From: Planctomycetota bacterium
GTDB lineage: Bacteria; Planctomycetota; GCA-002687715; DRQF01
Direction of reading: 5' to 3'
Assembly: GCA_036479435.1 (NCBI GenBank)
Contig: JAZGFI010000063.1
Location: 1 to 34,489 of the forward strand
DNA: 34,489 nt
Of the stretch, positions 1-34,489 are shown one piece after another. Made by a program: the position numbers and the translations under genes. The notes beneath the pieces are model-generated. The model did no database searches and had not been told where the DNA came from. It saw only the letters and a list, made by a program, of their open reading frames with translations. How positions within the stretch are numbered: the first letter of the stretch is position 1; the number at the start of each line of letters is the position of its first letter.

Positions 1-10
1 CGGCACACAC

Positions 11-76
11 ACTTAACGAGTTCTCATTCAGCTGCGGGCCGCGAAGCGGACCGTCCGCTGGAATGAGCTGTTAGGT
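11..76 (-). repeat. attC site (66 bp)
   Basis: Minus strand reads ACCTAAC-AGCTC-ATTCCAGC...GCTGAAT-GAGAACTC-GTTAAGT: R'' (RYYYAAC), L'' with extra C, L', R' (GTTRRRY). The extra base makes the minus strand the top strand. Confidence 0.95.
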
Positions 77-534
77 GTTGAGCACGGCCGGGAAGGCGAC
101 TCAAAAAACAACTGCGCCAGCAACGAAGAGACTGCCGAAGCTGAGGTGGATTGTCCAGTGTTTGTTGCGACAGAACACAGCGACACCGAGACGCGTGCCC
201 GGCCGACCGGCTACAGCTCGGCGAAGCCGTGGTGGAAGATTGCGAAACCCGAGCTACCAACGCCGCGACAAAGACACTGACGCCGGAACAAACGATGGCG
301 AGCCCCGGGGAGAGGTGCCGCAGAGTTGGGGACACCGAAAGCCAGATGCGCGGGTGCGAAACCGATTGGCAACGACGAAGGGTTCGTGACCGCACGCGAT
401 GACACCGCGAAGAGCAAAGACCAAAACAGAGAGAATGGCGGGAAGAGTTTTTGGCTGGCGGCGCCAGGAACACGCGTCGGAGGCTTGGTTGCCACAGCCG
501 CTAAGAGAACCGCCCCTAATCACCCGGCACACAC
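77..534 (-). ncRNA. Candidate structured ncRNA, body of gene-less cassette 5 (17-540, 524 bp)
   Basis: No credible CDS. Nested minus-strand helices with many G.U pairs: 87-92:523-528, 93-102:507-516, 107-116:493-502, 120-128:484-492, 190-200:468-478, 214-221:249-256, 395-400:404-409. Confidence 0.6.
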
Positions 535-600
535 ACTTAACGAGTTCTCATTCAGCTGCGGGCCGCGAAGCGGACCGTCCGCTGGAATGAGCTGTTAGGT
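535..600 (-). repeat. attC site (66 bp)
   Basis: Identical to 11-76. Confidence 0.95.
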
Positions 601-1059
601 GTTGAGCACGGCCGGGAAGGCGACTCAAACAACAACTGCGCCAGCAACGAAGAGATTGCCGAAGCTGGGGCAGATTGTCCAGTGGTTGTTGCGACAGAGC
701 ACAGCGACACCGAGACGCGTGCCCGGCCGACCGGCTACAGCTCGGCGGAGCCGTGGTGGAAGATTGCGAAACCCGAGCTACCAACGCCGCGACAAAGACC
801 CATGCGCCGGAACAAACGATGGCGAGCCCCGGGGAGAGGTGCCGCAGAGTTGGGGACACCGAAAGGCAGACGCGCGGGTGCGAAACCGATTGGCAACGAC
901 GAAGGGTTGGTGACCACGCGCAATGACGCCACGAAGATCGAAGACCAAGAACAAAGAGAACGGCGGGAGGAGTTTTTGGCTGGCGGCGCCAGGAACACGC
1001 GTCGGAGGCTTGGTTGCCGCAGCCCCTAAGAGAACCGCCCCTAATCACCCGGCACACAC
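601..1059 (-). ncRNA. Candidate structured ncRNA, body of gene-less cassette 4 (541-1065, 525 bp)
   Basis: Paralog of 77-534 (about 28 differences by hand count, including a 1-nt insertion that shifts the spurious ORF frame). Same helices mostly retained. Confidence 0.6.
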
Positions 1060-1125
1060 ACTTAACGAGTGCTCATTCAGCTGCGGTGCGCGTAGCGGGC
1101 CGCCCGCTGCAATGAGTAGTTGGGC
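1060..1125 (-). repeat. attC site (66 bp) of the NYN cassette
   Basis: R'' GCCCAAC (minus, 1125-1119) is complementary to the cassette's entry GTTGGGC (minus, 1928-1922). Same architecture as the other attC sites. Confidence 0.93.
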
Positions 1126-1134
1126 AGCCGAGAA

Positions 1135-1797
1135 TCAACGACCGCCGCCACGGTTTGGCTTTGGACACTTGCTCGTTAGCCCGTCGATATGCTCGAATAG
1201 GTCGTCGCCTACACCCTGCCACATAGGGTCAAGCACAACATCGATGCCTTCCCTTCGCGCAAATTTCGCGGCTGGCACGAAATCTGCGTCTCCAGCGACC
1301 ATGACGATGCGTTTGACAAAGCCCTTGAATGCCAAGGAAGCAATGTCGAGCCCCATCTTCATATCGACACCCTTCTGCCGCGCCTCGTAGGTGACGTCGG
1401 TATCAACCAAATCCTCTAACGATTTCTTTCCCGAGAGGAGGTCTTTGGTCACCGATGGTTTGATACTCCAGCCTGCGGGATGGTCGGCCAAACGACCGAA
1501 CCGCAGCGCCACTTTTCGCTGCCTCAATAGTTGCTGATGAAACGAATTACGAAACTGAAATAGGCCCGTTTTCGAGAAGTCGACCGCCTTCTTTGAGATC
1601 GGGTTGTGAGCTTTTTTGCTCAGCGGTGGACAGTCATAGAAGAAGATCCGATAGAGATCATTTTTCTCCGACAAGTGCGAAATGCACATCGTGAAGAGGT
1701 TCTTGGCAACGACCTCTGGCGAGTGATTCGCACCGTAGGTCGCCCGGTAGCGATAAAAAAAGAATCCTCCGTCGACCATTATTGCAGTCGGTGTCAT
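1135..1797 (-). CDS. NYN-domain (LabA/DUF88-like, PIN fold) putative ribonuclease; cassette 3 (1066-1927)
   Basis: Motifs VDGGF, RIFFYDCPP, QKGVDMKMGLD and GDADFVPAAKFARREG carry the acidic catalytic set. GAGGA RBS at 1802-1806. Confidence 0.9.
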   Translation of the reverse strand: MTPTAIMVDGGFFFYRYRATYGANHSPEVVAKNLFTMCISHLSEKNDLYRIFFYDCPPLSKKAHNPISKKAVDFSKTGLFQFRNSFHQQLLRQRKVALRFGRLADHPAGWSIKPSVTKDLLSGKKSLEDLVDTDVTYEARQKGVDMKMGLDIASLAFKGFVKRIVMVAGDADFVPAAKFARREGIDVVLDPMWQGVGDDLFEHIDGLTSKCPKPNRGGGR

Positions 1798-1808
1798 ATG
1801 GTCCTCAC

Positions 1809-1872
1809 AAAAAAACCCTCGGGCTTGGCACCGCTATGATAATTCGCGGAGCTTACTGCCGAGGGCGTTCGA
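1809..1872 (-). ncRNA. Candidate small leader RNA / attenuator upstream of the NYN gene
   Basis: Minus strand CCCTCGG-CAGTAA-GCTCCGC-(11-nt loop)-GCGGTGC-CAAGC-CCGAGGG-TTTTTTT: a two-tier hairpin ending in U7, between promoter and RBS. Confidence 0.55.
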
Positions 1873-1878
1873 TGCGAA

Positions 1879-1907
1879 AGTATAACGTCTCGACTGCCGC
1901 GCTGCAA
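1879..1907 (-). promoter_or_regulatory. Cassette-internal sigma70-type promoter
   Basis: TTGCAG (1907-1902), 17-bp spacer, TATACT (1884-1879). Confidence 0.7.
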
Positions 1908-1921
1908 ACCGCCCTCTGTCT

Positions 1922-1987
1922 GCCCAACGAGTTCTCATTCAGCTGCGGTGCGCGCAGCGGACCGTCCGCTGCAGGGAGCAGTTGGAC
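1922..1987 (-). repeat. attC site (66 bp) of cassette 2
   Basis: R'' GTCCAAC (minus, 1987-1981) matches the entry GTTGGAC at 3259-3253. Conserved L boxes. Confidence 0.93.
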
Positions 1988-2181
1988 AGCAGACGATCGA
2001 AGGCCAGCGACCAATCTACTCGCTCCGTCGATCCTACCGCCATTTGCGCGAATCCCATTTCGGGAAGACTGTGAGAGCGCGGGAAGCTCTCACGCTCCTA
2101 AATGTTGCTGCGTGCAACTTGTCTTCACGATAGCCCCCCATGGGGTATCCTCCGAACCAGTCCACTGGAGGGAGCTTAGCG

Positions 2182-3174
2182 ATGTTACTATCTGGATTGG
2201 TTCTGTGGATCGCTTTCGGCATCTACATGTTAGTTCTTTGCGTAATCTTCGAGCGAAATCGTCATTCGGCCAACCTGTCTATCTACGCGGCGATTGGGGC
2301 GGCCTTCGTTGCCGTCGCTGCATTTGCGGCCTGGTATCCGGCAAAGGCGTGGATGTTAGACATCCCCAGGAATTTGGATTCAATGGCCAAATTCGGGGAC
2401 GCTACCGCAGGTCTATTTGCTGGAGCTGGTCTGATATTTCTTACGGTTAGCATTGGTCTTCAGGCCTGGGAGCTTTCGCAGAATCGCGTTGAGCAAAGAG
2501 AGGCAAACCGACAGTCGCTGATTCAAAACCAGATTGAACACCTAAAGATGCGATTTTCGCTAATGCAAGCGAGACAGGAACGGATGCACGTCGTTGCGGA
2601 AAGCGGTGGATTCTTCGCACCTGCATTCGCGGGATCGGAGTCGGATATTACTGATGAAACACATGACGGCCTTTTGGTTTTGGCTCGCCTTCCAATCCGC
2701 AAAGTCGGCAACGTAGGGGAGTGCAGGGTTGCGATCTTCGAACCGCAATTTGACAAATGCATGCAGTTCACATTGGCCAACGGCGACGCAATGCTGTTTC
2801 CACCGGGGCTTTTTCCTGAGGTCGTGCCCTTACCTCAGGAAGAAGCGAGCGAAGACCAAGACCGCGAAGTTCTTTTTCGAATTATCCCGCAGCAGTTGGG
2901 CACCGGGTACTTGCAAGGCGAACTCAAGTTAAGAACGAATGCTAGTCAGGCTCCATATGCTGTGGAAACGGTTTTCCTGATTGGCCTGAGAGTCTTCATC
3001 AACAAAGAGTCTAAGCGCCGAGTTGATATCGACGTAATCTCGACAACAAGGCGGCTCTTCGAATCCTGGAATCTCTCCCCAGCGCCCCAACTTACGGATG
3101 AAGTCGCCGAAGAAGAACTGCAAGAGCTATCCACCAAGATCGCAGCAACTCAGTCGCGCGACTGGTACGCGTAA
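2182..3174 (+). CDS. Membrane protein of unknown function (3 N-terminal TM helices plus coiled coil), antisense within cassette 2 (1928-3258)
   Basis: ORF 2140-3174; ATG 2182 follows GGAGGGAG. The segment FGDATAGLF...LQAWELSQNRVEQRE resembles the TM/coiled-coil N-terminus of putAbiC-type cassette proteins (recalled, not searched). Confidence 0.75.
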   Translation: MLLSGLVLWIAFGIYMLVLCVIFERNRHSANLSIYAAIGAAFVAVAAFAAWYPAKAWMLDIPRNLDSMAKFGDATAGLFAGAGLIFLTVSIGLQAWELSQNRVEQREANRQSLIQNQIEHLKMRFSLMQARQERMHVVAESGGFFAPAFAGSESDITDETHDGLLVLARLPIRKVGNVGECRVAIFEPQFDKCMQFTLANGDAMLFPPGLFPEVVPLPQEEASEDQDREVLFRIIPQQLGTGYLQGELKLRTNASQAPYAVETVFLIGLRVFINKESKRRVDIDVISTTRRLFESWNLSPAPQLTDEVAEEELQELSTKIAATQSRDWYA

Positions 3175-3252
3175 CGACGTTGCTGTGTTGCCATGTGCCA
3201 AGAGACTCAGCAAGTCTCCAAAGTCGCCGGTGGTAATAAAGGAATCCCGTCT

Positions 3253-3318
3253 GTCCAACGAGTTCTCATTCAGCTGCGGGCCGCGGAGCGGACCGTCCGC
3301 TGGAATGAGCTGTTAGGT
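3253..3318 (-). repeat. attC site (66 bp) of cassette 1
   Basis: Near-identical to 11-76. Confidence 0.95.
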
Positions 3319-3776
3319 GTTGAGCACGGCCGGGAAGGCGACTCAAACAACAACTGCGCCAGCAACGAAGAGATTGCCGAAGCTGAGGCGGATTGTCCAG
3401 TGCTTGTTGCGCCAGAACACAGCGACACCGAGACGCGTGCCCGGCCGACCGGCTACAGCTCGGCGAAGCTGTGGCGGAAGATTGCGAAACCCGAACCACC
3501 AACGCCGCGACAAAGACCTGGACGTTGGAACAAACGACGGCGAGGCCAGCGACAACTGCCGCCGAGTTCGGGGCACTGAAGACCAAGATGCGCAGGTGCG
3601 AAAGCAACCGGCGTCGATGAGGGATTGATGACCGCACGCGATGACACCACGAAGAGCGAAGACCAAAACAAAGAGAATGGCGGGAGGAGTTTTTGGCTGG
3701 TGGCGTCAGGAACACGCGGCGGAGGCTTGGTTGCCGCAGCCGCTAAGAGAACCGCCCCTAATCACCCGGCACACAC
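3319..3776 (-). ncRNA. Candidate structured ncRNA, body of gene-less cassette 1 (3259-3782, 524 bp; first position after attI)
   Basis: Most divergent copy. Helix TAGCTCGG:CCGAGCTG becomes TGGTTCGG:CCGAGCTG (3491-3498:3456-3463); both changes become G.U pairs on the minus strand. Confidence 0.6.
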
Positions 3777-3795
3777 ACTTAACTCTAAGTCGATG
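3777..3795 (-). other. Putative attI site (crossover G|TT between 3783 and 3782)
   Basis: The cassette family sequence stops at GTTAAGT with no attC stem beyond it. Degenerate L box CATCGAC, 5-bp spacer TTAGA, R box GTTAAGT. About 200 bp from the intI stop. Confidence 0.75.
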
Positions 3796-3980
3796 GAACT
3801 GGATAGTACGGGAAAGCTGGGCGGTTGAGGAAGGTATTTGGGAAGTTCGGATTTGGGGGAGAGGCTTAAGTCGCTGTGGGTAGTTGGGTTGGAGGAGGTG
3901 GGTGGCGGGAATGGGCGGAGATATGTGGTCCAGATAGTGGGGAGACGGGTGGCTGGGGTTTGGTTGGTGGTTTGGGCGGA

Positions 3981-4979
3981 CTAGGTTGGGGGTAGGAAGT
4001 CGAGGGGGCTTTGGATGGGGCCTCGGAGTTGGTTGAGGACGTGGGTGTAGATCATGGTGGTTTCGAGGCTTTTGTGGCCGAGGAGTTCTTGGACGACGCG
4101 GATGTCGTTGCCTTGGATGAGGAGGTGGGTGGCGAAGGAGTGGCGGAAGGTGTGGCAGGTGACGCGGGAGTTGAGGCCGGCGAGTTGGGCGGCGATGGGG
4201 ACGGCTTTTTGGAGGACGGTTTCGTGGAGATGGTGGCGGCGGAGTTGGTTGGTTTCGAGGTCCAGGTAGTGGCGGTGGGCGGGGAAGAGCCATTGCCAGG
4301 GCCAGGACTGGCCGGCGGAGGGGGATTTTCGGTTGAAGGCGAATGGGAGTTCTACCCAGCCGGCACCGCTCTGGAGATCTTGCTCGTGTTGTTTTCTTAC
4401 TTGCTCGATGTGGGCTCGGAGGGGAGCGTGGAGGGAGGCGGGCAAGATGGTGAGACGGTCCTTGCCGCCTTTGCCGTGACGAATGGTGATTTGTCCGGAT
4501 TCGAAGTTGAGGTCTTTGATGCGGAGCTGGAGGCATTCGAGGAGGCGAAGACCCGAGCCGTAGAGCAAGGAAGCGGCGAGGTGTTTTTCTCCTTGGAGCT
4601 TGGCGAGGACGGCGGTGACTTCGGGAACGGTGAGGACATTTGGGATGCGCTTGGGACGCTTGGCCCGAACGATGGAGTTGAGCCAGGGAAGATCCACCTC
4701 AAGGACTTCTCGGTAGAGGTAGAGGATGGCAGAGAGTGCTTGGTTTTGGGTTGAGGCGGCCACCTTGCGAGCGACGGCTAGGTAAGTGAGAAATTCGGTG
4801 ACTTCCTTGGCGCCGAGGTCGCGCGGGTGACGTAGATGGTGGAATCGGATGAATCGGCGAATCCAAGAGCAGTAGGCTTTTTCGGTGCGGCGGCTGGCGT
4901 GACGAAGGCGTAGAGAGTTGCGCACTTGGTCGAGGAGTCGCGGTTTCGGGCTTCGGTCGGATGGAGTTGGAGAGTCCAT
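3981..4979 (-). CDS. intI: Integron integrase (tyrosine recombinase)
   Basis: N-terminal LLDQVR...TEKAYCSWIRRFIRFH; catalytic R (GSGLR), HxxR (HTFRHSFATH), H/Y (LGH..TTMIYTH); integron-specific insertion VELPFAFNRKSPSAGQSWPWQWLFPA...RRHH. Confidence 0.97.
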   Translation of the reverse strand: MDSPTPSDRSPKPRLLDQVRNSLRLRHASRRTEKAYCSWIRRFIRFHHLRHPRDLGAKEVTEFLTYLAVARKVAASTQNQALSAILYLYREVLEVDLPWLNSIVRAKRPKRIPNVLTVPEVTAVLAKLQGEKHLAASLLYGSGLRLLECLQLRIKDLNFESGQITIRHGKGGKDRLTILPASLHAPLRAHIEQVRKQHEQDLQSGAGWVELPFAFNRKSPSAGQSWPWQWLFPAHRHYLDLETNQLRRHHLHETVLQKAVPIAAQLAGLNSRVTCHTFRHSFATHLLIQGNDIRVVQELLGHKSLETTMIYTHVLNQLRGPIQSPLDFLPPT

Positions 4980-5241
4980 GGAGTCGTCGAGTCATCAGAG
5001 ACTTGGTTTTAGATGCACACTGCGGCTTGCATCCCAAAGTAAGTCGTTGGGAATGAGCCGAAGTAACGCACTACTTAGTAATGGCCCGCTAGATAGAGGC
5101 CGCGATGGGCTTGAATGTGGAGGAGGCGACCGAAAGTGATGCGCACCGGGCCGACCCGGCGAGCACAGAGTCCGGCGCGCTGAGCGGCTTAGACCTCCGC
5201 CGCTCGGTCGCGACCTCGGCCATCCTTGTTGGCCTGGGATC

Positions 5242-5658
5242 TTAAGTCGCTTGGGCGGTTTTGAAGCCGGAGCTGCCGACGACGAGGGCTACGGAGATGG
5301 CGACGTAGAGGCCGACGACGAGGTAGGGGTAGTCAGTGGCGGCGTATTTGCGGACGGCGAAGCCGAGGCCCATCATGAGGGGGATGAGGAAGTATAGGAT
5401 TGGGTGGAGGGCGAAGAAGAACCAGTCTTGTTCGGGGCGGCGGGCGATGAAGCCGGCGGTTCTTTTGGCGCTCTTACGGAGGACGAATTTGCCCTTCGCG
5501 AAGCCCATGCCAGCACCGAGGACGATAGCGAGGATGGCGATCCAGGTGGGCTCAGTGTTGGCGAAATGCGGGATGAGGCCTCGGTAGAGCAGAAAGACGG
5601 CGACGGCGAGCCAAATGAAAATGGCCAGGGAGATTCGTCCGTTTCGGGAGAGTTTCAC
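5242..5658 (-). CDS. Small integral membrane protein (about 4 TM), function unknown
   Basis: 138-aa ORF with four hydrophobic segments. Confidence 0.7.
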   Translation of the reverse strand: MKLSRNGRISLAIFIWLAVAVFLLYRGLIPHFANTEPTWIAILAIVLGAGMGFAKGKFVLRKSAKRTAGFIARRPEQDWFFFALHPILYFLIPLMMGLGFAVRKYAATDYPYLVVGLYVAISVALVVGSSGFKTAQAT

Positions 5659-5853
5659 GGTGGGGGCTTCCGTTTCTTGGCTGAGGCCTTGAAGAAAAAG
5701 GGACTTTCGGGGGGATGGGAAAGATCCTGCCTCGAAGTCCTGATTGAAGCGGGTTAAAACCGTTCCGCCTCAGCTTAACTCGCTTCGCCGTTTTTGCCAT
5801 GTGGGCCGCTTGAGGTCTGCTTCTGCCTCCCAAATGACTTTCCGGATCGAACG

Positions 5854-8004
5854 ATGAAGACCTATTGTCACGCCCCCTGGGTTCCTGAGGAACTCGAGCC
5901 TCTTCTCGATTTGGCTTACAACTTTTGGTGGAGCAGCGATCGGGAGGCGAATTGGCTTTTTGATCGCATGTCCAACGGGATGTGGGGTCACGTTAAGCGC
6001 AACCCGGTTCGGCTGCTCCGGCTCATGGGGCGTCAAGCACTGCTGGAATTGCGGCACAAGCCGGAGTTTGTCGAGCGCGCGCGCGCCGTGCGCAATCGAA
6101 TGCGGGCCGATCTCGAAAAAGACAGCCACTTTCGTCTGCACGCCACGACCCACGGGGAAGCCGAGCTTTCGATCGAGACCAATCCACTAGCCGCGTATTT
6201 CTCGGCGGAGTTTGGGATTCACGAGTCGCTGCCGATCTATTCGGGCGGCTTGGGGGTTTTGGCCGGTGACCACATCCGCTCGACGAGTGACCTTAAGGTG
6301 CCCTTTGTGGGCGTCGGCCTGCTTTATCGTTTGGGCTACTTTCACCAGCACTTTTCTCTCGACAACTGGCAGCTGGAAGAGTTTTTGCCGCACGGCTTTC
6401 ATGACCTGCCAATCAAACAACTCATCGACGACGACGGCAAGGCCATCACGATTTCCTTAGAGTTGCCCGACCGCGTGGTTGAGGCTCAGTTGTGGTTGGC
6501 CCAAGTGGGCTCGTCTTCGCTGATTCTTTTGGACACCTACATGCGCAGCAACTGGCGCGAGGATCGCGACATCACGGCGCGGCTTTACGACAGCGATCGC
6601 GAAACACGCTTGCAGCAAGAGATCGTGTTGGGCGTGGGTGGCGTACGGGCCTTGACAGCCTTGGGCGTCAAGCCTCACCGCTACCACATGAACGAAGGGC
6701 ACAGCGCCTTTTTGGTCTTGGAGCGCGCGGCGGATCTTATCGCCGAGTCGGGATTGAGCCTTGCAGAAGCACAGGCTCAACTGCGCCCGAGCAACGTCTT
6801 CACCACGCACACCCCGGTCGCAGCGGGGCATGAGGTCTTTCGCCGGGAGTTGATGGAACCCTATTTTGTTCCGCAGCTAAAACGTCTGAACATCGGGCCG
6901 GATCAGTTCTTCGAGTTAGGACATCGCACCGGCACCGAGCAGAACGGCGAGTTTGAAATGACCTCGCTGGCGATCAGGTTCAGTGAGCGTCTAAACGGCG
7001 TGAGCAAACTGCACGGGGAAGTGGCCCGCGAGCAATGGCACTGCATGTGGCCGGATCGTAAGGAGCAAGATGTTCCGATCAGTCACATTACAAATGGGGT
7101 TCACATCGCGACTTGGATTGGGGCTCCGATGCAGGAGCTATTCGATCGCTACCTAGGATCGGATTGGCTCGAAAAACAAGAACAAGCCGAAACCTGGCGC
7201 CGAGTCGCCGACATTCCCGCGGATGAGCTTTGGCGAGCTCGGGGCAAGCAACGGGCGGCGCTCATTGAAAACGCTAAGAGGCGCGCTCAACGCCAACTCA
7301 TCGCTCGCAACGTCGACCGCGAAACCCTCGACCAACATGTCTCGCGTCTCGACCCCGAGGCCTTGACCATCGGTTTTGCCCGCCGCTTCGCCACCTACAA
7401 GCGCGCGGATCTGTTCTTTCGGCACCGCGATGTGCTCGAACGACTGCTCAACGACCCAGAGCGCCCCATGCAGATGTTGTTTGCCGGGAAGGCGCACCCC
7501 GCTGATGAGGCCGGCAAAAAAGTGCTGCAGAGCGTCATCGAACTCAGTCTTGAGCCCGCGTTCCTCGGCAAGCTGTTTGTGATCGAAGACTACGAGATGG
7601 GCTTCGCACGTTTTTTGGTGCAGGGCTCGGACGTTTGGATGAACACGCCGCGTCCGCCCAAAGAAGCGAGCGGCACGAGCGGGATGAAGGCCTGCCCCAA
7701 CGGCGCTTTGACCTTGTCGACGAAAGACGGTTGGTGGGTTGAAGGCGCCAATGATTTGAACGGTTGGACGATTGGCGAAGGGAGCGATCCCGCGAAGTCA
7801 GACGAAGAGATGGATGCCGAAGATGCCGCGGACCTGAGCCATCTCCTCGAACACGAAGTGGTGCCGACTTTTTATGACCGTGGACCGTCCGGCCTTCCGG
7901 AGCGTTGGATCGAACGCGTGCGCGCCAGCATCGCCTCGGTGACGCCCTTTTTCAACACCAGTCGTATGGTGCGCGAGTACACCGAGCGTTGCTATCTCGA
8001 CTAG
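5854..8004 (+). CDS. glgP: Alpha-glucan (glycogen/maltodextrin) phosphorylase
   Basis: YFSAEFG, YSGGLGVLAGD, HMNEGH, FARRFATYKR, AGKAHP and PLP-lysine motif EASGTSGMK. Start chosen at ATG 5854. Confidence 0.95.
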   Translation: MKTYCHAPWVPEELEPLLDLAYNFWWSSDREANWLFDRMSNGMWGHVKRNPVRLLRLMGRQALLELRHKPEFVERARAVRNRMRADLEKDSHFRLHATTHGEAELSIETNPLAAYFSAEFGIHESLPIYSGGLGVLAGDHIRSTSDLKVPFVGVGLLYRLGYFHQHFSLDNWQLEEFLPHGFHDLPIKQLIDDDGKAITISLELPDRVVEAQLWLAQVGSSSLILLDTYMRSNWREDRDITARLYDSDRETRLQQEIVLGVGGVRALTALGVKPHRYHMNEGHSAFLVLERAADLIAESGLSLAEAQAQLRPSNVFTTHTPVAAGHEVFRRELMEPYFVPQLKRLNIGPDQFFELGHRTGTEQNGEFEMTSLAIRFSERLNGVSKLHGEVAREQWHCMWPDRKEQDVPISHITNGVHIATWIGAPMQELFDRYLGSDWLEKQEQAETWRRVADIPADELWRARGKQRAALIENAKRRAQRQLIARNVDRETLDQHVSRLDPEALTIGFARRFATYKRADLFFRHRDVLERLLNDPERPMQMLFAGKAHPADEAGKKVLQSVIELSLEPAFLGKLFVIEDYEMGFARFLVQGSDVWMNTPRPPKEASGTSGMKACPNGALTLSTKDGWWVEGANDLNGWTIGEGSDPAKSDEEMDAEDAADLSHLLEHEVVPTFYDRGPSGLPERWIERVRASIASVTPFFNTSRMVREYTERCYLD

Positions 8005-8042
8005 GGCTCTTCTCTCGGCCGCTGGCGGCCGTAAGGGCCCCA

Positions 8043-8405
8043 TCAGCGGCGAATGTCGAGGAGCTCCGGCTCGCGGGGGTTGCCGCTTTTGTAGCGATTG
8101 AGCTGCAAGCGGCTGCTACGAGTTTGTTCGATTTCAAAAGCCGTCGCCGCGCGCTTGCAATCTAACTCTTCGACGATGCGATCGTTCATGCGGCGCAAAC
8201 CCTCGAGCACTTCGCTAAGTTCGGTGTCGCCCAGCAAGCAGCGGCGATCGATCTCGGGTTTGATGTCCGAAAGTAGATCGTCGGAACGGTTGGCCAGCTT
8301 CGCCACTTCATTGAGATCATCGGCCTCTAAGGCCACCAAGACGCGTTGCGAGAGCTTTCTTAGCTCTTGGAGATTATCCCAAAACTCGGGAGTGGTGGTG
8401 CTCAT
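8043..8405 (-). CDS. FliT-like flagellar chaperone (positional call)
   Basis: About 120-aa helical protein directly after fliS; ATG 8405 has a GGGAGA RBS. Confidence 0.55.
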   Translation of the reverse strand: MSTTTPEFWDNLQELRKLSQRVLVALEADDLNEVAKLANRSDDLLSDIKPEIDRRCLLGDTELSEVLEGLRRMNDRIVEELDCKRAATAFEIEQTRSSRLQLNRYKSGNPREPELLDIRR

Positions 8406-8418
8406 CGTGTCGATCTCC

Positions 8419-8784
8419 CTAAGCGCTGGCAATGATGCCAGCCCAGCCTTCGCGCAGCGTCGTCATGATCTTGAGCGCGTCTTCCAGATCTTTCTTCGAT
8501 CGGTTGGCGTTGGCTTTCACCAAGGCGTCCATCACGAATCGATAGAGTTGATCGAGCCTTGAGGCAATTTGGGCGCCGGCCTCGCGATCGAGGGAGACTT
8601 TGAGCTCGGAGACGATATTGAAGGTCCGACTGATGAGCCGGCCGTACTCCGCGTGGTTGCCCTTATCGAGCTGCACCATCGACTGCCGCGCGAAACGCAA
8701 GGCTCCGTCGTACATCAGCAAGACGAGCTTTTCGCGCGAAGCCGATAAGATGGCGTTCCGTTGGTATTCGAGTGTCGCATTCAT
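8419..8784 (-). CDS. fliS: Flagellin export chaperone
   Basis: EYQRNAILSASREKLVLLMYDGALRF...LDQLYRF...LREGW. Confidence 0.93.
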   Translation of the reverse strand: MNATLEYQRNAILSASREKLVLLMYDGALRFARQSMVQLDKGNHAEYGRLISRTFNIVSELKVSLDREAGAQIASRLDQLYRFVMDALVKANANRSKKDLEDALKIMTTLREGWAGIIASA

Positions 8785-8910
8785 GTCGCGAACCTTCCGC
8801 TCTTCTTTGTTCGTCCGCCCTTAGGCGGATCTCTTCCCTGCGACGAAGCCGAGTCGCTTCGCCGTGTGAGGCGAAACGGATGTTTCACCTCGTTTTTGAT
8901 CCATTGGGGA

Positions 8911-10236
8911 TCAGAATCCGCCGAGGGCCGCCCCTTGCGCCTGAAGTTGGGCCGTGAGTTGCTCGAGGGCTGCAAACTTCAAAGTCTGCCGCTCCTCGTA
9001 CTTCACGAGGCGCGCTTCTTGCCGTTCAATCCGGCTGTCAAGGCCACGGATGCGGTCACCCAACGATTTTTGGCGCAGAGCCAAGGTGCCGGTTGCGGCG
9101 GACAAGATGCCGGAGGTTCCCGCGAGGGTATCGCCGTTCAGCACATTGTCGAAAACTCCGGCGAGTCCGTCTTCACCGCCATCGATACCGCCAAAGAAAT
9201 CCTGGAATCCTGAGAAGTCCTGAGACAAGGCCTCATCTAAAACCTCGCGGTTGAGTTCCGCGCGGCCCGTGGCATTGGTCTCGATCCCGATCTGAGAAAG
9301 GCCTTCGAAAGCGAATCCGTCGCCACTATCAAATGATTCTCTAAAAGCGTTCTGAAGCGATCGTTTGATGCCGCGCAGCGAGATGTCGTTCCGGTCGTCT
9401 TGGGCGTCGATGTAATCCAAAACGTCATTGTAGGATGAAATGAAGTCGTCGAGCTTTTCCGCGATCGCGTCGTCATCGCGCGTCACGCTGATCTCAACGG
9501 ACTGGCCAGGTGCGGCCGACTCAAGATTGATGGTCAGGCCTTCGATGGCGTCTTCAATTTGGTTCGTCGAGCTGGTGATCGCCAGGTTGTTGATACTGAA
9601 CTGCGCATCTTCGGCGGCGATCAGCTCTACCTCGCTAAGTCCGCCGGCGTTTGCGAAGTTGATTTGGTCGACGGTGAAGCTGTTCTCAACGCCGGTCTCT
9701 TCGGCGGTGAAGACGAGGTTGTAGCCCGTGCCATCATTGACGATGCTCGCTTGGACGCCGAGATCGGCATCGTTGATCTTGTCGCGAACGTCATTCAAGG
9801 TGTCGCCATTGTCAATGGTCACGGATGACGATACGCCATCCACAGTAAAGTCAACTTGACCCGCACCGACGTCTGCGGTGTCAGCATCGCTGAATGCGGT
9901 GGCGAAGTAGACGCTGCGGGCTCGGGCCAGGCTGGTCACTTCGAGTTCAAAGTTACCCGAGGTTGCACCCGATCCGGCTTCCACTCGCGCAATTGTCTCG
10001 TCGCTGGAGTTGGTCTCATACAGCGACAATTCGGAGGACCTAGAGAGGTCTTTGATGGCGTCGTTCAAGGCCGAGAGCTTGCTCTTGAACTGCGAGAACT
10101 GACTTTGCTTGTCGACGAAACTCTGGCGTCGGTTCTCGAGGCGCGCCAAAGGCCGCGATTCGAGAAGAACAAGCTGCTCGATGATGGTATTCGTGTCGAG
10201 GCCCGTCGCGAGCCCGCCGAAAGTAAATCCAGCCAT
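8911..10236 (-). CDS. fliD: Flagellar filament cap
   Basis: GLATGLDTNTIIEQLV N-terminus, FISSYNDV, and C-terminal KFAALEQ helix. Confidence 0.93.
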   Translation of the reverse strand: MAGFTFGGLATGLDTNTIIEQLVLLESRPLARLENRRQSFVDKQSQFSQFKSKLSALNDAIKDLSRSSELSLYETNSSDETIARVEAGSGATSGNFELEVTSLARARSVYFATAFSDADTADVGAGQVDFTVDGVSSSVTIDNGDTLNDVRDKINDADLGVQASIVNDGTGYNLVFTAEETGVENSFTVDQINFANAGGLSEVELIAAEDAQFSINNLAITSSTNQIEDAIEGLTINLESAAPGQSVEISVTRDDDAIAEKLDDFISSYNDVLDYIDAQDDRNDISLRGIKRSLQNAFRESFDSGDGFAFEGLSQIGIETNATGRAELNREVLDEALSQDFSGFQDFFGGIDGGEDGLAGVFDNVLNGDTLAGTSGILSAATGTLALRQKSLGDRIRGLDSRIERQEARLVKYEERQTLKFAALEQLTAQLQAQGAALGGF

Positions 10237-10301
10237 CCGTCATACTCCGTCAGTCAATACCACTGCCCGGCCTCAAAAGAATAATCGAGGCCATCAGGTC
10301 A

Positions 10302-10328
10302 TCATCGGCACTTTAAGGGCCGACTTGA
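10302..10328 (-). promoter_or_regulatory. Sigma28 (FliA)-type promoter of fliD
   Basis: TCAAG-N14-GCCGATGA on the minus strand, about 65 bp upstream of fliD. Confidence 0.75.
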
Positions 10329-10542
10329 CGTTTTACATCTTCAGCGAATCGGTGGTGGGCCGGCGACGCATTTTCATGCGCCGCCCACCGCGTCGTTTCG
10401 GACCCTCATGGGTATTCCGAAACCACCGAGGCCGTTGGACAAACGACCCTTGATCGAAGATGTGTTGCTGCCGTCTTCTGAGTCCGCGGCAGAAAACCCA
10501 AGCGTAAAACGCAAGGTTACGCGCGCGCTCTCAAGAAGCGGT

Positions 10543-11373
10543 CTAACCCTGGAGCAAAGTCAGCGCGGCCTGCGGCTGAACGTTGGCCTGGGCCAAGATC
10601 GTAATGGCGGCCTGCTGTAGAATCTGCGCCCGGGTGAGGTTGGCAGTTTCCGAAGCGATGTCGACATCGCGGATTCGAGACTCAGCGGCCGAGAGGTTCT
10701 CGGCGTTGATCTTGAGCTGCGAGATCGTGCTCTCGAGGCGGTTTTGGGTCGCGCCGAAATCTCCGCGCAATTGCGAGATCGAGTCGATGGCGGAGTCGAT
10801 GGCGGTGATGGCTGCGGTGGTGTCAGAACCGGAGCCAATCGAAATCACATCGAGACCCAGGTTGGAGGACCCGATAGCGCTCAAGGTGACATCGAGAGTG
10901 TCAACTCCGGAGGTCGTGCCCGCACCGATGTGCAGACTGACCGTGGCGTTCGAGCCATCAAACAGCTTGAAACCGCTGAACTCGGTCGCCTGGCCGATCC
11001 GCTCGATTTCGCTAATGATCTGCTGGAATTCTTGGTCAAGCGTGTTCTGATCCTCAGTTCCGAGCGTGCCGTTGCTGGCCTGAATGGACAGCTCCCGCAT
11101 ACGAACCAGGATGTTGTTGACTTCGTCGAGCGCACCTTCAGCGGTCTGCGTTAGCGAGATGCCGTCGTTAGCGTTTCGTTCCGCCTGCTGGATGCTGCGG
11201 ATTCGTGAACGAAGTCGTTCTGAGATAGCAAGCCCTGCGGCATCATCAGCAGCACTTGCGATTCGCAAGCCCGTCGACAGACGCCGAAAAGAGTCGCCCA
11301 ACTGCTTGGTCGCGTTGGACAGATGCCGTTGCGCATTCAAAGACGCAATGTTGGTTTGGATTCTAAGACCCAT
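10543..11373 (-). CDS. fliC: Flagellin (short D0/D1-only type, 276 aa)
   Basis: RIQTNIASLNAQR, LSTGLRIASAADDAAGLAIS, GATQNRLE, SRIRDVD. Confidence 0.97.
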   Translation of the reverse strand: MGLRIQTNIASLNAQRHLSNATKQLGDSFRRLSTGLRIASAADDAAGLAISERLRSRIRSIQQAERNANDGISLTQTAEGALDEVNNILVRMRELSIQASNGTLGTEDQNTLDQEFQQIISEIERIGQATEFSGFKLFDGSNATVSLHIGAGTTSGVDTLDVTLSAIGSSNLGLDVISIGSGSDTTAAITAIDSAIDSISQLRGDFGATQNRLESTISQLKINAENLSAAESRIRDVDIASETANLTRAQILQQAAITILAQANVQPQAALTLLQG

Positions 11374-11492
11374 GGTTCTCCTCCTCGATCAGTCTCTTTG
11401 GCGCGGTCAGACGTCTTTGGGCGTCACCCCGAAGACTCCCGCGCTGCAAGAGGGTTTAACCGGCGCCACACTGGGCTCGGCCTTCTCCGCAC

Positions 11493-11520
11493 TGATAGGA
11501 AGAACACCCAGGGCTCTTTA
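11493..11520 (-). promoter_or_regulatory. Possible sigma28 promoter of fliC
   Basis: TAAAG-N15-TCCTATCA; the -10 matches GCCGATAA at only 5/8. Confidence 0.35.
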
Positions 11521-11914
11521 GAAGGAAAATGCAAAGAGCCTGAATTGTTTTGCGATCGACCCAGATCTGCTCCTTGTCTTAGAAGCAAGTGCCCGCCGAA
11601 GTTGCTTTTGCCCTGAAGCTGCATCTGTGGCGCGTAAAAGGCAAACCACCGGCAGGCGGAAGGACGTCTCTTCGTCGTCGGAGGCTCTAGGGTGCAAATG
11701 CATGCTCAACTCCCGGCCTGCATGTCCGGCGAATGAATATCCCCAAGTCGGAAAAAAGTGCTGCCTAGAGCGGAAAACATTTCACTGCGGGTGAACATTC
11801 AGTCGATTCATCAAGGGTACGGGAGACCGCGGTTTCACCGCCCTTCCGCCAAGCGAGGGTTCCGCCCGTTGGGGGCTGTCAGACGGGAACCCTCGCTGAG
11901 ACCTAAACGACTCC

Positions 11915-13354
11915 ATGACAGCAAGTAAGCGCAAAGGCGCCCAGATGACACCAAAGCTGAAGATCTTGATTGTCGACGCGGATGAAGGCCAGTCCGACGA
12001 GCTCCGCCAGAGCTTTGAGGACCAAGGCTACACCGTCGATGTCGCGGGTGACGTCCCGATGGCAGAACGCCGACTCGAGCAGTCGAACTTTGACGCCATG
12101 ATTGCGGCGCTCAGGCTGCCCGGAGGCGGTGGGCTGAAGCTGCTCGGCAACGCCCACGCTAAAGAGCAGGGAACAATCTTCTTCCTTTTGGCCCGTGATC
12201 CCGCGGTCCACGACGTCGTTGAGGCCATCCGCCGCGGCGCGGTCGACGTGCTAGAAGAACCGGTCTTCGGCGGGCACGCCACGGCGGTTGTCGCTCAGGG
12301 TCTCAGCGATCGCAAGCAGGCCCAATCTTCGAAATCGCGACCCAAGCGGACAACGGGACACCTCTCGCGGCCGCCCATCATCGGGCGAAGCCCCGCTCTT
12401 AAAGAAGTCCTCGACACGCTCAAACTCGTCACGCAAGCGCCGCGAGCCACCGTTCTCATCGAGGGCGAAAGCGGGACGGGTAAAGAACTGATCGCGCGCG
12501 CCATCCACTACGACGGTCCTCGGGCCGATTGCCCATTCCTTGCCGTGAATTGCGCCACCCTCACTGAAAACCTGCTGGAAGCCGAACTCTTCGGCTACGA
12601 GGCAGGAGCTTTCACCGGGGCCCACAGCTCGGGTAAGCAGGGGCTTTTCGAAGTCGCCAACGGAGGCACCTTGTTCCTCGACGAGATCGGCGAGCTGGCC
12701 CCGAGTCTTCAAGCCAAGCTGCTGCGCGTGCTCCAAGAGGGGGCGTTCAAGCGGGTCGGCGGCGTGCGCGACATCAGCATCGACGTTCGCATCATCGCGG
12801 CCACCAATCGCGCTTTGCGCCAAGAGGTGCAAGAATCGCGATTCCGCGCCGACCTCTACTACCGCCTCAATGTCGTGCCGCTTCTCGTGCCACGGCTGCA
12901 AGATCGCCAAAGCGACATCCCCGAGTTGGCACAGCACTTCGTCAGCAGCTACGGCGCTGAACTCGGCAAGTCTCTAGAGGGACTGTCCGATGCGGCGCTT
13001 GAGGAACTAAAATCCTACGAGTGGCCGGGCAACATCCGCGAACTTCGCAACGTCTGCGAGTACGCCGCCATCGTCTGTGACAGCAACCTCATCGAGAGCC
13101 GCCACCTCAGGCTCCCCGATCACGCGGCCGTGGCTCCGGCGACGCCGTCGACTGAATCTTCAGCTCTGCCGACTGGCGACCGTAGCCTGAAGAGTATGGA
13201 AAGCGAACTGATACGCGTCGTCCTGTCGGAAACGCGCTTCAATGTGACGCGCGCCGCGACCATCCTCGGCATCAATCGCAGCACCCTCTACAACAAGATG
13301 CGCGACTACGGACTCCAACGCGACGAACGTCCAAAAATGCTACGGACCGTCTGA
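11915..13354 (+). CDS. Sigma54 enhancer-binding protein with pseudo-receiver domain (FleQ/FlrA-like)
   Basis: GESGTGKE, intact GAFTGA, LFLDEIGE, WPGNIREL and Fis-type HTH. The receiver lacks the phospho-Asp (MIAALRLP) and the conserved Lys (EEP). Confidence 0.88.
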   Translation: MTASKRKGAQMTPKLKILIVDADEGQSDELRQSFEDQGYTVDVAGDVPMAERRLEQSNFDAMIAALRLPGGGGLKLLGNAHAKEQGTIFFLLARDPAVHDVVEAIRRGAVDVLEEPVFGGHATAVVAQGLSDRKQAQSSKSRPKRTTGHLSRPPIIGRSPALKEVLDTLKLVTQAPRATVLIEGESGTGKELIARAIHYDGPRADCPFLAVNCATLTENLLEAELFGYEAGAFTGAHSSGKQGLFEVANGGTLFLDEIGELAPSLQAKLLRVLQEGAFKRVGGVRDISIDVRIIAATNRALRQEVQESRFRADLYYRLNVVPLLVPRLQDRQSDIPELAQHFVSSYGAELGKSLEGLSDAALEELKSYEWPGNIRELRNVCEYAAIVCDSNLIESRHLRLPDHAAVAPATPSTESSALPTGDRSLKSMESELIRVVLSETRFNVTRAATILGINRSTLYNKMRDYGLQRDERPKMLRTV

Positions 13355-13458
13355 AATTCCAACGCTGAACTTTGCGACGAGGCCGTGGGGATTCGCCGCC
13401 CTCACCGCTAACTCTTTTATTTTAAGCCACTTATGAATTGACTCCCGGCCACTCATCC

Positions 13459-13474
13459 CGGCACGCACCTTGCG
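13459..13474 (+). promoter_or_regulatory. Sigma54 -24/-12 promoter with upstream IHF-like AT-rich site (13409-13421)
   Basis: CGGCAC-GCACC-TTGCG has GG-N10-GC spacing. TAACTCTTTTATT resembles the reverse IHF consensus TAAnnnnTTGATW. Confidence 0.7.
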
Positions 13475-13555
13475 AAAGACGAAGGTCGAAAGGGTGTCAA
13501 CGCCGCGGCGGCCAAAAGGCACTGCGGTCACCGCGCGAAACAGAGAAAGAAGTTC

Positions 13556-14410
13556 ATGAGCGACGCCGACAACGAGAAAAAAGCGCCAACCGCAGCCAAG
13601 GGCAGCAAAGATGCCGCGGCCAAAGGTAAGCCCTCGACGACCGTCGCGACAAAAACAAAGCCCAAAAAAGCCGCGGCTCCGACCAAGAAGGCCAAAGCAT
13701 CCGCTGACGCCGAAGCCACTGCGCCAAAAGCAACCGGCGACAAGCTAGTGCGCGACGAGGCCGCCGAAGAAAAACTCAAGGCGACTAGCCCACCCCGAGA
13801 CCGTCGAAACCTGATCTTGGGATTGGTGGGGGCGGCGGCATTCATTGGCGTCACGCTCGTCGCCGGATTGCTGATCTCGAACTATCGGCCGACTTTCGAA
13901 GAAGCCGCACCAGCAGCCATTCAAGAACAGGCCTCCAAGCCCATTCTAAGCGTGCCCGAACTCCTGCAACTCGGCCGCGAAGCGATCAAGACCGAGGACT
14001 TCGAAACTGCGCAAGCAGTCCTCGAAGACGCGCGAGTCCAAAGCAGCTCAAGCGACACCAGCCAGCAAATTGAGATTTTTGGTCTCCTCGCCGAGGTCGC
14101 CGAAACCACGGGTGACTCAAACGTCGCTGATATCTACCGCGGCTATCTCGCGAAACTACGCGCCGAACTGGGCACCTCGCTCGAGGTCTTCTCCGAAGCA
14201 GAAGCGGCGCGGGCAAAGGGCGAGCAGGACCAAGCTCTAAAGTTGTACTCGGCTTTCATCCTCCGCAGCGGCGAACTCGAGGGGGAAGCACGCATCTATC
14301 TCAACCGTGCCCGCGAAGAAATCGCCGCCATCTGGATGGAGAAGTATCGCGCTAGCGAACCCGCCCGCGCGTCTCTCAGCAAAGAGAAAGCGAGTTACTT
14401 TGATGGTTAG
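13556..14410 (+). CDS. Membrane-anchored TPR-like protein with Lys/Ala-rich N-terminus
   Basis: Low-complexity AKK-rich tail, a single TM (LILGLVGAAAFIGVTLVAGLLI), then helical repeats. Confidence 0.75.
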   Translation: MSDADNEKKAPTAAKGSKDAAAKGKPSTTVATKTKPKKAAAPTKKAKASADAEATAPKATGDKLVRDEAAEEKLKATSPPRDRRNLILGLVGAAAFIGVTLVAGLLISNYRPTFEEAAPAAIQEQASKPILSVPELLQLGREAIKTEDFETAQAVLEDARVQSSSSDTSQQIEIFGLLAEVAETTGDSNVADIYRGYLAKLRAELGTSLEVFSEAEAARAKGEQDQALKLYSAFILRSGELEGEARIYLNRAREEIAAIWMEKYRASEPARASLSKEKASYFDG

Positions 14411-15992
14411 CAGGGGCAACTTCAGCATCAAGATCGCCATTCGCTTCCTCGCCGGATTGTGCCTAATTCAGGCGCTCGCCGGGGCGCAGGATTTCGAATG
14501 CAAAGTGGAGATTCGAGGCCGCAGCGGCCGCATCGTCACCATCAAGACCCAGCAAACATCCGCTTTGGAGATCCTGTCCGCGTTAGCCGCAGGATCGGGC
14601 TACGGCCTTCGCTTTAGCTCCGCAGAGCTCACCGATCGCATCGACCAGATTCCGCTCGATCTCAACCTTAAGCAGATCTCCCTCGCCGACATGTTGCTGC
14701 CCTTGGGTGGTGCTATCGGAATCCACGCCGAAGTCGACTTCAACGAGAAACTAATCCGCGTCGTCGACCTACCCCCGACCTCTGCAAAGAACGCCAGCGC
14801 TTTCTACCACGCGCGGGCCTTAAAGGCCGTCACCGACGCCTATGCAGATTCGAAGTCGGGCGAACTCGATCTACTCCTGCAAAGCGCGGATCTTCACCTA
14901 ACCGCTCGAGAGTATGGCAAGGCGCTCGAAGCATTTGCCGCCTTCTTCAAAGATAAAGACGACGAAGCCAAAAAACACCCCCAGGCGATCGAGGCTTGCC
15001 TCCGCGCCGGACGTTGTGCACTCGCCATCAATGCGCCCGAAGAAGCATGGAAGTACTACGACTACTTCGTCCAGAACTTTCCACGCAACTCGCGTCTTCC
15101 CGATGCTCACCTAATGGGCGCCGAGTCACGAGTCCTCGCTGGATCTTGGGCCGAGGCCATTCGAATTCTCCGTGCGCTTGAACGCGCGGGAACCAAACGA
15201 GAAATTGACGAGCGAGACGCCTTACTGGCCGAGATGATGCTCGCGGAAACTTACTGGCGCATCAAAGAATACGACCGCGCTCTGCTGATCCTCGACCAAG
15301 CCAAAGACCGGCACACGCACCTACACGCTGACCTGATTGGCCAAATGCCGCTCTACGCGGGCCTTTGCCGGCGCGCCAAGGGCGAGGTAAGAAAATCAGT
15401 CTACGACTTCAGAGTTGCGGCCGTCACCTGTCCCAACAATGAGCTTCGCCGCCGCGCGGTCCGCGAACAAGCGGACACGCTGTTGCAACTGGACGCTCCC
15501 TTCGAGGCACTCGCGGCGGTACGCATCTCGCTTCAGATGGAGCCCGATGGGCCCGAGCTCCTTAAGCTTCGTCTCATTGAAGCGGCCGCATTTAGAGGCT
15601 TAGGACTCAATGAGAAAGCGCTGGATCTGCTTGAACAAACCGCCTTGCAGTTGGAAGAGCTCAGCTCGAGCATCGATCACCGCCGCGTCAGCGCGATCAG
15701 TCTTATGAACGCGATTGCCGAGATCCGATTTGAGCGACGCGAGTTCTCCGAGGCCGCCGCGTTCTTCGCCACGATCGAGGAGTACTCTGACCTCAAGCGA
15801 CACGCTGCATTCATGCGCGCTCGCTGCCACTTTGCCGCCGGCAAATGGGCCCAAGCTCTCGCCGTCACCGACCGTTTAGGTTCCGTCGGCGACGACCAAG
15901 TCTTGGCACTCGAAGTTCGTCAACTTCGGGGTGACTGCTTCATGAAACTCGGGCTCTTTGAGCGAGCCATTAAGAACTACCGGGACGCATGA
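14403..15992 (+). CDS. Exported TPR protein with STN/secretin-N-like N-terminal domain
   Basis: Signal peptide ending ALAGA-Q; beta-alpha segment IVTIKTQQTSALEILSALAAGSG...LDLNLKQISLADML; many TPR-like repeats (YYDYFVQNFPRN). Confidence 0.7.
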   Translation: MVSRGNFSIKIAIRFLAGLCLIQALAGAQDFECKVEIRGRSGRIVTIKTQQTSALEILSALAAGSGYGLRFSSAELTDRIDQIPLDLNLKQISLADMLLPLGGAIGIHAEVDFNEKLIRVVDLPPTSAKNASAFYHARALKAVTDAYADSKSGELDLLLQSADLHLTAREYGKALEAFAAFFKDKDDEAKKHPQAIEACLRAGRCALAINAPEEAWKYYDYFVQNFPRNSRLPDAHLMGAESRVLAGSWAEAIRILRALERAGTKREIDERDALLAEMMLAETYWRIKEYDRALLILDQAKDRHTHLHADLIGQMPLYAGLCRRAKGEVRKSVYDFRVAAVTCPNNELRRRAVREQADTLLQLDAPFEALAAVRISLQMEPDGPELLKLRLIEAAAFRGLGLNEKALDLLEQTALQLEELSSSIDHRRVSAISLMNAIAEIRFERREFSEAAAFFATIEEYSDLKRHAAFMRARCHFAAGKWAQALAVTDRLGSVGDDQVLALEVRQLRGDCFMKLGLFERAIKNYRDA

Positions 15993-16852
15993 TGATATAC
16001 GCAAGAACCATCACGGTCTTAGGCGCCTTTCTTTTCGCAGGAATACTGCCCGCGCAAGAAAGCCGACCCAGCAAAGGGCTCTCGAAGCACCTTCTTAAGG
16101 TCTTCGAGGACCAAAGCACCTTACGAGAAGCGAAGAACAGTCTAGATGACGTCGCCACGAGCGTCTCGGCCGCGCTCGCCAACATTGATCGTAGCCAACT
16201 CAGCAAGCTGCAAGATCGCCTCGGCAAGCTGGCCAACGAAGAGGATCAACTGCAACGCATGCTCCAAGAAGTCGGCAAGGGGCTGCCCATTCCGGTTTCT
16301 GTCACCGAGAGCCTCGATGCCACGGCCGCCGAAGTCAGCTTGGAGTCACTGCAGTCCGAGCGCGAGCTCTTGCTCGGACTGAAGTCCGACCTCGCCCGCC
16401 GAAAGAGACGACGCGAACAGCGCCGTACTTTGGCCGCCCGACGCGAAGAAGCCAAGCGCCCGACTCTGAGCACTCGAGTGCTGCTGAGAGCTTTGGGGCA
16501 ACTGCCTGAAGTCGACCACGACATCGAAACCACCGCCGCCATTCCCGTCGCGGCGAGCCCCTTCCCGCGACGACTCGCCGATGCTCTATACCGCACCGGC
16601 GATTTTCGCGGTGCGCTTCGTCAGTATCTTCTGGCCGAGGAACTCCGCGAGAACTCACTGGAATCCAAAGATCGCTATCGCATGGCCCGCTGCTACGAGT
16701 GGCTCGGCAACACGAACAAAGCCGTGGAAGCTCTCGACAAGCTGATGAAGCTCCAGCCCGACGAGAGCGACTTCTGGAATCAACGAGCCAAGAGCTACAA
16801 CCGCTACCTTTCCAAGAATCCGAAACTCGAAAAGGTGTTGAAGAGATCATGA
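15989..16852 (+). CDS. Exported coiled-coil plus TPR protein
   Basis: Signal peptide, long coiled coil, C-terminal TPRs (LADALYRTGDF, YRMARCYEWLG). Confidence 0.75.
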   Translation: MMIYARTITVLGAFLFAGILPAQESRPSKGLSKHLLKVFEDQSTLREAKNSLDDVATSVSAALANIDRSQLSKLQDRLGKLANEEDQLQRMLQEVGKGLPIPVSVTESLDATAAEVSLESLQSERELLLGLKSDLARRKRRREQRRTLAARREEAKRPTLSTRVLLRALGQLPEVDHDIETTAAIPVAASPFPRRLADALYRTGDFRGALRQYLLAEELRENSLESKDRYRMARCYEWLGNTNKAVEALDKLMKLQPDESDFWNQRAKSYNRYLSKNPKLEKVLKRS

Positions 16853-18180
16853 ACACGACACCAGAACCCATGCTGGAAACGGAGGCTCCCTTGGCACATG
16901 CCACGGTAATCGCCGACGCCGCCCTTGTGACTCAAAAAGGCCCCGCGACGCTCGCGGCGAGCGCTTCCGACGTCAAACGTCTGGAGGAGAGCTTTAGAGT
17001 TTTCACTCGGATGACTCATGACCTCGAACGCGCCTTCGACAAGCTGACGGAACGCAGTTCCCGTGTCGATCACGAACTCGGCCGCACGAACAAAAAGCTG
17101 CTCAGCAAGCTCGCAGAACTGGAGTCCTTGAGCAGCAATCGGCGCCGCATTCTCGAGGCTCTGCCCAACGGTGTCGTCGTGGTCGACGAAGCGGGATTCA
17201 TCGAAACCGTCAATCCTGCCGCAGAACGTCTCCTCGGACGGTGCGCACAAGAGTTGTGCGGCCGCCATCGTCAGGCCCTCGTGGGCCCCACGGGTGACTG
17301 CCTCTTGCTCGACTCTGCGGCGCAGGCCGTCGAAGGCGGCGCGATTGAACGCGAAGTCGTGGTCCTGGACGGTTGCAATCGACGCCTGTCGATTACCCGC
17401 GCTCCCCTGCCCGGTGGCAGCGAGATTCAGGTGCTCGTCGACCTCACCGTCGTGACCCGACTTCGGGAACAAGTCAACCGCCTCGATACTCTCGCCAACC
17501 TCGGCGAAATGGCGGCGGGCATTGCCCACGAGATTCGAAATCCCCTCAACGGCATTGCCGGCTTTGCGGGTTTGCTTCAACGCAGTGTTGGCGGTGATGA
17601 TCCCACGGCCCAGCGCTACGTCAAAAACATCAGTCGCGGCGTTCGAGAAGTCAACGACATCATCACGAACCTACTGACTTTCGCTTCACCTGGTCGCGCT
17701 CCCGAGGCCACGGTCGTTCTGAGTGAATTGCTCAAAGATGTTGAGGCCACGGCGCAGGGATTCCTTGAGAGTCGACCGAAAGTTGAACTGAATCTCGTCA
17801 TTCACCCTGCCGCGCGCAGGATCGCGATTCGCGGTGACGCCACTAAACTGAAGATCGTCTTCACCAACTTGGTAAAGAACGCGATCGAGGCGATTGCCGA
17901 TCGCGGCTCCGTCACGGTGCGGCTTGAACTTAGTCCTGAGGGGCGTGAAGCGAGGATCAAAGTGACGGACACCGGTTCTGGTGTACCCGCCGCCATGCGC
18001 CACCGAGTCTTCCAGCCCTTCGCAACGACGAAGGCTCAGGGTACCGGCCTTGGACTCGCCCTGGCTCACCGTTTCGTTGAACTGCACGGCGGTTCCATCC
18101 GTTGCGACAACGTCGCGGAGGGTTGCACCTTTTCGATCGAGCTGCCCCTTTGCACCCGTGAGGAGTCGATGCAAGCATGA
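16849..18180 (+). CDS. Cytoplasmic PAS sensor histidine kinase (FleS/FlrB-like)
   Basis: LEESFRVFTRMTHDLE coiled coil, PAS (LPNGVVVVD..VNPAAE), H-box AHEIRNPL, N box and GTGLGL; no TM. Confidence 0.88.
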   Translation: MNTTPEPMLETEAPLAHATVIADAALVTQKGPATLAASASDVKRLEESFRVFTRMTHDLERAFDKLTERSSRVDHELGRTNKKLLSKLAELESLSSNRRRILEALPNGVVVVDEAGFIETVNPAAERLLGRCAQELCGRHRQALVGPTGDCLLLDSAAQAVEGGAIEREVVVLDGCNRRLSITRAPLPGGSEIQVLVDLTVVTRLREQVNRLDTLANLGEMAAGIAHEIRNPLNGIAGFAGLLQRSVGGDDPTAQRYVKNISRGVREVNDIITNLLTFASPGRAPEATVVLSELLKDVEATAQGFLESRPKVELNLVIHPAARRIAIRGDATKLKIVFTNLVKNAIEAIADRGSVTVRLELSPEGREARIKVTDTGSGVPAAMRHRVFQPFATTKAQGTGLGLALAHRFVELHGGSIRCDNVAEGCTFSIELPLCTREESMQA

Positions 18181-19553
18181 ACAAACACATTCTCGTTGCC
18201 GACGACGACGACCTGTCGCGGGAGTTCCTCGCCGAGGCCTTTCGGGCTTCCGGGGCAACCGTGGACGAGGCACGCACCGGCGAGCAGGCGGCCCGACTCT
18301 TCGACAAGAGCCGGCACGACTTGGTTTTCACCGACATTCGAATGCCCGATGGCGACGGACTTGGACTTCTTAGTCGCGTCAAGGCCATCAGTCCGTCGAC
18401 GCCGGTGATCTTAGTAACGGCTTTTGGATCGGTCGAAACCGCCGTCCAGACCATGCGCGACGGGGCCGAAGATTTCATCATGAAGCCCGTGTCGATTGAG
18501 CAAATTGAGCTGTGCCTACGCCGACTTGATGAGCGCCAATCGCTGGTTCGAGAGAACAAGGTTCTTCGTGCCCGTCTTGGCGAGCGCGGCGCGGATCAAA
18601 AATCCATCATCGGTGAAAGCCCGCAATGGCTGCGTTGTCTGGCCATGGCCGAACGCGTCGCTGAATCACGAGCCACCGTTTTGGTGCGCGGCGAAAGCGG
18701 CACCGGAAAAGAGGTCATCGCCTCGGTGCTGCACACGAGCAGCAATCGTCAGAGCGGCCCCTTCATCAAGACAAACTGCGCCGTGCTGCAGGACAGCCTG
18801 TTGACCAGCGAGCTCTTCGGCCACGAGAAAGGCGCCTTCACCAACGCCCACCAGCGCAAAGAAGGTCGCTTCGAGTTGGCCCACGGCGGAACGCTGTTCC
18901 TGGATGAGATCGGCGAGATCTCCCCGGAGATTCAGGCCAAGCTCTTAAGAGTCTTGGAGTCCGGAGAGTTCGAAAGAGTCGGCGGCAAAGAGACACTTAA
19001 GGTCGACGTGCGCGTGGTTTGCGCCACAAACCGTGACTTAGAACAGATGATGCGCGACGGAAGTTTTCGCGACGATCTTTACTACCGACTCAACGTCGTG
19101 CCCATCGAGGTGCCGCCGCTTAGAGAACGAGGCGAAGACCTCGTGTTGTTGGCAAAGCACTTCCTTGAGATCTACGGCGCAGAATTCTCGAGCCCGGTGC
19201 GAACTTTCAGCGCGGGTGCGATGAGGCGCTTAGCTCTGCACCCCTGGCCGGGCAACGTTCGAGAGCTCGCCAACTTGGTCCAACGCGTAGCCCTGCTGGC
19301 CATTGATGAGATCGTCACGGAGGACCAGCTTGCCCTCGAGCCTAGAAACTCGTCACGGGTTTCCGAGAGCATCGTTGGCCAGACGATCGCCGACGTCGAA
19401 CGCAAACTGATCCTGGGAACTCTGGGCCTTACCAAGAACAACAAGACGGAGGCCGCCCGAATTCTCGGTGTCACCTCCCGCACGCTTTCCAACAAGATGC
19501 GCCTCTATCGCGAGCAAGGCCATGTTCCCTCGCGGCAGTCGGTCATGGGTTGA
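18177..19553 (+). CDS. Sigma54-dependent response regulator (FleR/FlrC-like)
   Basis: Intact receiver (DD, TDIRMP, T, KP), AAA+ domain with variant GAFTNA loop, HTH. Confidence 0.9.
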   Translation: MNKHILVADDDDLSREFLAEAFRASGATVDEARTGEQAARLFDKSRHDLVFTDIRMPDGDGLGLLSRVKAISPSTPVILVTAFGSVETAVQTMRDGAEDFIMKPVSIEQIELCLRRLDERQSLVRENKVLRARLGERGADQKSIIGESPQWLRCLAMAERVAESRATVLVRGESGTGKEVIASVLHTSSNRQSGPFIKTNCAVLQDSLLTSELFGHEKGAFTNAHQRKEGRFELAHGGTLFLDEIGEISPEIQAKLLRVLESGEFERVGGKETLKVDVRVVCATNRDLEQMMRDGSFRDDLYYRLNVVPIEVPPLRERGEDLVLLAKHFLEIYGAEFSSPVRTFSAGAMRRLALHPWPGNVRELANLVQRVALLAIDEIVTEDQLALEPRNSSRVSESIVGQTIADVERKLILGTLGLTKNNKTEAARILGVTSRTLSNKMRLYREQGHVPSRQSVMG

Positions 19554-19563
19554 GGAGATTGTC

Positions 19564-19926
19564 ATGAGTATTACCGATGGAAGAATCGCGGTACTCGCTC
19601 GCGCCATGGATGCCACGGCGCTGCGACATCAGATCACCGCAACGAACATCGCCAACATCAACACGCCGCAGTATCGGGCCCAGGAGCTCGATTTTGAGAG
19701 CACCTTCCGCGATGCCTTGCGGCGCGGTGATCTCAAAGAGGCCGTCAATGTGAGTGCAAAGGTCGTTGAACGCGAAGGCGCCAAAGTCAAGGCCGACGGG
19801 AACAGCGTCCATTTGGAACATGAATTCGGAGTCCTGCAAAAGAACGCCATGATGTTCGACATCTATTCGAGCATTCTGCGCGGCAAGCTCCAGATGATGA
19901 AACGAGCCATCAGCGGTCAAGGTTAA
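19564..19926 (+). CDS. flgB: Flagellar proximal rod protein
   Basis: NIANINTPQYR and DGNSVHLE; GAGGAG RBS. Confidence 0.93.
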   Translation: MSITDGRIAVLARAMDATALRHQITATNIANINTPQYRAQELDFESTFRDALRRGDLKEAVNVSAKVVEREGAKVKADGNSVHLEHEFGVLQKNAMMFDIYSSILRGKLQMMKRAISGQG

Positions 19927-20010
19927 TCCGCAGCGCTAAGTGCGGATGAGGCTGGTCCTCATGGTTTGGTCGCGGACAAAGGGTGAGAGCTTTGTCCACC
20001 GACAGTGAGA

Positions 20011-20026
20011 AGAGAGAGAGAGAGAG
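20011..20026 (+). repeat. (AG)8 simple sequence repeat just upstream of flgC
   Basis: agagagagagagagag ends 6 nt before ATG 20033. Confidence 0.9.
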
Positions 20027-20032
20027 AAGCAC

Positions 20033-20464
20033 ATGGATATCGACTCCGTTTTCACGGGTATTTCGATCAGTTCGTCTGGACTCCACGCCGAGCGCGCTCG
20101 GATGGAGACCATTGCACGCAACATCGCAAATGCCAACGTCTTGTCGACGCCCGACGGTGGCCCCTATCGTCGCCGCGAGGTCTACTTTGAAACCATCCTC
20201 GCCGACAACATGTCAAAGGGTGATATCGAAGGCTCCGTTCGCATCACCGGCGTAGCCGACGACATGGAAACACCGCTCAGAGAGATCTACGACCCCGGCC
20301 ATCCCTTGGCGGACAAGGAGACGGGCAACGTTCAGCACTCCAACGTTGATATGTCCTACGAGATGATCGACCTGATGTCGTCGGGACGTAGTTACGAGGC
20401 GAACCTGAAGGCGATGAAGGTCTTCAAGGACATGGCGGCGCAAGCATTGCGCTTGCTGGAGTAA
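20033..20464 (+). CDS. flgC: Flagellar proximal rod protein
   Basis: SSGLHAERARME..NIANAN, GGPYRRR, YDPGHPLAD, RSYEAN. Confidence 0.96.
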   Translation: MDIDSVFTGISISSSGLHAERARMETIARNIANANVLSTPDGGPYRRREVYFETILADNMSKGDIEGSVRITGVADDMETPLREIYDPGHPLADKETGNVQHSNVDMSYEMIDLMSSGRSYEANLKAMKVFKDMAAQALRLLE

Positions 20465-20470
20465 TCCGCC

Positions 20471-20785
20471 ATGAGTTTCGACTACAACGCCGCGGCGAGC
20501 CGAATCGCCGGTGAGTTCCACAAGATCGGCGCCTCCGAAGCTGCGCCGAAGGCTGCCGAACCCAAAGAGGGTTTCGGGGACATGCTTAAGGGCATGATCT
20601 CTGATACTGAAGGCATGCAGAAAGAAGCCGATCAAGCAGTTCATCAACTCATGACCGGTGAGAAACAAAACGTTCACGAAGTCATGCTCTCGATGGCCAA
20701 GGCGGATGTGAGCTTTCGAATGATGCTCGAAGTGCGCAACAAGCTGGTTGAGGCCTACCAAGAAGTCATGCGGATGCAGGTTTGA
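20471..20785 (+). CDS. fliE: Hook-basal body complex protein
   Basis: VHEVM...EVRNKLVEAYQEVMRMQV. Confidence 0.96.
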   Translation: MSFDYNAAASRIAGEFHKIGASEAAPKAAEPKEGFGDMLKGMISDTEGMQKEADQAVHQLMTGEKQNVHEVMLSMAKADVSFRMMLEVRNKLVEAYQEVMRMQV

Positions 20786-20841
20786 TTTAGCTCTCTGTCT
20801 CAAAGCACAGCGAACTGATCACCTCTGAAAGAGAAGAACAC

Positions 20842-22347
20842 GTGGAATCAACGAATGACGTCTTAGGCCAGATCAAGACCATCTGGGGCCGTTTCAGCGG
20901 CGGCCAGAAGATTGGCGTGGGCGCCGCCGTCGCGGCGGCCTTTGCCGGCGTGCTGATGGCGACGATCTGGGCCGGGCAGCCGGACTATCGCAACTTGGGT
21001 CTTGAGCTAAGCGCCAAGGAGGCCGGAGTGGCCATTGGCCGTCTCGACGAAGAAGGTATCGACTATAAGGTCATGGCAGATGGCTCGACGATCTTGATCG
21101 AAACTAGCGATCTGGAGCAAGCGCGACGGCTGCTCGCGAAGGATGGCCTCAGCGGGGCGGGAGCCAAAGAAGACGGCTCCGGGATGTTCAGCTCGGGCAA
21201 CACGATCAATCGCCGCCAACAGACTTGGTCGAACGCTCGCAACACCGAAAAGCGCGTGTCCGCGACGCTCGTCAACTTTGACTACATCGAGTTTGCTCAC
21301 GTTCACATCACTCCTTTACGCGAACGCTACTACAAGCAAGGTCGTCGTCCGGCGAAGGCCAGCGTCCAGGTCAAGCTGCGCGGGACGCTCAGCGATCACC
21401 AAATTCAGAGCATCACGCACACTGTGGCGCAGGCCGTCGATGGCCTGAACCCCGACCATGTCACCATTCAAGACACGCACGGCATTGTCCTTAAGCAGCC
21501 CAACCAAGGCGAGCTTCAGGGCATGAAGAAGAATCTTCTAAAGCACCAAGAAGCGATCGAGTTCGCCAAGGCCAACCGAGCCCAACAGCAGCTCGACTTT
21601 GTTTTTGGTCCGGGTAAAACTCACGTCACAGTAGATGTAGAGATTGACTCGACGCGGTCGCAGACACGGCAAACGAAGTACAATCCCAAGTCGGGGATCA
21701 CCCGGCACAAAGAGAAGAACGAAAAGAGTTCAACCAGCCCGCGCCGGGTGCCCGGCGGACTGCCGGTGGGATCAAGGAGCCCCGCAAATGGCAGTGGAGG
21801 CGGCGGCGACGCGGTCGACAAGACAGTGTCCGTCACCGAGACCAAGGACTTCGACCGCACCGAAACCGAGCTCGTGAAAATGGGAGGGGCGATCAAGCGT
21901 CTCTCTGCGGCGGTCTTTATCGACGAGAGTCTTAGCTCCCATGAGGAGAGCATTCGCAAGACTTTGGCGGCAGCCGTGGGCATCGACGAAAGTCGCGGTG
22001 ACTCCATCGCCTTACACATCGCAGCCATCGTCGGCGTACCAGAGACCAACTTCGAAGAGGAGCGCAGTGCCGCGGAATCGCAGGCGACAGTTTTTGCCTA
22101 CGCGGAGTACGGCATCTTTGGCCTGCTCGGTGCCTTGTTCCTCTTCTTTTCGCTCCGCACGATCAAAAAGGCAAAGGCATCTCTGCAAGATGTACTGCAA
22201 AGCTCGCTGGATGAAGAAGAGGCTAGTCGGCCGAAGCCAAAGGCTCCCGAGCTGGAGAACGTGGTGCTCAAGGCAGTGAACGAGAATTCCGCACTGGCCG
22301 GACGCTCATTGAAGCGTTGGCTTTACGAACCCGTGGCGAGCGAATGA
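20842..22347 (+). CDS. fliF: MS-ring protein
   Basis: Two TMs, AHVHI..PAKASV, GAIKRLSAAV, GIDESRGD; position between fliE and fliG. Confidence 0.9.
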   Translation: MESTNDVLGQIKTIWGRFSGGQKIGVGAAVAAAFAGVLMATIWAGQPDYRNLGLELSAKEAGVAIGRLDEEGIDYKVMADGSTILIETSDLEQARRLLAKDGLSGAGAKEDGSGMFSSGNTINRRQQTWSNARNTEKRVSATLVNFDYIEFAHVHITPLRERYYKQGRRPAKASVQVKLRGTLSDHQIQSITHTVAQAVDGLNPDHVTIQDTHGIVLKQPNQGELQGMKKNLLKHQEAIEFAKANRAQQQLDFVFGPGKTHVTVDVEIDSTRSQTRQTKYNPKSGITRHKEKNEKSSTSPRRVPGGLPVGSRSPANGSGGGGDAVDKTVSVTETKDFDRTETELVKMGGAIKRLSAAVFIDESLSSHEESIRKTLAAAVGIDESRGDSIALHIAAIVGVPETNFEEERSAAESQATVFAYAEYGIFGLLGALFLFFSLRTIKKAKASLQDVLQSSLDEEEASRPKPKAPELENVVLKAVNENSALAGRSLKRWLYEPVASE

Positions 22348-22348
22348 G

Positions 22349-23365
22349 ATGAATGGCATCGAAAAAGCAGCCGTGCTCTTCCGCGTCATCGGAGCCGAAG
22401 CGGCGGAGAAACTCTGCGGCACGATGAGGCCAGAGGAAGTCTCCATGGTGGCTGCGGCCATGATTCGCTTGGAGAAACAGCCTCCGAGTCAAGATGAGAT
22501 CAAAGTCATCCTTGAAGAGTTTCAATCGATGATGGAATCTGGCGGCGGCATCTTCGCCAACGTCGGCGAGACTTTGGAGCAAATGTTTGCCGCAAAGTTT
22601 GGCAACGAAGGAGCAAAGAGGCTCGAAGAAGTGCGCGTCAACGCGCAGGTCGAGTCGCCGTTCAAGGGACTGTCGGGCGTACCCTTCTCGGATCTCGAAC
22701 GCATCCTGCGCGAAGAGCATCCGCAGGTGCAAGCGGCCGTGTTGGCGAATATCGATAGCGACCTGGCTGCAGGAGTCCTCGGGTGTATGACCGAGGAGCG
22801 GCGCGCCGATGTCGTCGAGCGTATCGCCACGATGAAGCCCCCTCCCCCACGCCTATTGCGGGACATGGCAGATCTGTTCATCGAGAAGACCTCCAATCTC
22901 CCTCGATTCGAGAAGATCGAGGAATCCGGCAGCGTCGCACCGAGTGTTCGGATCGCGGCCGATATCCTGAACGCCGGGGCCGGTGAGGGAAATGAAACCA
23001 TGTTGGATTCAATCGGCGAAAAGAGCCCGGACCTCGTTGAACAAATTCGCGAGACCATGTTCACCTTCGAAGACCTCGCTGCGATTGACAAGATCACCAT
23101 GCAAAAGATCTTGGGCGGTGTCGATACGAAGTTGCTCTCGCTCAGCCTTAAGGCCTGCAGCGAGCAAGCCACGGAGTCTATCTTTGCGGCGGTTTCGCAG
23201 CGGACCCGCGACATGATCGTCGAAGAACGGGAACTCATTGGGGCGGTGCCGCTGACCGAAGTTCAGGAAGCGCAGAAAGAGGTCATGCAGATCATTCGTG
23301 GAATGATCGATAACGGCTCAGTATCGGTATCCGTCGGAGGCTCTGATGGGCAAATGGTCGAGTAG
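22349..23365 (+). CDS. fliG: Motor switch/rotor protein
   Basis: EKAAVL, EHPQ and MFTFEDL motifs. Confidence 0.95.
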   Translation: MNGIEKAAVLFRVIGAEAAEKLCGTMRPEEVSMVAAAMIRLEKQPPSQDEIKVILEEFQSMMESGGGIFANVGETLEQMFAAKFGNEGAKRLEEVRVNAQVESPFKGLSGVPFSDLERILREEHPQVQAAVLANIDSDLAAGVLGCMTEERRADVVERIATMKPPPPRLLRDMADLFIEKTSNLPRFEKIEESGSVAPSVRIAADILNAGAGEGNETMLDSIGEKSPDLVEQIRETMFTFEDLAAIDKITMQKILGGVDTKLLSLSLKACSEQATESIFAAVSQRTRDMIVEERELIGAVPLTEVQEAQKEVMQIIRGMIDNGSVSVSVGGSDGQMVE

Positions 23366-23954
23366 TCTGTCGGTCGCATTCGCCCGACGGCCCATCGATG
23401 CCAAGATCGGGCTTCACGACCGCAGCGGTCATCACGCGAGCAGTCCGTCAAGTTTTGACCTCAAAGAGATTCAACGCCGGGCTTTTGAGCGCGGCCGATT
23501 GGTCGAACGCGAGCAAAGCGGGGTGCCCCTGCAGGTCTTGGTGCGAAAGCTCAGCGACTATGTGGCGACACTTGAGCAATCGCGTGTCGCCGATTCGCAG
23601 CGAGTCGAAGAGGTCGGAGTCCGCTTGGGTCTCCATGTCGCCGAACAGCTGACGCGGAAAGTTCTGGCTGACAACGAGCATGACTCGCGCGCCTTGGTTG
23701 AAACCGCCATCTCTGAGATACGTGCGCGCAAAGAAACTGGGCCATTGACGATCGAGCTGGCAACTGGCGATCACTCGCGTTTGCTTGACGCCTTCGCGGG
23801 CCGCAAACCGAAGGGGATCGAACTGCGCGAGAACGCCTCCCTGTCGCCAGGTGACTTCGTGATCCAGGGCAACAATGTCGAGTACTGGAGTTCGATGAAC
23901 GAGCGCCTCGAGGCCCTCCGAACGCGCCTGATTGAGGAAAGTCGCGATGTCTGA
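23346..23954 (+). CDS. fliH: Export apparatus protein FliH (divergent)
   Basis: Position between fliG and fliI; AFERG remnant repeat; C-terminal LSPGDFVI. Start uncertain. Confidence 0.75.
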   Translation: MGKWSSSLSVAFARRPIDAKIGLHDRSGHHASSPSSFDLKEIQRRAFERGRLVEREQSGVPLQVLVRKLSDYVATLEQSRVADSQRVEEVGVRLGLHVAEQLTRKVLADNEHDSRALVETAISEIRARKETGPLTIELATGDHSRLLDAFAGRKPKGIELRENASLSPGDFVIQGNNVEYWSSMNERLEALRTRLIEESRDV

Positions 23955-25287
23955 GTTCGATTTTCAACGCTATGAGGGCCTGATTGACGCCCAACCCACC
24001 GGGCGGTTTTCGGGCCGCGTCACCCGTGTGGTCGGGTTGACGATCGAGTGCCGAGGACTTCAGGTCGCGATGGGCGAGCTATGCTCCATCAAGGCGCGGG
24101 GTCGCAGTGAGCCCCTCCTCGCCGAGGCCGTTGGGTTTCAAGACGGCTCGACCTTGTTGATGCCCCTAGATGAGGCCACGGGACTTGGTCCGGGCGACAC
24201 GGTGCAACCCTTGGGTCGCACGCTCAGTGTTGGCTGTAGTGAGTCCATGCTCGGGCGCGTGCTCGATGCGCTGGGCAACCCTCTTGACGATGGTCCGCCG
24301 CTTACGCGCGGCATCGAAATGGAAGTGTTTGCAAAAGCACCCGCTCCGCTTTCGCGACAACGAATTAGCCAGCCCTTCGCCACCGGAGTCAGCGCCATCG
24401 ACGGCCTCATGACCCTGGGATACGGGCAGCGTGTCGGCATCTTTGCCGGAAGTGGCGTGGGAAAAAGTACGCTGTTGGGGAGCATTGCCCGCAGCAGTCA
24501 AGGCGAAGTCAATGTCATCGCCTTGGTAGGTGAGCGTGGTCGCGAGGTCAAAGAGTTCATTGAGGCCTCTCTCGGGCCGGAGGGCCTCGCTCGATCCGTG
24601 GTCATTGTGGCAACTTCCGATGCGCCGCCGTTACTGCGCTTCAAAGCCTCTTTCACGGCGATGGCCATCGCTGAGTACTTCCGCGATCATGGGCGGCAGG
24701 TCTTGATGATGATGGATTCCGTGACACGCCTGGCGAATGCCGCGCGTGAGATCGGCTTGTCCTTAGGTGAGCCACCCACGATCAAGGGTTATCCACCGTC
24801 GTTCTTCAGCACGATGCCCAAGCTGGTCGAGCGCATGGGGATTGCCAAAGGCGGCTCCATCACGGGGCTCCTGACGGTGCTCGTGGACGCCGACGACATG
24901 AACGAGCCCGTCGCGGATACGATGCGGGGCTTGCTGGATGGGCACTTTGTTCTGTCCCGAAAGATCGCCTCTCGGGGTCAATACCCAGCCCTGGACGTTC
25001 TGGAGAGCCTGTCGCGCCTCATGGAGGTGGTCACAGAACCAAAACATCAAATGGCGGCGAGGCAGCTGAGGAAACACCTTGCGGTCTATGAGGATGCACG
25101 CGATCTCATCAGCGTCGGTGCCTACCGCCGTGGGAGCGACCCAGAGATTGATGCCGCCGTCGCTATCTACCCGCAAATAATGGACTTACTGAAGCAAGAG
25201 CCCTCAGAATGCCGATCATGGGAGGAGACTCTTTCCCGTCTCACATCCCTTTTTGGAGAGACCCCGTCGCCCCTTCGAGCCTTTTGA
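23947..25287 (+). CDS. fliI: Flagellar export ATPase
   Basis: GIFAGSGVGKS, GERGREV, MDSVTR, LDGHFVLSR. Confidence 0.96.
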   Translation: MSEFDFQRYEGLIDAQPTGRFSGRVTRVVGLTIECRGLQVAMGELCSIKARGRSEPLLAEAVGFQDGSTLLMPLDEATGLGPGDTVQPLGRTLSVGCSESMLGRVLDALGNPLDDGPPLTRGIEMEVFAKAPAPLSRQRISQPFATGVSAIDGLMTLGYGQRVGIFAGSGVGKSTLLGSIARSSQGEVNVIALVGERGREVKEFIEASLGPEGLARSVVIVATSDAPPLLRFKASFTAMAIAEYFRDHGRQVLMMMDSVTRLANAAREIGLSLGEPPTIKGYPPSFFSTMPKLVERMGIAKGGSITGLLTVLVDADDMNEPVADTMRGLLDGHFVLSRKIASRGQYPALDVLESLSRLMEVVTEPKHQMAARQLRKHLAVYEDARDLISVGAYRRGSDPEIDAAVAIYPQIMDLLKQEPSECRSWEETLSRLTSLFGETPSPLRAF

Positions 25288-25317
25288 ATCGAGGGTGAGG
25301 AACAGACGGCCTAAACC

Positions 25318-25782
25318 ATGAAGAAGTTTCACTTCCGACTGCAGCGACTGCTTGAGCTTGAATCCAAGCGCTCCGAGGCAGCACGCCGGCAACTTGCGCT
25401 GGCATTGCGCCGGCTTGAGAACGCTAAGGATGTGGAATTCTCGACTCGGAAAGAGCTCGAACGCGTGACATCTCAGCTCCAAAGAGGCTTTGCCGCCAAA
25501 AAGATCACTCCTTTCGAACTGAAACTTCGGCAAGACGCCCTTCACATCATGGAGAAGAAGCTCTCCGAATGCCACGAGCTGGTGCGCCGGGAAGAACAGC
25601 ACTGTGAAAAGGCACGCCAATTCATGATAGAGCAACGTCGACGTGTTGTGACTTTCGAGCGGATGAGGGAACGAGAGCTTGAGACTTGGAACAAAAGTCG
25701 CGAACGCTGGGACGCCAACGTCCTGGACGAGTTCGCAGCCCGTCGTCACCAAATTCGAATGCAGGGAGCGGCACGGTCATGA
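25318..25782 (+). CDS. fliJ: Flagellar export chaperone
   Basis: MKKFHFRLQRLLEL start, coiled coil and LDE end; follows fliI. Confidence 0.85.
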   Translation: MKKFHFRLQRLLELESKRSEAARRQLALALRRLENAKDVEFSTRKELERVTSQLQRGFAAKKITPFELKLRQDALHIMEKKLSECHELVRREEQHCEKARQFMIEQRRRVVTFERMRERELETWNKSRERWDANVLDEFAARRHQIRMQGAARS

Positions 25783-26531
25783 AATCGGTCTTCACCATCA
25801 TCGGAGTCCTGACCCTCGCGCAGTGGGTGTTCGTCGGTTTGCTGCACGGTTTTTTGATCATGCAGGGCAAAAATTCGCCCGAGACCTTCCACAAACTGCA
25901 TCGCATTCCGGTGGTCGGTGGGTATTTTCCCGTCGTCGACTTGCCGACCGACGAAGACAAAGAACGCGAACACGCGGATGCCATGCGCTTACGACTGCTC
26001 GAAGCCAAACGGGACCTCGAACTGCCCAAGGCCTTCGACCCTGAGACATTCCAGGAACTCATCGACGAGATCAAAACCAAAAGCAGCGATCTCAACGACG
26101 ATCGCAAGGGCCTTGAAGCCCGCGAGTCTGAAGTTCAGTCACTCATCGAAGAACTCAAAGAGCGCGAAGAAACCGTCAACGCTCGCCAGGAAAAACTCGC
26201 CCAAGAGGCCGAGCGCATCAAGCTCGCGCAACGCGAACTCACACTCAAGGAGGCCAGCGCCAAAGGAGAACAAGACGCCGCCGAGCGCGAAAATCTCCAA
26301 CGACTCGCCACGGTCTTTGAGGCGATGCAGCCCAGATTGGCCAGGGAACGCCTGGTAGGCACCAAAGAAAACCAAGGAACCGAAGAGGAGCGCAAGCAGC
26401 GCTACCATGACGCGGCTCGAATATTGACCTACATGAACACAGAGGTTTCGGCCGCGATCATGGAGCAGCTCGATCCCGTTGAGTTCGTGCGGATTCAGCA
26501 GGTCATGAAGGGACTTCCGATCGAGAAGTAG
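25779..26531 (+). CDS. MotE/FlbB-like membrane-anchored coiled-coil protein
   Basis: N-terminal TM, coiled coil, MgtE_N-like repeats (LATVFEAMQP, AARILTYMNTEVSAAIMEQLDP); follows fliJ. Confidence 0.7.
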   Translation: MKSVFTIIGVLTLAQWVFVGLLHGFLIMQGKNSPETFHKLHRIPVVGGYFPVVDLPTDEDKEREHADAMRLRLLEAKRDLELPKAFDPETFQELIDEIKTKSSDLNDDRKGLEARESEVQSLIEELKEREETVNARQEKLAQEAERIKLAQRELTLKEASAKGEQDAAERENLQRLATVFEAMQPRLARERLVGTKENQGTEEERKQRYHDAARILTYMNTEVSAAIMEQLDPVEFVRIQQVMKGLPIEK

Positions 26532-26689
26532 CCGCCAGATTCACTTCGCTCACAGCCGGCGCTGGGCCAGCACTGAATCTAAACCCGACCTCTACCCTCT
26601 TTTCACTTATCCCGAGCTTTCTTCCGATAGCAACCCAGGAAGAGGTGCCGCCATTAAGGCGGTGCTGGGGGAAAAGCGGAAGGACAGGC

Positions 26690-27469
26690 ATGGATCTCGC
26701 TACCGTAGTGGGCCTTGTGGTCGGCATCGGCCTCATCTTGATCTCGATCATGATGGGCGCTGGTCTCATGGCCTTTATCGATGCCCCGTCCGTAATGATC
26801 GTTTTCGGGGGCACCATCGCGAGTGTCTTGATCGCGTTTCCGATGGGACAAGCTGTCTCCACCGGAAAGATCATGAAGAAGACTTTCCAGTTCAAGCTCT
26901 CTACGCCTCCTGAAGTTATTAGCAGCATGGCCGAGTACGCCACCCTCGCTCGCAAAGAGGGTCTGCTGGCGCTCGAGGAGAAGCTTCCCGAGGTGCAAGA
27001 TCCGTTCTTGGTGAAGGGTCTGCGTTTGGTGGTCGATGGCTTTCCGGCAGAGGTGGTCCGCGACATCCTCACCATCGACCTCTTTGCCATGCAAGAGCGC
27101 CACACCCAGGGCAAGTGTGTCTTGGACAAGATGGGCGATGCCGCGCCGGCCATGGGCATGATCGGAACGCTCATCGGGTTGGTGACCATGCTCAAGAACT
27201 TGTCGGACCCCTCGCAAATCGGAGGCGGAATGGCGACCGCCTTGTTGACGACCTTCTACGGTTCGTTCATTTCCAACCTCTTCTTTCTGCCGCTCGCCAA
27301 CAAGCTCGAGATCCGCAAAAAAGAAGAAACGATGTTACGGGAAATCATGATCGAGGGCGTCGTCGCAATTCAAAGCGGTGACAAGCCTCAAATGGTTGTC
27401 GAAAAGCTCAAGTCCTTCCTTCCTCCTGGGGTTCGCCAGGCGATGGAGGAAGAGGCGGCGAAGAAGTAG
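26690..27469 (+). CDS. motA: Stator A subunit (PomA/MotP-like)
   Basis: ARKEGLLALE, APAMGMIGTLIGLV, ALLTTFYG. Confidence 0.95.
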   Translation: MDLATVVGLVVGIGLILISIMMGAGLMAFIDAPSVMIVFGGTIASVLIAFPMGQAVSTGKIMKKTFQFKLSTPPEVISSMAEYATLARKEGLLALEEKLPEVQDPFLVKGLRLVVDGFPAEVVRDILTIDLFAMQERHTQGKCVLDKMGDAAPAMGMIGTLIGLVTMLKNLSDPSQIGGGMATALLTTFYGSFISNLFFLPLANKLEIRKKEETMLREIMIEGVVAIQSGDKPQMVVEKLKSFLPPGVRQAMEEEAAKK

Positions 27470-27478
27470 GGCCGGATC

Positions 27479-28255
27479 GTGGCCAAACGCGAAAAACCCG
27501 AAGTCATTCCGCCAAAAGGCGCGCCCGGTTGGATCGTCACCTTTACGGACATGAGTTCGTTGCTGCTGACTTTCTTCATCCTTATTCTCACTTTCTCCTC
27601 GACCGAGAAAGAGAAATTGAAGAAGGCTGAAGGCTCCTTAACGGGAGCCTTCGGCGTGGTCGAAGACCTACGTCGGTCCAAACGCGACGTGAACGCAAAC
27701 GTCGCGGTCAACAACGCCGAGCAAGACCCAAATGGCGTCCCCGATGAGTACATGCGCCGAGATCAGGTTGACGATCTCGAGGACTTGGTCCAAAAGCGTG
27801 ACGTTTTCAACGTGCAGTTCGACAACTCTGCAGAGGGCACGCGCGTACGCTTAATGCCCAGCAACGGCGACGAGATATTCGGTCTTTTGGACGAAGAGCT
27901 CACCGCAGAGGCCGAGGCTCTGCTGAAGGAAGCGGCGGGCCTTTTCCGTAGCTTGCCCTATCGCATCGTCGTCGAGACTCACGTCGACAATCGCACTTGG
28001 CGCGTGAAGCGCGGGATGACGGCCATGCGGTGGACTCTCGCGCGGGCCCTCGCGGCGGCCGAGGTTTTGGAGTCGGTGGGAATTCCTCCGGAGCGCATTT
28101 CGGTTTCGCCGAAGGGGGATTTCGAGCCACTCGCACCCAACAAGAACGGCCCCAAGGCGCGGTACAAGAACCGCCGTCTGGAGATCTTGTTCATCCCCAA
28201 CCAAAGCGATCCCCTCTACCGAAAATACAGCACCGAAGGGGACTCGGATGGCTAA
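27479..28255 (+). CDS. motB: Stator B subunit, copy 1
   Basis: GAPGWIVTFTDMSSLLLTFFIL with the essential Asp; OmpA-like C-terminus ending NRRLEI. Confidence 0.9.
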   Translation: MAKREKPEVIPPKGAPGWIVTFTDMSSLLLTFFILILTFSSTEKEKLKKAEGSLTGAFGVVEDLRRSKRDVNANVAVNNAEQDPNGVPDEYMRRDQVDDLEDLVQKRDVFNVQFDNSAEGTRVRLMPSNGDEIFGLLDEELTAEAEALLKEAAGLFRSLPYRIVVETHVDNRTWRVKRGMTAMRWTLARALAAAEVLESVGIPPERISVSPKGDFEPLAPNKNGPKARYKNRRLEILFIPNQSDPLYRKYSTEGDSDG

Positions 28256-28964
28256 GCCAAAAAAAGTCTACCCCAAAGGTGCACCGGCCTACATGGTTTC
28301 CTTTGGCGACATGATCACCATCATGTTGACCTTCTTCATTCTGCTCTGCTCGTATTCCAGTGAGCGGCAGTCTGGGTTTGTGTCTGATGGGATTGGGTCT
28401 TTCAAGGAGAGCCTCAACACTTTCGGTTTGCCGGGGATCATGCCGGGGGTCAAACACCCGGTCGACCTCGGGGCCAACAAAGTTCGGTTCAAACCGGCTC
28501 GCGCTCTGAACTACGAACTGCTCGAATCTGAAGACGGCGATCTCGACGACCTCAATCGCAATGCTCTGCGCCAGGTCGTCAAGGAAAGCTTGAAGGAAGA
28601 CAAAGTCAGTCGCATACCGATCGTCTTCATTTTCGATTTTCAGAAGACGAAGTTGACTGCCGAGCATCAAACGGCCCTGGATCAGATCGGCCCCATTCTC
28701 GCCAGCTCAAGATCCAAGATTCGAATCGAAGGATTCGCTTACGAAGAAGACAAAGGCCGGCGCGCATCGCGCAAACTGGCCTGGGAACGCGCTCAGTCAA
28801 TTGCAAATTACATGACCCGCGAACACGGCATTGCCGCATCGCGGGTATCGGCCCAAGGCCACGGAACCGGCGGCAAGGGTGTCGCTAATCGCAGAAACCG
28901 CGTCGTCCAAGACTATCTTGGTCGCCGCATTGCGGTCATCTATCTCGTCCCCGAGAAAAGTTGA
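28248..28964 (+). CDS. motB: Stator B subunit, copy 2 (degenerate OmpA-like domain)
   Basis: GAPAYMVSFGDMITIMLTFFILL; IEGFA..ERA. Confidence 0.85.
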   Translation: MAKPKKVYPKGAPAYMVSFGDMITIMLTFFILLCSYSSERQSGFVSDGIGSFKESLNTFGLPGIMPGVKHPVDLGANKVRFKPARALNYELLESEDGDLDDLNRNALRQVVKESLKEDKVSRIPIVFIFDFQKTKLTAEHQTALDQIGPILASSRSKIRIEGFAYEEDKGRRASRKLAWERAQSIANYMTREHGIAASRVSAQGHGTGGKGVANRRNRVVQDYLGRRIAVIYLVPEKS

Positions 28965-28981
28965 CCGAGGAGAGCTAAGTC

Positions 28982-29464
28982 ATGAAGATGAAACTAATCA
29001 TCGGCGTCGTCGCCTTGGCCGTCATCGGCGGAGCGGCTTTCGTCGTCGCCTCCGGCGGGGAAAAAATGAATGAGGATCAGCTCGATGCTATGCGGGGCAC
29101 CGATCCCTACTACGTCGACAGCGAGCTGATCACCGTCATCGCCCCCTACGGCGGGGGTGAGATCTTGACCAACATTCAAGAGAGCAAGATCGTCAAGCTC
29201 GGCTTCGAGATCCAGTATCGCGTCGGGATACGCTGGCAAGAAGATCCGATGCCCGCCGCCGATGCTTTGGCGAAGGTCGCCTCCCAATTGAAAAGCCAGT
29301 TGCTCATCACCCTTAGCGGTCGTGAACCAGCCACCTTCAAAGGAGCCGGTCTTTCGATGCTGCGCCAAGAGATCCTCGACATGATCAACGAACTCGCCTT
29401 CCCCCTCCAAGAAGCGCGCGTCGAAGCCGTCAACCTAACCACCATCTTCGTCCAAGGCGGCTAA
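28982..29464 (+). CDS. fliL: FliL-like protein
   Basis: N-terminal TM, ILTNI..KLGFEI, LRQEILDMINE, VEAVNLTTIFVQ; follows motB. Confidence 0.8.
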   Translation: MKMKLIIGVVALAVIGGAAFVVASGGEKMNEDQLDAMRGTDPYYVDSELITVIAPYGGGEILTNIQESKIVKLGFEIQYRVGIRWQEDPMPAADALAKVASQLKSQLLITLSGREPATFKGAGLSMLRQEILDMINELAFPLQEARVEAVNLTTIFVQGG

Positions 29465-29528
29465 GCCCCCAAACCCGCAACATCTGCGTCAGACGATTTT
29501 CACTACCCTTTACCACCCATGATGCGGT

Positions 29529-30068
29529 CTAACTCGACATCTCCACCAACTTAACCACCGTTCTCCAGTTGCGCGCGGTGCTGATGGTCTGCAAGTTCGA
29601 GTCGAAATAGGCATTCGTCAGCTTGCTTCGTGCGACACCATTCGGGCAGCAAACGAAAACCTCTTGCCCCTTGACGACAAACTCGTCTGGCGGCGAGCGC
29701 TTGGGGTCTAGTTGTTTCACGCCAGCAGCGGACGGGGCAGACTGAAGGAAAACGAAATGCAACTCGCTGGTCTCGACGCCCCGCCGATGGAAGGGGTGCG
29801 ATTCCAGTGCATGGCGGAGTTCTGATGCACTCCGAATGACGACCGGCACCTCAAACCCGAATTCCTTCGCGATTGCCCTGCCTAAACTTCGAGCTAATTT
29901 CTTCGCTCCCGCCGCCGTCGCCGAGAAAACCACGTTGCCGCTCTGGATGTAGGTCGACACATCCAGACCACCAAGGTCTTCCACGATTTGGGCCAGCGCT
30001 TTCATCGGCAGCTTGTGGTGTCCGCCGACATTGATGCCTCGCAACAAAGCAACGTGCCTTCCTGTCAT
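29529..30068 (-). CDS. DUF1697 family protein
   Basis: VALLRGINVGGHHKLPM, TYIQSGNVVF, TARNWRTV. Confidence 0.9.
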   Translation of the reverse strand: MTGRHVALLRGINVGGHHKLPMKALAQIVEDLGGLDVSTYIQSGNVVFSATAAGAKKLARSLGRAIAKEFGFEVPVVIRSASELRHALESHPFHRRGVETSELHFVFLQSAPSAAGVKQLDPKRSPPDEFVVKGQEVFVCCPNGVARSKLTNAYFDSNLQTISTARNWRTVVKLVEMSS

Positions 30069-30073
30069 GCGCA

Positions 30074-30107
30074 AACCTCCTATACCGTGTCAGTCGTAAT
30101 TCTCCCG
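30074..30107 (-). repeat. Inverted partial copy of the 51-bp intergenic repeat
   Basis: The reverse complement matches 32887-32920 at 29/34 positions and supplies the GGAGG RBS of DUF1697. Confidence 0.75.
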
Positions 30108-30147
30108 GTTAAGGGTCGCAGCCGCCGTTCTCCCGGCTGGTTGACTG

Positions 30148-30198
30148 GGTCTGGCGTGGAAAAGCGGGAGAATTAAGACTGGCCCCGCACAACAGGTT
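30148..30198 (+). repeat. 51-bp direct repeat, copy 1
   Basis: 41/51 identical to 32870-32920. Confidence 0.8.
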
Positions 30199-30206
30199 TG
30201 TGGGCA

Positions 30207-32717
30207 CTACTCGCCCAGGATTAGCTCTAGTCCCGGCGTAAAGGAGTAGTTTTGGCTGGCGGCTGGGTCCCATTCGATCACTTGGATGTAGATGGACACG
30301 CCGCAAAGGTCGACTGAACACGGCACCATCGCCGCGTAGGGTGAAATCCCCACGGGGATGTAGAGGAGCGGCTCGGTTACCGGATCCACCAAGACGGTAC
30401 CCCCGATTGACGTAAGCAAGGAGAGCGGCGAAAGACCGACCAAGATACAAACCGTCGTGGCCTCGGGTCGCGAGTTTTCTATCAGGATGTCGATGCCGGT
30501 GCCCAGAATCGGAAGCGCGCTGACACTCAGCGAGGGGACACCGAGGTTCCCGGGCCAACCCGCGCCATAATTGCTGAAGGCGGCTGGCGTTGTGCAGGTT
30601 AGAAAAAGGCGACTGTGCGTGTTGTTGGTCTCGTCGCACTCGTTTTCGCTGCTGACGCCGGTACCGTCATCATCGACGCGCGCAAAGATAGCGTTACTGC
30701 TGCCGAAACCCATGGGAAGATTGAGAGTAAGGTCCTGGAAAGTGCCGGGCTGAAGCGGCGCTGTCGTGGGGACGGTCCCGAGGAGCACACCACCGGCATT
30801 GGGATCGCCGTCGTAGAAGGACATTGGCAAGCCTGCGCCCGCGACGACCGCACCGCCGTTACCCATTCGTGCGGTAACCGAAGGTTGAGCGGCACATCCA
30901 AAACGCAGAAAGGACGCCGTGAGATCCGACGCCGCAAGCGCGCTACTTGCCGTAGTTAGCACATTCTGCCGGTAGTTGTTGAAGGGCATGCCCGCCGGAG
31001 TGAGCCAGTTGTTGTCCTCGATCAGGGGAATCGTCCCGTCGTCGTTTACATTCGTGATGTGATAGCTGTGCTGGTTCCAGATCTGCCGGGTGGCCACCCA
31101 GTTGTCAGTGGGGTCTCCGAAGACAAAGATCCCGCGCTGGGGGCCGAAGCCACAGTTGTTGTTGGCCACCGCGATGATTTCGGCGTTGCCGTCGGCATCC
31201 ACGTCAGCGACCAACACGTACTCGTGCCAAGTACAAGAGCTCAGCGGTGTTTGAAAAAGCACCGTGCCGTCGAGGCCATTGTAGAGCCGCAGGAAAAGCT
31301 CGTCTCGATAGACGACCTCAGCCGCGCCGTCACCGTTAAAGTCAAAAACCGACGATCCGGTGCGGTTGGAGCTCCCATCCTGCGTCACCGACTGCCACTT
31401 AAGCGTGCCGTCAGTTTCAAAGACGGCATAGCGCGCCGCTCCGGCCACGCCAATCTCGGGCATGCCGTCACCGTCGTAGTCGGCCACGGTGGGAGGGCCC
31501 CCGGTGCCGCCCCCCGGAATCGGGACAGGTCCCCAAACAATGTTGCCAAGGTGGTCGATGAGGCGCACCTGGCCTCCGGCCACGTGCACAATCTCCGGGA
31601 AGGGGTCGAGGTCGAAGTTGCCCACAGCGCCATGCCCGTCCGGGATGGCGATCTGCCACAGAATGCTGCCGTCGGCGTTATAGACCGTATTGCCAGCAAT
31701 GACGTTGGGCTCGCCGTCAAGGTCGATGTCGGCAACAATTGAAAGTGGAAAACCAGTGGCACCGCCGATACCGCCGGTCCCGGTCCAGAGCAGCAGGCCG
31801 TTGGCATCAAGTGCTTGCCGGCCGATAACGATCTCCGGCGAGCCGTCGCCGTCGAGATCGGCGATCGAAGGAGCGCCCCAATTGACGTTCTGGATCAGAT
31901 CACTAAACCACTTGAAAGTCCCGTCATTCTCGAAAGCGATGAGACGGTTGTTGCTAGCGGCGCAAGCGATGATCTCGGGTAGGCCATCTTGGTCGATGTC
32001 GCCAACGGCGATCGAAGCCGTAGTACTGATCAAGTGCAGGGGATTGTTGACGGTAAACAGCTCGAGTCCGTCACTCCCACGTAGCGCGCGCAAAACGCCG
32101 ATCTCGACGAGCCCTCCACCCGTCGACGAGGTGGAGCCGAAGATGACTTCTGGAATCTGATCGCCATCCAGGTCCATGATACTCGGAGTCATCATGACGT
32201 TCAGAGCATCAGATTCGACACTGGAACTCGTCCATGACCACTCGATCTGCGGTGTGATCAGGGCCGCGCCCGGATTGAAGATACAATCGGCGCCTGAATT
32301 GCCGTAGTTGTTGGTTTCGTCGCTTTCGACGACAACGGCACCCGAGTCCACAAAGGCAAAGATCAGTGATTGCCGAAATTCGACCTCGCCCCCCAAAACC
32401 GCGTTGCTCTGAACCGTTGCTCCCGCCGCCAAGCTCGCCACGCTGCTACCTCCGAGCACACGGTCGCCGAGGGCGTCAAATTGTCCATTGTGGTTGAGGT
32501 CTTCAAAAAAAGTGAGGTCAAAGGCCCCGGCGGCGACATCACCGTCATTTCGAATCGTCGTGCTCACCATTCCGCTCACCGTCAGCGCTTGAGCGTCGAA
32601 AACCAAGGCCGAGCCATCGACCGTGCTCACCAACAAATCCGCTTGAGCCATGCAAGTCGAACTCAAGTAAAGCAGTGAGGAAAGAAACAGGGCACCTGAG
32701 ATGACGGAAAGCCGCAT
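30207..32717 (-). CDS. Secreted CARDB - FG-GAP/VCBS beta-propeller - CARDB protein with C-terminal domain
   Basis: Signal peptide (CMA-Q), two ExDETNN CARDB ends, multiple DxDxDGxPE repeats, WNQHSYHITNVNDDGTIP, C-terminal NYGAGWPG...GLELILG domain. Confidence 0.85.
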   Translation of the reverse strand: MRLSVISGALFLSSLLYLSSTCMAQADLLVSTVDGSALVFDAQALTVSGMVSTTIRNDGDVAAGAFDLTFFEDLNHNGQFDALGDRVLGGSSVASLAAGATVQSNAVLGGEVEFRQSLIFAFVDSGAVVVESDETNNYGNSGADCIFNPGAALITPQIEWSWTSSSVESDALNVMMTPSIMDLDGDQIPEVIFGSTSSTGGGLVEIGVLRALRGSDGLELFTVNNPLHLISTTASIAVGDIDQDGLPEIIACAASNNRLIAFENDGTFKWFSDLIQNVNWGAPSIADLDGDGSPEIVIGRQALDANGLLLWTGTGGIGGATGFPLSIVADIDLDGEPNVIAGNTVYNADGSILWQIAIPDGHGAVGNFDLDPFPEIVHVAGGQVRLIDHLGNIVWGPVPIPGGGTGGPPTVADYDGDGMPEIGVAGAARYAVFETDGTLKWQSVTQDGSSNRTGSSVFDFNGDGAAEVVYRDELFLRLYNGLDGTVLFQTPLSSCTWHEYVLVADVDADGNAEIIAVANNNCGFGPQRGIFVFGDPTDNWVATRQIWNQHSYHITNVNDDGTIPLIEDNNWLTPAGMPFNNYRQNVLTTASSALAASDLTASFLRFGCAAQPSVTARMGNGGAVVAGAGLPMSFYDGDPNAGGVLLGTVPTTAPLQPGTFQDLTLNLPMGFGSSNAIFARVDDDGTGVSSENECDETNNTHSRLFLTCTTPAAFSNYGAGWPGNLGVPSLSVSALPILGTGIDILIENSRPEATTVCILVGLSPLSLLTSIGGTVLVDPVTEPLLYIPVGISPYAAMVPCSVDLCGVSIYIQVIEWDPAASQNYSFTPGLELILGE

Positions 32718-32869
32718 GGTATTCTCCGGGAATAAGGGCGATTGAAGGGAAGCTTGCGAAAGCTACACCAAAGAAGAGCGGAAAGGAAGACGAGGATCCA
32801 ACGCGATTGCCGCTGCGGGGGAACAGGGGCTGCTTCGCGATGAGGTGGCTTCAGTAAGTGGGAGGATTA

Positions 32870-32920
32870 GGTCTGACGTGAAAAAGCGGGAGAATTTAGT
32901 CTGACTCCGTATAGGAGGTT
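32870..32920 (+). repeat. 51-bp direct repeat, copy 2
   Basis: Matches 30148-30198; its last two bases overlap the prmA stop codon. Confidence 0.8.
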
Positions 32921-33806
32921 AATTTGGTTTTGGGCATTTTAGGACTCGGAATCCGTCGGCAGTGCGGACGGTTTGGAAGGGCATTTTGAGGGCACACAAG
33001 GCCTTTTCGACCTCGGCGGCGGCTTTGTCGCGGATTCCGCCCAGGAGGGCTTGGCCACCGCTCTCAAGGTGCGGGAAGAGCTCGGCGAGGATGAGGATCA
33101 AAAGCTCGTCGACGATGTTGACCAGGATGAGGTCGAACTTGCGAGGGAAGGCAGCGGCAGCACCTGGCGCGAAATGGCAACGGTCATCGAGATCATTCAG
33201 GATGGCGTTGTGTTGGGCAGACTCCAGGGCGCGGGCGTCGATGTCCGCGGCGAAGACCTCGCGCGCGCCAAGACGCGCGGCAGCGAAGGCCAGGATGCCG
33301 GACCCGGTACCCAAGTCAAAGACACTGAGGCCGCTGAGGTCGAGATCCGCAAGGGCCAAGAGCATCAAGCGCGTTGAGGGGTGATCGCCAAGCCCAAAGG
33401 CTTGGCCCGGTTCCAAAATGATGTCGTAAAGATCCGGGTCAGAAGACGGGGGGTGAAACGGGGCCCTTAAGTAGAAGGGAGCTAAGGTCTGAGGCTGGTG
33501 TTGCTCCTGCCAATCCCTGGCCCAATCCACTGCGTCTTCGATGGAAGATCTCAAAGCCCCAGCCAAAGCTGGACCCAGGGAGTCGCGCAATCGCTCAAGC
33601 GTTTGCCCGTCATCGGGTCGAGCCGGGGTCCAAGCGCAAAGGCGTCGCAAAGAGATCCTACCTTCGTCGTCTTGCTGATGTTCCAGCCAAGAACCTTGAC
33701 GTCGTTCTTCAACCGTCGTGGAAACGCCGAGGATTGACTCGATCGTCGCCTTGGGGACGGCGAAGTCCTCGGCTGCTGGCAGATCTATCTCCCAACGGCG
33801 CCACAC
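32919..33806 (-). CDS. prmA: Ribosomal protein L11 methyltransferase
   Basis: DWARDW, LEPGQAFGLGDHPSTRL, DLGTGSGIL, DLILVNI. Start uncertain (GTG 33806; ORF open to 33881). Confidence 0.85.
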   Translation of the reverse strand: MWRRWEIDLPAAEDFAVPKATIESILGVSTTVEERRQGSWLEHQQDDEGRISLRRLCAWTPARPDDGQTLERLRDSLGPALAGALRSSIEDAVDWARDWQEQHQPQTLAPFYLRAPFHPPSSDPDLYDIILEPGQAFGLGDHPSTRLMLLALADLDLSGLSVFDLGTGSGILAFAAARLGAREVFAADIDARALESAQHNAILNDLDDRCHFAPGAAAAFPRKFDLILVNIVDELLILILAELFPHLESGGQALLGGIRDKAAAEVEKALCALKMPFQTVRTADGFRVLKCPKPN

Positions 33807-33826
33807 CGATTCACTCGCGGAGTTCT

Positions 33827-34144
33827 TCAAAACGGACTTTTGCCGGACAAGGTTTCGTGCCAGATGCGGTGGAGCAGCCAAGTGCCGTCTTGGCCTTGCA
33901 TCTCAAGGTCAGACCCAATCCGCCAGGCTTCACGACATTCCGAGTCCTTGAGCTGATCGATGATCCACCCGACGGTGAGGGCGTACATGACTCCAGCGTT
34001 GTCCTCGGAACTGAAGGAGTCAGCAATTTCTTCGAGGGCGCGCAGAATCTTGTCTTCGTCCGACGAAAACCGAAAAAAGAGCTCACGGCCCAAGAGCATC
34101 AAGAGCAAGACCAAGCCAACGGCGACAAGGATGCGTTTGGTCAC
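33827..34144 (-). CDS. Small membrane-anchored hypothetical protein
   Basis: N-terminal TM followed by SDEDKILRALEEIA helix; lies between two genes on the same strand. Confidence 0.55.
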   Translation of the reverse strand: MTKRILVAVGLVLLLMLLGRELFFRFSSDEDKILRALEEIADSFSSEDNAGVMYALTVGWIIDQLKDSECREAWRIGSDLEMQGQDGTWLLHRIWHETLSGKSPF

Positions 34145-34150
34145 GATGAC

Positions 34151-34489
34151 TTAGGTCCCAATGATGAGGAACTCCGTGGTCAGCCTCATGCTCTCCTTGG
34201 CGGCAGCGTGAGTCCCGAAGCTATAGCGATGTGGGCGTTTCGCAATCTCAACTTTGCTCTTGTACTTTAAAAGGAGCGACTCGAGAACTTCAAGATCGGG
34301 AAAGGCGTTCGAGGAATAGGACATGACAATGGTGCTGTCTTGGAACATCGCAAACATCCGCTCGAAAGCGGCCATTGAGTCGCGGCGATAAGAGAACGGC
34401 GTGTACCGCTTTTCTAGCTTCTTGACCTTAGTGCTCATCATCAACGGCGCCTGAGTGTCATCCCAGTAGTTGCTAAGCCCTTCGAGGAA
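34151..34489 (-). CDS. DNA adenine methyltransferase, C-terminal fragment (truncated by window)
   Basis: Frame open to the window edge: FLEGLSNYW...KRYTPFSY...IVMSYSSN...EFLII, resembling D12-class/FokI-like MTase C-termini. Confidence 0.65.
   Translation of the reverse strand, partial: FLEGLSNYWDDTQAPLMMSTKVKKLEKRYTPFSYRRDSMAAFERMFAMFQDSTIVMSYSSNAFPDLEVLESLLLKYKSKVEIAKRPHRYSFGTHAAAKESMRLTTEFLIIGT

What the first reader, a model, noticed from the sequence alone, without database searches (positions are those of the whole stretch)
17..3782. Family of gene-less integron cassettes that appear to encode a ~460-nt structured RNA
Seen: four of six visible cassettes (17-540, 541-1065, 3259-3782, and a fourth starting at 16 and leaving the window) are one ~524-bp family with no credible CDS. 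Read on the minus strand (the array's sense direction), the two ends of the body zip into a long rod: GCCGGG:CCCGGC (523-528:87-92), GGGGCGGUUC:GAGUCGCCUU (507-516:93-102), AGCGGCUGYG:CGCAGUUGUU (493-502:107-116), GCAACCAAG:CUUCGUUGC (484-492:120-128, one C.C mismatch), then GACGCGUGUUC:GGGCACGCGUC (468-478:190-200). Inside are further hairpins (249-256:214-221, 404-409:395-400); a cUUCGg loop lies on a side branch near 138-145. Many pairs are G.U, which would be A.C mismatches on the plus strand, so the fold is strand-specific and matches the A-poor minus strand. Several differences between copies keep the pairing (UAGCUCGG to UGGUUCGG opposite CCGAGCUG; CGCGGU to CGUGGU opposite AUCGCG), though a few break pairs. 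Established: gene-less cassettes occur in Vibrio, Xanthomonas and Treponema arrays, some acting as promoters. Inference: these are amplified, mobile structured ncRNA modules (decoy, sponge, regulatory or defence RNA) that I cannot assign to any known family.
Basis: partly seen in the sequence, partly recalled or inferred. Interest (0 to 1): 0.9.

Follow-up and report, generated by a model that had tools for sequence, protein, structure and literature searches.

The report
Amplified gene-less integron cassette family
A 524-base integron cassette that encodes no protein has multiplied to perhaps twenty copies in one bacterium's gene-capture arrays; the tests run here give no support for the proposed folded RNA, and non-coding cassette families of this kind are already known from Vibrio.

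Summary
Window 1-3782 is the start of an integron array: intI at 3981-4979 on the minus strand, attI at about 3783-3980. Three full copies and one 16-base stub of a 524-bp cassette lie in it. Each copy is a 60-bp attC plus a 464-bp body.

The body is non-coding. It shows no codon periodicity, no synonymous excess in any of six frames, and no Pfam hit.

Contig depths in one public run suggest roughly 20-25 copies. Diverged copies or relics lie on four other contigs.

The structured-RNA reading fails its own tests:
- Whole-body and 120-nt-window folding energies match shuffles on both strands.
- There is no Rfam match.
- The 80%-identical copy keeps 4 changed rod pairs and breaks 9, with no compensatory pair.
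- An incompatible plus-strand fold scores equally well.

No homologue was found outside this species, so a deep covariation test is impossible.

Best reading: a new member of the known class of paralogous non-coding integron cassettes (Boucher 2006). It is most likely a passenger multiplied by the integron's own recombination. An 82-nt attC-proximal module may act in cis.

The parts
1..16 (-). First 16 bases (in array sense) of a further family copy that leaves the window
   Evidence: Identical to the right end of the other copies
17..540 (-). Family copy 1 (cassette: attC 17-76 plus body 77-540)
541..1065 (-). Family copy 2 (525 bp, one extra base; 95% identical to copy 1)
3259..3782 (-). Family copy 3, the first cassette next to attI (90% identical to copy 1; its middle is only 80% identical)
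77..158 (.). 82-nt attC-proximal module (also at 601-682 and 3319-3400). It is the most widely kept part of the family. Invariant blocks TTGTCCAG (151-158) and TGCC(132-135)...AG flank an 11-nt hypervariable gap
   Evidence: Alignment of 6 places, including relics on C82 and C164
87..128 (.).
484..528 (.). Right arm of the end-to-end complementarity
251..425 (.). Hypervariable middle of the body. Plus-strand T is 8%. Identity is 91% (c1/c2), 80% (c1/c3) and 41% (c1/C84)
1066..1927 (-). Unrelated cassette with a 220-aa NYN-domain ORF (1135-1797, minus)
1928..3258 (-). Unrelated cassette whose 344-aa ORF (2140-3174) lies on the plus strand, antisense to the array; no Pfam or NCBIfam hit
3783..3980 (-). 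attI region between intI and the first cassette. Plus strand is G 48%, C 9%
   Evidence: Family homology ends at 3782; composition
3981..4979 (-). Integron integrase gene intI, transcribed towards the cassette array
   Evidence: TIGR02249 integron integrase, 435.6 bits against a cut-off of 265; Pfam Phage_integrase plus Phage_int_SAM_4

Best explanation
The repeats are copies of one gene-less integron cassette: a 60-bp attC plus a 464-bp non-coding body. It belongs to the known class of highly paralogous non-coding cassettes of chromosomal integrons.

Shown:
- It is a true cassette.
- It encodes no protein.
- It is amplified and confined to this species among what was searched.
- It sits first after attI in the window, and first after an attI-like junction on C84/C252.
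- Its ends are conserved while its middle is free to vary.

Inferred mechanism: it behaves mainly as a passenger, or selfish cassette. IntI excises it and re-inserts it at attI. Recombination between copies makes tandem runs. Gene conversion near the attC sites keeps the ends alike. The only part that looks constrained in its own right is the 82-nt module next to the attC, which probably acts in cis at the DNA level. The end-to-end complementarity is an ancestral inverted repeat that is decaying, not an RNA rod under selection.
For: Cassette status:
- The attC sites and a bona fide integron integrase are present.
- The attI junction lies at 3782/3783.
- The core-site halves at the two ends of the cassette differ together between the window type and the C84 type (read).

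Non-coding.

Amplification:
- In run X3, single-copy contigs have depth 72 and 82.9. Family pieces have depths 1190.3, 1011.2, 362.6, 234.6 and 205.4 (table 8).
- Bins over the family sum to 1725-2775, against 72-83 elsewhere (table 2).
- A 3780-to-3257 'goes back 524' joint in X8 and X9 shows tandem copies.
- Assembly contigs break inside the family (C63 start, C84 end, C252 start).

First position after attI or an attI-like junction: window, and C84/C252.

Conserved ends, free middle.

The inverted repeat is decaying:
- End-duplex z is -2.65 to -3.53 in the window copies but -1.47 (minus) and -0.54 (plus) in the C84 copy.
- In C84, 4 changed pairs are kept and 9 broken. I estimate about one third kept for unconstrained single changes.

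Restricted range:
- 0 of 400 other genomes of the phylum and 0 real matches in 22 other genomes of the order.
- No exact match to two conserved blocks in genome contigs. One chance match in metagenome contigs.
- Nothing in viral contigs, plasmids or phages.
- One ORF-derived look-alike among 5.8 billion proteins.

Precedent: Boucher 2006 (PMC1382264, passages read). It reports non-coding cassette families with up to 45 copies, found only in close relatives, and proposed to be selfish or regulatory.
Against: - No direct evidence of excision or insertion. The amplification could come from unequal crossing-over alone.
- The copy number rests on k-mer depths of short contigs, and the tool warns that these are not copy numbers.
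- A purely selfish reading does not explain the strong plus-strand skew (A 28%, T 12%, against 21/21 genome-wide). The non-homologous C84 middle also keeps purine richness (59%). Recent changes add T rather than remove it (9 gains, 3 losses of 33 polarised changes), which suggests the skew is maintained or ancestral.
- In the 82-nt module, invariant blocks flank a hypervariable gap. This points to selection on something, so 'passenger' may be incomplete.
- The end complementarity is statistically real in the commonest type.
Confidence: 0.45

Rival explanations
1. Cis-regulatory cassette. The conserved 82-nt module next to the attC is an outward-facing promoter, or another protein-binding site, on the array's sense (minus) strand. 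It would set transcription of the next cassette, as shown for gene-less cassettes of Vibrio and Treponema. The rest of the body would be a spacer.
For: - The module is kept in 6 of 6 places aligned. These include two relics (C82, C164) that lack the rest of the family.
- Conservation does not fall steadily with distance from the attC. The block furthest from it (TTGTCCAG) is invariant, while the 11 columns before it have no invariant position.
- Read by eye on the minus strand, this gives TGGACA (157-152), a 17-nt spacer that contains the variable gap, then CAnnCT (134-129). The A at position 2 and the T at position 6 are kept in all six.
- In 3 of 4 cases with an unrelated downstream cassette, that cassette has a sense-strand ORF.
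- Precedents: Blanco 2024 (PMC11014356, abstract and passages) found sense-strand promoter activity in most of 29 gene-less cassettes. PMC6557892 was seen as a search listing only.
Against: - The sigma-70 consensus scan finds no site inside any family copy. The single site in 1-5200 lies at 1908-1879.
- The putative -10 matches TATAAT at only 2-3 of 6 positions.
- Both strands are poor in one of A or T.
- Copies lie in tandem (17-1065; joints), where a promoter would only drive another copy.
- The cassette downstream of copy 3 carries its ORF on the other strand.
- Most cassette ORFs are sense-oriented anyway.
- There are no RNA data.
Confidence: 0.22
2. The minus (sense) strand is transcribed into a ~460-nt structured RNA. 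Its two ends zip into a G.U-rich rod, and it acts as a decoy, sponge, regulator or defence RNA.
For: - The rod is in the MFE and centroid structures of the minus strand.
- End-duplex z is -2.65 to -3.53, with 0-5 of 400 shuffles as good.
- There are 10 G.U pairs and no A.C among 46 rod pairs in copy 1.
- The two arms lie in the conserved parts of the body.
- One hairpin (about 152-186) has one true U-A to C-G double change in C84.
- Integron cassettes can carry an sRNA: sRNA-Xcc1 (passages of PMC12444791).
Against: - Whole-body minus-strand MFE z is -0.51, -0.06, -1.50 and +0.78 for c1, c2, c3 and C84.
- No 120-nt window has |z| of 2 or more.
- There is no Rfam match at E up to 10.
- C84 changes 13 rod pairs: 4 kept, 9 broken, none compensatory.
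- The c1-to-c3 substitutions are not structure-preserving.
- A different plus-strand consensus fold without the rod scores the same: 93.3% against 94.7% of cells paired, and 10 against 9 double-change pairs.
- The relics on C82 and C164 keep the left arm without any right arm.
- The sense strand is only 11.6% A, which is unusual for structured RNAs, whose loops are typically A-rich (general knowledge).
- By my own estimate, T-poverty of the plus strand alone makes about two thirds of transition mismatches G.U on the minus strand. Ten of ten then has p of about 0.02.
Confidence: 0.1
3. The functional strand is the plus strand. This is the attC bottom strand: purine-rich, with A 28% and T 12%. 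It would act either as an antisense structured RNA or as the single-stranded DNA of the excised cassette. The composition and the arms flanking the attC would then help the recombination hairpin to form or persist.
For: - The skew is strongest in the hypervariable middle (T 8%). Purine richness persists in the non-homologous C84 middle.
- The skew is not produced by current mutation bias.
- In a tandem or circular context the arms flank the attC, and the CCCGGC/GCCGGG helix extends its stem in the plus-strand DNA fold (z -2.30, 1 of 200 shuffles as good).
- G > C ~ A > U is the usual composition of structured RNAs in GC-rich organisms (general knowledge).
- Weinberg 2017 (PMC5737381, passages) notes that ssDNA and RNA motifs in integrons cannot be told apart by sequence analysis.
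Against: - Plus-strand MFE z is -0.10, -1.49, -1.43 and +0.17.
- On the plus strand, 11 of the 46 rod positions do not pair.
- An unrelated attC in the window also has a few extra pairs beyond its core sites, so the extension is not special.
- No promoter was found.
- Nothing here tests recombination.
Confidence: 0.1
4. Relic of something else: either a decayed protein-coding cassette, or a MITE-like element with terminal inverted repeats that was captured as a cassette and then copied by the integron.
For: - Imperfect inverted repeats of about 45 bp lie at the two ends of the body.
- The size and non-coding nature resemble MITEs (general knowledge).
- There is weak 86-nt internal self-similarity (lag 86, z 3.94; the 95th and 99th percentiles of the shuffle maxima are 3.60 and 4.12).
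Against: - Every copy found in the genome is attC-associated; none lies outside arrays.
- No target-site duplication is visible.
- Searches with two of the long ORFs find only one family-derived ORF, and there is no Pfam hit.
- Ends far better conserved than the middle do not fit uniform neutral decay.
Confidence: 0.08

Closest known systems
Highly paralogous non-coding cassette families of Vibrio chromosomal integrons (Boucher et al. 2006, PMC1382264; passages read)
   Same: attC-bounded cassettes with no ORF and no codon-like substitution pattern. Many paralogues in one array (45 in V. vulnificus CMCP6, 34 in YJ016). Homologues occur only in close relatives or not at all. Gene conversion, selfishness, and promoter or RNA roles were all proposed.
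   Different: This family is GC-rich (about 60%) and strongly strand-skewed. It has conserved ends around a hypervariable middle, and complementary ends. It sits in an integron whose intI points into the array. The host is not a Vibrio, and the family was not found in any of 400 other genomes of its phylum.
Promoter-bearing gene-less cassettes of Vibrionaceae superintegrons (Blanco et al. 2024, PMC11014356; abstract and passages) and ORF-less cassettes of oral Treponema integrons (PMC6557892; search listing only)
   Same: Gene-less cassettes inside arrays. The conserved module next to the attC faces the next cassette.
   Different: Promoter activity was measured there and not here. No sigma-70-like site was found in this family. 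The tandem copies are hard to explain as promoters.
sRNA-Xcc1 cassette of Xanthomonas integrons (Chen et al. 2011, cited in PMC12444791; passages read)
   Same: An integron cassette that carries a non-coding RNA gene. This shows that cassette-borne RNAs exist.
   Different: sRNA-Xcc1 is a small RNA next to symE in the same cassette and is expressed from its own signals. Here there is no partner gene, no evidence of a transcript, and the proposed RNA is about 460 nt.
Amplified gene-less cassette families noted earlier in this scan (e1-2978872 and e1-2978890 in Gemmata; e1-6843618; e1-7724323)
   Same: Non-coding cassettes of 400-500 bp that fill a large share of an array in GC-rich or non-Vibrio bacteria.
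   Different: No sequence similarity to this family. Those notes are unchecked AI notes, and I did not re-examine their loci.
DUF1874 motif (Weinberg et al. 2017, PMC5737381; passages read)
   Same: A structured motif recurring between consecutive genes, suspected to be an attC-type ssDNA structure. It is a reminder that DNA and RNA folds in integrons cannot be told apart by sequence analysis.
   Different: That motif has covariation support from many sequences and lies between ORFs. This family has none and is itself the whole cassette.

Membership tests
Integron gene cassette | Bounded by attC sites with inverse core sites (RYYYAAC ... GTTRRRY) that form an imperfect palindrome | tested here: met
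   There are five homologous attC sites in the window. The core sites were read. The plus-strand DNA fold gives the attC hairpin. The core-site consensus is recalled knowledge.
Integron gene cassette | Lies in an array next to attI and an integron integrase gene | tested here: met
   TIGR02249 scores 435.6 bits against a cut-off of 265 for 3981-4979. Family homology stops at 3782, 199 bases from the gene.
Integron gene cassette | Excised and inserted by IntI | not testable with these tools
   Indirect evidence only: tandem copies, first position in two arrays, and the same cassette in several arrays.
Paralogous non-coding cassette families (Boucher 2006) | No ORF with coding signature; substitutions without a codon pattern | tested here: met
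Paralogous non-coding cassette families (Boucher 2006) | Several to many paralogues within the arrays of one genome | tested here: met
   The assembly holds 3 full copies and a stub in the window, 1 full copy on C84/C252, and relics on C82 and C164. Contig depths in run X3 suggest roughly 20-25 copies (inference).
Paralogous non-coding cassette families (Boucher 2006) | Homologues only in very close relatives or none | tested here: met
   Not found in those searched. Runs of 6 studies hold the stretch at near identity.
Promoter-bearing gene-less cassettes (Blanco 2024) | Promoter activity, mostly on the sense strand | tested here: inconclusive
   The consensus scan finds no site in the family. 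A weak TGGACA-17-CAnnCT arrangement is conserved in 6 of 6 sequences (read by eye). Activity itself cannot be tested here.
Known structured RNA family (Rfam) | Match to a covariance model | tested here: not met
   0 matches at E up to 10 in 1-5200, both strands.
Novel structured RNA | Folding energy below that of dinucleotide shuffles | tested here: not met
   z ranges from -1.50 to +0.78 for four copies on both strands. All 120-nt windows have |z| below 2. Only the end-to-end duplex stands out.
Novel structured RNA | Covariation that preserves base pairs | tested here: inconclusive
   Only four alignable sequences exist. The rod has 0 compensatory pairs; C84 keeps 4 changed pairs and breaks 9. 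The two strands' incompatible folds score alike. The random-placement control gives z -0.8.
MITE / non-autonomous transposon | Terminal inverted repeats with target-site duplications, and copies scattered outside arrays | tested here: not met
   Inverted ends are present. No duplication is visible, and all copies are attC-associated.

The most novel reading that the evidence does not exclude
The cassette is not junk but a cis-acting 'super-cassette'. Its conserved arms flank and extend the attC. Together with a T-poor bottom strand, they fold the excised single strand into an almost full-length rod. This raises its own excision and re-insertion, letting a non-coding parasite overrun the integron. 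Alternatively, and equally unexcluded, the same rod is a new ~460-nt RNA class carried and amplified by integrons.
Probability: 0.12. Interest if true: 0.65.

Novelty: new member of a known kind. Interest (0 to 1): 0.3.

Why it matters
Non-coding cassettes can make up a large share of chromosomal integrons, and what they do is still open. Promoter activity has been shown in AT-rich Vibrio, but nothing is known for GC-rich hosts.

This family is a clean case from outside Vibrio. By depth it may be the commonest cassette type in the organism's arrays, though other types were not counted. It is first after attI in the window and at a second, attI-like junction. Its anatomy is simple: a conserved 82-nt module, complementary ends, and a free middle. 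That makes it a good substrate for testing three ideas: selfish spread, internal promoters, and RNA.

As it stands it adds an example to a known class. It does not establish a new RNA.

Tried and rejected
- Protein coding in any of six frames was rejected. A plus-strand frame that looked protein-like across diverged copies did not show third-position bias when I counted it by hand.
- Rfam gave nothing.
- Searches for homologues to build a deep alignment all failed:
  - 60 relatives, 22 other genomes of the order (three hits of 31-43 nt at E 2e-4 to 9e-3, taken as chance), and 400 of the phylum (only 2 candidates scored per genome).
  - Two exact-pattern scans of genome contigs.
  - One scan of metagenome contigs, whose single hit L014 is unrelated sequence.
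  - Viral contigs, plasmids and phages.
- Searching 5.8 billion proteins with two spurious ORFs as a proxy for DNA homologues gave one mosaic family copy, P0001, and nothing for the other ORF. The encoding DNA could not be fetched.
- Sequencing runs: no RNA holder was listed, so expression could not be examined. Contigs of four runs showed only variants already seen in the assembly, plus a few short unplaced ends.
- Tandem Repeats Finder found no internal array. Segment-by-segment alignment of four 86-nt pieces was not significant.
- Intrinsic terminators: only weak consensus hits, as many as in shuffles.
- Relatives' integrons were examined for a comparable first cassette. G011 has the same intI-into-array layout, but its first cassette is coding. 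The G005 and G017 loci were uninformative.
- Earlier findings by place and by sequence gave nothing.
- A coordinate slip was corrected.

Full report
**What is there.** The left end of the window is the start of a chromosomal integron.
- The ORF at 3981-4979 on the minus strand is an integron integrase: TIGR02249 scores 435.6 bits against a cut-off of 265, with Pfam Phage_integrase and Phage_int_SAM_4.
- Homology among the repeats stops at 3782, 199 bases from that gene. So 3783-3980 is the attI region, and the array runs leftwards. The minus strand is the array's sense strand, and intI points into the array.
- Five homologous ~60-bp attC sites divide 1-3782 into cassettes.
  - Three cassettes (17-540, 541-1065, 3259-3782) and a 16-base stub (1-16) belong to one family.
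  - Cassette 1066-1927 carries a NYN-domain ORF on the minus strand.
  - Cassette 1928-3258 carries a 344-aa ORF of no known family on the plus strand.

**The family is non-coding.**
- GC content by codon phase is flat: 0.61/0.59/0.62 in copy 1 and 0.63/0.59/0.59 in copy 3. Four real genes of the window have GC2 of 0.40-0.42.
- Substitutions between copies fall evenly on the three phases: 9/7/11 of 27, 15/16/17 of 48, and 14/19/20 of 53.
- None of the six frames has an excess of synonymous changes.
- Stop codons are not depleted against dinucleotide shuffles (plus strand 8, 6, 10 observed against 12.3, 10.9, 11.6 expected; minus strand 7 against about 4.2). The long ORFs (149-169 aa on the minus strand, 104 aa on the plus) are simply what a strand poor in A or T gives.
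- These ORFs have no Pfam hit.
- A search of 5.8 billion proteins found only one other family-derived ORF.

**The family is larger than the window shows.**
- The assembly has a more diverged full copy at the end of contig C84. Its ends are about 80% identical and its middle about 41%.
- That copy continues into the start of C252. There it abuts an attI-like sequence with no integrase; a protein kinase gene follows.
- Contigs C82 and C164 hold truncated relics.
- Contigs break inside the family.
- In public run X3, single-copy contigs of this locus have depth 72 and 82.9. Short contigs of the family have depths 1190, 1011, 363, 235 and 205 (table 8).
- A joint from 3780 back to 3257 in runs X8 and X9 shows tandem copies.
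- I infer roughly 20-25 copies. The tool warns that such depths are not copy numbers.

**Range.** Outside this species nothing was found. The one metagenome pattern hit is unrelated sequence.

**The proposed fold.**
The five rod helices have 46 pairs: 35 Watson-Crick, 10 G.U and one C.C on the minus strand.
- The minus-strand MFE and centroid structures contain the rod.
- The two ends of the body are more complementary than shuffled ends. As minus-strand RNA, z is -2.65 to -3.53 (0-5 of 400 shuffles as good). As plus-strand RNA, z is -1.66 to -2.86. With DNA parameters, z is -1.7 to -4.1.

Everything else expected of a structured RNA is missing.
- Whole-body folding energies are ordinary. Copy 1 gives -0.51 (minus) and -0.10 (plus). 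Copy 2 gives -0.06 and -1.49. Copy 3 gives -1.50 and -1.43. C84 gives +0.78 and +0.17.
- All fourteen 120-nt windows on each strand have |z| below 2.
- Rfam has no match at E up to 10.
- The C84 copy changes 13 of the 46 rod pairs. Four stay paired, all by a one-sided change. Nine break, and none is compensated. Its end duplex is no longer distinguishable from shuffles (z -1.47 and -0.54).
- The 47 substitutions between copies 1 and 3 lower the folding energy no more than the same substitutions placed at random (z -0.8 on both strands, 14 of 70).
- As a control on covariation counts, I compared the RNAalifold consensus of the plus strand, which lacks the rod and is incompatible with the minus-strand fold. 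It scores as well: 93.3% against 94.7% of cells paired, and 10 against 9 pairs with double changes. With four sequences such counts cannot discriminate.
- The relics on C82 and C164 keep the left arm with no right arm at all.

**The strand argument.** The body's plus strand has A 28% and T 12%, against 21% each in the genome.
- The skew is strongest in the hypervariable middle (T 8%), so G.U pairing does not cause it.
- Given that skew, decayed positions of any inverted repeat will mostly read A.C on the plus strand and G.U on the minus. By my own estimate, ten of ten has p of about 0.02. The asymmetry is therefore weak and not independent evidence.
- The skew itself remains unexplained. Polarised changes among copies add T more often than they remove it (9 against 3, of 33). 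The non-homologous C84 middle is still purine-rich (59%).

**What looks constrained.**
- Identity between copy types is high at both ends and low in the middle.
- Six sequences, including the two relics, share an 82-nt module next to the attC (window 77-158). Invariant blocks TTGTCCAG and TGCCG.AG flank 11 columns with no invariant position.
- On the sense strand this reads TGGACA, 17 nt, CAnnCT. That is a weak promoter-like arrangement, which the consensus scan does not call. I treat it as a lead only.

**Comparison with what is known.**
- Boucher et al. 2006 (PMC1382264, passages read) described exactly this kind of thing in Vibrio. Non-coding cassettes tend to be paralogous, with up to 45 copies of one family. 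They have homologues only in close relatives. They may be homogenised by gene conversion, and they are either selfish or serve as promoters or RNAs.
- Blanco et al. 2024 (PMC11014356) then showed sense-strand promoter activity in most of 29 gene-less Vibrio cassettes.
- A cassette-borne small RNA, sRNA-Xcc1, exists in Xanthomonas.
- Earlier notes of this scan list similar amplified gene-less families in Gemmata and other bacteria. I did not re-check those.
- This family meets every testable criterion of the Boucher class. It is a new member of a known kind, with some features of its own: it is GC-rich, it has a strong strand skew, its ends are complementary, its middle is hypervariable, and its intI is transcribed into the array.

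**Verdict.**
- The amplified, mobile, gene-less cassette family is real.
- The structured-RNA interpretation is not supported by any test that could be run. It cannot be excluded, because the alignment is shallow and no RNA data exist (no RNA holder listed).
- My best reading (0.45) is a passenger cassette. The integron's own recombination and recombination between copies multiply it, and its inverted repeat is decaying.
- The main rival (0.22) is a cis-regulatory role of the 82-nt module.
- RNA or single-strand DNA functions of either strand together get about 0.2.

Noticed in passing
window 3783-5700: The attI region and intI have an extreme strand skew. The attI plus strand is G 48% and C 9%. 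Plus-strand GC skew is +0.3 to +0.74 across 3700-5600. At intI third codon positions, C is 63% and G 10%, against 37% and 34% in the neighbouring phosphorylase gene. In the sense direction, the 200 nt after the intI stop are C-rich and G-poor, like a Rho-utilisation site (my reading from general knowledge).
   Followed up: partly
L004 1500-2021 (C84 end) joined to L007 1-400 (C252 start): A second array ends with a diverged family copy. That copy abuts a sequence loosely similar to the window's attI but with no integrase. A protein kinase gene follows (Pkinase 1.8e-34). This looks like an integrase-less array that still has an attI-like junction.
   Followed up: partly
L005 1500-1710 (C82) and L025 / C164:5011-5145: These are truncated relics of the family. 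They keep only the attC (degenerate on C164) and the 82-130-nt attC-proximal module. Each is followed in the sense direction by an unrelated ORF.
   Followed up: partly
window 77-540: The body shows weak internal self-similarity at a lag of 86 nt (z 3.94; 95th and 99th percentiles of shuffle maxima are 3.60 and 4.12) and at 172 nt (z 2.8). This hints at an old internal duplication. Segment alignments were not significant, and TRF found nothing.
   Followed up: partly
window 1928-3258: This cassette's only long ORF (2140-3174, 344 aa, N-terminal hydrophobic stretches by eye) lies antisense to the array. It has no Pfam or NCBIfam match.
   Followed up: no
L004 1-1056 (C84): A DDE_Tnp_1 transposase ORF sits inside the second cassette array. 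It matches only profile positions 92-196 of 200 and follows another open frame, so the gene may be split or frameshifted.
   Followed up: no
L005 3-332 (C82): A Schlafen/AlbA_2-domain ORF lies in the cassette array upstream of the family relic. Such domains occur in defence-related proteins (general knowledge).
   Followed up: no
L023 (G011:C220:4000-7231): A relative of the same order has a 58%-identical intI that also points into its cassette array. Its first cassette is coding. The contig ends in two 36-nt repeats 146 nt apart that may be further short cassettes.
   Followed up: partly
window 219-227 and attC apex 39-49: The plus strand carries the motif GCGAAGC at the attC apex and again in the body. 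CGAAR occurs 8 times in the body of copy 1, against about 2 expected from composition. The count and the expectation were done by hand, not by a tool.
   Followed up: no
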